A stretch of 64,000 bases of DNA from Gammaproteobacteria bacterium (GCA_965237805.1 OZ250153.1:1-64000); one strand, 5' to 3'; counted from the first letter of the stretch, positions 1 through 64,000 are shown. The notes: a model not told the origin generated them from the sequence alone. Made by a program: numbers and translations.

Positions 1-28
1 GGCTAAGCCCGCTCGACTCGGTGCTGCC

Positions 29-985
29 TTGGACTCCGGGCGTGGCACCGCTGCAAAAGTAGCGCTTGTCGAACGCAACACCACTGTTCGCGTCGCGCTG
101 GGTGTCGAATACGACGGCAGTGCCTTCCATGGCTGGCAGCGTCAGCAGACGGCGCCGATGGCCACCGTCCAAGAGCATTTGGAACGGGCGCTGAGCGCGG
201 TCGCAGCTCAGCCAATCCACAGCTATTGCGCCGGGCGCACTGATACCGGGGTGCATGCCTGCGCCCAAGTGGCACATTTTGATGCCTCGCCACAGCGCGA
301 ACTCAAAGCGTGGTCGCTCGGCACCAACAGCTATTTGCCCGCTGCGGTGCGAGTGTTGTGGAGCCAGCGGGTGGCGGCGGATTTCCACGCTCGCTTCTCG
401 GCGCGCTCGCGTGTTTATCGCTATTTGATCTGCAACCGTTCGCAGCCGCTGGCACTGTTTCGCCGCCAGCTGGCGTGGGAGCGCGCACCGCTTGATGTCG
501 ATGCCATGCGCGAGGCGGGGCAGTATCTGCTCGGCTCGCACGATTTCAGTGCTTTCCGCGCCGCGGCTTGCCATTCGAGTAGCCCGCGACGCCATATGAT
601 GCGCATCGATGTGCAACGCGATGGCGACTTGGTGACCATCGAGATCGAGGCCAACGCCTTTTTGCTGCATATGGTGCGTAACCTCGTCGGCACCCTGATG
701 GTCATCGGTCGCGGCGAGGCATCGCCGCATTGGTGTGCGGAGTTGCTGCGCCGCCGCGATCGCCGCTTGGCGGGGCCGACCGCAGTGACCGATGGGCTGT
801 ATTTTTTGGGTGCGCGCTACGATGCCTGCCACGGTATCCCGGCACTGCTAACGGGGCCACTGATGGGCACTTGGAGCCATGGTCTCGGTGCCGCTGTCGC
901 CGTCGATGCCGGGGGCGAGGTGGCACTGGCGGCGCAGGGTGCAACGGTGGCGGAGGATGGCGGTCATGGCGCGCATCCGCATTAA
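29..985 (+). CDS. truA: tRNA pseudouridine(38-40) synthase
   Basis: Motifs EYDGSAFHGWQRQ, AGRTDTGVHA (catalytic Asp), FHARFSA, ANAFLLHMVRN; start uncertain. Confidence 0.95.
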   Translation: MDSGRGTAAKVALVERNTTVRVALGVEYDGSAFHGWQRQQTAPMATVQEHLERALSAVAAQPIHSYCAGRTDTGVHACAQVAHFDASPQRELKAWSLGTNSYLPAAVRVLWSQRVAADFHARFSARSRVYRYLICNRSQPLALFRRQLAWERAPLDVDAMREAGQYLLGSHDFSAFRAAACHSSSPRRHMMRIDVQRDGDLVTIEIEANAFLLHMVRNLVGTLMVIGRGEASPHWCAELLRRRDRRLAGPTAVTDGLYFLGARYDACHGIPALLTGPLMGTWSHGLGAAVAVDAGGEVALAAQGATVAEDGGHGAHPH

Positions 986-1613
986 GATCTGCGGTATCAC
1001 CCGCCCCGAGGATGCGGCGGCAGCTGCCGCGCTCGGTGTCGATGCTGTCGGTCTGGTGTTTTGTTCACGCAGCGTGCGCGCCTTGAACATCGTGCAGGCG
1101 CGGCGCATCGTCGACGCGCTGCCGCCCTTTGTCAGCCCGGTGGCGCTATTCGCCAACACGCCACTGGCCGAGCGCCGTGCCGCACTCGAGGCCATTCCCT
1201 GCGCGATGCTGCAGTTTCACGGCGAGGAGGAAGCGGCGGAATGCGAGTGTCACGATCGTCCCTATATCAAAGCGCTGTGGCCGGGTCGCGTCGATTGGGG
1301 TTTGGCAGCTGCCGAGCGCTATCCCGCTGCCGCTGCCCTGTTGCTCGACAGCTACGATGAGGCCGGTGCACAGGGTGGTGGCAGTGGCCAGCCCTTTGAC
1401 TGGGCGTTAGCGGCCAGCGAGGCCGCCGTGGCACGACCATTGGTGTTGGCTGGTGGACTCAATGCCGACAATGTCGGTGACGCGCTGCGGCAGCTGCGGC
1501 CTTGGGCGGTGGATGTCAGCAGTGGGGTGGAGGATGCTCCGGGCATCAAATCCGCCACCAAGCTAGCGGCCTTTGTGGCGGCGGTGCGCAGTGCTGAGGC
1601 ACAGTGGTTATGA
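966..1613 (+). CDS. trpF: phosphoribosylanthranilate isomerase
   Basis: [33 protein letters not shown]; ATG 966 with GGAGG at 952-956. Confidence 0.95.
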
Positions 1614-2818
1614 GCGCTCCTCGCACCGCCGCCGCTGCGGGGCGTTATGGCCCCTACGGTGGGCGCTTCGTCGCCGAGACACTGATCGCCGCGTTGGACG
1701 AGTTGGAGCAGGCCTTTGAGCAGTGTATGGCCGATGCCGATTTCCGCGAGAGTTTGCAGCGCGAGCTGGAGGAGTATGTCGGCCGCCCGACACCGCTGTA
1801 CCCGGCCGAGCGCATCAGCGACGAGCTCGGCGGTGCGCAGATTTGCCTGAAGCGCGAGGATTTGAATCACACCGGCGCACACAAGATCAACAATACGGTG
1901 GGTCAAGCCCTGTTGGCCAAGCATATGGGCAAGCGCCGCCTGATCGCCGAGACCGGTGCTGGCCAGCACGGTGTCGCCACCGCCACCGTCGCGGCGCGGG
2001 CGGGGCTCGAGTGCTGTGTCTATATGGGCGAGGAAGATATGCGCCGCCAAGCGATCAATGTGCGCCGCATGGAATTGCTCGGTGCCGAGCTGCGCACCGT
2101 GCGCAGCGGCAGCCGCACCCTCAAGGATGCTCTCAACGAGGCGCTGCGCGACTGGGTGGGCAGCTCCGAGCACAGTCTCTATGTGATCGGCACGGCGGCC
2201 GGGCCGCACCCCTATCCGATGCTGGTGCGCGAGCTGCAGTCGGTCATCGGGCGCGAGGCGCGTCGCCAGTGCTTGGCACGCTACGACCGCCTGCCGGATG
2301 CGCTGGTGGCCTGTGTCGGCGGTGGCTCCAATGCCATCGGTCTATTCCATCCCTTTCTAGCCGATGAGGCGGTGCGTATGTACGGCGTCGAAGCGGGCGG
2401 CAGCGGTCTGGCCAGCGGGCACCATGCGGCCTCGCTATGCGCGGGTAGCCCCGGGGTATTGCACGGTGCGTACAGCTATCTATTGCAGGACGAGGACGGC
2501 CAAGTGGCGGCTACCCATTCGATCTCTGCTGGCCTCGATTACCCGGCTGTCGGCCCCGAGCACGCTTGGCTCAAAGACAGTGGCCGTGTCGACTACTCTG
2601 CGGTGGCAGATAGTGCGGCGCTGGAGGCTTGCCTGCGACTGACGCGCAGCGAGGGCATCCTGCCAGCACTGGAGAGCAGTCACGCCTTGGCGCGCGCCTT
2701 TGAACTCGCCGTCGAGCTCGGGCGCGATGGTCTGCTGCTGGTTAATCTCTCCGGCCGCGGCGACAAGGACATCGAAGAAATCCTGCGTTTATCGGCGGCC
2801 CAAGAGCAGCTGCAATGA
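1610..2818 (+). CDS. trpB: tryptophan synthase beta chain
   Basis: [38 protein letters not shown]; ATGA overlap with trpF. Confidence 0.97.
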
Positions 2819-3633
2819 GTCGTATCAGCAGCTGTTTTGAGAGCCTTGCCAGCACTGGCCGCAAGGCTTTGGTGCCCTATATCGTCGCCGGCGATATCCC
2901 CGACGGCACCGATGACGGCACCGTGTGCTTTATGCGCCACTTGGTGGCAGGCGGTGCCGACCTGATCGAGCTGGGCATGCCTTTTTCCGACCCGATGGCA
3001 GAAGGGCCAGTGATTCAGCGGGGACACGAGCGGGCGCTGGCACGGGGCACGACGCTGAGCGACATCCTCGCGATGGTCACCAGCTTCCGCCGCGACGACG
3101 AGCGCACACCGGTGGTCTTGATGGGTTATAGCAATCCGGTGCTGCACTACGGTGTGATCGCTTTCGCCACGGCGGCGGCTGCTGCTGGCGTGGATGGAGT
3201 GCTTTTGGTCGACATGCCGCCAGAGGACAGCGGCGAGCTACCAGCGGCGCTCGCCGCCGCCGGTCTCGATATGATTCTCCTCGCGGCACCGACGACCAGT
3301 GCCGCTAGGCTGCACCGCATCGCTGCGCTGATCAGCGGTTATCTGTACTATGTGTCGTTGCGTGGTGTCACTGGTGCCGACTCGTTGGATGTCGCTGCGG
3401 TGCGTGCCAAGCTTAGCGAATTGCGGCGTAGCGTGAAGCAGCCAGTCTGCGTGGGTTTCGGCATCCGTTCGGCTGAGACCGCCGCCGCGGTCGGCGAATT
3501 GGCCGATGGCATCGTCGTCGGCAGCCTTTTGGTCGATAAAATGGGGCAGCTAGCGGACAGCGACAGCGTTGCGGTCGGTGCTGCTTTGCAGGATTTGCTA
3601 TCCCCGTTGCGGGTGGCTTTAGACGGGGAGTAG
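2815..3633 (+). CDS. trpA: tryptophan synthase alpha chain
   Basis: [32 protein letters not shown]. Confidence 0.96.
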
Positions 3634-3640
3634 GGGCACA

Positions 3641-4510
3641 ATGATCAATTGGCTCAATCGGTTGTTGCCGTCCTTGCAGACCAGTGTGCGGCGGCAGAAC
3701 CGCAGCCGTGTGCCCGAAGGCTTGTGGGTGCGCTGCACGGGTTGTAGCAAAACCCTCTACGAGCCAGAATTTACGCAGCATCTGCAGGTTTGTCCCCACT
3801 GTGGTCACCATGCCCGGCTCAGTGCCCGCTTGCGTTTGGAGTACTTCTTAGATGCCGAGCCGCGCACCGAGTTGGCGACCGAGGTCGAGCCGATCGACCG
3901 CCTGCGTTTCCGCGATATCAAGCGCTACCGCGACCGGATCAGCGCCGCCCAGAAAAAAACCGGTGAAAAAGATGCCTTGGTGTCGATGCAGGGCGAGCTG
4001 CGCGGCCTGCCAGTGGTGGTCTGCGCCTTTGAGTTTGCCTTTCATGGTGGCTCGATGGGGTACGCCGTCGGCGAGAAGTTCACCCGCACGGTGAGCGGCT
4101 GTATCGCCGATCGACTGCCCTTGGTCTGCTTTGCTTCCAGCGGCGGGGCGCGGATGCAAGAAGCCTTGATCTCACTGATGCAGATGTCCAAGACGGCGGC
4201 GGTGTTGACGCGTCTGAGCAGCGTCGGCCTGCCCTATATCTCGGTGTTGACGGATCCGGTCTACGGCGGCGTGTCGGCCAGCCTCGCCTCGCTCGGCGAT
4301 ATCAACATTGCCGAGCCCGGTGTGCGCTCAGGTTTTGCCGGTCCCAGTATCGTCCGCGATACGCTCAAGCTGACGGAGTTGCCGGAGGGCTTTCAGAGCA
4401 GCGAATTTCTGCTGGCGCACGGCATGATTGATATGATCCTCCCGCGTGCCCAACTGCGCCCCCGCATCGCCTCGTTGTTGGCGAAGCTGGGTGGCCAGCC
4501 GATGCCCTGA
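3641..4510 (+). CDS. accD: acetyl-CoA carboxylase carboxyltransferase beta subunit
   Basis: VPEGLWVRC..C zinc finger, GGSMG, SGGARMQE, GGVSAS. Confidence 0.96.
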   Translation: MINWLNRLLPSLQTSVRRQNRSRVPEGLWVRCTGCSKTLYEPEFTQHLQVCPHCGHHARLSARLRLEYFLDAEPRTELATEVEPIDRLRFRDIKRYRDRISAAQKKTGEKDALVSMQGELRGLPVVVCAFEFAFHGGSMGYAVGEKFTRTVSGCIADRLPLVCFASSGGARMQEALISLMQMSKTAAVLTRLSSVGLPYISVLTDPVYGGVSASLASLGDINIAEPGVRSGFAGPSIVRDTLKLTELPEGFQSSEFLLAHGMIDMILPRAQLRPRIASLLAKLGGQPMP

Positions 4511-4521
4511 GCGGCGCTTCG

Positions 4522-5871
4522 ATGGCGACGCAGCTAGCATCCGCCGCTCGGCACGATGTGTTGCCGTGCAGTTTTTCCGCTTGGCGCAGCTATATCGATC
4601 GGCTGCATCCAGAGGAGATCGAGCTGGGCTTGGCGCGTGTTGCCACCGTGGCGCGGCAGCTGGCTTGTAGCGATTTTAGTGGCACTGTCGTCACTGTCGC
4701 TGGCACCAATGGCAAAGGGAGCGCCGTGGCGGTATTGGAAAGATTGGCGCGTGCAGCGGGCATCTCGGTGGGAGCTTATACCTCGCCGCACTTGTTGCGC
4801 TTCAACGAGCGTTTGCGCCTCGACGGTGAGGAATTGGATGACGCGGCCTGGTGCGAGGCCTTTGAGACTGTCGAGCGCGGCCGTGGGAGCACTCCTTTGA
4901 CCGCCTTTGAATTTGACAGCTTGGCGGCCCTGTGCCTGTTGCAAGATCATGCGCCGCGCCTGCTTTTGCTTGAAGCCGGACTGGGCGGGCGCTTGGATGC
5001 CGTTGCCATCGTCCCCCCGCAGCTGGTGCTGATCAGCAGTGTGGCGCTAGACCATGAAGGCTGGCTCGGTGATAATAGAGAGGCGATCGGCAAGGAGAAA
5101 GCCGCTCTATTCACAGCGGGTTGCCAAGTCGTTTATGGCGATTTGGAGCCACCGCAAAGTGTCTGCCAGTTGGCGAGTCAACTGGCAGTTCGCTGGCACG
5201 GTATAGGGCAGCAATACGAGCATGAAAGCACTCCGGATGGGCGCTGGCATTGGCGCGGTGCAGCTGCAGATAGTGTCGGCGACGACAGCTGTACGCAGCC
5301 CTTGCGCGGCACCGCTAGCAGTTCACCGTTGCTGGATGCGGACAGCGTCGCCGCCGCGCTACAGGCGTGGTTCCTGTTGCGACCCCAGTTGTTTGCGGAC
5401 AGCGTCACCGAGCCCGCAGTGGCGGCGGCGGTGGCGACGGCGGCCGCTACTCGCTTGGCCGGGCGACGGCACAGCTTGCGCCGGGGAGGTGTCCGCTACC
5501 TGCTCGATGTGGCGCACAATCCCGCGGCGGCGGCACATCTCGCCGCGGCACTCGGTGCTGAGCGGCCGGTTGCGGTGCTCGGTATGATGGCGGACAAAGA
5601 TAGCGGTGCTTTTGTCGATGCGTTGTGTGGTGTGGTACGTGAATGGTGCGTGGCCGAGCTGCCGGGTGAGCGCGCCGCCGCACCCGCCGCGCTCGCCGCA
5701 CAGCTGCGCCGCCGCGCTGAGCGCACACATTGTTGCGATGGGGTCGCAGCGGCCTTGATGCGGGCGGCATCACTGGCGGGGTTGGGCGGCACCGTGCTGG
5801 TCACCGGCTCTTTTGTGACCGTGGCCGAGGCGCTGCGGCAATTGGGCACGCCGCCGGTTTTGCAGTCATGA
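4522..5871 (+). CDS. folC: bifunctional folylpolyglutamate/dihydrofolate synthase
   Basis: VAGTNGKGS, YTSPHL, EAGLGGRLDA, LDVAHNP, VTGSF. Confidence 0.93.
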   Translation: MATQLASAARHDVLPCSFSAWRSYIDRLHPEEIELGLARVATVARQLACSDFSGTVVTVAGTNGKGSAVAVLERLARAAGISVGAYTSPHLLRFNERLRLDGEELDDAAWCEAFETVERGRGSTPLTAFEFDSLAALCLLQDHAPRLLLLEAGLGGRLDAVAIVPPQLVLISSVALDHEGWLGDNREAIGKEKAALFTAGCQVVYGDLEPPQSVCQLASQLAVRWHGIGQQYEHESTPDGRWHWRGAAADSVGDDSCTQPLRGTASSSPLLDADSVAAALQAWFLLRPQLFADSVTEPAVAAAVATAAATRLAGRRHSLRRGGVRYLLDVAHNPAAAAHLAAALGAERPVAVLGMMADKDSGAFVDALCGVVREWCVAELPGERAAAPAALAAQLRRRAERTHCCDGVAAALMRAASLAGLGGTVLVTGSFVTVAEALRQLGTPPVLQS

Positions 5872-6374
5872 AGCAGCGGCGCGGTCGCTTTGCCAAGACG
5901 CCTCGGCCCACCCCTAGCGCTCGCCGCTTGCTCAAGTCGTTCTATGGGCTGTTCAGCGGGGCGCTGATCATCCTGCTGGTGGCGCTCTACTGGCCACTGC
6001 TGTTGGGCGGGCAGTCCAGCGCGCTGCCACAGCTGATCAAGCAATCCGACATACTGCCGCTGCAGCCGGTGCTTGTGCCGACGGTGCGGGGGGACTCCGC
6101 GCTGTCTGCCGAGGAGGAGCTGCAGCACACGCTGTCGATGTCTTGGCGTGTGCTGGCCAGTAGCCACGCCGAGCAGGGAGAGGCATTGCAGAGCTTGCGA
6201 CACTTGCGCGATGACGGCTTTGCTGCCTACCCCGAATCGCTCTCGCTGAGCGACGGTGCGGAGCGCTATCAAGTCTATGTTGATGAGTCGATTTCTTTGG
6301 CTGATGCCGCCCAGATCGTGAAGGCGCTGGAGCAGCGCCATGGTCTTTCCGCCCGACCAGTACAGCAGCAGTAG
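5868..6374 (+). CDS. dedD: SPOR-domain membrane protein (DedD-like)
   Basis: N-terminal TM helix, degenerate SPOR-like C-terminus, position between folC and cvpA. Confidence 0.6.
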   Translation: MKQRRGRFAKTPRPTPSARRLLKSFYGLFSGALIILLVALYWPLLLGGQSSALPQLIKQSDILPLQPVLVPTVRGDSALSAEEELQHTLSMSWRVLASSHAEQGEALQSLRHLRDDGFAAYPESLSLSDGAERYQVYVDESISLADAAQIVKALEQRHGLSARPVQQQ

Positions 6375-6386
6375 TCGCCACTGGAC

Positions 6387-6992
6387 ATGACTTTTTCTCC
6401 CACCGATTTTGTGCTGTGCGCTGGCATCTTGCTATTTGCCATTTCTTGGAGCGTGCGGGGCTTTATCCGCCAGGGTATCGGTTTGCTGACCTTGGCCTTG
6501 TCGGTGTGGGTGGCTTGGCAATACGAGGCACAGCTCGCTGCCGAGCTGATACCTTGGGTCGGCAGTTCGCTGGCGTTGCGGCGCATGGTGGCCTTCATCC
6601 TGTTGCTGCTGTCGGTGGCTCTGTGCGGTTTGGCACTCGCCCAGCTCATCGGCAAATTGGTGCACTGGCTCGGGATCGGCAATTTGGATCGGCTGTTGGG
6701 GCTGATCACCGGCGTGTTTCTGGGCGGCGCGATCTGCTGGGCCGTGCTGTTCGGGGTGCGTGCGGTGGCACCGCAGTTGGCAGAGCAGCGCTGGTGGCAG
6801 GAATCACAGCTGATCCCGGTGATATTCGATGTGGCGGGTCGGTTGCGGGGGCACCTGCCGGGGTGGCGTGGCAACGGGGTGCGCTCATCGGTGCTCGACT
6901 TTGTGCCGATGCTGCCCGATACGACGCCGGGCGCTTCGGACACCGCCGATACGGTGACAGCCACGCCGCCCCCGCCGGATGCCGGTCGGTAG
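6387..6992 (+). CDS. cvpA: CvpA family membrane protein
   Basis: Four TM helices, RGFIRQ and LDRLLGLITG motifs, upstream of purF. Confidence 0.88.
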   Translation: MTFSPTDFVLCAGILLFAISWSVRGFIRQGIGLLTLALSVWVAWQYEAQLAAELIPWVGSSLALRRMVAFILLLLSVALCGLALAQLIGKLVHWLGIGNLDRLLGLITGVFLGGAICWAVLFGVRAVAPQLAEQRWWQESQLIPVIFDVAGRLRGHLPGWRGNGVRSSVLDFVPMLPDTTPGASDTADTVTATPPPPDAGR

Positions 6993-7000
6993 CGCAGCTC

Positions 7001-8653
7001 ATGTGCGGGATTATTGGTGTTGCCTCCTCTGCGCGAGTCCACGAGCTGATCTATGAGGGATTGAATCTGTTGCAACACCGGGGGCAAGACGCTGCCGGCA
7101 TTTTCACGATGGAGCAGCGGCGCTTTTACCAGCACAAAGGCTTGGGTTTGGTACGAGATGTGTTCAGCGCCGACAATCTGGACCCATTGCGGGGCAATTT
7201 CGGCATCGGTCATGTGCGTTATCCGACCGTTGGATTCGGCAGCACCGATCCAGCCCAAGCGCAGCCACTGTATGTCAATTCACCCTGTGGTATCGCCCTG
7301 ATCCACAACGGCAATTTGGTCAATGCAGACGAGCTGGGAAAGGCGCTGCGTCACGAGCAGCGCCATCTGAACAGTGATTCGGATTCCGAAGTGCTGCTCA
7401 ATGTGCTCGCTGCGGAATTGCACCGTCATCTCAGTGCGCGCGGCACCCTCGACAAACGGTGCATTGTCAAAGCCGTCTCGGCGCTGATGCACCGTTGCTT
7501 GGGAGCCTATTCTGTCATCGCATTGTTGGGCGGCAAGGGGGTGATCGCCTTTCGCGATCCTTACGGCATCCGCCCCTTGGTTTACGGGAGTCGGGCTCGT
7601 GCCGACGGCAAGGGGCGAGATTACCTATTTGCTTCCGAGAGCGTGGCGCTCGATGTGCTCGGTTTCCAGCTGGAGCGTGACCTCAGGCCCGGCGAGTTGA
7701 TCTATGTCGACAATGCGGGAAAACTCAGCAGCTTTCAGTGCTACCAAGACGAGCCGCAATTGATGCCGTGCATTTTTGAATATGTTTATTTGGCGCGACC
7801 AGATTCGATTTTGGAAGGCGTCTCTGTCTACCAAGCGCGCCTGCGTCAAGGTGAGTACTTGGCGCGGCGTATCCGCAGCTCGGGCATCAAGCTCGATGTG
7901 GTGATGCCGGTGCCGGACACTGGCCGGGTCGCCGCGCAGGCCATCGCTGACCATTTGGGATTGCCGATCCGTGAAGGCTTGATGCGCAACCGCTATGTGG
8001 GGCGTACCTTCATCATGCGCGGGCAGCATCAGCGCCAGCAAAATGTGCGGCGCAAACTCAACCTGATCCCATCGGAGTTTGCCGGTCGCAATGTGTTGCT
8101 GGTCGATGACTCGATCGTGCGCGGCACCACCTCGCGTCAGATTGTGAAACTGGTGCATGGGTTTACCCGCGTCAACAAGATCTACATCGCGTCGGTGGCA
8201 CCGCCAGTGCGCTTTCAGAATGTCTACGGCATCGATATGCCGACCACACAGGAGCTCGTCGCGCACAAGACGCTCGATGAGGATGCCTTGTTGCAGGGCG
8301 TCGGCAGCGGTGCGCCGCTCGATGAGCAGAGCCACGCGGGGATTGAGCGGACGGTGTGCCGTTCGATCGGCGCTGATGGCTTGTTTTACCAGCGGCTGGA
8401 AGATCTGGTGGCTTCTGTTGCCGGGGATGGTGCGGGTCCCCAAGATTTCGAGCTGTCGATTTTCAACGGCGACTATGTCACGGGCGGGGTCAGCGAAGAT
8501 TATTTGGCGCGTCTGTCCGAGCGGCGCATGGAGCGCCCTCGCACCGATGCGACACCGCAGATGTCACTGTTTGGCGAGCAGCGCGCCAATGTGTCCGCGC
8601 TGAGTCAGGCGCGCAACAAGCGAGCTGTGGGGGCACTTGGCCATGGCGATTGA
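7001..8653 (+). CDS. purF: amidophosphoribosyltransferase
   Basis: N-terminal MCGIIG (Ntn Cys), LQHRGQDAAGI, LVDDSIVRGTT. Confidence 0.97.
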   Translation: MCGIIGVASSARVHELIYEGLNLLQHRGQDAAGIFTMEQRRFYQHKGLGLVRDVFSADNLDPLRGNFGIGHVRYPTVGFGSTDPAQAQPLYVNSPCGIALIHNGNLVNADELGKALRHEQRHLNSDSDSEVLLNVLAAELHRHLSARGTLDKRCIVKAVSALMHRCLGAYSVIALLGGKGVIAFRDPYGIRPLVYGSRARADGKGRDYLFASESVALDVLGFQLERDLRPGELIYVDNAGKLSSFQCYQDEPQLMPCIFEYVYLARPDSILEGVSVYQARLRQGEYLARRIRSSGIKLDVVMPVPDTGRVAAQAIADHLGLPIREGLMRNRYVGRTFIMRGQHQRQQNVRRKLNLIPSEFAGRNVLLVDDSIVRGTTSRQIVKLVHGFTRVNKIYIASVAPPVRFQNVYGIDMPTTQELVAHKTLDEDALLQGVGSGAPLDEQSHAGIERTVCRSIGADGLFYQRLEDLVASVAGDGAGPQDFELSIFNGDYVTGGVSEDYLARLSERRMERPRTDATPQMSLFGEQRANVSALSQARNKRAVGALGHGD

Positions 8654-9860
8654 AGACGGTGGACCACCAGCGCCACTGCCAGAGGATGTCAGCGGCTTTG
8701 ACAGCTTCGCCGCTCGTGCTGGCCAGCAGCGCACCGTCGAGGGCGAACACAGCGAGCCGATATTCCTCAGCTCCAGCTATGTCTTTGCCAGTGCACGCGA
8801 GGCGGCGGCACGCTTCGCTGGCGAGGAGGAAGGCAATGTCTATTCGCGCTACACCAATCCCACCGTGCGTTCCTTCGAGCAACGCTTGGCGGCCTTGGAG
8901 GGTGCCGAGGAGTGCGTGGCCACCGCTTCCGGCATGGCGGCGATCCTATCGCTGTGCATGGCGCTTTTGCACAGCGGCGATCACATTGTCTGTTCGCGCA
9001 GTGTCTTTGGTGCCACGCTGGTCTTGCTGCGCAAGTACTTGGCGCGCTTCGGGGTGACGGCTGATTTTGTCGCACAGGCCGAACTGGATAGCTGGCGGGC
9101 GGCGATTCGTCCCGGCGCGACCAAGCTGCTTTTTTTGGAGACGCCGTCGAATCCGATGGCTGAGATCGCCGACATCGGTGCGCTGGCCGAGCTGGCACAT
9201 GGTGCCGATGCCTTGTTGGCAGTGGACAATTGCTTTTGCACCCCGGCTCTGCAACAGCCCTTGGCCTTGGGAGCCGATATCGTCGTGCATTCGGCGACCA
9301 AATACATCGACGGCCACGGACGCTGCATCGGCGGTGCCGTGTTGGGTAGGGCAGAGCAGATGGCAGAGCTGCGCGGCTTTCTGCGTGCTGCTGGCCCCAG
9401 CATGAGCCCCTTTAACGCTTGGGTTTTTTCCAGCGGACTCAGCACCTTGCGTCTGCGTATGGAGGCACATAGCCGCAATGCCGAGCAGCTGGCGCGCTGG
9501 CTGGACGGGCGTGAAGAGGTGGTGCAGCTGTTCTATCCCGGCCTGGAGGATCACCCCGGGCACCAGCTGGCCGCGCGCCAACAGAGCGGTTTTGGCGGTG
9601 TGTTGGCTTTTAGGCTAGGCGGTGGGCGCGAGCGTGCGTGGCGCTTCATCGATGCCGTCGAGCTGATATCCAGAACGGCGAATCTGGGCGATGTCAAAAG
9701 TACCGTCGTGCATCCGGCCAGCACCACGCATGCCAAATTGAGCCAGGCGGAGCGCGATGAGGCTGGTATCAGTGAGGATTTGGTGCGCATCGCTGCCGGG
9801 CTAGAAGACCCGGTCGATCTGATCCGGGATTTACAACGCGGTCTGCGCGCCTTGGGCTAA
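8643..9860 (+). CDS. metZ: O-succinylhomoserine sulfhydrylase
   Basis: EHSEPIF, YSRYTNPT, HSATKYIDGHGR (PLP Lys), TANLGD; follows purF. Confidence 0.92.
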   Translation: MAIEDGGPPAPLPEDVSGFDSFAARAGQQRTVEGEHSEPIFLSSSYVFASAREAAARFAGEEEGNVYSRYTNPTVRSFEQRLAALEGAEECVATASGMAAILSLCMALLHSGDHIVCSRSVFGATLVLLRKYLARFGVTADFVAQAELDSWRAAIRPGATKLLFLETPSNPMAEIADIGALAELAHGADALLAVDNCFCTPALQQPLALGADIVVHSATKYIDGHGRCIGGAVLGRAEQMAELRGFLRAAGPSMSPFNAWVFSSGLSTLRLRMEAHSRNAEQLARWLDGREEVVQLFYPGLEDHPGHQLAARQQSGFGGVLAFRLGGGRERAWRFIDAVELISRTANLGDVKSTVVHPASTTHAKLSQAERDEAGISEDLVRIAAGLEDPVDLIRDLQRGLRALG

Positions 9861-9972
9861 AAGTCCAATTTCCACACATATTTCGAATCATCTGCTATCC
9901 GGAACTTGACAACTATGTCAGTAGTGAGCCAGAATTTGGATCAAATTCAGCAATAGAGAGCAGGCATTGATA

Positions 9973-10392
9973 ATGGCCAGTTACCAAAGGTCGGTCGGGG
10001 GAGTTCCTAATGTTGACTACAACGCGGAAACAAAGCAACGCACAGTAATCATATCTATCATAATCCCATTTTTTTTGGTCGGGTGTTTCAATATGCCAAC
10101 AAATCCCGCACAAATTACAGGTTCCTATACTTCGGGTCTGCACTACATGAATTATGGCTGTGATCAGATGGCAGCAGAATTAGATTCTTTAGCCAGACGG
10201 GAAAATCAGCTGACGATAGCTCAAGAACAGAGAATTAAAACAAGCGTAGCCCAAGCATTTTGGTCTGGAATTGGTCAGGGTGACGGAGTTGAAGCAGCTG
10301 AGCTTGCTAATGTTAAAGGTGAGAAAGAGGCGGTTCGGAAAGCAATTGATTCAAAAAAATGTCAGCAAGTCATCAGCAAGGCATATAAATAG
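9973..10392 (+). CDS. hypothetical small lipoprotein (AT-rich; 5' end possibly frameshifted)
   Basis: Hydrophobic stretch plus lipobox LVGC; markedly AT-rich compared with flanks. Confidence 0.6.
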   Translation: MASYQRSVGGVPNVDYNAETKQRTVIISIIIPFFLVGCFNMPTNPAQITGSYTSGLHYMNYGCDQMAAELDSLARRENQLTIAQEQRIKTSVAQAFWSGIGQGDGVEAAELANVKGEKEAVRKAIDSKKCQQVISKAYK

Positions 10393-10458
10393 AAATTCCA
10401 GAAACAACGATTTATTGATATCCCTTAGTGCGCCCAATTCAGGTTAGCTCAGGAGATT

Positions 10459-11571
10459 TTAATTTCTTTTCAGCAGAACAACGCGGTTGCTCAATGTGCC
10501 GCTTTTGTTGTTTTTAACACCCCAGCAATTGGATGTTTTGGTAAAGTGCTGTTGATTGATCAGCACGCGCTCGATTGAAAAGGGCAAGCCCGCCACGGCG
10601 TCGATGACTTCCCGCTCCAAGAGTATTTTGCCCCTGCGCACTTCGCCGACTTCGAAGGCGATGCGTCCGTCGGGCTTGATGACACGCGCAAACTCCTCAA
10701 AACAGCGGCGCACGAAGGCGCGCCACGAGGCGATATCGCGGTGGTGGTCGATGGCCACATCGCTGTTGGCGATACCGGCGAACCAGCAACGCATCCAGTT
10801 GTCCTGATGGTAGTCCACGATATCCATGAACGGCGGTGAGGTAATCAGCAGATCGACACTGCGCTCGGCGAGCCAGCCCAGCTGATGCGCAGGCGAACAC
10901 TCGGCTCTGGCCCGGCTCGTATAAGCGTCTGAGGGGCGGCCTGAGCGCAATAGGCTACGGCTCTTTTTGAGGACGATCTCCACACAGTCTTTTGGCTCTG
11001 GCGAGCGCTTGTATTTGCGGTTGATCGCGCGCTGCGATGCGATCGACACGCATTGGTTGGGCGGCATGGTTTTGACACTCAGAAAACCAGATGAATGTCC
11101 GGTCAAGCGGTTGATCAACACCATGCGGATCCAATCATCGCTAGCGTCCAAACAGCCACTGGCCTCGCGCTTGGCAAACCATCGCTTGTACGACAACAAG
11201 TTTTGCAATGTTTGCGGATGGAAAAAAACCAATAGCTCGTCGTCTGCCGCTGGCATGGCTGCCGTCATCGGGATTTCCGCCAAGCGTTGGCGCAGCGCGC
11301 TCAGTGGAGGGGGGCGCAGGCGCGGTCGCAACAACATGGCCGATAGCGGGTTGATATCGCTGCCGATGCCCACCCGATCCATCAAACCGGCCTGTAGTAC
11401 TGTGGTGCCTCGACCCATAAAGGGGTCGAATATGGTGTCGCCCGTGCGCGAATAACGCTCAATGAAGTATGCGGGCAGCTGTGGCTTGAAACAGGCGCGG
11501 TAGCTGATTTCGTGCAGGCTGTGAGCTTGGCGTTGCCGCGCGGTCCAGAATGCGGCGGTCTGCACTGCCAT
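10459..11571 (-). CDS. orphan amino-type DNA methyltransferase (probably N4-cytosine)
   Basis: Motif I DPFMGRGTT before motif IV TSPPF; start ATG 11571 or TTG 11616. Confidence 0.85.
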   Translation of the reverse strand: MAVQTAAFWTARQRQAHSLHEISYRACFKPQLPAYFIERYSRTGDTIFDPFMGRGTTVLQAGLMDRVGIGSDINPLSAMLLRPRLRPPPLSALRQRLAEIPMTAAMPAADDELLVFFHPQTLQNLLSYKRWFAKREASGCLDASDDWIRMVLINRLTGHSSGFLSVKTMPPNQCVSIASQRAINRKYKRSPEPKDCVEIVLKKSRSLLRSGRPSDAYTSRARAECSPAHQLGWLAERSVDLLITSPPFMDIVDYHQDNWMRCWFAGIANSDVAIDHHRDIASWRAFVRRCFEEFARVIKPDGRIAFEVGEVRRGKILLEREVIDAVAGLPFSIERVLINQQHFTKTSNCWGVKNNKSGTLSNRVVLLKRN

Positions 11572-11616
11572 TGCGCTAGCAGCGCCTGGAGCTGGCAAAA
11601 GAGCTGGTGTTTTCAA

Positions 11617-14229
11617 CTAGGCGGCGGTTTCGATGTTCAGCGCTGCGATTTTGGCACCGGCTTGCTCTGCGCCAGCACGGAACTCGATCATTTGGTCAAA
11701 ATTTAAATAGCGGTACAAATCGTCGTGCCCCGGATCGCCAGGGCTCAGCGGCAACGTGGCCACCATTTCCCGGTACTGTTCGGGGGAGGGCAGCTGGCCG
11801 AGCATCGCCGTCACCGCCGACAGCTCGGCCGAGGCCAAATAGACATTGGCGTTGTGCCCCATGCGGTTGGGGAAATTGCGCGTCGAAGTCGAAACCACGG
11901 TGGCACCCTCCTGCACCCGCGCTTGGTTGCCCATGCACAGCGAGCAGCCGGGCACCTCGGTGCGGGCACCGATGCGCCCGAAGACGGCGTAGAGCCCCTC
12001 GTTGATCAACTGCTGTTGATCCATGCGTGTCGGCGGTGCGATCCACAGTCGTGTCGGCAGATTGCCACTCTCGTTCGTGTCCAATACCTTCGCTGCTGCC
12101 CGGTAGTGGCCGATGTTGGTCATACAGGAGCCGATAAAAACTTCGTCCACCTCATCACCCTTCACGGCGGACAGGGGGCGCACATCGTCGGGATCGTTGG
12201 GGCAGGCCAGTAGCGGCTCATCGATCTGCGCTAGATCGATGTCGATGACGGCGGCGTATTCGGCATCCTGGTCCGGGCGCATCAATTCGGGTGTTGCCAG
12301 CCACTGTTCCATTTTGCGTGCGCGCCGCTCCAAGCTGCGCACATCGTGGTAGCCCTCGTCGATCATCCAGCGCAGCAGCGTGACATTGGAGCGCAGATAT
12401 TCACTCACTGGTGCCTCGTCGAGCAACACGGTACAACCGGCGGATGAGCGCTCGGCCGAGGCATCGGAAAATTCAAAAGCTTGTTCGATTTTTAATTGTG
12501 CCAAGCCTTCGATTTCCAGAATTCGGCCAGAGAAAATATTTTTCTTGCCGCGCTTTTCCACTGTCAGCAGACCCTGTTGGATGGCGACATAGGGAATGGC
12601 GTGCACCAGATCGCGCAACGTGACCCCCGCCTGCACTTCGCCGCTGAATCGCACCAGTACCGATTCGGGCATGTCCAGCGGCATGACACCGGCAGTGGCG
12701 GCGAAGGCGACGAGGCCGGAGCCGGCCGGAAAGGACATGCCGATCGGAAAGCGTGTGTGCGAATCACCACCGGTGCCGATGGTATCGGGCAACAACATGC
12801 GGTTGAGCCACGAATGGATGATGCCGTCACCCGGTCGCAACGAGATGCCGCCCCGCGTCTGGATGAATTCGGGCAGGGTGTGCTGGGTTTCGATGTCAAC
12901 TGGTTTAGGATAGGCCACCGTGTGGCAGAAGGACTGCATCACCAGATCCGCAGAGAAGCCGATGCAGGCCAAATCTTTGAGTTCGCTACGTGTCATCGGT
13001 CCGGTGGTGTCCTGCGAGCCGATGGTGGTGACGCGTGGCTCGCAATAGCTGCCGGGCACCACCCCGTCGACGCCGCAGGCGCGACCGACCATTTTTTGTG
13101 CCAAGGTGTAGCCACCGCTGTGTTTTGGTGGCTGTGGGGGTTGGCGGAATAGTTCGCTGGGCTCCAAGCCCAGCGTCTCGCGGGCGCGGTTGCTGAGGTT
13201 GCGCCCGAGGATCAACTCGATGCGCCCGCCGGCGCGCACTTCGTCTAGCAACACCGGTGAGCGCAGCTCGAAGCGGCTCAGCACGCCACCGTTCTCGTCG
13301 CGCACTTCGCCGTCGTAGGGCAGGATTTCGATTACCGCACCGCTCTCGATTTTTTGCACATCGCATTCGATTGGCAGGGCACCGGCATCTTCGAGGGTGT
13401 TGAAAAAGATCGGCGCGATCTGGCCGCCGATGCACACGCCGCCGCGGCGTTTATTCGGCACCCCGCGGATGTCTTCGCCGATATGCCACACCACCGAATT
13501 GACAGCTGATTTTCGCGATGAGCCGGTGCCGACCACATCGCCGACGAAGACCAGCGGCAAGCCGCGCTCCTTCAGGGTGGCGATCTCTTGTAGCGCGCCG
13601 GGTTGAGTCACGCGGTACATGGCTTTGGCGTGCAGCGGGATATCGGGGCGCGACCATGCATCCTGCGCTGGCGAAAGATCGTCTGTGTTGGTCTCGCCAC
13701 TGACTTTGAACACTACCATCCGCAGGCTGCGCGGCACCTCCAGGCGCTGCTGGAACCACTCGCCCTGCGCCCAAGATTGCAGTAGCGCGGTGGCCTGAGC
13801 ACTGCCCGCCTTGGCGCGTTCGGCCACATCGTGGAAAGCATCGAATAGCAGCAGGGTGTGCTTGAGTTGTGCAACGGCGGCCGTGCTGATGGTGTCGTCG
13901 TCGGCCTCGAGCAACTCCACTAGCGGGGCGATGTTGTAGCCGCCCGCCATGCCGCCGAGCAGGGCGATGGCCGCGCCGATGTCGATCAGCGGTGAGCTGG
14001 CTTGGCCGCGGACGATGGCGGTCAAGAAAGCCGCTTTGACATAGGCTGCCTCGTCGACACCGGGCGGCACCCGCATCGTCAATAATTCCAGCAGGGCGGC
14101 GGGATCTTCACCGGTCGGCGGTGCTTTGAGCAGCTCGACCAATTCAGCGGTCGTGACAGCATCGAGTGGCTTGGGCGGCAGTTGTTCGGCGGCGCGCTCT
14201 GCCACATGTTCGCGGTAGCTTGTAAGCAT
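11617..14229 (-). CDS. acnB: aconitate hydratase B
   Basis: VPPGVDEAAYVKA, GETNTDDLSPA, SQDTTGPMT, IGSCMTN, GCSLCMGNQ. Confidence 0.97.
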   Translation of the reverse strand: MLTSYREHVAERAAEQLPPKPLDAVTTAELVELLKAPPTGEDPAALLELLTMRVPPGVDEAAYVKAAFLTAIVRGQASSPLIDIGAAIALLGGMAGGYNIAPLVELLEADDDTISTAAVAQLKHTLLLFDAFHDVAERAKAGSAQATALLQSWAQGEWFQQRLEVPRSLRMVVFKVSGETNTDDLSPAQDAWSRPDIPLHAKAMYRVTQPGALQEIATLKERGLPLVFVGDVVGTGSSRKSAVNSVVWHIGEDIRGVPNKRRGGVCIGGQIAPIFFNTLEDAGALPIECDVQKIESGAVIEILPYDGEVRDENGGVLSRFELRSPVLLDEVRAGGRIELILGRNLSNRARETLGLEPSELFRQPPQPPKHSGGYTLAQKMVGRACGVDGVVPGSYCEPRVTTIGSQDTTGPMTRSELKDLACIGFSADLVMQSFCHTVAYPKPVDIETQHTLPEFIQTRGGISLRPGDGIIHSWLNRMLLPDTIGTGGDSHTRFPIGMSFPAGSGLVAFAATAGVMPLDMPESVLVRFSGEVQAGVTLRDLVHAIPYVAIQQGLLTVEKRGKKNIFSGRILEIEGLAQLKIEQAFEFSDASAERSSAGCTVLLDEAPVSEYLRSNVTLLRWMIDEGYHDVRSLERRARKMEQWLATPELMRPDQDAEYAAVIDIDLAQIDEPLLACPNDPDDVRPLSAVKGDEVDEVFIGSCMTNIGHYRAAAKVLDTNESGNLPTRLWIAPPTRMDQQQLINEGLYAVFGRIGARTEVPGCSLCMGNQARVQEGATVVSTSTRNFPNRMGHNANVYLASAELSAVTAMLGQLPSPEQYREMVATLPLSPGDPGHDDLYRYLNFDQMIEFRAGAEQAGAKIAALNIETAA

Positions 14230-14334
14230 CGACCTACACCGCATCACTACAGGAGTCCGCTAATTATAGCCCGTACTGCCACGGCACTCCGCCATACGCT
14301 ACACTGCTGTTGGCAGTTCGATGGGGTCGCAGTG

Positions 14335-14799
14335 ATGACGGGGCACAGTGACAGTGAGGTAGCGGTGCCGACTCCTTGCATCGGCGTCTGCTCTTCGACC
14401 ACGCTCGGCGATCCGGTCTGCCGAGGTTGCAAACGCTTCGCCAGCGAGGTGCAGGCTTGGATAGGTTATAGCGAGGCCAAGAAGCACAGTGTCGAGCGGC
14501 GCCTGCAGCAGCTATTGATCCGCGCCAGCCACGATAAATTCATTGTCCACGATCCCGATCTTCTGCGCAGCTATCTGAGCACCCGCGGCCTCGGTCGCAG
14601 TTTGCACCGACCGCCGTTGTGCTGGGTGCACGAGCTGTGGCGCGATGTCAGCGTGGAGTCCTTGGAGAACACCGGTGTCGAGCCGCTGGCGGCATGGGCC
14701 GATTACCCAACACGCTCGACCCTAGACGCGCTACACATGGATTTTCTGCGCCTCTCGCAGGCTTATCAGCAGCGCCGCTTGCGCGACAGCACGGTTTGA
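14335..14799 (+). CDS. DUF1289 family protein
   Basis: TPCIGVCS...GDPVCRGCKRF..EV..W; divergent from acnB as in pseudomonads. Confidence 0.85.
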   Translation: MTGHSDSEVAVPTPCIGVCSSTTLGDPVCRGCKRFASEVQAWIGYSEAKKHSVERRLQQLLIRASHDKFIVHDPDLLRSYLSTRGLGRSLHRPPLCWVHELWRDVSVESLENTGVEPLAAWADYPTRSTLDALHMDFLRLSQAYQQRRLRDSTV

Positions 14800-14838
14800 C
14801 TGGGCGCGCCGCTTGGTGGCGCGACTGTTCTGAGCCGC

Positions 14839-15615
14839 CTAGAGCAGCTGCGTTGTGCGCTCGAGTTGCCAGCTGCTGTCGGCGTAGCGCAGATAGCGTA
14901 TCGGTTGCGCTGCGTCCCAAGCGCCGAGCACGACTCGGCGCCCACCGCCGGGCTCTAGGCGGTGCACCGCCGGGCGGTGGGTGTGCCCGTGCACGATGTG
15001 TTCTGCACTGTGTTCGCGCAACAGCTCGGACACCACCCGTTGCGAGACGATGTCGCGATCGTCGTCGCCACCGCCCGCCCCAGCTGCGTCGTGCTCGCGC
15101 TGCTGGCGATTGTTGATACTGCGGTCGCGCAGGGCGGTGCCGATGCGGTCGCGCCAGCGTCGGGGCAGGCGGGAAAACAAGGCGCGGTGACCGGGATGGC
15201 GGCTCCAGCGGCGCCAGCGCAGATAGGCGTGGGCACGGTCGCACAGGGTATCGCCGTGGCACAGCACGACGCGCTCTTCGCCGAGTGCGATGACGGATGG
15301 GTCGGACAGCAGCGCGGCACCGACCGCATCGGCGAAATCTTGGCCGATCATGAAATCGCGGTTGCCACCCATCAACCACAGCCGCGTGCCGCCCTCGACC
15401 AGCCCGCGCATTGCGGCGACGATGCGGTTGACAAAGGCGTCGTTTTGGTCGTCGCCGACCCAGACATCGAATAAGTCGCCGAGGATAAAAAGATCGTTCG
15501 CCGTCCGCGCTTCGCAGCTCAGAAAATCTTCAAACGCCGTGATGATCGACGCCCGCTCTGGCGACAAATGCAGGTCGGATATGAACAGGGCGTTGTCGGT
15601 GGCGTGCATACGCAT
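14839..15615 (-). CDS. lpxH: UDP-2,3-diacylglucosamine diphosphatase
   Basis: FISDLHL, ILGDLFDVWVGDD, GNRDF, HGDTLC, HGHTHRP, VLGAW. Confidence 0.93.
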   Translation of the reverse strand: MRMHATDNALFISDLHLSPERASIITAFEDFLSCEARTANDLFILGDLFDVWVGDDQNDAFVNRIVAAMRGLVEGGTRLWLMGGNRDFMIGQDFADAVGAALLSDPSVIALGEERVVLCHGDTLCDRAHAYLRWRRWSRHPGHRALFSRLPRRWRDRIGTALRDRSINNRQQREHDAAGAGGGDDDRDIVSQRVVSELLREHSAEHIVHGHTHRPAVHRLEPGGGRRVVLGAWDAAQPIRYLRYADSSWQLERTTQLL

Positions 15616-15685
15616 TCCCAAAAAGTCCAACAATGCTGTGTCTTATACTATCAGTTTAGAGCGCCGATCGCCATGCTGAGTCACG

Positions 15686-17365
15686 ATGAGTCAAGCAGCT
15701 AAAGGTGCCTCTGGCGGCGACAATTTCCTACGCCGACGCCTGCGTCGTGAATTGGCTGATGGTGGGCAGCTGGTGACCCGCTTCCCACCGGAGCCCAATG
15801 GCCGTCTGCACATCGGTCACGCACGTGCGATTTGCCTGAATTTTGATGTGGCCGAGGAATTCGGCGGGCATTGCAATCTGCGCCTCGACGATACCAACCC
15901 GCGGAGCGCCAGTCGCGAGCACGGCGAGAATATCGCGGCCGATGTGCGCTGGCTCGGCTATCGCTGGTCTGGGGAGCTGCGCCACACTTCCGATTATTTT
16001 GATCGCCTGCGCGATTGTGCCGAACAATTGATCCGTGCCCGGCGCGCCTATGTCTGCTCGCTATCACTCGAAGAGATACGCAGTCAGCGTGGCAGCTTGC
16101 ATGAGCCGGGGCGCGACAGCCCGTACCGGGAGCGCGACCCGGAAGACAGTCTGCGCCTATTCGACGATATGTGCGCCGGGCGCAGCTCGGAAGGCGCGGC
16201 GGTCTTGCGTGCGCACATCGATATGCGGGCACCCAATTTGCAGCTGCGCGATCCGATTCTCTACCGCATCCGACACAGCGAGCACTGGCGCAGTGGCACC
16301 CGTTGGTATTGTTATCCGACCTATGATTTCTCCCATTGCTTGGCAGATTATTTCGAAGGTGTCAGTCACTCCCTGTGCACTTTGGAATTTGCGGAACACC
16401 GACCGTTCTATGACTGGTTGCTCGACGCGCTGGAATTGCCACCGCCACGCCCGCATCAGATCGAATTTGGCAAGTTGACGCTGAGCCACACGCTGAACAG
16501 CAAACGCCGCCTGCAACGCTTGGTGTCCGGGGGCGTGGTCAGCGGTTGGGACGATCCGCGGCTGACGACTTTGGCTGGATTGCGCCGCCGCGGCTATACC
16601 CCGTCCTCGATCCGCGCTTTCTGCCGCGCCGCTGGCATCGCCCGCAACGAGGGTATCGTCGATATGGCCGTGCTGGAGCATGGCATCCGAGACGAATTGA
16701 ACCAGTCTGCCCCGCGCGCGATGTGCGTGCTGCGCCCACTGCGCCTGCGCATCGAAAATCACCCCGGCGGCGAGGAGTGTTTGACCCTGCCAGTGCACCC
16801 ACAGCAACCGGAGCGGGGACAGCGCGAGCTACCCTTCAGTGGCGAGTTGTACATCGACCGCGAGGATTTCAGTAGCGCGCCGCCCAAGGGCTTCAAACGG
16901 CTTTCGCCCGGCCGTTGCGTGCGCCTGCGGGGTGCCTATGTCATCCGCTGCGATGCGGTCGAGTACGATGCCGACGGCGAGCCGATCTTGTTGCGTTGCA
17001 GCTACGATGCTGCCACTTTGGGCACCAAGCCGGACTACGCTGTCGGTGGAGTGATCCACTGGGTGCCTGAGCTGGCGGCGGTGGCGGTGGAAGTGCGCCT
17101 TTACGATCGCCTGTTCACGGTGCCAGATCCGGCCGCCGCCCCGGATGATTCCTTGCTCGATTTGATCAACCCCGGCTCGCTGAGCTGCTTGCCCGGCGCG
17201 TTGGCCGAGCCGGCGGTCGCGGCAGCGTGCGCTGGCGAGCATTTCCAATTCGAGCGCTGCGGCTATTTTTGCGCCGATCCAGACAGCCGCCCAAGCGCGC
17301 TGGTATTCAACCGCACTGTCGCCCTGCGCGACAGCTGGACAGCCACCGGCGGGGGTGGGCGATGA
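15686..17365 (+). CDS. glnS: glutamine--tRNA ligase
   Basis: TRFPPEPNG.LHIGH, HSLCTLEF, GWDDPR, FQFER.GYF, FNRTV.LRDSW. Confidence 0.96.
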   Translation: MSQAAKGASGGDNFLRRRLRRELADGGQLVTRFPPEPNGRLHIGHARAICLNFDVAEEFGGHCNLRLDDTNPRSASREHGENIAADVRWLGYRWSGELRHTSDYFDRLRDCAEQLIRARRAYVCSLSLEEIRSQRGSLHEPGRDSPYRERDPEDSLRLFDDMCAGRSSEGAAVLRAHIDMRAPNLQLRDPILYRIRHSEHWRSGTRWYCYPTYDFSHCLADYFEGVSHSLCTLEFAEHRPFYDWLLDALELPPPRPHQIEFGKLTLSHTLNSKRRLQRLVSGGVVSGWDDPRLTTLAGLRRRGYTPSSIRAFCRAAGIARNEGIVDMAVLEHGIRDELNQSAPRAMCVLRPLRLRIENHPGGEECLTLPVHPQQPERGQRELPFSGELYIDREDFSSAPPKGFKRLSPGRCVRLRGAYVIRCDAVEYDADGEPILLRCSYDAATLGTKPDYAVGGVIHWVPELAAVAVEVRLYDRLFTVPDPAAAPDDSLLDLINPGSLSCLPGALAEPAVAAACAGEHFQFERCGYFCADPDSRPSALVFNRTVALRDSWTATGGGGR

Positions 17366-18777
17366 GCGCTGAGTCGCTGCCCATCTACCTGCACAACAGC
17401 ATGGGGCGGCGCACTGAGCGTTTGGCACCCTTGTCGCCCGGGCGCATCGGGCTCTATGTCTGCGGTGTCACCGTCTACGACCGCTGCCATCTGGGACATG
17501 CCCGTGTGATGGTGTTGTTCGACGCTTTGGTGCGTTTTTTGCGTCAGCAAGATTACACCGTCAACTATGTGCGCAACATCACCGACATTGATGACCGCAT
17601 TCTGGAGCGTGCCGCTGCCGCCCAAGAGCCGTGGCAAGCGCTGGCTCAGCGCTACATCGACGCCGCCGCCGAGGACGAGCAGCGGCTCGGCCTGCTGGTG
17701 CCGGATCAGATGCCGCGTGCGACCCACAACATGCCGCAGATCATCGCTATGATCGAGCGCCTATTCGCCAGCGGTCATGCCTACCGAGCCGACAACGGCG
17801 ATATTTATTTTGCGGTCGAGCGCAGTTTGAGCTATGGCCGCCTCTCCGGTCGCCGCCCAGATGAATTGCTGGCTGGCGCACGTGTCGCCATCGAGAAGGC
17901 CAAGCGCGACCCGCGCGACTTCGCGCTGTGGAAGAGCGTTGGGAATGATGCAGCTCAGGTCGGCTGGGATTCACCGTGGGGGCGCGGGCGTCCCGGTTGG
18001 CATATCGAGTGCTCGGCCATGTCCACGGCCTGTTTGGGCGCTAGTTTCGACATCCATGGCGGCGGGCCAGATCTGTTGTTTCCACACCATGAGAACGAGA
18101 TCGCCCAGTCCGAGGCGGCCACCGGAAAGGTCTTCGCCAAGCATTGGATCCATGTCGGTCCGGTGCAAGCTGGCGCAGATAAAATGTCTAAGTCATTAGG
18201 CAATTTCTATACGATTCATGAAGCTTTAGATAAGCATGGCTCGGAGCTGGTGCGCTGGTGGCTACTGTCCGGGCACTACCGCAGTCCGCTGGACTATGTG
18301 GACGGCGCACTGAGCGCTGAACGCGCTTCCTTGCAGCGTCTCTACAACGCCTTGGAGCGGGCACCGGCAGCGCAGCCAGCACCGCTGGATGCACAAGAGC
18401 CGTGGACGCGGCTTTTCCTCGCCGCGTTGGCGGACGACTTCAATGTGCCCGAGGCGCGGGCGGTGCTATTCGGCTTGGCGCGCTCACTCAATCGCGCCAG
18501 CGGCGGGGAGCTGCTCCGGCAGGCGTGCGTGCTGCGTTCGCTCGGTGCCGTGCTCGGCTTGCTCGGCGACGATCCGGTGGCATTCCGGCACCGGAGCAGG
18601 GCGGAGGGGCAGCTGTCGGAGGAGGAGATTGCGGAGCTGTTGGCGGCGCGTCGCCGAGCGCGGGAGGCGGGCGACTATGCTGCCGCCGATGCCATACGCG
18701 AGCAGTTGGCTGGGCGGGGTGTGAGCGTGGAAGATGGTGCCGGGGAGACGCGCTGGCGGCGTGCGGAGCCGGGCTGA
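17362..18777 (+). CDS. cysS: cysteine--tRNA ligase
   Basis: YVCGVTVYD.CHLGH, GRPGWHIECSAM, FPHHENE, KMSKSLGN. Confidence 0.97.
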   Translation: MSAESLPIYLHNSMGRRTERLAPLSPGRIGLYVCGVTVYDRCHLGHARVMVLFDALVRFLRQQDYTVNYVRNITDIDDRILERAAAAQEPWQALAQRYIDAAAEDEQRLGLLVPDQMPRATHNMPQIIAMIERLFASGHAYRADNGDIYFAVERSLSYGRLSGRRPDELLAGARVAIEKAKRDPRDFALWKSVGNDAAQVGWDSPWGRGRPGWHIECSAMSTACLGASFDIHGGGPDLLFPHHENEIAQSEAATGKVFAKHWIHVGPVQAGADKMSKSLGNFYTIHEALDKHGSELVRWWLLSGHYRSPLDYVDGALSAERASLQRLYNALERAPAAQPAPLDAQEPWTRLFLAALADDFNVPEARAVLFGLARSLNRASGGELLRQACVLRSLGAVLGLLGDDPVAFRHRSRAEGQLSEEEIAELLAARRRAREAGDYAAADAIREQLAGRGVSVEDGAGETRWRRAEPG

Positions 18778-18795
18778 GCCTCAGCCTTCAGGCCG

Positions 18796-19665
18796 CTATG
18801 CCATGCACTCCTCGGCATAGCGCTCGGCGGCGGCCACTGTCTGGTCGAGCAGGGTATTGATGGTCATCGGGCCGACGCCGCCGGGCACCGGCGTGTAGGC
18901 GGAGGCGATCTCGGGCAGCTGCTCGGCCGCCACATCGCCGCAACGCTCCGCCGGGTGGTAGCCAGCGTCTATCACCACTGCGCCGGGTTTGATCCAATCG
19001 CTTTGCACAAAGCGTGGCTGCCCCACGGCGGCGACTAGCACATCGGCTTGCCGAGCTTGCTCAGGCAGATCCCGCGTGCGGCTATGACAGATGGTGACGG
19101 TGGCATTTTTGTTGAGTAGCATCATCGCCATCGGTTTGCCGAGTATGGGGCTGCGCCCCAGTACCACCGCGTGGCGACCGGTGAGTTCGATGTTGTAGTG
19201 CGCCAACAGCTGCATGATGCCGGTCGGTGTCGCCGAGCCCCAAGCCGGGCAAGCCATCGCCATGCGTCCGTAGCCGTGGCAGCTGACCCCGTCCACATCT
19301 TTGTCCAAGGCGATGGCATCGAAACAGCGGCGCTCGTCGATGCCAGCTGGCACTGGATGCTGCAACAAGATGCCGCGCACCTCATCGTCCTCGTTCAGCG
19401 CCTCGATTTGAGCGAGCAAGGATTCGGTGCTGGTTGCGGTGGGCAGGCGCAGTGTGCGCGGCTCAATGCCGACCCGTTGGCAGGCCTCTTCTTTCATGCG
19501 TACATAGGTTTGGGAGGCGGGGTCGTCGCCGACCAAGACCGCTGCCAGCACTGGCCTCGGTGCGCGCTGGCAAAGCGCTGCCACGCGTGCGACGAGCTGC
19601 TGTTCGCGGCGGGCTGCCAGCGCCTTGCCGTCCAGTGCCAAGGCTACATCCTTCGCCGTCACCAA
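18796..19665 (-). CDS. folD: methylenetetrahydrofolate dehydrogenase/cyclohydrolase
   Basis: [30 protein letters not shown]. Confidence 0.96.
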
Positions 19666-19737
19666 TTGCCTCCGAATAGCGCAAGCCAGTCATTTTGGCA
19701 CAACGTGCTATCAGTTACAATGGCATGGCCTCGCTGC

Positions 19738-19811
19738 CGGGGCATAGCGCAATCTGGTAGCGCGCCTGCTTTGGGAGCAGGAGGTTGGGAGTTCAAATCT
19801 CCCTGCCCCGA
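19738..19811 (+). tRNA. tRNA-Pro(UGG); CCA not encoded
   Basis: Cloverleaf; anticodon arm CCTGC-TTTGGGA-GCAGG; TTCAAATC T-loop. Confidence 0.95.
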
Positions 19812-19855
19812 TCTTTGTCTGAGCGGCTCGGGATGGCGGCATTTGTCGGTCCTCA

Positions 19856-19930
19856 GCGCCCGTAGCTCAAGCGGGATAGAGCAGCGACCTTCTAAGTCGC
19901 GGGTTGCAGGTTCGAGTCCTGCCGGGCGCG
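19856..19930 (+). tRNA. tRNA-Arg(UCU); CCA not encoded
   Basis: Anticodon arm GCGAC-CTTCTAA-GTCGC; GGTTCGAGTCC. Confidence 0.95.
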
Positions 19931-19994
19931 CGTCGAGGTGTCGCGCTTGAGAGTTGTGCAGGGTCTTCGGCGTACGGATAATAATGAGAATACT

Positions 19995-20071
19995 GGTGGG
20001 CGTAGCTCAGTTGGTAGAGCTCCGGATTGTGGCTCCGGTGGTCGTGGGTTCGATCCCCATCGCTCACCCCA
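19995..20071 (+). tRNA. tRNA-His(GUG) with G-1 and CCA
   Basis: Anticodon arm CCGGA-TTGTGGC-TCCGG; ends CACCCCA. Confidence 0.95.
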
Positions 20072-20099
20072 GTCCTCGCCGTGGCATGTGCGGCTGCGT

Positions 20100-21209
20100 A
20101 TGAGCGCATTGCGCTACCCTCACAAGGCGCTTGCCTTTGGCGAGACACCGCGTTGTGTCGCCCCCGGTGTGCATTGGCTACGCATGCCCTTGCCGATGGA
20201 TTTGGATCACATCAACCTCTATCTGCTTGAAGACGGCGATCGTTTTTGGATTGTCGACACCGGCCTAGACACCGAGGAGACCCGTGAGCACTGGCTCAAT
20301 CTATTTGAGCAAGCGCCGTGGGATCTCCAGTTGGCGGGTGTGATCTGCACCCATATGCACACCGACCATACCGGCCTAGCCGGATGGCTGTGCCGCAAGT
20401 TCACGGTTGCGCTGTACATGACCCGCAGCGAGTACCTCAGCGCCCGCGTGTTCTCCGGGGCGCAGCACCATGGCTCCTCCGACGAGCTGAGGCACATTGA
20501 GGAGTTCTATGGCCGCACCGGCGTCGAGGTGCCGAGTTTCAAGCTGCCGACCGATCCGGCACCCGAGCCGACCGATCCTGTTTCTGAAGAGGGTGATCGG
20601 AGCGAGACATCCGCGCGCGACCGCAACAAAGTGGCGTTGCCGCGGCAGTTTCACCGGCTGCGCGATGGCAGTAGCTTGCGCATCGGCGGTCGCGCATGGC
20701 ACGTCGTCGTCGGCTGCGGGCATTCGCCGGAGCACGCCTGTCTGCACTGTCCAGAACTGGGGGTGATGATATCCGGCGATCAGATACTGCCGCGCATCAC
20801 GCCCAATGTCAGCGTGTTGCCGACCGAGCCCAACAGCGACCCGTTGCGGGAGTGGTTCGAATCGTTGGAGCGGCTACGGCTATTGCCAGCCGAGACCTTC
20901 GTATTGCCAGCGCACAACCTGCCGTTCTACGGCCTGCACCAGCGCATCGATTACCTGCGACGCCACCATATCCAGCAGCTGCGCCTGCTCTATCGTGCGG
21001 CTCATCGCGAGCACAGCGTTGCCAAATTGATGCGCAAACAGTTTGGCAATCGACCACAGGGATTCGCCATCTATCTCGCGGTCGGCGAGTGTTTGGCGCA
21101 TCTGCACTTCCTGTGTTCTGAGGGGCGTTTGCGCCGCCGTGTGAATGCCGAAGGCCAGCATTTTTTTGAACCCCTGCGGCCTATCGGCGCTGATTCCAGA
21201 CTGGTATAA
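20100..21209 (+). CDS. MBL-fold metallo-hydrolase
   Basis: LRMPLPMDLDHIN, THMHTDH, GHSPEH, SGDQILPRITPN, LPAHNLPF. Confidence 0.9.
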   Translation: MSALRYPHKALAFGETPRCVAPGVHWLRMPLPMDLDHINLYLLEDGDRFWIVDTGLDTEETREHWLNLFEQAPWDLQLAGVICTHMHTDHTGLAGWLCRKFTVALYMTRSEYLSARVFSGAQHHGSSDELRHIEEFYGRTGVEVPSFKLPTDPAPEPTDPVSEEGDRSETSARDRNKVALPRQFHRLRDGSSLRIGGRAWHVVVGCGHSPEHACLHCPELGVMISGDQILPRITPNVSVLPTEPNSDPLREWFESLERLRLLPAETFVLPAHNLPFYGLHQRIDYLRRHHIQQLRLLYRAAHREHSVAKLMRKQFGNRPQGFAIYLAVGECLAHLHFLCSEGRLRRRVNAEGQHFFEPLRPIGADSRLV

Positions 21210-21210
21210 T
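21202..21210 (+). promoter_or_regulatory. putative extended -10 promoter for ABC operon
   Basis: TGGTATAAT (TGn-TATAAT) 10 nt before ATG 21221, overlapping the upstream stop codon. Confidence 0.5.
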
Positions 21211-21220
21211 TTGCCCCACC

Positions 21221-22150
21221 ATGATCATTGCACATGAACTGAGTCGCCACTTTGGCGATATTGTTGCTGTGGATCGGCTGTCTTTTGAGATTGCGCCGGG
21301 AGAGGTGCTGGGCTTCCTCGGCCCCAACGGCGCTGGCAAGACGACGGCCATGCGCATGATCACCGGCTTCCTCACCCCCACTGCTGGTAGTGTCTCGGTC
21401 TGCGGCCACGATGTGGTGAGCGCATCGCTGGCGGCGCGGCAACACATCGGTTATCTGCCGGAGGGTGCACCGTGCTACGCCGATATGGAAGTGCGCGATT
21501 TCCTCTGCTTCATCGCCGAGACACGCGGGTTGCGCGGGCGCGAGCTGCGCGCCGAAGTCCTCAAGTCGCTGGCGGTGGTCGACTTGGAATCGGTCGCCGA
21601 GCAGCGCATCATGACACTGTCTAAAGGCTATCGGCGGCGCGTCGGCCTCGCCCAAGCCCTGCTGAACGACCCGCCTGTGCTGGTGTTGGATGAACCGACC
21701 GATGGCTTGGATCCCAACCAGAAAGATCAAGTGCGTCAGCTGATCGCCGAGCTCGGTTCGGATCGGCTGGTGGTCATCTCCACGCATATCCTTGAGGAGA
21801 TCGACGCGGTCTGCAATCGGGCCATGATCCTCGTCGATGGGCGCATCGCCGTGGATGCTACGCCCGCCGAGCTGCGCCGCCGCTCGCGCTGGCACAACGC
21901 TGTACGTCTGCGCTTGCTCGAAGAGCGCCCCGATTGCGATGCGCGCTTGGCGGAGCTCAGCGGTGTCGAGACGGTGCTCGCCGAAGAGCCTGGGCGGCAC
22001 TGGGTGTTATTTGCCGAGGGGCGGCGTCCCTTGTTGTCGGCGGTGCGCGCTTTCACCGAGCAGAACAGCTTGCCTGTGCAGACATTACAGGTGGAGCCGG
22101 GTCGTCTCGACGATGTCTTCCACGACATCACCAGAGGTCAATTGGCATGA
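21221..22150 (+). CDS. ABC transporter ATP-binding protein (GldA-like)
   Basis: Walker A GPNGAGKTT, LSKGYRRRVGLAQ, LDEPTDGLDPNQ. Confidence 0.93.
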   Translation: MIIAHELSRHFGDIVAVDRLSFEIAPGEVLGFLGPNGAGKTTAMRMITGFLTPTAGSVSVCGHDVVSASLAARQHIGYLPEGAPCYADMEVRDFLCFIAETRGLRGRELRAEVLKSLAVVDLESVAEQRIMTLSKGYRRRVGLAQALLNDPPVLVLDEPTDGLDPNQKDQVRQLIAELGSDRLVVISTHILEEIDAVCNRAMILVDGRIAVDATPAELRRRSRWHNAVRLRLLEERPDCDARLAELSGVETVLAEEPGRHWVLFAEGRRPLLSAVRAFTEQNSLPVQTLQVEPGRLDDVFHDITRGQLA

Positions 22151-22914
22151 CCGAAGCGATGTCTCCGATCAGGATACGGTTACGCGCTGTGGGCACCGTG
22201 TTCCGGCGCGAGTTTGGCGCTTGTTTTGCCACCCCATTGGCGTGGATTTTTTCCGCGATCTTTCTGTTCTTGGCCGGGGTGTTCGGTTTTTATCTCGGCT
22301 ATTTTTACGAGCGTGGACAAGCCGATCTGCGCCCTTTCTTCCAGTACCACCCGTGGCTCTATCTGTTCTTGGCCTCGGCGCTGTCGATGCGCATTTGGGC
22401 CGAGGAGCGCGCCTCAGGCAATATCGAGCTGTTGCTGACTTTGCCGTTGAGTCGAACCGGGTTAGTGCTCGGGAAATTTTTGGCCGCTTGGTGTTTTTGC
22501 GGTACGGTTTTGTTGTTGACCGTGCCGATGTGGATCACGGCCAACTATCTCGGCGAGCCAGACAACGGTGTGATCCTCGCTAGCTACGCTGGTAGCTGGC
22601 TGATGTCCGGCGGCTTCATCGCTGTCGGTTGTTGCCTGTCGGTGCTGGTGCGCAGCCAGACCGCTGCCTTTTTGCTGGTCGGCACAGTATGTTTTGTGCT
22701 GCTGATGAGCGGGCATCCTCTGGTGCAGGATTTGGTGAGCGGCTGGGCACCTGCGGCTTTAGTCGAGGCGGTCGGATCGCTCGGCTTTCTGCCGCACTTC
22801 AACACGGCGGTGCGCGGTGTTATTTCACTGCGCGACCTGCTCTATTATCTTGCGATGATCGCCGCTTGGCTATTGGCTACTGGCATTGTCATAGACCGCC
22901 TGCAAAGGCGTTGA
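22147..22914 (+). CDS. ABC-2 permease (GldF-like)
   Basis: RE...F.TPLAW, QADLRPFF..HPW, MRIWAEER..G.IELLLTLP. Confidence 0.9.
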   Translation: MTEAMSPIRIRLRAVGTVFRREFGACFATPLAWIFSAIFLFLAGVFGFYLGYFYERGQADLRPFFQYHPWLYLFLASALSMRIWAEERASGNIELLLTLPLSRTGLVLGKFLAAWCFCGTVLLLTVPMWITANYLGEPDNGVILASYAGSWLMSGGFIAVGCCLSVLVRSQTAAFLLVGTVCFVLLMSGHPLVQDLVSGWAPAALVEAVGSLGFLPHFNTAVRGVISLRDLLYYLAMIAAWLLATGIVIDRLQRR

Positions 22915-22930
22915 AAGTGGGCGTGCGGAG

Positions 22931-24823
22931 ATGAAAGAGCGTCTGCGTAGCGGTATAGAGCGCCTGCCCGGCAGTGGACATGCTCTCGCGCTGGTCGCGG
23001 TGGCGGTTTGCTTCATCTGCTTCAATTTGCTGATCAACATCATGTTCGGCAGTCTGCGTGTCGATCTTACCGAACAGGGGCTGTACACGTTGTCCGCTGG
23101 CAGTCGCCAGTTGATCAGCGAGATCGACTCGCCGGTCTATTTCTATTTTTATTTCTCCGAGCGGGCGGTGCGCTCCCAACCGGGATTGCACAACTATGCT
23201 CGTCGGGTGCGTGAATTGTTAGAGGAATACGATTCCCTTGGCGGTGACCGGCTGCGCTTGCGCGTCATCGATCCAGAGCCTTTTTCAGAAGAGGAAGAGC
23301 GGGCGGTCAGCTACGGCATCCAGAGCCTGACGGTGCCACAGGTCAACAGCTCGGTTTATTTCGGCCTTGCTATGGTTGATAGCTTGGATCGCCAAGTGGT
23401 GATGCCTCGCTTTGAGCTGAGCGGGGAGAATTTGCTGGAATACGAGTTGAGCCGTCATTTAGAGCAGCTGTTGCATCCGCACAAAGCGGTGCTGGATCTG
23501 CTCAGCCCCCACCCGTTGCAACAAGAGGACGGCACGGAGTGGGTCATGTTGCAACAATTGCGCACCAAGTTCGAGCTGCGCATCCACACGGATGGGCTCT
23601 CGGAGCCACTGGCGGATGACAGCGATTTGCTGATGGTCGTGTACCCCGGCGGCCTGTCGGTGCAGAGTTTATATTTTGTCGATCAGTACGCCGTGCGCGG
23701 TGGGAAATTGCTGGTATTTGTCGACCCGATCAATGAGCAATCACAATTCCAAGGCACTGAAGCATCGAAGCAGATCCGCACTTTGACGCGCCAGATCCTC
23801 AGCAGTTGGGGCCTGGATTTCAACTATCAAGAGCTGGTGATGGAGCCGGCTTGGGCGTTGCAAATCCAATCTTCCACTGGTGCTCCGGTGCGCCATCCCG
23901 CTTACTTTTCCGTGCCAGCAGAGGGTATGGATCAAGAGGATGTCATCACTTCTGAATTGGACAGCGTGAATCTGGGCACCGCCGGCCATTTGACATGGAC
24001 CGAGGATGCCGCTGGTGGCGAGCGCCACGAGCTGATCGCCACCAGTGCCGAGGCGCGTCTGATCGCTCGCCGCACGCTGGCTACCTACCACGCCGATAGC
24101 GAGCGTCTCTACGATGAAATACGCAATTTGCCCGCTGGGCGCCGCGTACTTGCTGCCCGCATCAGTGGTCCAGTGGACAGCGCTTTCGACGCGCGTCCCG
24201 CCGAGGTGTCGAGCGCGGTTGTGCATGTACATGTCGCCGCTGCGCCTGAGGGGGGCGCTTCAGAACGCGTGGTCATCACTGACAGCGATCTGTTGGACGA
24301 TCGCTTTTGGGTGCGCCAGCAACGCTTGTTAGGACGTGTTTTCGCAACACCGATCTCCGATAACGGCAACTTTATTCTCAACACGATCGATCATCTCAGT
24401 GGTAGTGCAGCACTGATTTCAGTGCGTAGCCGGGGGCGTTTTTCGCGCCCATTCCTAGTTGTTGAAGCACTGCGCAAGAGCGCTGATAAAAGGTACCGAG
24501 AGCGCGCTGAGCTGTTGGAATCTCAGCTGCGAGAAACAGAACAGCAATTGGCAGATATCCAACGCAAAGCTCAAGAGGGTGCCAGCCGTATTGGTCTCAA
24601 CCAGCAACGGCGGGAAACTCTGCAAGGCTTCCAGCAACAGCGCGTGCAGCTGCGTCGCGAACTGCGCAAAGTGCGCCATCAATTGGATCGCGACATCGAG
24701 AACTTGGGGACTTATCTCAAACTGATCAACATCCTCTTGGCCCCGGCACTGATGATCTTACTGCTGTGGAGTGGCTGCCAGCTGTACCGCGTTTTGCAGC
24801 GTCGCAGATGGCAGGCATCGTAG
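22931..24823 (+). CDS. GldG-family ABC auxiliary protein
   Basis: RVDLTE..LYTLS, IDPEPFSEEEE, EYELSR, DSDLLDDRFWV, RSRG.F.RPF, C-terminal coiled coil and TM. Confidence 0.88.
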   Translation: MKERLRSGIERLPGSGHALALVAVAVCFICFNLLINIMFGSLRVDLTEQGLYTLSAGSRQLISEIDSPVYFYFYFSERAVRSQPGLHNYARRVRELLEEYDSLGGDRLRLRVIDPEPFSEEEERAVSYGIQSLTVPQVNSSVYFGLAMVDSLDRQVVMPRFELSGENLLEYELSRHLEQLLHPHKAVLDLLSPHPLQQEDGTEWVMLQQLRTKFELRIHTDGLSEPLADDSDLLMVVYPGGLSVQSLYFVDQYAVRGGKLLVFVDPINEQSQFQGTEASKQIRTLTRQILSSWGLDFNYQELVMEPAWALQIQSSTGAPVRHPAYFSVPAEGMDQEDVITSELDSVNLGTAGHLTWTEDAAGGERHELIATSAEARLIARRTLATYHADSERLYDEIRNLPAGRRVLAARISGPVDSAFDARPAEVSSAVVHVHVAAAPEGGASERVVITDSDLLDDRFWVRQQRLLGRVFATPISDNGNFILNTIDHLSGSAALISVRSRGRFSRPFLVVEALRKSADKRYRERAELLESQLRETEQQLADIQRKAQEGASRIGLNQQRRETLQGFQQQRVQLRRELRKVRHQLDRDIENLGTYLKLINILLAPALMILLLWSGCQLYRVLQRRRWQAS

Positions 24824-24842
24824 GATGCTGAGGTGGCTTGCG

Positions 24843-25883
24843 ATGAGTCGACAGACCATCGTGCTGGTGTCGATGGCCTTGCTATTGCTGGCTGTATCTG
24901 CGGTGGCGAGCTGGAATTTCAGCGCCCGTTGGCAGACCGAAGGCGATGTATTGGCACCGCAACTGTCGGCTCAGCTAGAGACTGTGCGGGAGCTACACTG
25001 GCGCGATGCCGATCTGGGCAAGGACAAGCAAATCTCTTGGGATGGCTCGGCCTGGATCGCTGATCATCCCAGTGGCTACCCCGCTGACCGCGCGCGCATC
25101 ACTGGCTTGCTGGTCTCGCTGAGCGAGCTGCGCTTGGCCGAGGAAAAAACCAGCCGCGCCGAGGACTATGGGCAACTGGGGTTGCGGGATGTCGATGCCG
25201 AGGGTAGTCGCTCGCGTCAGCTCATCCTCATCGACGACGATGGCACCACGCTTTTGGCGCTGCTGGTCGGAGACCGTTCCGCATTGCGTGACGGCCACTT
25301 CCTGCGCCGTGTCGGTGAGGCTCAAAGTTGGCTTAGCGACCGCACGCTGGAGTTGCCAGAAAGTGCGATGGGCTGGCTAGAATTGTCCGTGCTCAATCTT
25401 CCCTACAGCCGCTTGGCTTCACTGCGTATCGTCGACGAGGCGGGCAGTGTCTGGACATTGGAGCGCGACAGTGTGGACGAAGAGCATCTGCGCTTGATCG
25501 AGCAGCCTGAGTTCATGCGCCTGCGTTACGCCGGGGTTTTGAATGCCTATGGGCGCCTGTTGCAAGATTTGCAGGTCGAAGCGGTCGAAGCGGCGGGAGA
25601 ATTGCAGCCATCTGTCCAGTGGCAGCTCGATTTCAAGCTGCGCAACGGCCTGCTCGTCACGGCGAAATTGCGGGTTCAGGAAGAGGGTGGGGGCGGCCAG
25701 CTGTGGCTCAACTTCAGTGCTGAGGGCGAAGCGGCGGCGGAAGCAGAGCAGTTGCGTTCGCGTCACGCGCCGTGGCGCTACCAGCTCAGCGAATATAGCT
25801 ATGACCGCTTTCAGTTTCGGCTCGACGATGTGCTGGAGCCAGTGCCAGACGATAGCGCGGCGGCTCCGGAATCACAGCCATAG
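24843..25883 (+). CDS. DUF4340 domain protein
   Basis: N-terminal TM, GYPAD, EEKTS...Y..LGL; typical fourth gene of GldAFG-like operons. Confidence 0.75.
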   Translation: MSRQTIVLVSMALLLLAVSAVASWNFSARWQTEGDVLAPQLSAQLETVRELHWRDADLGKDKQISWDGSAWIADHPSGYPADRARITGLLVSLSELRLAEEKTSRAEDYGQLGLRDVDAEGSRSRQLILIDDDGTTLLALLVGDRSALRDGHFLRRVGEAQSWLSDRTLELPESAMGWLELSVLNLPYSRLASLRIVDEAGSVWTLERDSVDEEHLRLIEQPEFMRLRYAGVLNAYGRLLQDLQVEAVEAAGELQPSVQWQLDFKLRNGLLVTAKLRVQEEGGGGQLWLNFSAEGEAAAEAEQLRSRHAPWRYQLSEYSYDRFQFRLDDVLEPVPDDSAAAPESQP

Positions 25884-25892
25884 GACTTAAGC

Positions 25893-26615
25893 GTGGCGAA
25901 GGGATTGGCGGTTGCTGGTGACGATGCACCATCCGTAGCTGTCGCGACACGGCGCAACGCCCTCAGTGTCGCCGACTGCAGCGCAATGATGCAGCTGCAA
26001 GAAGCGATGAACCGGCTGGTACATCCTGCATGGCGCCAGCAGGGCTATGAGTGGTATCGCGCCGTTTGGATGGAATGCGCCGAGTTGGTCGGGCATAGCG
26101 GCTACCAGTGGTGGCGTGACGAACCGGTGAACCAAGTACAGCGGCAGCTGGAGGTGGTGGATATTTGGCACTTCGGCCTCAGCGCACTGATGGAGAAGCA
26201 ATCCACTGCCGAGTTGGCACCGTGGCTGGCGCGGCAATTTGCCGATCTGCCGCCACTCGTTGCCGCTGATGTTGTCGAATGTGCTGAGAGCCTAGCTGCC
26301 GATTCCCTGCGTCGCCGAGATTTTGACATGGCGCTATTTTTAGTGCTGCTCGGTGCCGCAGAACTGAGTCCGACCGCTCTGTACCAGCATTATGTCGGCA
26401 AAAATATGCTCAACCGCTTTCGCCAAGACCACGGTTACCGCGATGGCAGTTATCGCAAGTTATGGGGCGGTCTAGAAGACAATGAGCATCTGGCGCAGAT
26501 CCTTGCTTCGCTGTCGGCGCGGGAAGCGACAGCTGAACCAGCGGATTTCAGCGCCAGCGTCTACACTGAATTGCAGCGTTGCTATGAGGCCTCAGCCGGC
26601 AAGAGCAAGGGCTGA
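25893..26615 (+). CDS. dimeric all-alpha dUTP diphosphatase
   Basis: ECAEL..H.GY.WW, LEVVDIWHFGLS, YVGKN.LN.FRQDHGY, GLEDNEHL; start uncertain. Confidence 0.88.
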   Translation: MAKGLAVAGDDAPSVAVATRRNALSVADCSAMMQLQEAMNRLVHPAWRQQGYEWYRAVWMECAELVGHSGYQWWRDEPVNQVQRQLEVVDIWHFGLSALMEKQSTAELAPWLARQFADLPPLVAADVVECAESLAADSLRRRDFDMALFLVLLGAAELSPTALYQHYVGKNMLNRFRQDHGYRDGSYRKLWGGLEDNEHLAQILASLSAREATAEPADFSASVYTELQRCYEASAGKSKG

Positions 26616-26626
26616 GTGACACAGCG

Positions 26627-27289
26627 ATGAGTACATCAATAGCGGTGGGTTCCCCGCAAGCCGGGCTGATCCACGAATGGTTTCCGGTTGGCCCGTTGCA
26701 GTGCAATTGCAGCATTGTCGGTGACCGTCTGAGTCGACGTGCCATCGTCGTCGATCCCGGCGGCGACGCGGAGCGCATTCTTGACTGCTTGTCGCGCCAT
26801 CAACTACAGCTGATGGCGATTATCCACACCCATGCCCATTTGGATCACATCCTCGCTGCTGGTGTGATCAAGGAGGCCACTGGTGCCAGCTTGCACCTGC
26901 ACCCGGATGATCGTTATCTGTGGGATATGCTCGAGCAACAGGCGCAGGCATTCGGCCTGAGCTGCGAGCCCTTGCCGCCGCCCGACCACGAGATGCACGA
27001 TGACGAGTCGCTACCCTGTTGTGGCGGTGTGGCCATGCACACTCCGGGTCACACCCCAGGTTCGCTCAGTTTCTGGTTTGCTGAGCACAAATTACTGCTT
27101 TCTGGCGACACACTATTCCAGCGCTCGGTGGGGCGCACAGATTTCCCCGGCGGCGACGCTCGACAGCTCGAAAAATCGATCAAGAGCAGGATCTATACCC
27201 TTGATGAATCGACCAAAGTTATTACTGGTCACGGCCCGGAGACCAGTGTGGGCGAGGAGATGCGCCACAACCCATTCGTGCGCGCCTGA
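26627..27289 (+). CDS. MBL-fold hydrolase (glyoxalase II/YcbL-like)
   Basis: GPLQCNC, HTHAHLDH, HTPGHTPGS, GRTDFPGG, GHGP. Confidence 0.9.
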   Translation: MSTSIAVGSPQAGLIHEWFPVGPLQCNCSIVGDRLSRRAIVVDPGGDAERILDCLSRHQLQLMAIIHTHAHLDHILAAGVIKEATGASLHLHPDDRYLWDMLEQQAQAFGLSCEPLPPPDHEMHDDESLPCCGGVAMHTPGHTPGSLSFWFAEHKLLLSGDTLFQRSVGRTDFPGGDARQLEKSIKSRIYTLDESTKVITGHGPETSVGEEMRHNPFVRA

Positions 27290-27310
27290 GCAGGCTGGGT
27301 GCGCTCAGCG

Positions 27311-27604
27311 CTAGCGCTCATCCAAGAGGGTATCGACGACGGCGGCCAGCGCAAAATCCCGCTTGCTGATGCCACCAGCTTCGTGGGTGCTGAGGCGCAA
27401 TTCCACATCCCGGTAGCAATGACTGATTGCCGGGTGGTGATCCATGCTTTCGGCGGCCAGCGCCAGCCGTGTCAGAAAGCCGAACGCCTCGGAAAAATCT
27501 CTGAACTGCAGCTTGCGTTGCAGTTGATTGTCGGCCAACTGCCATTGTGGGTGCTCGCTGAGCGCACTGGCGATTTGTGTTTGGTTCAGGGGGGTGATGG
27601 CCAT
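27311..27604 (-). CDS. pterin-4-alpha-carbinolamine dehydratase
   Basis: FRDFSEAFGF, AE..DHHP, LSTHEAGG...DF.LA. Confidence 0.88.
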   Translation of the reverse strand: MAITPLNQTQIASALSEHPQWQLADNQLQRKLQFRDFSEAFGFLTRLALAAESMDHHPAISHCYRDVELRLSTHEAGGISKRDFALAAVVDTLLDER

Positions 27605-28701
27605 CGCAGGGCCTCCTCGGATCGGTGGTTGCTGAGCCACACGCCGCACTCGATGTGCGGTGTGTAGGGAAACTGGTCGAACAGTGCCAAGCGGTGCATG
27701 TGGAGCTGAGGCAGTTGCTCTAGGTCGCGAGACAGGCTCTGTGGGTTGCAGGAAATATACAGCATCTGGGGTACCGTGCGGGCACAGGCCAGTGCGGCGT
27801 CGTCGAGGCCAGCGCGTGGTGGGTCGACCAGCAGCGCGTCGAAGTGGGCGCTGTGGTGGGGCGCATCGTGCAGGCGGCGAAAGCGCCGCTCCCCGCTGAG
27901 TGCCTGCCAGACTTCCAGTGTCGACATACGCAGCGGGTAGGCATTGGTGATGCTGTTGTCGCGCAGGTTCTGGCGCAGGGCGGTGATGGCACCGCGCCCG
28001 CTGTCCGCCGCTAGCGTTTGCTCGAAGTGGCGCGCCAGCGGCAGCGTGAAATTGCCGCTGCCACAGTGCAACTCCAACAGGGTGTCGCCGCATTGTGCAG
28101 CCCACTCACTCGCCCACTGTAACATCGCCCGATTGACGCTCGCATTGGCTTGGGTGAAGCTGCCTTCGGGTTGCCGCCAGCGATACTCGACTCCGTCCAC
28201 GCGCATGTGCTCGGTGACGAAATCGCGCCCTGCGACCAGCCGCTGGCCGCGACTACGACCGATGATGGAGGCACCGGTCCGTTGCGCCACGCGCTCCGCT
28301 GCGGGTAGCCAAGATCCCTCCAAGTGGCGGTGGTAGACCAGCGTTGCCAGCCTGTCACCGCTGCTACTGCAATGGAATTCGACCTGAAACAGCCGTTGTG
28401 CAAGGGGCTTATCGGCGCGCAAGGACTCGATCAGCGCGGTCATCATCTTGTTGATCTGTCGGTTGGCGGCAGCGTAGTAATCGACACGCACTATCGCGCC
28501 GTCGGCATCGAACATCGCGTAGTAAAAATCGTCCCGCTCGTGCCATAGACGGAATTCCGCACGCATTCTATAGTGGCTTGGCGGCGATTCAAATAATTCG
28601 ATTGACGCTTTCGGAAAATGAAGTAAATTGCTCAATGAGCTTGCTTTTTCACTGAGGAGATCGTGGTATCTCCGCGGCTCAATCGCGGGGATTCCAGCCA
28701 T
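27586..28701 (-). CDS. trmA: tRNA (uridine(54)-C5)-methyltransferase
   Basis: YRMRAEFRLWH, FTQAN, LELHCGSGNF, VDPPRAG, YISCNP, FDQFPYTPHIE. Confidence 0.95.
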   Translation of the reverse strand: MAGIPAIEPRRYHDLLSEKASSLSNLLHFPKASIELFESPPSHYRMRAEFRLWHERDDFYYAMFDADGAIVRVDYYAAANRQINKMMTALIESLRADKPLAQRLFQVEFHCSSSGDRLATLVYHRHLEGSWLPAAERVAQRTGASIIGRSRGQRLVAGRDFVTEHMRVDGVEYRWRQPEGSFTQANASVNRAMLQWASEWAAQCGDTLLELHCGSGNFTLPLARHFEQTLAADSGRGAITALRQNLRDNSITNAYPLRMSTLEVWQALSGERRFRRLHDAPHHSAHFDALLVDPPRAGLDDAALACARTVPQMLYISCNPQSLSRDLEQLPQLHMHRLALFDQFPYTPHIECGVWLSNHRSEEALRWPSPP

Positions 28702-28704
28702 CAG

Positions 28705-29064
28705 CTACAGGCAGCCGTGCGGGCGTGGCAAGCCAGCAATGCGGCTCGCTCGCCGAGCCGGGTTGCCGGGGAAAAGCCGTAGCAAGCTGATGCTTGAGGC
28801 CAGCTCGGTGGCACCGCTCTCGCGAGCATAGCTGAGCAGTGCTCGCATCGCTGGTGCGAGATTGAAGCGCTGATGGAAAGCGCGCACCAATTCCAGCACT
28901 TGCCAATGGTCGGCCGTCAACGCGATCCCATCGTCGGCGGCGAGCTGCTGAGCCACTTCTGGCGACCAGTCTTCGAGCCGCAATAGGTGGCCGTCGCTGT
29001 CCAGTGGCAGCCGCCGGTCGCCCAAGCTCAAGGCTCGCGCTTCAGAACCAGTCGACGACGGCAT
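28705..29064 (-). CDS. tusE: sulfur relay protein TusE (DsrC family)
   Basis: D.DGHL....DWS..VA, HW, C-terminal IAGLPRPHGCL with a single Cys; start uncertain. Confidence 0.85.
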   Translation of the reverse strand: MPSSTGSEARALSLGDRRLPLDSDGHLLRLEDWSPEVAQQLAADDGIALTADHWQVLELVRAFHQRFNLAPAMRALLSYARESGATELASSISLLRLFPGNPARRASRIAGLPRPHGCL

Positions 29065-29353
29065 CACAGCGCATTGCCAGCGAGACATAGGCAGAGTAAT
29101 CGACCAGCTCCACCCCGGGTGTCAAGCGCAGCTCGGGTAGGCGCGCAGCCACATCTGGTGCCAGCGCGTAGAGCGACAGCGTCTCCGTGTGCCGTTGCAG
29201 CTGCCGTGCACCATCGCTGTTGGCCAAGGCGGCGTACACGCCATCGGCGACCAACAGCAATACATTGCCGTCGCCTGCCAGCCGTAGGCAACGCGTCAGT
29301 GCGCTGCCCGCCAGTGGCGATTGGCTGACAGTATGCAAGAGACGGTGTGCCAT
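29042..29353 (-). CDS. tusB: sulfur relay protein TusB (DsrH family)
   Basis: LHTVSQSP, LLL.ADGVYAA, YAL..DV.AR, VDYS.YV. Confidence 0.85.
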   Translation of the reverse strand: MAHRLLHTVSQSPLAGSALTRCLRLAGDGNVLLLVADGVYAALANSDGARQLQRHTETLSLYALAPDVAARLPELRLTPGVELVDYSAYVSLAMRCDAVVDWF

Positions 29354-29712
29354 CAGGCGCTGAGCACGACTTTGCTGGTCGCCAACAGGTGGCTGATGGC
29401 GGCGTCGTCCAGCCAGGTGATCGCCAAGTCATCGCGCAGTTGATCAGCGATGGGTTCCAGTGTCCCCAAGGCGGTTGTGCTGGCATGGATCTGTTCGATG
29501 CCGTAGTGGTGCAGTGCACCAAAATCGACCAAGCTGGTCTTGTCCTTTGTGCTAGGTGCCAAGTGCAACACGGCATCGTCGATCAATATCAGCGTCACCG
29601 TTTGCCCCAAGGCGGCGGCGGCGAGAGCGACATCCAAGCCCCAGTCCGTTTGCTTCGAGCCCGGTGCCGCACTCAGCAACACGGTAAAACTTTTGTGCGC
29701 TACGGTTGCCAT
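29353..29712 (-). CDS. tusC: sulfur relay protein TusC (DsrF family)
   Basis: APGS....GLDVALAAAALGQ, IDDAV.HL, L..YGIE. Confidence 0.8.
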   Translation of the reverse strand: MATVAHKSFTVLLSAAPGSKQTDWGLDVALAAAALGQTVTLILIDDAVLHLAPSTKDKTSLVDFGALHHYGIEQIHASTTALGTLEPIADQLRDDLAITWLDDAAISHLLATSKVVLSA

Positions 29713-29722
29713 CGCTGTCCCG

Positions 29723-30073
29723 CTAATCGGAAAACACCACGCTGCGGTCTGCCGAGAGTGCCGCATCGATTAGCTCGCCGAGGCCGCACAGCGCAAACGG
29801 CTTCTGCAGCAAGTCGGCGCAGCCATGACGCTGAGCCGATTTTGAACACACCGCCAATGTGCAGCCAGCTCGCCGTGCCAAAGCGAGCCAATCGCCCGCG
29901 CCGCCAGCGGCGGGGAGGCTGTCGCTGCTGTGTGCACAGCGCGCCCCGGCACCATAGAAAAACACGCTGTCGATGCAGCATCCAGCGCTGAGCGCGGCCT
30001 CGGCGAAAGCCAGCGCCCGCGCTGGTGCCGTGCTGGTGTCCGGGGCCGACAGCACGGTGAGAAAGAAAATCAT
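29723..30073 (-). CDS. tusD: sulfur relay protein TusD (DsrE family)
   Basis: A..FAEAAL..G, VFFY..G, VCSKSAQRHG (persulfide Cys), GLGEL. Confidence 0.85.
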   Translation of the reverse strand: MIFFLTVLSAPDTSTAPARALAFAEAALSAGCCIDSVFFYGAGARCAHSSDSLPAAGGAGDWLALARRAGCTLAVCSKSAQRHGCADLLQKPFALCGLGELIDAALSADRSVVFSD

Positions 30074-30082
30074 GTGCTTGGG

Positions 30083-30167
30083 CGGAGGGGGAGAGATTCG
30101 AACTCTCGGAGCCCGCAGGCTCGGCGGTTTTCAAGACCGCTGCATTCGACCACTATGCTACCCCTCC
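30083..30167 (-). tRNA. tRNA-Ser(UGA) with long variable arm
   Basis: Reverse complement GGAGGGGTAGCATAGTGG...GCGGT-CTTGAAA-ACCGC...GTTCGAATC...CCCCTCCG. Confidence 0.94.
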
Positions 30168-30215
30168 TCTAGCCGCACGGTGACAGTAGTCACCGTGCGG
30201 CCATCGTTCAATCGT

Positions 30216-32501
30216 TTATGCGTTGCGTGGGTCGTTGGCGGCGCGGACAGGCGGTTTAGCGGGACTCGGTACCGGTGGCGGCTCAGCTGGTGGAACCGAT
30301 GGCGGTGGTGCTGTGATACTTGGAGTGGGAGCGGTATCGACGGGGCGAGGGGGCTCGACCGTTGCTGCGACGGGTGGCACCGCCTCTGCTGTGGCAATTT
30401 GTGGCGGAAAACGGCTGGTCGAGGGCATCTTCAAGCTGTCACCCACACCCTCGCTCTGTGCCGTTGCGGGCAGCTGCTGTGGCGTGTCCGTCTGCTCGGC
30501 CAATGTGCTTGGTGGCGGCACCGCGTACGTGGAGGCCGGTGCGTCGACGCTGCGGTGTGCCGCTGGCCTGTTGCGCTGGGATCCCTCTGCTCGTTGCCCT
30601 TGCTGCCGCTGTGTGTTCCCATTCCGCTCGCGCGTCGGTTGGCGTCGCGGATTGCGATTGCCTCGCCGTCCGCCGCCACGTTGCTGCCTGCTACCAGATC
30701 GGGCAGCTTGTGCGTTGTGGTGGCGTTGCGGCATCGCGCTGCTTTCCTCTTCGGCTTCTCCAGTGGTAGACAGGGCGGTACTGCTGTCTGAGCGCAACCA
30801 CCGCCGCAGTCCGGTGACCGGTTGGCGCCACCAAGTGGATCGCGCTGCTGCCATGGGAGCCCATGCCTGTTCGGAGGACACGGTGGCGACGAGTGGCGCT
30901 TGGGTGATGGTGTTGCGCCGTTGTTCGAACTGGTCTTGTAGGCGGTTTTCGCTGTCCGGTTGCTTCATGGCATCTTCATGCGTTGGCACTTCGTCGCGCT
31001 CGCCGTAAAAGCGGTGGTGGGGGCGGGTACTGTTGGGGTCTGGGAACAGTTGAATGTTTAAATTGAATTCCTGCTCAAGTTGGCTCAGTTTGCCCCGATA
31101 GTCATTGTGGACAATGGCCGCAGTGTCGATCGGTACCAAGATATGTACCTCTTGTGCCTGTGGCCGCGATGCCGCCTCCTCTTCGAGCAGACGCAGCAAG
31201 TCCAAGGCCTGCTGTCTGGGGGGACGCACTGAGCCATTGCCATCACAGCGTGGGCAGAGGATGTCGCGTTGCTCGCGCAGCGATGGGCGCAGGCGTTTGC
31301 GCGTCATCTCCAGCAGCCCGAAGCGTGAGATACGTCCGCAATGGATGCGGGTGCGGTCATCGGCGAGCGCTGTTTCCAAAGCTTGCTCTACCGCTTGGCG
31401 GTTTTGATCAGAGCCCATGTCGATGAAATCGATCACCACCAAACCGCCGATGTCGCGCAGGCGAAATTGGCGGGTGATTTCAGCCACCGCCTCCAAATTG
31501 GCGGTCAATGCGACTTCTTCGATGCCCTTGCCCTTGGTACTAGAGGAATTGACATCGATCACCGTCATCGCCTCCGTGCGCTCTAGTATGATGTCGCCGC
31601 CAGCTGGTAGCGGCACTTGACGCTGATAGGCGGAGGCGATCTGTCGCTCGACGTGGTAGCGGTTAAACAACGGTCGCGTATCGTCGTAGACCTGCAGCTT
31701 CGCTGTGTACTCCGGAGCGACGATGTTCACATAGCGCACCGCTTGCTTCATCGCCTCTTCGGTATCGATCAAGACTTGGTCGGTGTCCTCTGTCAGCCAG
31801 TCGCGCAACACCCGCACCAACACATCGTCCTCGCGCAACAACAGCTGCGGGGCGACGCTGTTGTTGGCCGCCGCGTTGATCTCTTCCCACTGCAACAGCA
31901 GTGCCTGCAGCTCGCCTCGCAGTTGCTCGACATTGCTGTTCTGCACTGAACTGCGCAACACCACCGACATGCCCGCGGGCACATCGAGTTCGTGCAGCAT
32001 CTGCAAGGCATCCTCGCGCCCTTGTGGACTCAGGCGACGCGAGACACCGTGTGCGCGCGGATCGTTGGGCGAGAGCACCAAGTTGCGTCCCGGTAGGCGG
32101 ATGAGAGTGGTCAGAGCCGCACCCTTGCTATCACGCTCCTCTTTGTCGACTTGCACCACCAATTCTTGACCTTCGCGGAGCGAACGCTCGATATCGTTGG
32201 CTTGGCCGTTGTCGCCATCGCTTGAGGCGATGAATTCCGCCGCCAGATGCTTCCGTGGCAAAAAGCCGTCGCGCCCTGCGCCGAAGTCGACGAAAGCGGC
32301 GTTCAGGCTCGGATTGATGTAGTCGACGCGCCCTTTATAGATGTTGTTCTGCTGTTGATGGCCGACGTTGCGTTGCTCTATTTCGAGATCGAAAAGCTCC
32401 GTGCCAAAGATGATAGCAATGCGCATTTCCTCTGGGTGTGTCGCATTGACCAGAATTTTTTGCTTGCCTTTTTTCTGAGCCAAGCGTTGTGTTGTCGACA
32501 T
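30216..32501 (-). CDS. rne: ribonuclease E (shortened C-terminal scaffold)
   Basis: ILVNAT..EE.RIA, S1 domain, IDVNS and IDFIDM catalytic Asp, CPRC Zn-link, terminal RAANDPR. Confidence 0.95.
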   Translation of the reverse strand: MSTTQRLAQKKGKQKILVNATHPEEMRIAIIFGTELFDLEIEQRNVGHQQQNNIYKGRVDYINPSLNAAFVDFGAGRDGFLPRKHLAAEFIASSDGDNGQANDIERSLREGQELVVQVDKEERDSKGAALTTLIRLPGRNLVLSPNDPRAHGVSRRLSPQGREDALQMLHELDVPAGMSVVLRSSVQNSNVEQLRGELQALLLQWEEINAAANNSVAPQLLLREDDVLVRVLRDWLTEDTDQVLIDTEEAMKQAVRYVNIVAPEYTAKLQVYDDTRPLFNRYHVERQIASAYQRQVPLPAGGDIILERTEAMTVIDVNSSSTKGKGIEEVALTANLEAVAEITRQFRLRDIGGLVVIDFIDMGSDQNRQAVEQALETALADDRTRIHCGRISRFGLLEMTRKRLRPSLREQRDILCPRCDGNGSVRPPRQQALDLLRLLEEEAASRPQAQEVHILVPIDTAAIVHNDYRGKLSQLEQEFNLNIQLFPDPNSTRPHHRFYGERDEVPTHEDAMKQPDSENRLQDQFEQRRNTITQAPLVATVSSEQAWAPMAAARSTWWRQPVTGLRRWLRSDSSTALSTTGEAEEESSAMPQRHHNAQAARSGSRQQRGGGRRGNRNPRRQPTRERNGNTQRQQGQRAEGSQRNRPAAHRSVDAPASTYAVPPPSTLAEQTDTPQQLPATAQSEGVGDSLKMPSTSRFPPQIATAEAVPPVAATVEPPRPVDTAPTPSITAPPPSVPPAEPPPVPSPAKPPVRAANDPRNA

Positions 32502-32847
32502 GAGATTCCTCCTGTGATGGGGGGAACGCATGGCCTCTGATCCACTGCTATGGCGATGGCCGGTGTCGGCTTGTCTGCGCGCATCGGCTCCGATTCTGGC
32601 GCTGCGTCTAGGCAGTGCCATCGGGGGGGCTGCGCGTCGCTACTCCATTTTGTGTGCGACGCACGTTGTCGTTGTCTTTCAGGCAATGCTAGGTACAGCG
32701 GATATGCCAGTAAAACTTGAGCAGTGGTATTAGGGCTTGGCAAAGCGTTCTCTATAAGACAGCGCTGCTGCGCTGTGCCGTGGTGATCCAAGCGTAGCCT
32801 TGCCACTGGCCTCCCTAAAAATACCTAGGCAAGCTCGCTATCCGCCC

Positions 32848-32876
32848 ATTATCGCACGACTGGCCGCACGCTGCAA
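32848..32876 (-). promoter_or_regulatory. putative sigma70 promoter of rne
   Basis: Minus strand TTGCAG-17 nt-GATAAT preceded by TGc. Confidence 0.5.
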
Positions 32877-33045
32877 GTGGTGGGGCGCTTTGCCTGTCGT
32901 TGCCCAGTGCCGTCCCAGCATCAAATGGCGGGCGTGAGCACTCCATTTAACGGTCAAAAATCCTTGACTGGCGCACTGGACACAGAGCAGTATGGAGTCG
33001 GTCGGTGCTTGCGCTGACCACAGGCAACACCGGACAAGGAGGTCT

Positions 33046-33393
33046 ATGCCAATGACTGTACTCATCGAGGCCAGCCATGCTGGCGAAAGGCGCAGCGGCA
33101 CCGCCGTGCTGGGATTGGTCTTGGCGCTGGCTATCAGTGCAGTGGCGGCACATGTTGTCAGCACAGCTGCCGACGACGCGTTGCCGCCTTGCGCCAGTGC
33201 CCGCATCGCCATCAACAGCGCCACAGCCAAGGAATTGGCGCAACTCAGCGGGATCGGTTTGCGCAAGGCCGAGGCAATTGTGCGCTATCGCGAGAGTCAT
33301 GGTCCCTTCACTGCGCTGGACGAGCTGCGAGCTGTGCGCGGGATCAGTCAGCGGCTGTTGGATGTCAACCGGAAGCAGCTGCAGCTCGACTGA
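33046..33393 (+). CDS. comEA: ComEA family helix-hairpin-helix DNA-binding protein
   Basis: INSATAKEL, LSGIG.RKAEAIV.YRE.HGPF...DEL..VRGI; AAGGAGG RBS. Confidence 0.88.
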   Translation: MPMTVLIEASHAGERRSGTAVLGLVLALAISAVAAHVVSTAADDALPPCASARIAINSATAKELAQLSGIGLRKAEAIVRYRESHGPFTALDELRAVRGISQRLLDVNRKQLQLD

Positions 33394-33420
33394 GCGTTGG
33401 CGCGAGCGCGGCGGCGGCGC

Positions 33421-34680
33421 TCAGCGGGCGCCGCGGCTACTGAGCACAGTCCAGATCGTCATCAGCACGATCACTACATCCAGCCACGGAGACAGGTGGT
33501 TGATATAGTAGAAGTCATACTCGATTTTGTGTTGCGTGTCGCCACTGTTCGCATCCTCGACATACCCTTGCTTGACCTGTGCCCAGCCGCTGATACCGGG
33601 GCGCACGATATGGCGGTGGCGATAAAAAGGGATGTCCGCTTCGTTGAGGGTGTCTTGTGTCGCCACGGCAGGGCGTGGCCCGATCAGGCTCATATCGCCG
33701 CGCAACACATGCCACAGCTGTGGCAATTCGTCGAGCCGAAATTGGCGTAGCCAGCGCCCGACGCGGGTGATGCGTCGATCGCTGCTGTGGGTGGAGTGGG
33801 TGGCGACTTCATCACCGACCCAGTACATCGTGCGAAATTTGCACAATATGAAGAGGATGCCGTTGCGACCGACCCGCTGTTGGGAAAAAATGGCCGGGCC
33901 GGGCGAGTCGAGTTTGATCATCGTGAAGATCGCGGCCATCAACGGCATCATCACCAGTAACAGCGAGGCGCTGATCACCAGATCCGCTAGGCGTTTGAAA
34001 GGCAGATAGAGTGGCGAAGGCGCGAGGAATCCCATGCGGTTGGCGCTCAAATGGGCGGTGGAGACGCGTCCGCTCAGGGACTCGTGGACTTCGCCGCAGT
34101 CATAGACCGGGATGCCGCGCAGCGACATGATAGTGATCGCCCGACTCCAGTCGGCGGACAGGGGCTGTTGCAGATCTGCGGTGATGCCTTGGGCTCGCGC
34201 TGGCAACCCGCCATCGGGAGCTGCCAGCACCGGCCAGTCTCGGCACGCTGGCAGCTCTCGCAGCGTGTCGGTGGCGGTGCTGGGAACCAGCGCCAAGGTT
34301 ACCGGGTGGCGCAATAGCAACAGCGTATAGAACTGCGACCAAATCAGGCTCAGCCCTAAGCCAGTCAGCAACACCAAGCGGGAGTAATCGACCCGCAACA
34401 ATAAAATAATCAGCAACAAGATGCCGAATAGAGCCGTGACGACATTGATGCCATGCCCCAAGCTGTGGTAGCCAGGCAGCTGCGCATGGCGATTTAGCAG
34501 TGGCGGAGCAGCCATGCAGACGGCGGTGATACCGAGCAGAGCGTTGATCGTTGTCGTTTCCAGATCTGCTGAGAATTGCCCGCGCGCCAGCTGCGAGAGC
34601 AGGGTCAGCGCAGGCACCAGCAGAAAACTGGCATCGAGCCAGAAGAGTCGCTGACTATGTGGGTTGCGGGGTACTGGCAT
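33421..34680 (-). CDS. polyprenyl glycosylphosphotransferase (WcaJ/WbaP-type sugar transferase)
   Basis: KRLADL, F.Q.RVG, KFRTM, LDELPQL, GDMSLIGPRP, PGISGWAQV. Confidence 0.93.
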   Translation of the reverse strand: MPVPRNPHSQRLFWLDASFLLVPALTLLSQLARGQFSADLETTTINALLGITAVCMAAPPLLNRHAQLPGYHSLGHGINVVTALFGILLLIILLLRVDYSRLVLLTGLGLSLIWSQFYTLLLLRHPVTLALVPSTATDTLRELPACRDWPVLAAPDGGLPARAQGITADLQQPLSADWSRAITIMSLRGIPVYDCGEVHESLSGRVSTAHLSANRMGFLAPSPLYLPFKRLADLVISASLLLVMMPLMAAIFTMIKLDSPGPAIFSQQRVGRNGILFILCKFRTMYWVGDEVATHSTHSSDRRITRVGRWLRQFRLDELPQLWHVLRGDMSLIGPRPAVATQDTLNEADIPFYRHRHIVRPGISGWAQVKQGYVEDANSGDTQHKIEYDFYYINHLSPWLDVVIVLMTIWTVLSSRGAR

Positions 34681-34795
34681 AGCCGGTCACCATATTGAGC
34701 TGGTTATAATCATATTTTGATTGGTCGGTCGTCGTGGCGCAAGCATTCATGGCGCGGCTCGGTTGGGGCAGGAGGGGGGGTGGTTGTCCGGGACA

Positions 34796-36883
34796 ATGGC
34801 GAAATCACGCAAACATCGACGTCATAAAGCGTCTGTCACGAGGGGGGGTGCCTCGCTGAGGAGTCCGGTGCCTCGTCCCCCTGCCGCGTCATCGCAATCG
34901 GTTGCCGCCGCCACGACTGGCGCGACCGTTGCGATGCCCGGCTTGGTCTGGCAGGCACCCGTTTGGTACAAATGGCTGTTGGCCGCGCTGGTGGCCGCGC
35001 CGCCGTTACTAGGCGTCTACGGTCATAAATACGGCTATTCGCCCGACTTGCACATGGCCTCGGTGATCCAGGTGGGCGCCATCGCAATGTTGGTGCTATT
35101 TTTCCTGCTGCCCCGGCCGCGTGCCACCCTTAACCTGCTGACGATGCCGCTGTTGTTGCCGCTGTGGTGTTTCCTCGGCTGGAGCGTACTGTCACTACTG
35201 TGGGCGCACAACGACTACGAAGGGAGTATCAAACTACTCGATTGGAGCGGCGCGCTACTCACCGCCTTTCTGATCACCCAAACCTTCAACCAGCCCAAGG
35301 ATGTCGATCGTTGCCTCTATGTATTATTCGCCAGTGGTGCCGTGCTGGTGTCGCTCGGCATGTTGCAGTACTACGCCGGTTTTGATTTGATCGACCAGCA
35401 TTATCCGCCAGCGCTGACTTTCAACAATAAGAATATGGCGGCGCAGTACACCTTGTTGCTCATCCCGATCGGCCTCATGATGATGATGCGCGTCTCCGCG
35501 CCACATTGGAAAATATTTTTTATGAGTGTCAGCTTGGCACAGATCATCTTGCTGTTCTATGGCACCACCCGCAATGCCATCCTCTGCTTTGCGCTGCAGC
35601 TCGCCCTGATGCTATTTTTCATGGGGCGGGAGGCGTTGAAGCGCATAGATGATCGCGAATTCTTGCAGCGTTTGCTAATCTACATCGGTGTCGGTATTGG
35701 TGTTTTGTTGTTGCTGTCTTTACTGAGTAAAGGGAATGGCAGTCTGATTCTATTCACCATAGAACGCTTTGCCACCTTGGGCCAGAATACGGTCAATTTC
35801 ACTGGGGAGTCGCGCTTTCCGATCTGGGGCAACACGCTCGAGATGGTCAAGGATCACCTGCTGTTCGGTGTCGGTGTCGGCAACTGGATGGTCGAGTATC
35901 CGCTCTATTACCGTTCGGCAATGATCGATTGGGAAATGGGTTTGGATATTCAACACATCAACACGCACAACGATTATCTCGAGCTGACAGCGGAGTTGGG
36001 TTTGGTCGGTTTGGGGCTACTACTCTGGGGCGGCATCCTCACCGTGTGGCGCGGCGGCCAGCTGGCTTTCAAACTGGATTATGACTCGCGCATTGTCGTG
36101 ATATTGCTACTGGTCGCCATTGCGGGATTGGCGCTGAACGCGGTGGGAAGTTTCGCCTTTGAGCAACCTGCTCCAGTCGCGCTGTTCATCGTCTATATCG
36201 CCATGATCGAAGTCTATTGGCGGCGCGACCTGGGTGCGGTGCCATTATTGTCGCTACGGAAGTTTGGCTATAGTGGGCAGATGGCGTGTGCCGCTGTGGC
36301 AGCACTGCTATGTGCTGGCCTGACATGGCACCACTACCGTTGGTACCAAACTGAAATTAGCTTCCGCAGAGCCACCATCGCCTCGCGCCAAGGTGATATA
36401 CAGGGCATGTTGATCGAAGGGCTACGTGCCAAAGACATGTTCCCGCAGCGCCGCCGCCTGCGCAATTTTGTTGCCATGGGCTATATGCGCAGAGGCAATT
36501 TTGACCAAGCTATCAACGCTTTTAACGTGGTGTTAGAGGGCTATCCCAATATGTTGCACACCCTGACCAATACCATCACTGCTTATGACCAAGCGGGGCG
36601 CGCCGCGGAGGCGATGCCCCTAGTCGAGCGGTTGGTGTCGGCGCGGGATACCCAAGACAGCTATTATTTGGCTGGCGTTGTCAGTTTCCATGCCGAGCGC
36701 TACGATGACGCACGCGACTATTTGCTGCGCAGCTACGATCCCCCCAAACAAGGTGATAGCAGATTGGGCAAGCGCGAGCGCACCATCGCCGGGCAGGTGT
36801 TGCAACGATTGGGGGTGACCCCACCCAGCAGCAAACAACAGACCCACAATAAAACGCCCCCGCAGCCTGCGCAGCATAGATAG
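34796..36883 (+). CDS. O-antigen ligase-like (Wzy_C) membrane protein with C-terminal TPRs
   Basis: About 12 TM helices, TFNNKN, GVGVGNW, NTHNDYLELTAELG, TPR-like tail. Confidence 0.85.
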   Translation: MAKSRKHRRHKASVTRGGASLRSPVPRPPAASSQSVAAATTGATVAMPGLVWQAPVWYKWLLAALVAAPPLLGVYGHKYGYSPDLHMASVIQVGAIAMLVLFFLLPRPRATLNLLTMPLLLPLWCFLGWSVLSLLWAHNDYEGSIKLLDWSGALLTAFLITQTFNQPKDVDRCLYVLFASGAVLVSLGMLQYYAGFDLIDQHYPPALTFNNKNMAAQYTLLLIPIGLMMMMRVSAPHWKIFFMSVSLAQIILLFYGTTRNAILCFALQLALMLFFMGREALKRIDDREFLQRLLIYIGVGIGVLLLLSLLSKGNGSLILFTIERFATLGQNTVNFTGESRFPIWGNTLEMVKDHLLFGVGVGNWMVEYPLYYRSAMIDWEMGLDIQHINTHNDYLELTAELGLVGLGLLLWGGILTVWRGGQLAFKLDYDSRIVVILLLVAIAGLALNAVGSFAFEQPAPVALFIVYIAMIEVYWRRDLGAVPLLSLRKFGYSGQMACAAVAALLCAGLTWHHYRWYQTEISFRRATIASRQGDIQGMLIEGLRAKDMFPQRRRLRNFVAMGYMRRGNFDQAINAFNVVLEGYPNMLHTLTNTITAYDQAGRAAEAMPLVERLVSARDTQDSYYLAGVVSFHAERYDDARDYLLRSYDPPKQGDSRLGKRERTIAGQVLQRLGVTPPSSKQQTHNKTPPQPAQHR

Positions 36884-36885
36884 CT

Positions 36886-39099
36886 GTGGCCGCCATCCCG
36901 CGCTTGACTGCACAAAGCGCGTGGGGCTGGGCCTTTATATCGCTGTTTGCCGGGGCACCAGTGCTGGCGCTCTACGGCATCAACCCATGGGGTTTCAGTC
37001 CGTCGGTGGCTTTGCTGTCGGTCTACCAAGTCGGCTTGGCGGCGCTACTGCTGTGGGCTGTAGCGATGCGGCTACGACCCGGAGCGGTGGCACTGGCGTG
37101 GCACCGAGATTCCCTGCTACGCCCCTTGGGGTGGCTCTTCGTTTGGGGTTGCCTATCTGCATTTTGGGCGCACAACCACTACGAGGCAGGCATGAAGCTG
37201 CTGCTGTGGGCGACGGCACTGTTTTGTGCAACTCTGGTTGTGGCGTGGCCAGCGCAGCAGCGGCAGCTGCGGATTTTGATCGCCGCCGTGTTTTTTGTCG
37301 GTCCGGTGCTGGCAGCCTACAGCATCGCGCAACTGGCCTATGGTATCGACTGGCCTGTCTCTGAAAACTCTCTGACGATTGTCTTCGGCAACAACAATCA
37401 AGCCTCAGAATACCTGCTACTGAGCTGGCCTTTGGGCTTGCTACTATTGGCGTGTAGCCGCCCATCGTTTGGCTTCTCGCTGAGCTGGTGGGGTGTGATC
37501 TTCCTCTATTTTAGCTATCTCCTGTTGGCGCGTTCCCTCGCCGCGCAGTTGGCGTTGATCGTCCAGTTGGTTTTTGTGCTGATTTTTTGGGGGCGGCATT
37601 TGCCGTTGCGCTTGGCCAAGGATTGTTCCCCGAGCCAGCGCTGGTGGCTGGCAATCTCTGCCCTCCTGCTGTTGGGTGTTGTTTTGCTGTCAGCACCCGA
37701 GCTGCAGCACATGCTGGTGCGGTTGCCTGAGGGGGTGCTCATTCAGCTGTTGGAGAAGTGGGAGTTCACCCAAGACCCTTGGGTCCTTGCACCCTATCGT
37801 CTATATCATTGGATCAACACGCTACCGATGATCCGCGACCATGCCTTGGTCGGCGTCGGCATCGGCAACTGGACGGTGTTTTATCCGGATTACTACGGGG
37901 CGGTGTGGTTGGATTCCATTGCTGCTGGCGGGAGAGATCGCTTGCAAAATGCCCATAACGACTACTTGGAGATTTTTGCCGAGTTGGGTTTGGTGGGCAT
38001 GGTTTTGGTGCTCTGGGTGGCTCTGCGCATCGTACGCGTCTGGTGGTCACTGCGCCGGGGTGTGCCGGGCTTGCTGATCGTCGGACCGGTTGGTTTTGCC
38101 GTCCTCGCCACCAGCGCGTTTCCGATGGCTGTACCCGGCAGCTTGATGTTGTTGATGTTGTATATCGCGTTGTTGGAGCGCTCGCGGCGACCTGCCGTCG
38201 ACGATGCACGGGTCGAAGGTGGTGGTGGCTCCCGGCAGCTGGTGGCCATCTGTGCCGTCGCGCTCTGTCTGCTTTGCATTTGCGTTTTCAATTACCGCTT
38301 GTACCGTGCTGAGCGGCTACATTTGCGCGCCTTGTCGGCCCACGACTCTAGGATCCGAGACTTCGAACACTCTGCGGTAGCGGTGCAAGCGTTGCAACAG
38401 TGGTTGCCGTGGCGGTTGCGGGAAAGCGTGTTGCTGGTTGCTGGATGGCGCGATACGGAGCGGCACGAACTACTGATATCACACTTGGAGCGCGCCCTTG
38501 TGGCTTATCCATACGACACCCGTTTGCTGCGTGCGCTCAGCTCCTTGCATATGCAGGCGGGGCGACACGAGCGTGCGCTAGACTATCTGTTGCGGGAAGG
38601 TCGCCAATTTCAACATCCCCGCTATATTGAGGAAGCGGGGAAATGGCATCTGCGCGGCTTGGCGCGAGAGTGGATTTCCCCGGTGCGCATTGAGCGCGGG
38701 GAGGCCATCCATCGTGCTGGCCAATCCACGATCTCCCACTTCAGTGACAGCAGCTATTATTCATATCATCCACAGGCTCCGTCCAATTTTCGAGTCTTCG
38801 ATTGGTCCGTCGCCATGGCCACGACTCTGATCGCCTTAGGGCGTCATGAAGCAGCCTTGCAGCAGCTGCGTATTGCCCATCACAGTGTTTGGATGGCCGC
38901 TGAGGAACTGGATTTCGTGGTGAATGCTTCCCGCCACTTTGTAATGTCCGAAGAGCTGCAGACATACTGGCATCAATGGCACCGTGTCGGCGCACTCATC
39001 GATCTGCTCAGTGCGGGTGATGCATCGCCGCAGGATGTGATGGCGACATACGGCTCGAGCAGGTCCACGGCAGCTGTGGACAGTGGGCAGGGGGGCTAA
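36886..39099 (+). CDS. O-antigen ligase-like (Wzy_C) membrane protein, paralog 2
   Basis: VFGNNN, GVGIGNW, NAHNDYLEIFAELG, TPR-like tail. Confidence 0.83.
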   Translation: MAAIPRLTAQSAWGWAFISLFAGAPVLALYGINPWGFSPSVALLSVYQVGLAALLLWAVAMRLRPGAVALAWHRDSLLRPLGWLFVWGCLSAFWAHNHYEAGMKLLLWATALFCATLVVAWPAQQRQLRILIAAVFFVGPVLAAYSIAQLAYGIDWPVSENSLTIVFGNNNQASEYLLLSWPLGLLLLACSRPSFGFSLSWWGVIFLYFSYLLLARSLAAQLALIVQLVFVLIFWGRHLPLRLAKDCSPSQRWWLAISALLLLGVVLLSAPELQHMLVRLPEGVLIQLLEKWEFTQDPWVLAPYRLYHWINTLPMIRDHALVGVGIGNWTVFYPDYYGAVWLDSIAAGGRDRLQNAHNDYLEIFAELGLVGMVLVLWVALRIVRVWWSLRRGVPGLLIVGPVGFAVLATSAFPMAVPGSLMLLMLYIALLERSRRPAVDDARVEGGGGSRQLVAICAVALCLLCICVFNYRLYRAERLHLRALSAHDSRIRDFEHSAVAVQALQQWLPWRLRESVLLVAGWRDTERHELLISHLERALVAYPYDTRLLRALSSLHMQAGRHERALDYLLREGRQFQHPRYIEEAGKWHLRGLAREWISPVRIERGEAIHRAGQSTISHFSDSSYYSYHPQAPSNFRVFDWSVAMATTLIALGRHEAALQQLRIAHHSVWMAAEELDFVVNASRHFVMSEELQTYWHQWHRVGALIDLLSAGDASPQDVMATYGSSRSTAAVDSGQGG

Positions 39100-39106
39100 A
39101 GTGGCG

Positions 39107-40072
39107 ATGCGGTCGATCGACGTATTCAACGGCGATGCCGACGGACTGTGTGCCCTGTTGCAGCTGCGCGGTGTCGAGTCGCGCGACAGCAAGCTGCTCA
39201 GCGGCGTCAAACGCGACATCCAGCTACTGCGCCTAGTCGAGGCTGCGGCGGGTGACCGAGTGACCGTGCTGGACATCAGCATGGACAAGAATCGAGCCGA
39301 TTTGCAGCGCCTGCTCAAGGCCGGTGTCGAAGTGTTCTACGCCGACCATCACCGGGCCGGGGAGATTCCAGATCACCCCCAGCTGAGTGCGCTGATCGAC
39401 ACTAGGCCGCAGACCTGTACCAGCCTGATCGTCAACCGACATTTGGCCGGTGCCTGTGCCGCTTGGGCGGTCGTGGGAGCCTACGGCGACAACATCCGGC
39501 GTCCAGCCGGCGCTCTCGCTGCATCCTTGGGCATTGCGGGCGAGGAGCTCGAGCGCCTTGAGCGCTTGGGCATTTGCCTTAACTACAACGGCTACGGTGC
39601 CACGGTGGACGATCTGCATTACCACCCCGAAGAGTTGTTTCGGCGACTGTCCGCGCACGCTGACCCGCAGGCATTCCTCGCCTCCGCCGACGGCGCGGTC
39701 TACCACCAGTTGGAGGCTGGTTACCGCGACGATATGGCGCGGGTCGAGGCGCTGGAGCCACACCGCCAGAGCGCTGGCGCTGCGGTGTATCTCTTGCCGG
39801 ACGCACCGTGGGCGCGTCGCATCAGCGGCGTCTTTGCCAACGACTTAGCCAACCGCACGCCGCAACGCGCCCACACCTTGCTGAACCAGCTGGCGGGCGG
39901 CGAGTGGTTGGTCAGCGTGCGCGCCCCGCTGGAGCAGCGGCGCGGAGCGGATGAGCTGTGTGCACGTTTCCCGACCGGGGGCGGGCGGGCGGCGGCAGCC
40001 GGTATCAACCGCCTGCCAGCAGAGAGCTTCGAAGAGTTTTTAGCAGCTTTTGAGAGGATGTATGGGGGATGA
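39107..40072 (+). CDS. DHH family phosphoesterase
   Basis: DVFNGDADG, LDIS, DHH, VSVRAP, GGGRAAAAGIN. Confidence 0.88.
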   Translation: MRSIDVFNGDADGLCALLQLRGVESRDSKLLSGVKRDIQLLRLVEAAAGDRVTVLDISMDKNRADLQRLLKAGVEVFYADHHRAGEIPDHPQLSALIDTRPQTCTSLIVNRHLAGACAAWAVVGAYGDNIRRPAGALAASLGIAGEELERLERLGICLNYNGYGATVDDLHYHPEELFRRLSAHADPQAFLASADGAVYHQLEAGYRDDMARVEALEPHRQSAGAAVYLLPDAPWARRISGVFANDLANRTPQRAHTLLNQLAGGEWLVSVRAPLEQRRGADELCARFPTGGGRAAAAGINRLPAESFEEFLAAFERMYGG

Positions 40073-40100
40073 TGATCTATTGGAGCATGAAATCGATAGG

Positions 40101-40400
40101 CAGGATTTCAAGCAGCGCTGAATCGCCTTGAGGCGGCGCAAGCAACCGAGCATACCGATCTAGCAGACCGCGACGAGTATGCGGTTAGCAAGCTGTGGCC
40201 CAATTTTGCTGAGCATCCTGCAGCTAGCCCCCACCGTGACTTGGACCAAGACATCAAAGCGGACACCAATCCGCTCTCACTTGGCACCTGGCGGGGTCGC
40301 TGGCTTCGTCATGGCTAACGGTTCCATATTCACAGCACATTGGCTGAAGGGCCGACACGCAAAAACATTAGCAATCTGTCAGTGCACAACTACGTAGCAC
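40101..40400 (+). pseudogene. hsdM: fragments of type I restriction-modification M subunit
   Basis: RLEAAQATEHTDLADRDEY..W (N-terminal EDRDEY motif) followed after a large deletion by HLAPGGVAGFVMANGS, then a frameshift to EGPTRKNI. Confidence 0.6.
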
Positions 40401-40569
40401 TGGGAGCACAAAAAGCACAGGGCTCTTTTGCCGCTGCACCGATCTTGTGGCAAGATTACAAGCAGTTATTGCAAATCATAGAAGAACACCATGCGACAAG
40501 ATATGGAATCATTAGATCAGAAGTGGAATCGCCTATTTGTAGGCGCTTCGACTGCGCTTGTCCTTGATT

Positions 40570-40772
40570 TATTTAGCGCGTAATAGTGCGCAGGATAGTG
40601 CCGAGCACTAATCAATTTCAAAATATTCTATGAGCACATTTAAAATTTTCTGGTCGGTTCTTTGCCAGCCTTAATCTCAAACACTAATACCGCCAAGCAC
40701 AAATATAGGATCCCTTGTAGCTGTTCTATTTGAATCGCCAAACCCCGTTTCATCAATATAGACTAAATGCAT
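40570..40772 (-). pseudogene. DUF3800-like protein remnant
   Basis: Minus strand MHLVYIDETG...DPIFVLGGISV*D*GW, in-frame stops at 40677-40679 and 40671-40673. Confidence 0.55.
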
Positions 40773-40900
40773 CACGCTATGTTCTCATATTGTTGGCTAG
40801 GTCTAGCTGTTACTGAGCACATCAATGCCCTCATATTCTCGTTGCCTGACCGGTGCGCCAACCTAAAGGAACTGTACGCAACACCACTCCCACACCCTCC

Positions 40901-40976
40901 TGGCTCCGCCTGCTGGGCTCGAACCAGCGACCCGATGATTAACAGTCATCTGCTCTACCAACTGAGCTAAGGCGGA
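40901..40976 (-). tRNA. tRNA-Asn(GUU)
   Basis: Reverse complement TCCGCCTTAGCTCAG...ATGA-CTGTTAA-TCAT...GGCGGAGCCA. Confidence 0.96.
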
Positions 40977-40984
40977 ACTCCTTC

Positions 40985-41013
40985 ATGGTAGGATAATCGG
41001 CTGTAGAGGTCAA
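40985..41013 (-). promoter_or_regulatory. putative sigma70 promoter of tRNA-Asn
   Basis: Minus strand TTGACC-17 nt-TACCAT just upstream of the tRNA. Confidence 0.6.
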
Positions 41014-41025
41014 TCTTCACGTGGC

Positions 41026-43086
41026 ATGGCCCGTTCTTTTGTCCTCAAATCGGACTTCCATCCCGCTGGTGACCAGCCGCAGGCCATTCAAGGCTTGACA
41101 CAGGGTCTGGGCGACGGTCTGCAGACCCAATTGCTACTCGGGGTCACCGGCTCTGGCAAGACTTTTACCATCGCGCATGTGATCAGCGAGCTGCAACGCC
41201 CGACACTGATCATGGCACCGAATAAGACGCTGGCCGCGCAGCTCTACGGCGAGTTTCGCGAGCTGTTTCCGCGCAATGCAGTGGAATATTTCGTCTCCTA
41301 TTACGACTATTACCAGCCGGAAGCCTATATGCCAGCCACCGATACCTATATCGAAAAAGATGCCTCGATCAACGCCCATATCGAGCAGATGCGTCTGTCG
41401 GCCACCAAGGCGCTGCTGGAGCGTCGCGATACGGTGGTGATCGCCACGGTCTCGGCGATCTATGGTCTGGGGGATCCGCAGGCCTATCTCAGCATGATGC
41501 TGCATCTCTCGCGCGGCGAGCAGATCGAGCGCGGCGATATTCTGCGTCGCTTGGCCGAGCTGCAATACACTCGCAATGACTACGATTTCAAGCGCGGTGT
41601 CTACCGCGTGCGCGGCGATGTCATCGATGTCTACCCTGCCGATGAGGAAAAGGAGGCGCTGCGCATCAGTTTGTTCGACAGCGAGGTCGAGTCGCTCGCA
41701 CGCATCGACCCGCTCAGCGCTGAGGTGCTGCGTGAGTTGCCGCGCCTGACGATCTACCCTAAAACCCATTACGCCACGCCGCGCAAGACCTTGGAGCGCA
41801 TGGTCGGGCTGGTGCGGGAGGAGCTCGAGCAGCGGCTGGTGGAGCTGCGCCAAAATGCCAAGCTGCTCGAAGCGCAGCGGCTCGAGCAGCGCACGCGCTT
41901 TGATCTGGAGATGATCAGCGAGCTGGGCTACTGCAGCGGCATTGAGAACTACTCGCGCTATCTCTCCGGGCGTGCCGCTGGCGAGGCACCGCCGACGCTG
42001 TTCGACTATTTGCCGGAGGACGCTTTGCTGGTGGTTGACGAATCGCATGTCGCTGTGCCACAGATCGGCGCGATGTACCGCGGTGACCGTTCGCGCAAGG
42101 AAAAGCTGGTCGAATACGGATTTCGCCTGCCCTCGGCTTTGGACAACCGCCCGCTGCGCTTCGACGAATGGGAGCACAGCGCTCTGCAACGTATCCTGAT
42201 GTCGGCCACGCCGGGTCCCTACGAATACGAGCACGCCGACCAAGTGGTCGAGCAGCTGGTACGCCCCACCGGCATCATCGATCCGCAGATCTTGCTGCGT
42301 CCGGCACGTGATCAGGTTGACGATCTGCTCTCGGAGGTCGGCGAGCGCGCCGCCCGCGGCGAGCGCACACTGGTGACGACGCTGACCAAGCGCATGGCCG
42401 AGGATCTCAGCGAGTATTTGGCCGAGCACGGGGTGCGGGTGCGCTACTTGCACTCGGATATCGAGACGGTGGAGCGAGTCGAGATTTTGCGCGAGCTGCG
42501 GCTGGGCGACTTCGATGTGCTGGTCGGTATCAATCTGCTGCGCGAGGGGCTGGATTTGCCGGAGGTTTCGCTGGTCGCCATCCTTGATGCCGACCGCGAG
42601 GGCTATCTGCGCTCGGCGAGTGCGCTGGTGCAGACCATCGGTCGCGCTGCCCGCCATCTCAACGGCACGGCGATACTCTACGCCGACCAAACCACCAAGT
42701 CGATGCGTCGGGCCATCGACGAGACCGAGCGCCGCCGCGACCACCAACGAGCCTTCAACGCCGAGCACGGCATCCGGCCACAGAACGCACAGCGCAAGAT
42801 CAGCGATGTGATGGAGGCCGCCGGTGCATCCCACAGCAAGCAGGGCACGGGCAAGCGTGGTGCGGCCAAGTCCAAGCGTCCGGGAGAGCTTGGTGTGGAG
42901 CTGAGAGGGCTGTCGGCCAAGGACTTAGGGCGTACCATCAAGCAGCTGGAGAAAGCGATGTACCGCCATGCTGAAAATATGGAATACGAGGAGGCCGCGC
43001 AGTTGCGCGACCAGCTGACGGCGCTGCGCGAGGCGGTCTTCCGCAACGGTGTGGCAATAGGCGATGATGCACGCAAAATACTATAA
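41026..43086 (+). CDS. uvrB: excinuclease ABC subunit B
   Basis: [44 protein letters not shown] domain. Confidence 0.97.
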
Positions 43087-43142
43087 TCGGCAACCGAAGC
43101 GGGTGGCGTGCGCGGCGCGTGGCGCAGCGGTGCTTTGGTTAC

Positions 43143-43220
43143 AGGCGCGTAGCTCAGTTGGTTTAGAGCACCACCTTGACATGGTGGGGGTCGTTGGTTC
43201 GAATCCAATCGCGCCTACCA
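43143..43220 (+). tRNA. tRNA-Val(GAC)
   Basis: Anticodon arm CCACC-TTGACAT-GGTGG; ends CCTACCA. Confidence 0.96.
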
Positions 43221-43250
43221 CTATTTTTCGCGGGCGGGATCAGCGGGCGC

Positions 43251-45179
43251 ATGCCGACAATCTCTCTGCCTGACGGCAGTTCACGCAATTACGAGCAGGC
43301 GATCAGTGCGGCTGAGCTCGCCGCTGACATCGGTCCTGGCTTGGCCAAGGCGGCGCTGGCTGCCGAAGTCGACGGGCGGCTGGTGGATCTCTGCGACCCG
43401 ATCACCGACGATTCCCAGCTGCGCTTGATCACCGCCCGCGATCCCGAGGGCTTGGAGGTCATACGCCACTCCTGTGCCCATCTGCTGGGGCAAGCTGTCA
43501 AGCAGCTGTTTCCCGCAGCGCAGATGGCGATCGGCCCGGTGATCGCACACGGCTTCTACTACGACATCGACTGTGAGCAACGCTTCACGCCGGATGATAT
43601 GGTGCGCATCGGCGAGCGCATGGCCGAGCTGATCGCCCAAGAATACGATGTGGTCAAGCACATGACACCGCGCGCCGAGGCATTGCGCATCTTCGAGGAG
43701 CGCGGCGAGCGCTACAAGTTGCGGCTGATCGAGGAGCTGCCCGATGCCGAGCTGTTGGGGCTGTACCACCATCAGGAATATGTCGATATGTGTCTCGGTC
43801 CCCATGTGCCGAACACCCGTTTTCTAAAGGCCTTCCAGCTGTCGCGGCTGGCTGGTGCCTACTGGCGTGGCGACACCGACAACGCGATGCTGCAACGCAT
43901 CTATGGCACCGCTTGGGGCACTGGCAAGCAGCTGCGCACGCACCTGCATCGTCTTGAGGAGGCCGAAAAGCGCGACCACCGCCGCCTCGGTGCACGCTTG
44001 GAGCTGTTTCACTTCGAGGAAGAGGCCCCCGGTATGGTCTTCTGGCACCAGCGTGGCTGGGTGCTCTACCGCTTGGTCGAAGCCCATATCCGCCATGCGC
44101 TGAACGGGGACTACCACGAGGTGCACACGCCACAGATGCTCGACCGCTCGCTGTGGGAGCGTTCCGGCCACTGGGACAAGTTCGGCGACATGATCTTCGT
44201 CACCAGCTCGGAGAAGCGTGACTACGCTGTCAAGCCGATGAATTGCCCAGCCCATGTACGGCTGTTCCAGCACCAGCTGCGCAGCCACCGCGAGCTGCCC
44301 TATCGCATCGCCGAGTTCGGCGTCGTCCACCGCAACGAGCCTTCTGGCACGCTGCACGGCTTGATGCGGGCGCGCCGCTTCACCCAAGACGATGCCCATA
44401 TCTTCTGTACCCCAGAGCAGCTGGATGCGGAGATCGGTCAGCTGCTACGGTTGGTCTTTGCTATCTACCGTGATTTCGGCTTCGAGCGCGAGGCGGTATC
44501 GCTGGGGCTGTCCACCCGCCCCGAGCAGCGCGTCGGTGACGAGGCGCTGTGGGATCGCGCCGAGGAGGCGCTGGCGGCGGCGTTGCGCGATGCCAGCTTG
44601 GAATTTGCTATTGCGCCGGGGGAGGGGGCCTTCTACGGCCCGAAAATCGATTTCACGCTGCGCGACAGTCTCGACCGTCAGTGGCAGTGCGGCACCATTC
44701 AACTCGACTTCTCAATGCCAGAGCGCCTCGGTGCGCACTATATCGACGAGGGCAGTGCGCGCCGTGCGCCGGTGATGATCCACCGTGCCGTGCTCGGCTC
44801 GCTGGAGCGTTTTATCGGTATTTTGATCGAGCACCACGACGGTGCCTTGCCGCTGTGGCTGGCACCGGTGCAAGCTGTGGTGCTCAACATCAGCGATGCC
44901 AGCGCCGAGCACGCACGCCGGGTAGCCGCCGCCTGCAACGCCGCCGGAGCGCGTGTCGAAACCGATCTCAGCAACGAGAAAATCGGTTTTAAGATCCGCC
45001 GACACAGCATGCAGAAGTTGCCCTATTTGCTGGTGGTCGGGAAGCGCGAGAGCGAGCGCGGCGAGGTGTCGGTGCGCGAGCGTGGCGGCAAAGATCTCGG
45101 CACCATGGCTGTGGCGGACTGTGTGGCCTTGTTCGCTGGTAGCAGTGTTGGCACAACGGGGCGCGACGCGCTAAAATAG
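43251..45179 (+). CDS. thrS: threonine--tRNA ligase
   Basis: [10 protein letters not shown] (TGS), [31 protein letters not shown]. Confidence 0.97.
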
Positions 45180-45238
45180 GCGCAGATGGACATTTTGGTG
45201 TCTGTTGAAACCAGCACAGCAAAGTAGGAGGTGCAGCG

Positions 45239-46006
45239 ATCAGACCGAGATTGAGGCCAGAAGCCCCCAGCACTGACAGTGATACGCCGCTGAACGAGAA
45301 AATCGCGGCGCACAATGTGCGATTGATCACCCACGATGGTCATAACAAAGGCATTGTGGCGATGGAAGATGCCCTGCGCATGGCGCGCGAGCAGAGCTTG
45401 GATTTGGTGCAGATGACCCAAGATGAAGATCCCGTCGTGTGTCGCATCATGGACTACGGCAAGCACCAGTTTGCAAAGCGCAAGCAGGGTGCTGTCGCAC
45501 GGCGCAACCAGCATCGCATGCAGGTCAAAGAGGTGAAGTTTCGGGTCGCCACCGAGGCGGCCGACTACGAGGTCAAGCTGAAGCGTCTGCTGCTATTTCT
45601 CGGGCATGGCGATAAGGTGAAGATCACCTTGCGCTATCGAGGCCGCGAAATGATGCACCAAGAGCTCGGTTTGCAGATGTTGGAGCGGGTGCGCGACGAC
45701 CTCTCGGAGATCGGGTTTGTCGAGCACGATCCGGAGTTGGAGCGCCGCCAGCTGAGCATGGTGATCGCTCCCTATCGCAAAGGACAGCAAGGACAGAAGC
45801 CGCGATCGGGATCGGACAGCAGCCAAGGTGTAGCGCAAAACAGCGCGCTGAGCGATGGCCAAACGACAGCGTCTGCCACCGCCAACGCCAACAGCCCGCC
45901 GGCTACCGACGGGATACCCGCTACCGATACCGCCACCGCCAACAGCCCGCCGGCTACCGACGGGATACCAGCTACCGATACCGCCACAGACACTGAGCTT
46001 GGATAG
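45239..46006 (+). CDS. infC: translation initiation factor IF-3 with low-complexity C-terminal extension; probable ATC start
   Basis: LNEKI...VRL, CRIMDYGK, VKEVKFR, GDKVK...RGRE; AGGAGGT 6 nt upstream of an in-frame ATC. Confidence 0.92.
   Translation: MRPRLRPEAPSTDSDTPLNEKIAAHNVRLITHDGHNKGIVAMEDALRMAREQSLDLVQMTQDEDPVVCRIMDYGKHQFAKRKQGAVARRNQHRMQVKEVKFRVATEAADYEVKLKRLLLFLGHGDKVKITLRYRGREMMHQELGLQMLERVRDDLSEIGFVEHDPELERRQLSMVIAPYRKGQQGQKPRSGSDSSQGVAQNSALSDGQTTASATANANSPPATDGIPATDTATANSPPATDGIPATDTATDTELG
45887..45988 (+). repeat. 2 x 51-bp tandem repeat encoding ANSPPATDGIPATDTAT
   Basis: Copies at 45887-45937 and 45938-45988 differ at 2 synonymous positions. Confidence 0.92.
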
Positions 46007-46009
46007 ACC

Positions 46010-46207
46010 ATGAGCAACGGAAAACAAAAAACCCACAGCGGTGCCGCCAAACGCTTCCGCAAGACGGCGGGTGGCTATCGCCATCGCAGTGCCAATCGCA
46101 GCCATCTGCTCACCGGCATGGGGCGGCGGCGCAAGCGCCGCTTGCGCGGGCCGAACATGATCAATCGCCACAATCTCAGAGCCGTGCGGCGCATGCTCGG
46201 CGACTGA
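46010..46207 (+). CDS. rpmI: 50S ribosomal protein L35
   Basis: KQKTHSGAAKRF.KT, SHLLT; position after infC. Confidence 0.92.
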   Translation: MSNGKQKTHSGAAKRFRKTAGGYRHRSANRSHLLTGMGRRRKRRLRGPNMINRHNLRAVRRMLGD

Positions 46208-46257
46208 CAGTTCACAGCCACACCAAAGCCCAGTATTAGGATCTAGGATCCCAGCCG

Positions 46258-46614
46258 ATGCCACGCAGCCGCAACTCAGTTCCCGGCCACCGCCGTCACC
46301 GCAAGGTGTTGCGGGCTGCACGCGGTTACCGCGGCGCACGCAGTCGCACTTTCCGCTCCGCCCGCACAGCCCTGCTGCGCGCTGGCAATTATGCCTACCG
46401 CGATCGTCGCCAACGCAAGCGCCAGTTCCGCTCACTGTGGGTGGCGCGCATCAACGCCGCCGCACGCGGCCACGAGCTGCCTTATAGCCGCTTCATGAAC
46501 GGCCTGCGCAAAGCGCAGATAGAGTTGGATCGGCGGGTGCTCGCCGAACTCGCCGTCAACGATAAGGCGGCCTTCGCCTCCTTGGTGGCAACGGCCAAAG
46601 CGGCGCTCGGCTGA
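46258..46614 (+). CDS. rplT: 50S ribosomal protein L20
   Basis: [34 protein letters not shown]. Confidence 0.96.
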
Positions 46615-46628
46615 GCCGGGGCATCCCG

Positions 46629-47678
46629 ATGGCTACGCCCGCCGGGCCAGAGGGGTTGGCGCGGCAGCTGGCGGAGATGGAAACGACGTTGCGCGAGGCA
46701 TCTGGGCAGGAGGTGCTGGAGCGGTTGCGCGTCGATTATTTGGGTCGCAACGGTGAGCTGCGTCAGCAGCTGCGTGCACTGGGAGAGCTGCCCCCTGAAC
46801 AGCGGCGTAGTGCCGGTATCTTGTTGAACGATGCGCGCCAGCGTCTCGAGCGCGCATTGGCAACGCGCCGCGATGAGCTGGTCACCGCCGCCGAGGCGGA
46901 GCGCATGGCCAGCGAGCAGGAAGATCTCAGCCTGCCCGGACGCGGCCAGCGCGGTGGCGGCTTGCATCCGGTGACGCTGGTGCTCGAGCGCATCGAAAGC
47001 TTGTTTAGCAGTGTCGGTTTCCGTGTCGCTGAAGGGCCGGAAGTCGAGGATGAAGAGCACAATTTCACCGCGCTGAACCTGCCTCCAGACCACCCGGCGC
47101 GGGCGATGCACGACACTTTTTACCTGCCCGGTGGGCGCTTGTTGCGCACCCATACCTCGCCGGTGCAGGTGCGGGTGCTGCGCAGCGAAGAGCCGCCCCT
47201 GCGCGTGATCTGTCCTGGGCGCGTCTACCGGCGCGACCTAGACATCAGCCACACGCCAGTGTTCCACCAAGTGGAGGGGCTGTGGGTCGACGACAGTGTC
47301 AATTTCAGCGAGCTGCACGGCATCATGATTGATTTCCTGCGTGCTTTCTTCGAGCGCGAGGACTTGCCAATACGCTTCCGCCCCTCCTATTTCCCCTTCA
47401 CCGAGCCCTCGGCCGAGCTCGACATCGGCTGCTTGCTCTGTGGCGGCGGCGGTTGTCGCAGCTGCTCCCACAGCGGCTGGCTCGAGGTTGCCGGTTGTGG
47501 CATGGTGCACCCGGAGGTCTTCGGGCACTCGGGCGTGGACGCTGAGCGCTATAACGGCTTCGCCTTCGGTATGGGGGTCGAGCGCCTCGCCATGCTGCAC
47601 TATGGCATCGGCGATTTGCGGCAACTGTATGAAAACGATTTGCGCTTTTTACGCCAGCTCGCCTGGGGGCTGCAGTGA
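46629..47678 (+). CDS. pheS: phenylalanine--tRNA ligase alpha subunit
   Basis: [36 protein letters not shown]. Confidence 0.97.
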
Positions 47679-50083
47679 AGTTCAGTGAGCGTTGGTTGCG
47701 CGACTGGGTCGACCCGCCGGTAGACAGTGCGGAGCTGGCCGAGCAGTTGACGATGGCCGGGCTCGAGTTCGCTACCAGCGAGGCCATCGCCCCGGCCTTC
47801 GATGGTGTGTTGGTGGCCGAAATCACTGCGCTCGAATCCCACAGTGTCCGCCGTGTGCAGCTGTGTCGCTTGCACTGTGGAGAGGGGCGGGCAGATGCGA
47901 CTGTCATCAGCGGGATGCCGGGGCTCGCTGTCGGTCTACGTGTGCCCTATGCGCCACCCGGTGCGCAGCTGCCCGGTGGTGTGATGGAGGCGCGCGAGAT
48001 CGGTGGGGTGCTTTCCGAGGGCATGATCTGCGCGGGCGAAGAGCTGGGGCTCGGTGCCGAGGGACCGCCGCTGCTGCCGTTGCCGGAAGCGGCTCCCGGC
48101 ACACTGTTGGCACAGGCGCTGGCGTTCGACGATCGGCTGATCGAGCTGGAGCTGACGCCGAACCGGGGCGATTGCCTCAGCCTGCTCGGCATCGCCCGCG
48201 AAGTGGCCGCCCGCAATCGCTTGCCGTTGGCTCCAGCGGCGGCTGGCGGAGCGGCGGCGGTGTCAACCAGCTGCGATACGGCGCTGGAGGTGGAACTGCA
48301 GGCACCCGCCGACTGCCCGCTGTTCTGCGGCCGGGTGCTGCTCGACATCGATCTCAGTGCGCACACACCGGCGTGGATGCGCGAACGGCTACGTCGCTCT
48401 GGGATACGCGCCATCGATCCGGTGGTCGATGTCAGCAACTATGTGATGTTGGAGCTGGGGCAGCCCATGCACTGTTATGACTTGGCGCGCTTGCGTGGCC
48501 CGATCTCGGTGCGCCGCGCCCGCCCCGGCGAGGCTTTGCGCCTACTCGATGACAGCGAGCTGGAGCTGAGCGAGGAGGATCTGCTGATCGCTGACAGCGA
48601 GCGACCGCTGGGCTTGGCCGGCATCATGGGTGGTGCCGCCAGCGCCGTCGATCGTAGCAGCCGCAGTGTATTCTTGGAGGCCGCATTTTTCGACCCGCAG
48701 CTGATTGCCACTCGCAGCCGTGCGCGGCAGCTGCAAACCGATGCCTCGCGTCGCTTTGAGCGTCGGGTCGACCCGAATTTGCCGCAACGCGCCATAGAGC
48801 GCGCCACCGCCTTGCTGCTCGATATCGTCGGCGGCAAGCCGGGGCCAGTCACCGTGGCTCGGAGCGCCGAGCAGCTGCCGGTAGCGCCGCAGCTGCGGCT
48901 ACGTTATCAGCGCATCGGGCAGCTACTCGGCGACGCGCCATCGGTGGCAGAAGTCGTCGAACTGCTCGCCAGCATCGGCGTAGTTTTGGAAGAGGAGGAG
49001 GATGGTTGGCTGGCGCGGCCGCCGAGCTGGCGCGGCGATTTGACTCTGGAGGTCGATCTGATTGAGGAGATTGCGCGGTTGCGCGGCTACGACCAGCTGC
49101 CCAAGCGGCGTCCCAGCGCCCCCTGTGCCATCGCCGCTGGCCGTCACAATTGGGTGATGGGTCTGCGTCGGCGCATCGCGGCGCGCGGCTTTTTCGAGGT
49201 GCTCAATTTCAGTATGGCACCAGCTACATGGCAGCGCAGCTTGCACCCAGGGATCGAGGCTGTCGAGCTGTTGCAACCCCTGTCCCAAGAGCTCGGCGAG
49301 CTGCGGCTCAGCCTATGGAGCGGGCTGTTGGCCAACGCCCAGCATAACCAGCGGCGCGGTGAAGGCCGCCTGCGATTGTTCGAGATCGGGCATTGTTTTG
49401 CCCCGGGGGCGGAGGGCGAGGTGCTGGAATCCGAGCGGCTGGGGTTGCTCAGCTGCGGTGCGCGCTGGCCAGAAAACTGGAGTCATGCTGCCGATCGCGC
49501 TGACTGCGATGCCCATGACCTCAAGGGTGAACTCGAGTCCTTGCTGCCCGATGGCGCTGAGGTGGCATGGCGGTTCAGTGCTGGCGACAGTCCGTCGCTA
49601 CATCCGGGTCGCCAAGCGGTGTTGTGCCGTGATGGTGAATTGGTCGGCAGAGTGGGGCAATTGCACCCGGCGATCGTGCGCGAGCTGGAGCTGGACACAG
49701 TTCCCTGCCTCGCCGAGCTGCGGTTGGATGCCTTGGCGGAGCGCTGGCGGCGGGCACCGCTCAGCCCGCCGCTGCGATCGCCAGCACTGTTGCGCGACTT
49801 GGCGCTGGTGGTCCCCGAGGAGATGCCTGCCGCCGATATTGAGCAGCAGCTGCGTTGCGCACTCGGTTCGGACTTGGAGCGTATCGTGCCCTTTGACCTC
49901 TATTGCGGAGCGGGCATCCCCAGTGGGCACAAGAGTTTGGCTTTCCGTTTGGTGATGCGTCGCGCCACCGGATCTTTCAGCGAAGAGGAGGCAAGTGTTA
50001 TACTAAAACGAGTAATAAAGCGGTTGGAAAGCGACCACGGCATCTTTTTACGTGCCGCGCCGGTTGCGATGGACAGTACTTGA
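47675..50083 (+). CDS. pheT: phenylalanine--tRNA ligase beta subunit
   Basis: [41 protein letters not shown]. Confidence 0.96.
49976..50004 (+). promoter_or_regulatory. putative internal promoter for ihfA within the 3' end of pheT
   Basis: TTCAGC-17 nt-TATACT with TGn extension in a local AT-rich patch. Confidence 0.45.
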
Positions 50084-50085
50084 AA

Positions 50086-50406
50086 GTGGCAAAACCAGTC
50101 TTGGCAGTCGGTGAAGGCAAGCTGGTGCGCGCCGCTCTCGCCGAGCGATTGCATCGGGAGATCGGATTCAACAAGCGCGAGGCTCGGGATTTGGTTGGCA
50201 GCATCATCGAAGAGGTCTGCGCTGCCCTCGGCGAGGGTGAGGAGGTCAAGCTGAGCGAGCTTGGCCATTTCCGCCTGCATCATTGCAGGCAACGACCCGG
50301 TCGCAACCCGCGTACCGGTGAGCCGGTACCGGTGCCCGCGCACCGTGCCGTCAGCTTCTACCTAGGTCCTAAACTTAAGACCCAGTTGGGTGCCTCCAAT
50401 GGCTAA
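50086..50406 (+). CDS. ihfA: integration host factor alpha
   Basis: GFNKREA..LV, VKLS..G.F, RPGRNPRTGE; follows pheT. Confidence 0.88.
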   Translation: MAKPVLAVGEGKLVRAALAERLHREIGFNKREARDLVGSIIEEVCAALGEGEEVKLSELGHFRLHHCRQRPGRNPRTGEPVPVPAHRAVSFYLGPKLKTQLGASNG

Positions 50407-50782
50407 GACACAGCGTGCGACGGTGCGCCGCGATGTCGCCAAGGTCGATGAGCGTTGGCTCGGCGGCTTGCCCGATAAGCGTTATTTCACCATCAGCGAG
50501 GCTGGCAAGCTGTGCGGTGTGCAACAGCATGTGTTGCGTTATTGGGAAGAGGAATTCCCAATGCTCAGCCCGCAACGGCGCAATAATCGGCGCTACTATC
50601 AGCGGGCGGACTTGATCTTGGTACACCAAATCCAGCAGCTATTGCGCGCAGAGGGTTATACCGTCAGCGGTGCGCGCAACCTGCTCGCCGGTGAGCGCGG
50701 GCGCAACGATAGCTCCTTGCGTCGTGAGTTGTTGCGCGGTCTGATCAAGGATCTTGAAACTCTGCGCACGATGCTCAACTAA
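50399..50782 (+). CDS. MerR family transcriptional regulator
   Basis: LPDKRYFTISE, HVLRYWEEEFP, RRYYQR, GYTVSGAR; conserved after ihfA. Confidence 0.92.
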   Translation: MAKTQRATVRRDVAKVDERWLGGLPDKRYFTISEAGKLCGVQQHVLRYWEEEFPMLSPQRRNNRRYYQRADLILVHQIQQLLRAEGYTVSGARNLLAGERGRNDSSLRRELLRGLIKDLETLRTMLN

Positions 50783-50842
50783 ATCAGATGGTTGCCCCCC
50801 CTTGCCGAGCAAGCTGACTTGTCCGGACGATTGTCGATAAAA

Positions 50843-50919
50843 CGGGGCGTGGCGCAGTCTGGTAGCGCACCACACTGGGGGTGTGGTGGTCGCTGGTTCA
50901 AATCCAGCCGTCCCGACCA
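50843..50919 (+). tRNA. tRNA-Pro(GGG)
   Basis: Anticodon arm CCACA-CTGGGGG-TGTGG; ends CCGACCA. Confidence 0.95.
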
Positions 50920-50950
50920 GCCCGCACCGCTTCGTTTTGCCCTCGGCACC

Positions 50951-52873
50951 TTGCTGGCGCTGAGCCTGACTGGCACTGCCAGCATTGGTCGATCTGCCGA
51001 ACGTGCTCCGTGCGCCGACTACCGCACCGAACGGCAGCTGTTTTTTGGCGATCTCCATGTCCACACCGCCTATTCGCTGGATGCGGCGATACAGGACACG
51101 CGCAACAAGCCCGCCGATGCCTATCGTTTTGCGCGCGGGGAGAAAATTGGTCTGCAGCCCTACGATCGTGCGGGACAGCCCCTGCGTGAATTGCAGCTGC
51201 GCCGACCCTTGGATTTTACCGCTGTCACCGACCACGCCGAGGCTCTCGGCGAGGCCACGATTTGTCGCTCGCCGGGTGCCGCTGGCTACAACCATTGGCA
51301 ATGCTATCTGCTGCGCTGGATGCCGAAGTTGGCGCTGACGGTGCTGATGGGGCGCATCACGGCAGCGCAGGACGGCGAAAATTTGTCGCTCTGCGGCAAG
51401 GGCAAAACGCGTTGTATCGAGCAGGCCTCACGCAGCTGGGACGACATCATAGCGGCGGCTCATGCGGCCTACGATCGCAGTTCGGAATGTCGCTTCACCA
51501 CTTTTATCGGCTATGAGTGGACCGCTTCGCTTGATGGTGACAATCTGCACCGCAATGTGATATTTAGGAACGACAATTTGGGAGCCTTGCCCCAACCCCC
51601 GCCGAGCTCTTTGCAGCTGCGCAGCTCGGACGATTTGATCGATGCCCTAGATCGGCAATGCTATCAGCAGCCGGGCTGCGATGTGATCAGCATCCCCCAC
51701 AACTCCAACCTCAGCAACGGTCTGATGTTTCCGCTCGGAGATGATAGCGCCACAGTGGGCGCCCAGCGCGCCACATGGGATCCTGCAGTGGCGCGCCGTC
51801 GGGCGCGGATGGAGCCCTTGTTCGAGGTCATGCAACACAAAGGCGATTCGGAGTGTTGGTATGGCCCCGGAGTGGAGGATGAGCTATGTGCTTTCGAGAA
51901 GCTGCCTTTTGACAATTTTGCTGGCAGTTTCTATCGCACACTGTCCAACCCGCCGTCCCCGCTCACCGGCTATGCCCGCACGGTGTTGCTGGCGGGCTTG
52001 CAATACCAAGCCGAGATCGGTGTCAATCCATGGCGCTTTGGCCTGATCGCAGCCACCGATACCCACCTTGGGGCACCGGGTGCGGTGTCCGAGGAAGATC
52101 ATATGGGACATGGCGGTGGCGGCAAAGTGGCCACTGATAGCAGTGATGCCATTATCCCCGACACCATGGAGTACAACCCCGGTGGTTTGGCGGCGGTGTG
52201 GGCCGAGGAGAACAGCCGCGACTCCCTGTTCAACGCCATGCGTCGGCGCGAGGTCTATGGCACCAGCGGTCCGCGCATCTCCCTGCGTTTCTTTGGCGGT
52301 TGGAACTATTCCAAATCGCTGTGCGACTCGCCGAACTTGGCGCGTCGTGGCTATGCTGGCGGCACGCCGATGGGGGGCGCGATGGAACCCAATCCCGCCT
52401 GGGGTCGTGGCGGCCCGCAGTTTGTCGCGCTGGCCCAGCGCGATGCCGGCACCGAGGGGCGCCCCGGTGCGCCGCTACAGCGTCTGCAGATTATCAAGGG
52501 CTGGGTCGATGCCGCGGGCGAACGGCGCGAGCAGGTCTACGATGTGGCCGGTAGCCCGGCTAACGGGGCCTCGGTGGAGCTGTCGACTTGTCGGCGTCAA
52601 GGTGCTGGTCACGACCGTCTGTGTACGGTGTGGAGCGATCCCGATTACAGCGCCGATCAGCATGCCTTTTACTACGCACGTGCGGTGGAGAACCCGAGTT
52701 GTCGCTGGAGTGCTTATGTCTGTAATGCCAACGGGGTCGATTGCTCGCGTCCGGATAAAGTCGCCAAAGCATTCAAGTCCTGTTGTGCCAGCGATCATCG
52801 CTGGACCATACAGGAGCGCGCTTGGAGTTCGCCGATCTGGCTCAGTCCAGAGGGGAGCTCACTCCACCGCTAA
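50951..52873 (+). CDS. DUF3604 secreted PHP-like metallohydrolase, paralog 1 (start uncertain)
   Basis: FGDLHVHTAYSLDA, LDFTAVTDHAE, IPHNSNLSNG, EVMQHKGDSEC, TDTHLG, YGTSGPRI, QERAWSSPIW. Confidence 0.88.
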   Translation: MLALSLTGTASIGRSAERAPCADYRTERQLFFGDLHVHTAYSLDAAIQDTRNKPADAYRFARGEKIGLQPYDRAGQPLRELQLRRPLDFTAVTDHAEALGEATICRSPGAAGYNHWQCYLLRWMPKLALTVLMGRITAAQDGENLSLCGKGKTRCIEQASRSWDDIIAAAHAAYDRSSECRFTTFIGYEWTASLDGDNLHRNVIFRNDNLGALPQPPPSSLQLRSSDDLIDALDRQCYQQPGCDVISIPHNSNLSNGLMFPLGDDSATVGAQRATWDPAVARRRARMEPLFEVMQHKGDSECWYGPGVEDELCAFEKLPFDNFAGSFYRTLSNPPSPLTGYARTVLLAGLQYQAEIGVNPWRFGLIAATDTHLGAPGAVSEEDHMGHGGGGKVATDSSDAIIPDTMEYNPGGLAAVWAEENSRDSLFNAMRRREVYGTSGPRISLRFFGGWNYSKSLCDSPNLARRGYAGGTPMGGAMEPNPAWGRGGPQFVALAQRDAGTEGRPGAPLQRLQIIKGWVDAAGERREQVYDVAGSPANGASVELSTCRRQGAGHDRLCTVWSDPDYSADQHAFYYARAVENPSCRWSAYVCNANGVDCSRPDKVAKAFKSCCASDHRWTIQERAWSSPIWLSPEGSSLHR

Positions 52874-52923
52874 TCGCGGGCCACCATCGGCGTCGCTTCC
52901 CTATCCCTATGGAGGATTGCAAA

Positions 52924-54915
52924 ATGTTGACTGGATATCGTGCGTCGGTGCCGGCATTCCTCTTGGCTGTGCTGGCTGTGATGCTCTGCAGCCAAGCCAA
53001 CGCCGCAGACTATCCGCCGCGTGCCTATGAGATCACCGAGGAGCGTGAGCCATGCCGCGACTATCGCCCCTTGCGTCAAGTCTTTTATGGCGACACCCAT
53101 GTGCACACCGGTTTTTCTTTGGATGCGGCGCTGCAGGGGACGATCAATACGCCGGACGATGCCTATCGATTCGCCCGCGGTGCGCGTCTGGGCCTGCAAC
53201 CCTACGATAGCGAGGGCACCCCGCAGCGCCACGCTCAGTTGCTCCGCCCGCTGGACTTTAGCGCCGTGACCGACCATGCGGAGATGTTTGGCACGGTCGC
53301 TGTCTGTACCAATCCGGAATCGGCTGGCTACAGTAATTTTATGTGCAAAATTTACCGGCGCTGGCCCCATTTGCTCTACCGCGTCATGATCCCGCTGTCG
53401 CTCGGCACCCGTCAGCTGGCGGTGAAGGATCCCCGTTTCGCTTTTTTGCGCAAATACACCGATGCCAAACTAGCGCCCCCGCCACCGCAGTGCGGCGAGG
53501 ATAATTCCGCCTGTATCGCCGGTACCCAGCGGCTGTGGCAGGAGGAGCAGCGCGCTGCCGAGCGCGCCTACGATCGCAGTTCCGACTGTGGCTTCACTTC
53601 TTTTGTCGCCTATGAATACACGGCCAATGCCGAGGTCAATCTCCACCGCAACATCATTTTTCGCAATGAACACGTGCTGGAGGAGCCGATCGGCCTGCAA
53701 CAGGCGGTGACCACGCAGCTGCTGCTCCAAGCGCTGGAGCAGAAATGCTTGGATGCCGGCACTGGCTGCGATTTGTTGGCTATCCCGCACAATCCCAATC
53801 TCAGCAGTGGCGCGATGTTCCCGCTGGACGAATCGCTGAGCCGCGATGAGGCGCGGCGCTGGAGCCGTATTGAGAGGCTGATCGAGGTCATGCAACACAA
53901 GGGCGATTCCGAGTGCTGGTTCGGGCCGGGTGTCGAGGACGAATTGTGCAACTTCGAGAAATTGCCTTACAACAATTTCGCCGGTCGATTTTTCAAGCGC
54001 TTTAACTATGCGCCCACGCCCGACGACGGCTTCGTTCGCGCCACGCTCAGCGAGGGCCTGCGCCGCGCAGAGCGCAGTGGTGTCAACCCGTGGCAGTTCG
54101 GTTTGTTGGCGGCCACCGACACCCATCTCGGCACGCCGGGGGCAGTGGCTGAGGCTCGCCATCGCGGTCACGGTGGTGCTGGCAAGACGGTGCGCCGGGG
54201 CGAGGCACCATCATTGCCAGACGACATCGAATATAACCCCGGTGGTCTAGCCGGGGTGTGGGCCGAGGAGAATACCCGCGACGCGCTGTTCGCGGCGATG
54301 CGTCGGCGCGAGGTCTTCGGTACCAGTGGCCCACGCATGAGCCTGCGTTTCTTCGGCGGTTGGGGCTATGCACCGACGCTGTGCAGCAGTCCGGATTTCG
54401 TCGCCCAAGGCTACGCTGGCGGCGTACCGATGGGCAGCGAGCTGCTCAGGCCTAGCCGGGTCGGCGCGACGCCGCGTTTTGCCGTGATGGCGCAGCGCGA
54501 TCCGGGTGCCAAGGAGCTTCCCAGCACCCCCCTGCAGCGCCTACAAATCATCAAGGGGTGGATCGATGACAAGGGTGAGCGCCGCCAACGCGTCTACGAT
54601 GTAGCTGGCAATCCGGACAATGGCGCTTCGGTCAATGTGGCCACCTGCACCCGCAGTGGCACTGGCCACGATCGCCTGTGTACGGTGTGGCGCGACCCCG
54701 ACCACGATCCCAGCATGCGCGCTTGGTATTACGCTCGTGCGGTGGAAAATCCCAGCTGTCGTTGGAGCGCTTATGTCTGCAATGCGAGAGGTGTGGACTG
54801 CTCGCGACCGGAGACCGTGGGAGAGGGCTATGCTGCCTGTTGCAAGAGCGATTTTTCGCCCAGTCAACAAGAACGCGCTTGGAGTTCGCCCATCTGGTAT
54901 ACGCCGACTGATTGA
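52924..54915 (+). CDS. DUF3604 secreted PHP-like metallohydrolase, paralog 2
   Basis: GGAGG RBS, signal peptide ending ANA, GDTHVHTGFSLDA, TDHAE, HNPN, TDTHLG, QERAWSSPIW. Confidence 0.9.
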   Translation: MLTGYRASVPAFLLAVLAVMLCSQANAADYPPRAYEITEEREPCRDYRPLRQVFYGDTHVHTGFSLDAALQGTINTPDDAYRFARGARLGLQPYDSEGTPQRHAQLLRPLDFSAVTDHAEMFGTVAVCTNPESAGYSNFMCKIYRRWPHLLYRVMIPLSLGTRQLAVKDPRFAFLRKYTDAKLAPPPPQCGEDNSACIAGTQRLWQEEQRAAERAYDRSSDCGFTSFVAYEYTANAEVNLHRNIIFRNEHVLEEPIGLQQAVTTQLLLQALEQKCLDAGTGCDLLAIPHNPNLSSGAMFPLDESLSRDEARRWSRIERLIEVMQHKGDSECWFGPGVEDELCNFEKLPYNNFAGRFFKRFNYAPTPDDGFVRATLSEGLRRAERSGVNPWQFGLLAATDTHLGTPGAVAEARHRGHGGAGKTVRRGEAPSLPDDIEYNPGGLAGVWAEENTRDALFAAMRRREVFGTSGPRMSLRFFGGWGYAPTLCSSPDFVAQGYAGGVPMGSELLRPSRVGATPRFAVMAQRDPGAKELPSTPLQRLQIIKGWIDDKGERRQRVYDVAGNPDNGASVNVATCTRSGTGHDRLCTVWRDPDHDPSMRAWYYARAVENPSCRWSAYVCNARGVDCSRPETVGEGYAACCKSDFSPSQQERAWSSPIWYTPTD

Positions 54916-55877
54916 TGGCTGCTCTTGACAGCGCAACCAGCGGTTGTCTGCGCACCCTGTGCCAAGCGCTTTGGCAGCGCCCGCTATTGCGTTTTCTGCT
55001 TTACGGTGTCGCTTTATATCTAGCGATCAGCTATGTGACAGTGCCCGCGCCCGAGCCGCTGTTGATGGCGGGGCAGGGCGAGCAGCTGCGCGTGAATTGG
55101 ATTCGCCAGACCGGTCGCGAGCCGGATGAGCGCGTACTGCGTCTTCTGTTGCGCCAAGCCGTCAATGAGGAACTGCTGTTCCGCAGTGCCATCGATCAGG
55201 GCATGCACCTGATCGATCCGCTGGTGCGCCGCCGCTTGGTACGCAATATGCGTTTTTTGGGAGAGGAAGCTGAGGCGGGAGCCCTGTTGCGAAAGGCCTT
55301 CCGCATGGGCATGCAGCTGCAGGATCAAGTGGTGCGCCGGCGTTTGTTGCAGTTGATGGAATTCGGTGCCCGTGCCCAAGTTGCCACCATCGGCGAGGAG
55401 GAGCTGCGCACCTATTATGCCGAGCGCAGCGATGCGTTGCGCAGCCGGCGCATCAGCTTTGAGCATCGCTTTTTCAGCAATGAGAAGCGCGGCGAAGATG
55501 CCGCTGAGCAGCTGGCGCGACAGCTGGCCACGCAGTGTGCGGTGACTGAGCAGCTGCCGTCCGATGGTGATGTCTTTGATGCTGGTGAGTCTTTTGTGGC
55601 TCAGAGCCGTGCCAAGATAGGCAAGCACTTCGGCTTTGCTTTCGCCGATGTTCTATTGCGCGCAGAGGCTGGCAGCTGTTTGGGCCCGGTGCCCTCATCC
55701 TATGGTCAACATGTCGTGTGGCTGTCGGCAAGCGTCGAGCAGATGCCAGCCTTTGCCACGGTGCGCGCGCTGTTGCACGAGGAATTGATGGAGCGGCGCA
55801 CGCGTCAACAGCTGCAACGATTGGTCGGTGAATTGCGCGAGCGCCACCCGATGACCACGCAGGATCTCAGTTACTGA
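54915..55877 (+). CDS. membrane-anchored PpiC/parvulin-like peptidylprolyl isomerase
   Basis: PLLRFLL.G anchor, EELLFR.A...G....D..VRRRL (twice), SFEHRFF, FG..FA, GPVPSSYG.HVV. Confidence 0.83.
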   Translation: MAALDSATSGCLRTLCQALWQRPLLRFLLYGVALYLAISYVTVPAPEPLLMAGQGEQLRVNWIRQTGREPDERVLRLLLRQAVNEELLFRSAIDQGMHLIDPLVRRRLVRNMRFLGEEAEAGALLRKAFRMGMQLQDQVVRRRLLQLMEFGARAQVATIGEEELRTYYAERSDALRSRRISFEHRFFSNEKRGEDAAEQLARQLATQCAVTEQLPSDGDVFDAGESFVAQSRAKIGKHFGFAFADVLLRAEAGSCLGPVPSSYGQHVVWLSASVEQMPAFATVRALLHEELMERRTRQQLQRLVGELRERHPMTTQDLSY

Positions 55878-56890
55878 TGGCGACTTTGCGGTGGCACTGG
55901 CTACTGTTGGCCGCCGTGGCTATCGCCGTAGCCGTCCCCGCGCTGGGCTTTGGCCACCGCTTGGCCCCCGCTCTGATCGATGTCGAGGACAGCGACGAGC
56001 CCGGGGTCTACAGGATGCGATGGCAGGAGGCTGCTGTCAGCAGTGCGCCGATGGAGCCCCGCTGGCCAGCGCACTGTGAGGGCGAACAACAGGGCCCCAC
56101 GCGCTCTGTACTGACTCCGACCGGTCGTGCCTCAGAGACCGAGTGGCGATTGCGTTGCGAGCCCCACTCACTGGCTGGTGGAGAGTTCGGGGTGGATGGC
56201 CTGCTTGTCGGCACCGGCTTTGTGTTGTTGCGTTTCAATTTCAATGACAGTGTGCCCAGCTCTTATATGTTGAGCCACGCTGAAGCTGCTTTCACCGTGC
56301 CGACGCACTGGCACGGCAATGTAGCCTTCGGCTACCTGAAGCTGGGCACGGAGCACATCCTGAGTGGCTATGACCACCTGTTGTTTGTCTTTGGCCTGCT
56401 ATTGCTGTGTCGTTCACCGCGCGAATTGCTATTTACCATCACTGCCTTCACGGTCGGTCACAGCATCACTTTGGGTTTGGCTGCCTTCGATACCGTGTTG
56501 ATCCCGTTGTCGCTGATCGACTATCTGATACTGCTGAGCATTTTGTATATGGCGGTGGCGGTGGCCCGCCGCGAGCGTCGAGCGCCCAGCTCGCAATGGC
56601 GGGCACCGCTGGTGGCGGCGCTGTTTGGTTTGCTCCACGGCCAAGGTTTTTCCTCTTTTCTGCGCGATATCGGCCTGCCGCCTGGCAAGGTGCCCAGCGC
56701 CCTCCTGGGTTTCAATGTCGGGATCGAGTTGGGGCAGCTACTCTTTGTCGGCACGGTGATCCTGCTCGCCTTGCTGTTGGCGCGCGTGCCGCAAATCTCC
56801 ATGCTGCAGCTGCGTCTGATCTGCACTGAGCTGATGGGGGCATTGGCTGCGCTGTGGACGGTGCAGAAGACCTTGGAATTCCTGCTCTGA
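55877..56890 (+). CDS. HupE/UreJ family metal (Ni/Co) transporter-like protein
   Basis: Signal peptide then His, LGTEHILSGYDHLLFV, TAFTVGHSITL, FGLLHG.GF, GFNVGIELGQ. Confidence 0.9.
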   Translation: MATLRWHWLLLAAVAIAVAVPALGFGHRLAPALIDVEDSDEPGVYRMRWQEAAVSSAPMEPRWPAHCEGEQQGPTRSVLTPTGRASETEWRLRCEPHSLAGGEFGVDGLLVGTGFVLLRFNFNDSVPSSYMLSHAEAAFTVPTHWHGNVAFGYLKLGTEHILSGYDHLLFVFGLLLLCRSPRELLFTITAFTVGHSITLGLAAFDTVLIPLSLIDYLILLSILYMAVAVARRERRAPSSQWRAPLVAALFGLLHGQGFSSFLRDIGLPPGKVPSALLGFNVGIELGQLLFVGTVILLALLLARVPQISMLQLRLICTELMGALAALWTVQKTLEFLL

Positions 56891-56922
56891 GGCCGGTCGC
56901 GCACCAGCTGTACAAGTCGCGC

Positions 56923-58371
56923 TCAGCGTTGTAGCTGTTGCTTGAGCATATTGTTCACCTTATCGCTATAAGGTGGCATCATGCCAAATAATTTGTGTAT
57001 GCTGACGTACCCTTGGTAGAACACAGATCGGGTGTGGCTGAAGGTGCGGAAACCATCGCGTCCGCGGTAGTTTCCCATGCCGCTGGCACCGATGCCGCCG
57101 AAGGGCAGGTCGTCGCAACCGACGTGCATCATCACCTCGTTGATCGTCACGCCGCCGGAGTGGGTCGATGCCAGTACATGGCGCATTTCCTTGTGGTTGC
57201 TACCGAAGTAATACAGCGCCAGCGGTCGCGGCCGCGAGTTGATCAGCTCGATGGCCTCGTCGATTTTTTGGTAGCCGAGCACGGCCAGCACTGGGCCGAA
57301 TAGCTCGTTGTTCATCAGCTCGCTGTCCAGCTCTGGGCGCAGCACCAGCTGCAGTGGCATTTTGTTGTGCTTTTGGCGCGAGAATGTGTCGTCGGCGGGG
57401 TTTAGCACCTCGATGCGCTCACAGTGGCCTGCCAGTGGTTCCAAATAGGATTGCAGGCGATCGCGGTGGTGCTTGTTGATTATCGAGCTGTAGTCCGGGT
57501 TGTTGAGTAGCGTCGGGTACAGCTGTTTGAAGGCCTTCCGACAATGGTCGGCAAAGGCCTCGACCCGATCGTCTGGAACCAGCACATAGTCGGGGGAGAC
57601 GCAGGCTTGGCCAGCATTCATGGTCTTGCCGAGCAGGATTTTTAAGGCCACTGCCTCCAAGTTGGCACTGCGCGAGATGATGACCGGTGACTTGCCCCCT
57701 AGTTCCAGTGTCGTCGGTGTCAGTTGCGATGCCGCATTGCGCAATACCTGGCGTCCGGATTCTGTGCCGCCGGTGAAGATCAGGTGATCCAGCGGCAGCT
57801 GGCTGAAGGTGGCACCGACGGTGGCATCGCCCGGGAAGACGGCGATTTCGCTGACCTCGAAGTACTGCTCGAACAGATCTGCCATCAGACTCGCTGTGCT
57901 CGGTGCCAGCTCCGAGGGCTTGATCATGGTGCGGTTGCCCGCCCCGATGACATCGGCCAGCGGGCTGAAAATCATATTGACCGGGAGATTCCACGGCGTC
58001 ATGATGCCGACCACACCCTTTGGTTGATAGTGAACTTGTGCTTTGGCACCAGTCAGCGCCATGATCCCCGGTGGCCGGCGCCGCTCGGGACGCATCCAGC
58101 GACGCAGATTCTTTTTGACGAATTTCAGCGAACCCAGCGAGGTGAGGATTTCGCTCATCATGCTCTGGTGGGTCGAGCGGGCACCGAAATCTGCCGACAG
58201 CGCGTCGACCATATAGGGTGCGTGGTCGACCAACATGGCGATGCAACGGTCGAGCCGGTCGATACGGGTAGCGTATTGCACCTCGCCCTCGGCGCGGAAA
58301 GCTGCCCGTTGTATGCTCAGTGCGGCCTGCAATTGTGCGGCCACTGGCGCTTTTTTCGGTCTCGCCATCAT
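56923..58371 (-). CDS. coniferyl-aldehyde/fatty aldehyde dehydrogenase family
   Basis: PKGVVGI..PWN, KPSE, FTGG, LELGGKSP, GQACVSPDY, ELFGP, PFGGIG.SGMG.Y.G. Confidence 0.92.
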   Translation of the reverse strand: MMARPKKAPVAAQLQAALSIQRAAFRAEGEVQYATRIDRLDRCIAMLVDHAPYMVDALSADFGARSTHQSMMSEILTSLGSLKFVKKNLRRWMRPERRRPPGIMALTGAKAQVHYQPKGVVGIMTPWNLPVNMIFSPLADVIGAGNRTMIKPSELAPSTASLMADLFEQYFEVSEIAVFPGDATVGATFSQLPLDHLIFTGGTESGRQVLRNAASQLTPTTLELGGKSPVIISRSANLEAVALKILLGKTMNAGQACVSPDYVLVPDDRVEAFADHCRKAFKQLYPTLLNNPDYSSIINKHHRDRLQSYLEPLAGHCERIEVLNPADDTFSRQKHNKMPLQLVLRPELDSELMNNELFGPVLAVLGYQKIDEAIELINSRPRPLALYYFGSNHKEMRHVLASTHSGGVTINEVMMHVGCDDLPFGGIGASGMGNYRGRDGFRTFSHTRSVFYQGYVSIHKLFGMMPPYSDKVNNMLKQQLQR

Positions 58372-58383
58372 CAGTTTCCGTGT

Positions 58384-59994
58384 TCAGATGGCGTGACCCA
58401 TCATGGATGCTGCACGGGCACCGATCATCACTGCTGTCGCATTGGTGTTGCCGGTGAGGGCCGAGGGGATTACCGAAGCGTCGGCGATGCGCAGGCCAGA
58501 CAGCCCTCGCACCTGCAGCTGCGGATTCACCACGGCTGCGGCATCGTCTTCTGCCCCCATCTTGCAGCTGCCCACTGGATGGTAGACCGAGGCCGCCTCG
58601 CGGCGGATATATTCCATGATGGCTTGGTCGCTGTCGTCGGCTGGTGTGGTGATACCAGAATCCGATGCACGGTAGCGTTCAAAAGGCTTTGCGGCGAAGA
58701 GAGAGCGCACTAGCCGGCAGCACGAGATCAGCGCCTTGCGGTCGAACTCCTCGCTGAGGTAGTGGGCGCGGATTACCGGAGCTGCTATGGGGTTGGCAGT
58801 ATGGATGTGCACGGAGCCGCGGCTCTGTGGGTGCAAATGGCAGACCGTGGCGGTGACACCGGGTGCGATCTGCAAATGGCCTTTTTTGTTGTAGCGCCCG
58901 GTGGCTGGTGTGAAATGAATTTGGGCGTCGGGGCGATCCAGTCCCGGGTCGCTCTTGAAAAAGGCACCGCTCTCGGAGGCAGGGTGGACGAGAAAACCGC
59001 GTTGACGGACGAAGTAGCTCAGCAAGTTGCGGGCAAAGGATAGCGGGCGCATCTCGTCGTAGAGCGTGCGGATATCCTGCAGCCCCTGATACATATTGAC
59101 AGTCAGATGATCCTGCATAGAGGCACCGACACCGGGCAGCTCATGGCGCGGCTCGACGCCGGCGGCGCGCAACAGCTCGGGGTCGCCGATGCCAGATAGT
59201 TCCAATAGCTGTGGGCTGCCGATGGTGCCCGCACAGATCGCGACCTCGTCCTCGGCACGGGCGATGTGCAAGGATTTGCCTTGGCGGTAGCGCACGCCGA
59301 CGGCGCGGTCGCCTTCCAGCTCAATCCCCACCGCCAGCGCACCGACCGCAACTTCCAAGTTGGGGCGCTTGCGTGCGCTTGCCAGTGCGCTGACGGCGAG
59401 GCTCTGGCGGCGACCGCGGCGGATGTTGGTCTGGTAGTAGCCGATGCCCTCGTTGTTGCCACGATTGAAATCCTCGCAGCGTTGCCAGCCAATGCTCGTG
59501 CCCGCCTCGATGAAGATCTCGTCCACCGGATAGCGGTTGACCGGATTGTCCACCCACAGTGCTCCGCCGACTCCGTGGCATTCATCGGCACCGTTGACAT
59601 TGTGCTCGGTGCGGCGGAACCAAGGCAGCACATCGTCCCATGCCCAGCCAGCACAGCCCGCGGTCGCCCAGTCCTCGTAGTCGAGGTGGTGGCCGCGAAT
59701 GTAGACCATGCCATTGATCGAGCTGCAACCGCCCAGCACCTTGCCACGCGGGAAATCGATGCGCCGCTGTGAGAGCTGATTTTCTGGTTCGGTGGCGAAG
59801 CACCAGCTGAAGTTCGGGTCTTTGAGTATCCGGGTGAAACCGCCCGGAATATGAATCATCGGATGGCGATCTTCGCCGCCAGCTTCGAGTAACAGTACCC
59901 GGCGGCTGGCCTCGCGGCTCAGCAGGCTGGCGAGTACACAGCCAGCACTGCCAGCACCGATGATGATGTAGTCGTAGACCTTGTCCTCAGGCAC
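58384..59994 (-). CDS. GMC family oxidoreductase (alcohol/choline dehydrogenase-like)
   Basis: YDYIIIGAGSAGC, PRGKVLGGCSSINGMVY.RG, YHPVGSCKMG, GNTNA; probable GTG start at 59994. Confidence 0.92.
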   Translation of the reverse strand: MPEDKVYDYIIIGAGSAGCVLASLLSREASRRVLLLEAGGEDRHPMIHIPGGFTRILKDPNFSWCFATEPENQLSQRRIDFPRGKVLGGCSSINGMVYIRGHHLDYEDWATAGCAGWAWDDVLPWFRRTEHNVNGADECHGVGGALWVDNPVNRYPVDEIFIEAGTSIGWQRCEDFNRGNNEGIGYYQTNIRRGRRQSLAVSALASARKRPNLEVAVGALAVGIELEGDRAVGVRYRQGKSLHIARAEDEVAICAGTIGSPQLLELSGIGDPELLRAAGVEPRHELPGVGASMQDHLTVNMYQGLQDIRTLYDEMRPLSFARNLLSYFVRQRGFLVHPASESGAFFKSDPGLDRPDAQIHFTPATGRYNKKGHLQIAPGVTATVCHLHPQSRGSVHIHTANPIAAPVIRAHYLSEEFDRKALISCCRLVRSLFAAKPFERYRASDSGITTPADDSDQAIMEYIRREAASVYHPVGSCKMGAEDDAAAVVNPQLQVRGLSGLRIADASVIPSALTGNTNATAVMIGARAASMMGHAI

Positions 59995-60405
59995 TGGCAG
60001 TGCTCGTGACGCGTCGCCACCATCCAGACCAAAGACTAAGGCCGCAACCGAGCCCCATTCGAAGATCAGCGCCCCGCTGACATGGCTGTCCCCGCAGCTG
60101 CCGTCGATGATGGCTCCGACGGTGCGTGGCAAGACCAAGGCGAGCATCGCCGTCAGCTAGAAGAACATCATTTGGTGCAACCATTGCGGCCGCAACAGGG
60201 GGATTAGTAACAGTACGCCAGCCCAGAGCTGGAGCACGCCGTAGCTGTGGCGCGTATTTCGCTGAGCCATGCCACGTTGGCGTCATTGACATCAAAGGCG
60301 TTTGCCAGCCAGCTGTACAGGATGCAACAAGCAATAGACACCGTCGCTCAAATAAGCCACAGCGCTGATGCCCAAGAGTATTTGACAGTAACGCATGATG
60401 TCCAT
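59987..60405 (-). pseudogene. DUF4345-like small membrane protein, frameshifted with internal stop
   Basis: MDIMRYCQILLGISAVAYLSDGVYCLLHP / EIRA / YGVLQLWAGVLLL...*...RTVGAIIDG...GALIFE; TAG at 60157-60159. Confidence 0.65.
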
Positions 60406-60579
60406 TTCCCCTTTAGATGAGACAGCGCTACACATGGCAACGCAATCGGATCAATCATAACGCAAATGCGCTGGGGTGGGCAGCTGTTCAGGGTGTGCAG
60501 TGCCAGGGTTGCACTGCCCGGTGACCGGGTCGGGATGCATCGCTGCTGGCCTGGGTCCTCGCTCGGTCGCGCCACAGGA

Positions 60580-61899
60580 TCAAGCCGCCACCTCGACCAT
60601 TGCTACGGCGATGCGCTCGACTTCGTCGCGGCTTGCGATATAGGGTGGCATCGAGTAGATCAAGCGACCGAAGGGGCGCAGCCAGACACCGCGATCGAGC
60701 AGGCGGCGTTGTAGCGCGGCGGGGTCGGCGGGTGGCGCGTGCAATTCGATCACGCCGATGGCGCCCAGACAGCGCACATCTGCGACACCAGGCAGTTGCC
60801 GCGCTGGCTCGAGCAGTTGTCGAAAAGCGCTTTCAATCGCTGCGACGCGCTGCTGCCAAGGCGATTCTAGTAGCAAGTCCACGCTCTCCGCTGCCACTGC
60901 GCAGGCCAGTGGATTGGCCATGAAAGTCGGGCCGTGTAGCAGGCCACCCGCTTCGCTAGCATCGACACCTGCCGCCACCTCGGCGTTACACAGCGTGGCA
61001 CCGAGGCTCAGATAGCCACCCGTCAGCGCTTTGCCTATGCACAGCACATCGGCCGTCACTTTGGCGTGTTCGCAGGCAAATAGCCGTCCGCTACGACCGA
61101 ATCCAGTCGCGATTTCGTCGGCGATCAACAGCAGCTCGTGCTGATCGCACAGTGCGCGCAGCTGGCGCAGGTAGTCGGCGGAGTAAAACCACATGCCGCC
61201 AGCTCCCTGCACCACCGGCTCGACAATCACGGCGGCGATGCGTTGACCGTGCTGTTCGAGCAGCTGTGCCATCGGTGCTAGTTCCGCATCTGTGCAGTCG
61301 GTGCCAAAGGGTGTGGCTGGTCGCGGCGCAAAATATTGCCGCGGCATGCCGCCGCGAAACAAATGATGCATGCCAGCCACCGGATCGCAGACCGACATCG
61401 CACCGAAGCTGTCGCCGTGGTAGCCGCCGCGCAGGGCGACGAAGCGCTGCCGTTGGGTCTGCCCGCGGCCGCGCCAGTACTGCAGGGCCATCTTCAGTGC
61501 GATCTCCACGGCCATCGAGCCGGAGTCGCTGTAGAACAGATGCTCAAAGCGTCCCGGTGCCAGTGCCAGCAAGCGTTGTCCTAGCTGTACGGCTGGCGGA
61601 TGGCTCAGGCCGCCGAACATCACATGGCTCATCTGCCGCAGTTGCTTGGTGGCGGCGGCGTTGAGGCGCGGGTGGTTGTAGCCGTGGATGGCGCTCCACC
61701 AAGAGGACATACCGTCGATGACGCGGCGACCATCGTCCAATTGCAGCTGCACACCGTCTGCGGCGACCACTGATGGGCGCTGTTCGGCGTGGTGGGATGC
61801 TTCGTAGGGATGCCATAGGTGCAGGCGGTCGAACTCCGCCGCATCGGCCTGCGCTACGCTATCTTTAGTCGAGGAGATAGTCGACCGCCTTGGCCTCAT
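60580..61899 (-). CDS. bioA: adenosylmethionine-8-amino-7-oxononanoate aminotransferase
   Basis: [47 protein letters not shown]; start uncertain. Confidence 0.95.
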
Positions 61900-62845
61900 C
61901 GCGCAATTCCTGCGCTGAGTCATCCATGCGCTGGCGGCTGAAGCCATTGCACTCCAGATTCTCTACCAGCTGCCAATCGCCATCGACGCAGCGCACCGGC
62001 ATTGAGTAAACCAGCCCTGCTTCGATATCGTAGGCACCGTTGCTGACGATGCCCATACTGGTCCACTGTCCCGGTGGGGTGCCCAATATCCAAGTGCGCA
62101 TATGTTGCAGAGCGGCATTGGCAGCTGAAGCCGCACTGGAAGAGCCGCGCGCTTCGATAACGGCGGCACCACGCTTTTGCACGGCGGAGATAAATTGCTC
62201 GCGGTACCACTGGCCATCAATCTGCTCCAAGGCGGGGTTGCCGTGGATGGTGGCGTGGTGCAGGTCGGGGTATTGTGTGGTCGAGTGGTTGCCCCAGATA
62301 ATGACGCCGTCCACTTCACCAGCATCGACACCGGCTTGGGCAGCCAGCAGGGCGCAGGCTCGGTTGTGATCCAACTGCGTCATGGCGCTGAAGCGGTGCG
62401 GCGGCAGTCGCGGCGCGCAACGCTGGGCGATCCTAGCGTTGGTGTTGGCCGGGTTGCCGACCACCAGCACCCGCACATCGTCGGCTGCGTGGTCGTTGAG
62501 TGCGCGTCCTTGCTCAACGAAAATGCGGGCGTTGGCATCTAATAAATCGCGGCGCTCCATCCCCTTGCGACGCGGGTATGCGCCGACCAACACGACGCTG
62601 TTGGCATCGCGGAAAGCGCGCTTGGCATCGCTCTCCAGCTCGATCGAGTGCAGTAAGGGGAAGGCACCGTCCTGCAATTCCATCGCCACGCCTTCCAGCG
62701 CTTGCATGGCGGGCGGGATTTCCAGCAGACTCAGGATGATCGGTTGTTCTGAACCCAGCATTTCACCAGCGGCGATGCGGAACAACAGGCTATAGCTAAT
62801 CTGCCCAGCAGCTCCGCTGATCGCTATTCTGTGCTCTGCAACCAT
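61865..62845 (-). CDS. mdh: malate dehydrogenase (type 2)
   Basis: [48 protein letters not shown]. Confidence 0.96.
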
Positions 62846-62890
62846 GCCTGTTCCCACCACTGATGCAAGGCGATTTTTACGGTATCGCGC

Positions 62891-62899
62891 ATTATAGCA
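62891..62899 (-). promoter_or_regulatory. putative extended -10 promoter of mdh
   Basis: Minus strand TGCTATAAT about 45 nt upstream of the ATG. Confidence 0.5.
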
Positions 62900-62961
62900 A
62901 GGGCTTGTCAAAGTCTTGATGCGACGGCGATGCAGCTGTTGCCACCGAACGCTGCCCGCAT

Positions 62962-62991
62962 TTGCACCAGCTGCCTGCTTAGGTCTAAAAT
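62962..62991 (+). promoter_or_regulatory. putative sigma70 promoter of tRNA-Glu/tRNA-Gly
   Basis: TTGCAC-18 nt-TAAAAT followed by a purine/G-rich stretch. Confidence 0.5.
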
Positions 62992-63024
62992 AGGGGCAAG
63001 TGGCGATACGCCAGATCAATCCCC

Positions 63025-63097
63025 GTCCCCTTCGTCTAGCGGCCTAGGACCCCGCCCTTTCACGGCGGTAACGGGGGTTCGAGTCCCCCAGGGGACG
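63025..63097 (+). tRNA. tRNA-Glu(UUC); CCA not encoded
   Basis: GTCCCCT...AGGGGACG; anticodon arm CCGCC-CTTTCAC-GGCGG. Confidence 0.95.
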
Positions 63098-63140
63098 CGG
63101 TGGCACTTCGGTAATTGGCGGCGCGATGATGGTACCCCAT

Positions 63141-63216
63141 GCGGGAATAGCTCAGTTGGCAGAGCGCAACCTTGCCAAGGTTGAGGTCGCCGGTTCGAGA
63201 CCGGTTTCCCGCTCCA
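63141..63216 (+). tRNA. tRNA-Gly(GCC)
   Basis: GCGGGAA...TTCCCGCTCCA; anticodon arm CAACC-TTGCCAA-GGTTG. Confidence 0.96.
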
Positions 63217-63324
63217 TGTGCCCGGCAGCAGTAGGCGATAGCGTGTTATGAGGCCATTCCTGCATCGACCATTGGGTTGTAGCTGGCACGGTGGCGCTGG
63301 GTATCCGCTTGCGCTGAGATTGCC

Positions 63325-64000
63325 ATGAGCGTCCCGGCACTGTCGATCTCAGGTCTGAGCAAAACTTTCCCCGGCGGTTTGCTGGCGCTGGATCAGATCA
63401 GCTTGGAAGTGCAGCAGGGCGATTTCTTCGCTCTGCTGGGCCCCAATGGGGCGGGAAAATCCACCACCATCAGCATCATCACATCGCTGATTAGCAAAAG
63501 CGCGGGTACTGTACGCATCTTTGGCATCGACATCGACGAGGATTTCCCGGCTGCGCGTGCCGTCGTCGGCATGGTGCCGCAGGAGCTCAATTTCAATATG
63601 TTCGAGACGGTGCTCAACATCGTCGTCACCCAAGCGGGCTTCTACGGCATCAAGCGCAAGACCGCACTGCAGCGTGCCGAGCACTACCTCCGGCAGCTGT
63701 CGCTCTGGGACAAGCGTCGCGAAATCGCCCGCGCCCTGTCTGGCGGCATGAAACGGCGCCTGTTGGTTGCCCGAGCACTGCTGCATCACCCGCGCCTGTT
63801 GATCCTCGATGAGCCGACTGCTGGTGTCGATCTTGAATTGAGGCACTCGATGTGGGGTTTCCTGCGCCGACTCAATCGGGAGGAGGGGGTCAGTATCATC
63901 CTCACCACCCATTATCTGGAAGAGGCCGAAGAGCTGTGCCAGAACCTGGCCATCCTTGACCGCGGCAAAATCGTCCACCGAGGCACTGTGGCCGGGGCCA
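63325..64000 (+). CDS. ABC transporter ATP-binding protein (YadG-like), truncated by window end
   Basis: MSVPALSISGLSK, GDFFALLGPNGAGKST, LSGGMKRRL, LDEPTAGVD, ILTTHYLEEAE; absent from the ORF track because it has no stop in the window. Confidence 0.92.
   Translation, partial: MSVPALSISGLSKTFPGGLLALDQISLEVQQGDFFALLGPNGAGKSTTISIITSLISKSAGTVRIFGIDIDEDFPAARAVVGMVPQELNFNMFETVLNIVVTQAGFYGIKRKTALQRAEHYLRQLSLWDKRREIARALSGGMKRRLLVARALLHHPRLLILDEPTAGVDLELRHSMWGFLRRLNREEGVSIILTTHYLEEAEELCQNLAILDRGKIVHRGTVAGA

What the first reader, a model, noticed from the sequence alone, without database searches (positions are those of the whole stretch)
50920..56890. Candidate uncharacterised secreted-metalloenzyme system: 2 x DUF3604 + PpiC foldase + HupE/UreJ transporter
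Seen: four co-directional genes, the last three coupled by TGATG overlaps at 54915 and 55877, beginning right at the 3' end of tRNA-Pro(GGG). Both DUF3604 proteins keep PHP-type metal ligands (HxH, TDH, HN, DxH) and export-signal-like N-termini. Known: PHP folds are multinuclear metal phosphoesterases/hydrolases, HupE/UreJ proteins are implicated in Ni/Co handling, parvulin-like proteins fold exported proteins, and DUF3604 has no assigned function to my knowledge. Inference: a self-contained module in which a periplasmic disulfide-rich metallohydrolase is folded and metallated by dedicated accessory proteins, analogous to hydrogenase/urease accessory logic but with an unknown substrate.
Basis: partly seen in the sequence, partly recalled or inferred. 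Interest (0 to 1): 0.78.

Follow-up and report, generated by a model that had tools for sequence, protein, structure and literature searches.

The report
DUF3604, foldase and metal-permease gene module
Two copies of a secreted, cysteine-rich metal-hydrolase of unknown function sit in one operon with a membrane-anchored folding helper and a metal-permease-like protein, and this gene set recurs across many bacterial phyla without ever having been studied.

Summary
tRNA-Pro(GGG) at 50843-50919 is followed by two DUF3604 genes, a parvulin-type gene (g3) and a HupE_UreJ_2 gene (g4), with TGATG overlaps at both later junctions. One correction: the first DUF3604 gene (g1) has no proper start codon and only a stump of a signal peptide.

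- In 80 loci fetched with a g4 profile, a g3-like gene lies directly upstream of g4 in 75.
- DUF3604 lies within the flanks in 36 of 80, usually as DUF3604-g3-g4, in seven phyla.
- The trio is annotated on Rhizobium, Rhodobacter and Pseudoalteromonas plasmids.
- So the constant core is the g3+g4 pair, and DUF3604 is its frequent but not obligatory partner.
- This genome's contig has at least five DUF3604 paralogs but only one g3 and one g4 among the listed hits.

Folds: DUF3604 best matches a PHP-like phosphoesterase (3E38) and has 18 invariant cysteines. The periplasmic domain of g4 starts with an invariant histidine and resembles the zinc-binding proteins PA4063 and ZrgA, at fold level only. 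g3 matches PEB4, SurA and PrsA chaperones.

Best reading (about 0.45): g3+g4 serve folding and metal supply for exported DUF3604 enzymes. The metal, transport direction and substrate are unknown. I found no functional study in print.

The parts
50843..50919 (+). tRNA-Pro(GGG). Its 3' CCA end abuts the g1 reading frame, and no terminator-like site was found between them.
   Evidence: ARAGORN; Rfam RF00005, 63.3 bits; terminator scan; sequence
50951..52873 (+). g1, first DUF3604 paralog (640 aa from TTG 50951). The frame is open from 50792 through the tRNA. There is no ATG or GTG and no Shine-Dalgarno sequence, and the signal peptide lacks its n-region. It keeps all family-invariant His, Asp, Glu and Cys residues.
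   Evidence: Pfam PF12228 E 6e-168; member of alignment A2. 82% identical with 1 gap to its ortholog P0032, which shows the same read-through of the tRNA. 54% identical to g2.
52924..54915 (+). g2, second DUF3604 paralog (663 aa). It has a GGAGGA Shine-Dalgarno sequence at 52911-52916 and a Sec-type signal MLTGYRASVPAFLLAVLAVMLCSQANA|AD. The predicted fold is a PHP-like barrel with insertions plus a C-terminal beta domain.
   Evidence: Pfam E 2.6e-158; AF2 model pLDDT 89.5, pTM 0.91; Foldseek best match 3E38
54915..55877 (+). g3, membrane-anchored periplasmic parvulin-type chaperone (320 aa). It has one N-terminal TM helix, a helical chaperone region and a parvulin domain. Its ATG overlaps the g2 stop (TGATG).
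   Evidence: Pfam Rotamase_2 E 1.5e-9; alignment A3 motifs; profile against PDB: PEB4/Cbf2 3rfw E 1e-10, then SurA, HP_0175, PrsA
55877..56890 (+). g4, HupE_UreJ_2 membrane protein (337 aa). It has a signal peptide, an invariant His27 at the predicted mature N-terminus, a periplasmic beta domain (about residues 27-150, two invariant Cys), and a helical membrane core with invariant His, Asp, Glu, Asn and Gln residues. Its ATG overlaps the g3 stop (TGATG).
   Evidence: Pfam E 5e-45, residues 153-302; alignment A1; AF2 model pLDDT 86.8; Foldseek: PA4063 and ZrgA

Best explanation
This is a three-part periplasmic enzyme system.

- DUF3604 (g1, g2) is a Sec-exported hydrolase with many disulfides and a PHP-type multinuclear metal site. 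It is most likely a phosphoesterase; the substrate is unknown.
- g3 is an inner-membrane-anchored chaperone of the PrsA/SurA/PEB4 kind.
- g4 is a HupE/UreJ-type divalent-metal permease. Its periplasmic domain begins with the mature N-terminal histidine and resembles zinc-handling proteins.

g3 and g4 are made together and probably form a membrane complex. I propose that this complex helps newly exported DUF3604 fold and obtain its metal at the periplasmic face of the membrane. One g3+g4 pair would serve all DUF3604 paralogs of a genome, much as one maturation enzyme serves many sulfatases.

Shown here: domain identities, operon structure, recurrence of the gene set, and fold resemblances.

Inferred: the g3-g4 complex, the client relationship with DUF3604, the kind of metal, the direction of transport and the chemistry.
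For: Operon structure: stop/start overlaps g2/g3 and g3/g4.

- A g3-like gene lies directly upstream of g4 on the same strand in 75 of 80. Two more loci are cut by a contig end.
- DUF3604 lies within the fetched flanks in 36 of 80.
- In 27 it is upstream on the same strand, and in 20 of those the HMM-envelope gap is 64 nt or less. In 4 it is directly downstream on the same strand. In 3 it is convergent.
- On a g4 tree, DUF3604-adjacent loci occur in seven phyla. About half of the non-adjacent loci fall in one Halieaceae clade of 20.

Independent annotated plasmid records:
- 72 records hold a g4-like gene and 78 hold DUF3604.
- By my own reading of the two tables, 27 of the 40 listed g4 records have the listed DUF3604 match within 3 kb.
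- The trio is annotated in R. leguminosarum 248 and WSM1689, Rhodobacter sp. CZR27, P. donghaensis and an S. meliloti strain.

One pair for many enzymes: the window's contig holds at least 5 DUF3604 paralogs but only one g3 and one g4 among the listed hits.

A demanding client: 18 invariant Cys plus invariant His/Asp/Glu motifs, a Sec signal without a twin arginine, and a PHP-like fold.

g3 matches the periplasmic chaperones PEB4, SurA and PrsA.

g4:
- An invariant His follows the A-x-A cleavage site, and there are invariant polar residues in the membrane helices.
- The N-terminal domain resembles PA4063 and ZrgA (E 1.7e-3 to 6e-3, probability 1.00, TM-score on the target 0.45-0.55).
- Both are periplasmic zinc-binding proteins (PMC8561739, abstract; PMC9820375, abstract and section 2.3).

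One plasmid places the pair beside two CobW/COG0523 GTPase genes, DUF1826 and a classical HupE_UreJ gene.

Complex prediction for g4 (27-337) with g3 gave weak support.
- Score 0.59 (runs 0.59, 0.58, 0.59); best of 3 controls 0.00.
- The mark was reached by 116 of 157 solved complexes and by 2 of 215 mismatched pairs.
- Scores of 0.60 or under came from only 18 of those 157 solved complexes and from both mismatches that passed.
- The runs agree in at least 90% of contacts, and the partner's pLDDT is at least 79.
- My own alignments were used, so the counts hold only roughly.
Against: - 36 of the 69 loci with enough flank have no DUF3604 beside the pair. Neighbours there are mixed housekeeping and lipid-metabolism genes, with no other evident client.
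- I could not test whether those genomes hold DUF3604 elsewhere.
- Solitary DUF3604 genes exist.
- Where they have been studied, HupE/UreJ proteins import Ni or Co into the cytoplasm (recalled, not checked here). That is the wrong direction for loading a Sec-exported enzyme.
- The likeness of the g4 N-terminal domain to ZrgA/PA4063 is fold-level only, and beta-sandwiches are common. Neither a profile search against PDB sequences nor Pfam sees it.
- PHP is not detected by sequence, and the geometry of the metal site could not be inspected.
- The complex prediction is only weak.
- No metal-responsive operator was found in the window (with a recalled motif).
Confidence: 0.45

Rival explanations
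1. Metal-acquisition system with the roles reversed. g4, with g3 as its assembly or structural partner, imports a divalent metal. DUF3604 is a periplasmic hydrolase that frees that metal from an imported chelate or ester so that g4 can take it up.
For: - HupE/UreJ relatives are importers (recalled).
- The g4 N-terminal domain resembles ZrgA and PA4063, which hand zinc to importers (PMC9820375, abstract).
- TonB-dependent receptors lie next to the trio in L019, L029, L044, L063, L069 and L073.
- CobW/COG0523 and DUF1826 genes lie beside the pair in pSC52_1.
- An Opp/Nik-type ABC transporter lies beside the pair in strain M382.
Against: - Several DUF3604 paralogs per single g3+g4 pair fits a family of catabolic enzymes better than one dedicated releasing enzyme.
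- TonB receptors appear in only a minority of the loci scanned.
- No chelate synthesis or recognition genes recur.
Confidence: 0.2
2. The g3+g4 pair is a general, stand-alone metal-homeostasis unit. DUF3604 often lies next to it only because both belong to the same regulon, or are mobilised together, without direct functional dependence.
For: - The pair stands alone in 36 of 69 decidable loci, and throughout Halieaceae.
- Many carriers are plasmids or megaplasmids.
Against: - In 20 of 27 upstream cases DUF3604 is packed within 64 nt of g3, sometimes overlapping it.
- The same order recurs in seven phyla, with at least 13 gains or losses on the g4 tree.
- A rare family present at a few copies per genome would not land within 10 kb in 36 of 80 loci by chance. 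The background rate is my estimate, not measured.
Confidence: 0.2
3. g3 and g4 serve DUF3604 in some way unrelated to metals. For example, g4 could take up the reaction product while g3 acts as a specific foldase, like lipase-specific foldases.
For: - g3 is chaperone-like.
- Phosphate-related neighbours are scattered around the trio: His_Phos_1 in L063, L069 and L073, and a Na/Pi cotransporter in L051; a PhnA-like gene in S. meliloti; phnE near a solitary DUF3604.
Against: - The invariant His, Asp, Glu, Asn and Gln residues in the g4 membrane helices, and its N-terminal His, are typical of metal sites.
- The Pfam family is HupE/UreJ.
Confidence: 0.1

Closest known systems
HupE/UreJ nickel/cobalt permeases encoded in hydrogenase and urease gene clusters
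   Same: g4 matches Pfam HupE_UreJ_2 well above the cut-off. Many close homologs also carry PF04955. It has a signal peptide followed by a His at the mature N-terminus, His-rich membrane helices, and is encoded in the operon of a metalloenzyme.
   Different: g4 carries an extra periplasmic domain of about 125 residues between the N-terminal His and the membrane core. It is almost always paired with a parvulin-type gene. The enzyme it accompanies is Sec-exported, not cytoplasmic or Tat-exported. Transport was not tested.
ZrgA (Vibrio cholerae) and PA4063 (Pseudomonas aeruginosa) periplasmic zinc-binding proteins
   Same: The g4 N-terminal domain model has these as its best PDB fold matches. Both have a conserved disulfide and metal ligands near the N-terminus (PMC9820375, section 2.3). 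The g4 domain has two invariant Cys and an invariant N-terminal His.
   Different: There is no sequence-level relationship. TM-scores are only about 0.5. I saw no His-rich loop in the g4 domain. ZrgA is a free protein serving an ABC importer, whereas this domain is fused to a HupE-type core.
PrsA, SurA, PEB4 (Cbf2) and PpiD parvulin-type periplasmic chaperones
   Same: The g3 profile hits PEB4 3rfw (E 1e-10), SurA, HP_0175 and PrsA. It has the parvulin motifs and an N-terminal membrane anchor, like PpiD and lipid-anchored PrsA (recalled).
   Different: g3 forms its own small family, about 30-40% identical among members. It is tied to one gene partner (g4) rather than being a general housekeeping chaperone. 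Isomerase activity was not tested.
PHP-fold metal-dependent phosphoesterases (for example PDB 3E38, BVU_3505)
   Same: 3E38 is the best PDB fold match. The HxH ... DxH motif pattern is invariant. Both have two domains, a barrel plus a beta domain.
   Different: DUF3604 is about twice as long, with large insertions and 18 invariant Cys. It is exported. The Pfam PHP model does not hit it even at E up to 10. Activity is unknown.
Dedicated helpers encoded beside their client: lipase-specific foldase (Lif), NifM for nitrogenase Fe protein, formylglycine-generating enzyme for sulfatases (all recalled)
   Same: The logic is the same: a specific folding or maturation factor is encoded next to one copy of a client enzyme and may serve several paralogs.
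   Different: There is no sequence relationship except the parvulin domain shared with NifM. Here the helper is coupled to a metal-permease-like protein.

Membership tests
DUF3604 (Pfam PF12228) | Full-length match to the family model above the gathering score | tested here: met
   g1: 560.4 bits. g2: 528.6 bits. Cut-off 20.4. Profile positions 2-591 of 591 are covered.
PHP superfamily (polymerase and histidinol phosphatase fold) | Barrel fold similar to solved PHP proteins | tested here: met
   AF2 model pLDDT 89.5. The Foldseek top two PDB matches are chains of 3E38, a PHP-like phosphoesterase (E 2.9e-4, probability 1.00), but the TM-score on the target is only 0.45.
PHP superfamily (polymerase and histidinol phosphatase fold) | Sequence match to PHP models or to solved PHP proteins | tested here: not met
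   No Pfam PHP hit at E up to 10. No PDB sequence hit with the protein or with a 45-sequence profile.
PHP superfamily (polymerase and histidinol phosphatase fold) | Conserved His/Asp/Glu ligand set (HxH ... DxH) forming a multinuclear metal site | tested here: inconclusive
   H59, H61, D117, H118, E231, H241, H289, D399 and H401 are invariant in 45 sequences. Their geometry in the model and actual metal binding could not be examined.
HupE/UreJ (Pfam PF13795 HupE_UreJ_2) | Match above the gathering score, with conserved His-rich membrane helices | tested here: met
   153.4 bits against a cut-off of 24.5. H160, D166, H167, H195, H254, N280, E284 and Q287 are invariant in 33 sequences.
HupE/UreJ (Pfam PF13795 HupE_UreJ_2) | Ni or Co transport | not testable with these tools
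   Needs uptake assays.
ZrgA/PA4063 zinc-binding proteins | Shared fold | tested here: inconclusive
   Best PDB matches, with probability 1.00, E 1.7e-3 to 6e-3 and TM-score on the target 0.45-0.55. This is a modest score for a common beta fold.
ZrgA/PA4063 zinc-binding proteins | Sequence homology | tested here: not met
   No Pfam family for the domain. The profile search against PDB sequences finds neither protein. The Atlas gave no usable hit.
Parvulin-type PPIase chaperones (Pfam PF13145 Rotamase_2; PrsA/SurA/PEB4) | Parvulin domain match and likeness to solved chaperones | tested here: met
   39.1 bits against a cut-off of 27. Profile hits to 3rfw (1e-10), SurA, HP_0175 and PrsA. S261, G264 and H266 are nearly invariant.
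Parvulin-type PPIase chaperones (Pfam PF13145 Rotamase_2; PrsA/SurA/PEB4) | Prolyl isomerase or chaperone activity | not testable with these tools
   Needs a biochemical assay.
Hydrogenase/urease-style accessory system (metal inserted in the cytoplasm) | Client enzyme is cytoplasmic, or Tat-exported after cofactor insertion | tested here: not met
   The g2 signal peptide has no twin-arginine motif. Neither do the paralogs shown. Eighteen invariant Cys point to oxidative folding in the periplasm.
Conserved DUF3604 / g3 / g4 gene module (defined here) | Same-strand adjacency recurring in unrelated genomes | tested here: met
   g3-g4 adjacency in 75 of 80 loci. DUF3604 in the flanks of 36 of 80, in seven phyla. 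Annotated trios on plasmids.

The most novel reading that the evidence does not exclude
The g3+g4 pair is a widespread, undescribed periplasmic maturation machine. A membrane complex of a parvulin chaperone and a HupE-type permease, with a His-first metal-capture domain, would load the correct metal into Sec-exported PHP-fold hydrolases as they fold. This would be the first dedicated metal-insertion system for periplasmic hydrolases, and it would give the large DUF3604 family (rhizobia, marine heterotrophs, Chlamydia) a route to a function.
Probability: 0.3. Interest if true: 0.8.

Novelty: new variant of a known kind. Interest (0 to 1): 0.62.

Why it matters
How Sec-exported enzymes obtain the right metal in the periplasm is poorly understood. 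Known dedicated accessory systems (urease, hydrogenase) work in the cytoplasm.

A three-gene set conserved across seven phyla would be a concrete, testable case. It links a cysteine-rich multinuclear-metal hydrolase to a specific chaperone and a metal-permease-like protein.

It also gives a first functional handle on DUF3604. That family had thousands of sequence clusters in the search. It appears in only two papers of the searched library, and neither is functional.

The trio occurs in culturable, genetically tractable bacteria (Rhizobium leguminosarum, Pseudoalteromonas donghaensis), so knock-out and metal-content experiments are straightforward.

Tried and rejected
- Genomic island at the tRNA: no second copy of the tRNA 3' end (25 nt, up to 3 mismatches) in the window. 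G+C is only mildly lower, about 0.60 against 0.65 upstream. Not supported.
- Regulatory RNA or operator: Rfam finds only the tRNA in 50000-57500. A recalled Zur-box-like palindrome has no match with up to 3 mismatches. The only short palindrome in 50700-53100 lies inside g1. Promoter-like and terminator-like counts are near the shuffle expectation.
- Sequence-level links: DUF3604 to PHP or to any solved structure, none. The g4 N-terminal domain to ZrgA, PA4063 or any Pfam family, none.
- Atlas leads for g2 were all below 0.9: 'Phosphoesterase' clusters at 0.82 and 0.81, and a cluster with PHP on 31% of members at 0.76. I treated these as leads only.
- An alternative client enzyme in loci without DUF3604: Pfam on 107 neighbour proteins gave no recurring secreted enzyme. 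Halieaceae loci show a KAS-like gene, an FkbM methyltransferase, a nitroreductase and an enoyl-CoA hydratase.
- Further recurrent neighbours in loci with DUF3604 (105 proteins): only scattered TonB receptors, sulfatases, DUF1254/DUF1214 and alpha/beta hydrolases.
- Reference S. meliloti strains: megablast of the strain RCAM1115 trio found no other full-length copy, so I found no route to published omics data.
- Apparent long 'fused' g4 ORFs in my crude gene calls (L014, L018, L065, L076) are artefacts of extending ORFs upstream. For L018, where I compared the hit coordinates, the g3 and g4 hits lie in different frames.
- Literature: 'DUF3604' gives 2 papers. 'HupE_UreJ_2', 'PF13795' and 'PF12228' give 0.
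- Not done:
  - Only one genome-contig scan was allowed, so no DUF3604-centred genome scan and no whole-genome phyletic profile was made.
  - bioRxiv supplements were closed. Those of 10.64898/2026.10.18.759936 might list a predicted DUF3604 metal site.
  - The one search of protein representatives was not used.

Full report
**1. What is in the window**

ARAGORN places tRNA-Pro(ggg) at 50843-50919 on the + strand, and Rfam agrees. Four + strand genes follow.

Pfam assigns them as follows:

| Gene | Coordinates | Family | E-value |
|---|---|---|---|
| g1 | ORF ending at 52873 | DUF3604 | 6e-168 |
| g2 | 52924-54915 | DUF3604 | 2.6e-158 |
| g3 | 54915-55877 | Rotamase_2 (PpiC type) | 1.5e-9 (39.1 bits, cut-off 27) |
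| g4 | 55877-56890 | HupE_UreJ_2 (residues 153-302) | 5e-45 |

NCBIfam has no model for the DUF3604 proteins or for g4.

- The g2/g3 and g3/g4 junctions are TGATG overlaps at 54913-54917 and 55875-55879.
- g2 has a GGAGGA 8 nt before its ATG and a Sec-type signal ending ANA|AD, with no twin arginine.
- Upstream lie pheS, pheT and a MerR-family gene. Downstream, on the other strand, lie an aldehyde dehydrogenase and a GMC oxidoreductase.

**2. A correction on g1**

The g1 frame is open from 50792 right through the tRNA.
- After the tRNA there is no ATG or GTG.
- The first canonical start is TTG at 50951, with no Shine-Dalgarno sequence.
- That leaves 'MLALSLTGTASIG' as a stump of a signal peptide.
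- A more distant ortholog (P0028) has a normal N-terminus.

A closer relative's ortholog (P0032) shows the same read-through of the tRNA. It is 82% identical to g1 over 632 residues with one gap.

So g1 appears to be under constraint although it has no evident start of its own. I could not resolve how it is expressed.
- No att-like repeat of the tRNA end was found.
- No terminator-like site lies between the tRNA and g1.

**3. The enzyme**

In 45 aligned DUF3604 sequences that include both window copies, 18 Cys are invariant. So are H59, H61, D117, H118, E231, H241, H289, N290, D399 and H401.

The AF2 model of g2 is confident (pLDDT 89.5, pTM 0.91).
- Its only PDB matches with E below 0.001 are the two chains of 3E38, a two-domain PHP-like metal-dependent phosphoesterase (E 2.9e-4, probability 1.00, TM-score on the target 0.45).
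- Sequence methods do not see this relationship.
- The Atlas gives only weak 'phosphoesterase' and PHP leads.
- A recent preprint calls DUF3604 a TIM-barrel family with no reported metal binding (10.64898/2026.10.18.759936, passage seen).

I read DUF3604 as an exported, disulfide-rich PHP-type hydrolase. The metal-site geometry and the chemistry are untested.

**4. The two accessory genes**

*g3* has one N-terminal membrane helix, a helical region and a parvulin domain. The family motifs are F-x-H-(V/I)-F-F, GDPF and S-x-Y-G-x-H. Its profile hits Campylobacter PEB4/Cbf2 (3rfw, E 1e-10), SurA, HP_0175 and PrsA. It is therefore a membrane-anchored periplasmic chaperone of that class.

*g4* has a signal peptide. 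An invariant His follows the A-x-A cleavage site in all 33 aligned homologs. The periplasmic domain has two invariant Cys, and the membrane core has invariant His, Asp, Glu, Asn and Gln.
- Its AF2 model (pLDDT 86.8) shows a beta domain at about residues 32-140, followed by membrane helices.
- The best PDB matches for that domain are P. aeruginosa PA4063 and V. cholerae ZrgA (probability 1.00, E 1.7e-3 to 6e-3, TM-score on the target 0.45-0.55).
- Both are periplasmic zinc-binding proteins (PMC8561739, abstract; PMC9820375, abstract and section 2.3).
- ZrgA has a conserved disulfide and N-terminal His ligands (PMC9820375, section 2.3).
- This likeness is fold-level only.

**5. Neighbourhood survey**

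Of 600 stretches, 596 were confirmed and the best 80 were kept. I searched them with HMMs built from my own alignments.

| Finding | Count |
|---|---|
| g3-like gene directly upstream of g4, same strand | 75 of 80 |
| Cut by a contig end (L056, L076) | 2 |
| Interrupted by transposase genes (L058) | 1 |
| Only 1.6 kb of upstream sequence available (L006) | 1 |
| No g3-like gene found (L072) | 1 |
| DUF3604 within the fetched flanks | 36 of 80 |
| ...upstream, same strand | 27 (20 with an envelope gap of 64 nt or less) |
| ...directly downstream, same strand | 4 |
| ...convergent | 3 |
| ...degenerate or distant (L058, L006) | 2 |

On a g4 tree (79 loci plus the window; L080 was dropped because its g4 hit is split), the states are:
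- 33 loci with adjacent DUF3604;
- 36 without it despite at least 2.5 kb of flank on both sides;
- 10 undecidable.

The tree needs at least 13 changes of state. Adjacent cases fall in seven phyla. About half of the non-adjacent ones sit in a single Halieaceae clade of 20.

Neighbours in loci without DUF3604 are heterogeneous (107 proteins). Beyond the trio, neighbours in loci with DUF3604 are heterogeneous too (105 proteins).

**6. An independent, annotated data set: plasmids**

tblastn finds g4-like genes on 72 plasmid records and DUF3604 on 78, mostly Rhizobium and Sinorhizobium.

By my own comparison of the two tables, 27 of the 40 listed g4 records have the listed DUF3604 match within 3 kb.

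| Record | Arrangement |
|---|---|
| R. leguminosarum 248 | DUF1254 / DUF3604 / hypothetical / peptidylprolyl isomerase / HupE-UreJ |
| P. donghaensis | Trio |
| An S. meliloti strain | Trio |
| R. leguminosarum WSM1689 | Trio |
| Rhodobacter sp. CZR27 | Trio |
| Ruegeria sp. YS9 | Solitary DUF3604 |
| Salipiger sp. CCB-MM3 | Solitary DUF3604 |
| Rhodobacteraceae bacterium SC52 | Pair beside a classical HupE_UreJ, two CobW/COG0523 GTPases and DUF1826 |
| Rhodobacteraceae bacterium M382 | Pair beside an Opp/Nik-type ABC transporter |

**7. Reading**

- The constant unit is g3+g4. Their frequent overlaps, and a weakly supported complex prediction, are compatible with a membrane complex.
- The complex prediction scored 0.59 against a best control of 0.00. 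The tool's counts, which must accompany the score:
  - 116 of 157 solved complexes and 2 of 215 mismatched pairs reached the mark;
  - at 0.60 or under, only 18 of those 157 and both mismatches did;
  - the runs agree in at least 90% of contacts, and the partner's pLDDT is at least 79;
  - my own alignments were used.
- DUF3604 is far too often and too tightly packed next to the pair for chance. I did not measure the background rate.
- The link is not one-to-one. This genome's contig has at least five DUF3604 paralogs and only one g3 and one g4 among the listed hits.
- The simplest model is that one chaperone-permease pair serves the exported DUF3604 enzymes (confidence about 0.45).

Two main rivals remain:
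- A metal-uptake system in which DUF3604 frees the metal.
- A stand-alone metal-homeostasis pair that is merely co-located with DUF3604.

The known import direction of HupE/UreJ proteins (recalled) counts against simple 'metal delivery to the periplasm'.

**8. Novelty**

All four domains are known families, and the accessory logic has precedents. The recurrent trio and the near-obligate parvulin + HupE_UreJ_2 pair are new as far as my searches reach.
- 'DUF3604' is found in two papers, neither functional.
- 'HupE_UreJ_2', 'PF13795' and 'PF12228' are found in none.

I rate it a new variant of a known kind, with interest 0.62.

Noticed in passing
window 50792-50990: The g1 reading frame runs open through tRNA-Pro(GGG) and has no ATG or GTG start after it. 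A relative's ortholog (P0032) shows the same junction, yet g1 is as conserved as g2 (82% against 81% identity to the orthologs). The gene appears constrained but has no visible start, RBS or full signal peptide. It may be co-transcribed with the tRNA.
   Followed up: partly
Only one g3-like and one g4-like protein from that contig appear in the hit lists.
   Followed up: partly
window 55877-56890 and 54915-55877: The window's g4 sits on a very long branch of the g4 tree (1.73 against a median of 0.48). It is at most 41% identical to the 79 locus proteins on the tree. g3 likewise has only three close relatives, at 67-75% identity. This lineage's accessory pair is unusually divergent.
   Followed up: no
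L058:1-11000 (Ruegeria MAG): Transposase genes lie between g3 and g4 and inside the DUF3604 gene, so this copy of the module looks broken by insertion sequences.
   Followed up: partly
L044:9000-18200 (Colwellia MAG): There are two copies of the theme. One is g3-g4 with a convergent DUF3604. The other is a second DUF3604-g3 pair without g4. DUF1254, DUF1214, alkyl-sulfatase and sulfatase genes lie around them.
   Followed up: no
L086:2800-10900 (Rhodobacteraceae bacterium SC52 plasmid pSC52_1): One run of genes holds a short DUF3604 fragment, a hypothetical gene, a classical HupE_UreJ, the g3-like and g4-like genes, a weak HupE-like gene, two CobW/COG0523 GTPases and DUF1826. It looks like a metal-starvation cluster.
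   Followed up: partly
L081:3761-5197, L084:7034-10158, L085:1-1332, L044:14224-15434: DUF1254/DUF1214 proteins, also of unknown function, recur next to the module on rhizobial plasmids and in Colwellia.
   Followed up: no
L081:7680-8876 and L086:3427-4503: An extra hypothetical protein of 358-398 aa with no Pfam family lies between DUF3604 and the g3-like gene in R. leguminosarum 248. In strain SC52 it lies between DUF3604 and a classical HupE_UreJ gene that precedes the g3-like gene. It may be a fourth component in some lineages.
   Followed up: no
literature (PMC11925237, one table row seen): Chlamydia trachomatis CT_425 (CTL0684, 622 aa) is listed as a DUF3604 domain protein in a transposon-mutant table, so the family reaches obligate intracellular bacteria.
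   Followed up: no
window 56923-60147, - strand: An aldehyde dehydrogenase and a GMC (choline-dehydrogenase-like) oxidoreductase converge on the end of g4. No link to the module was seen in other loci.
   Followed up: no
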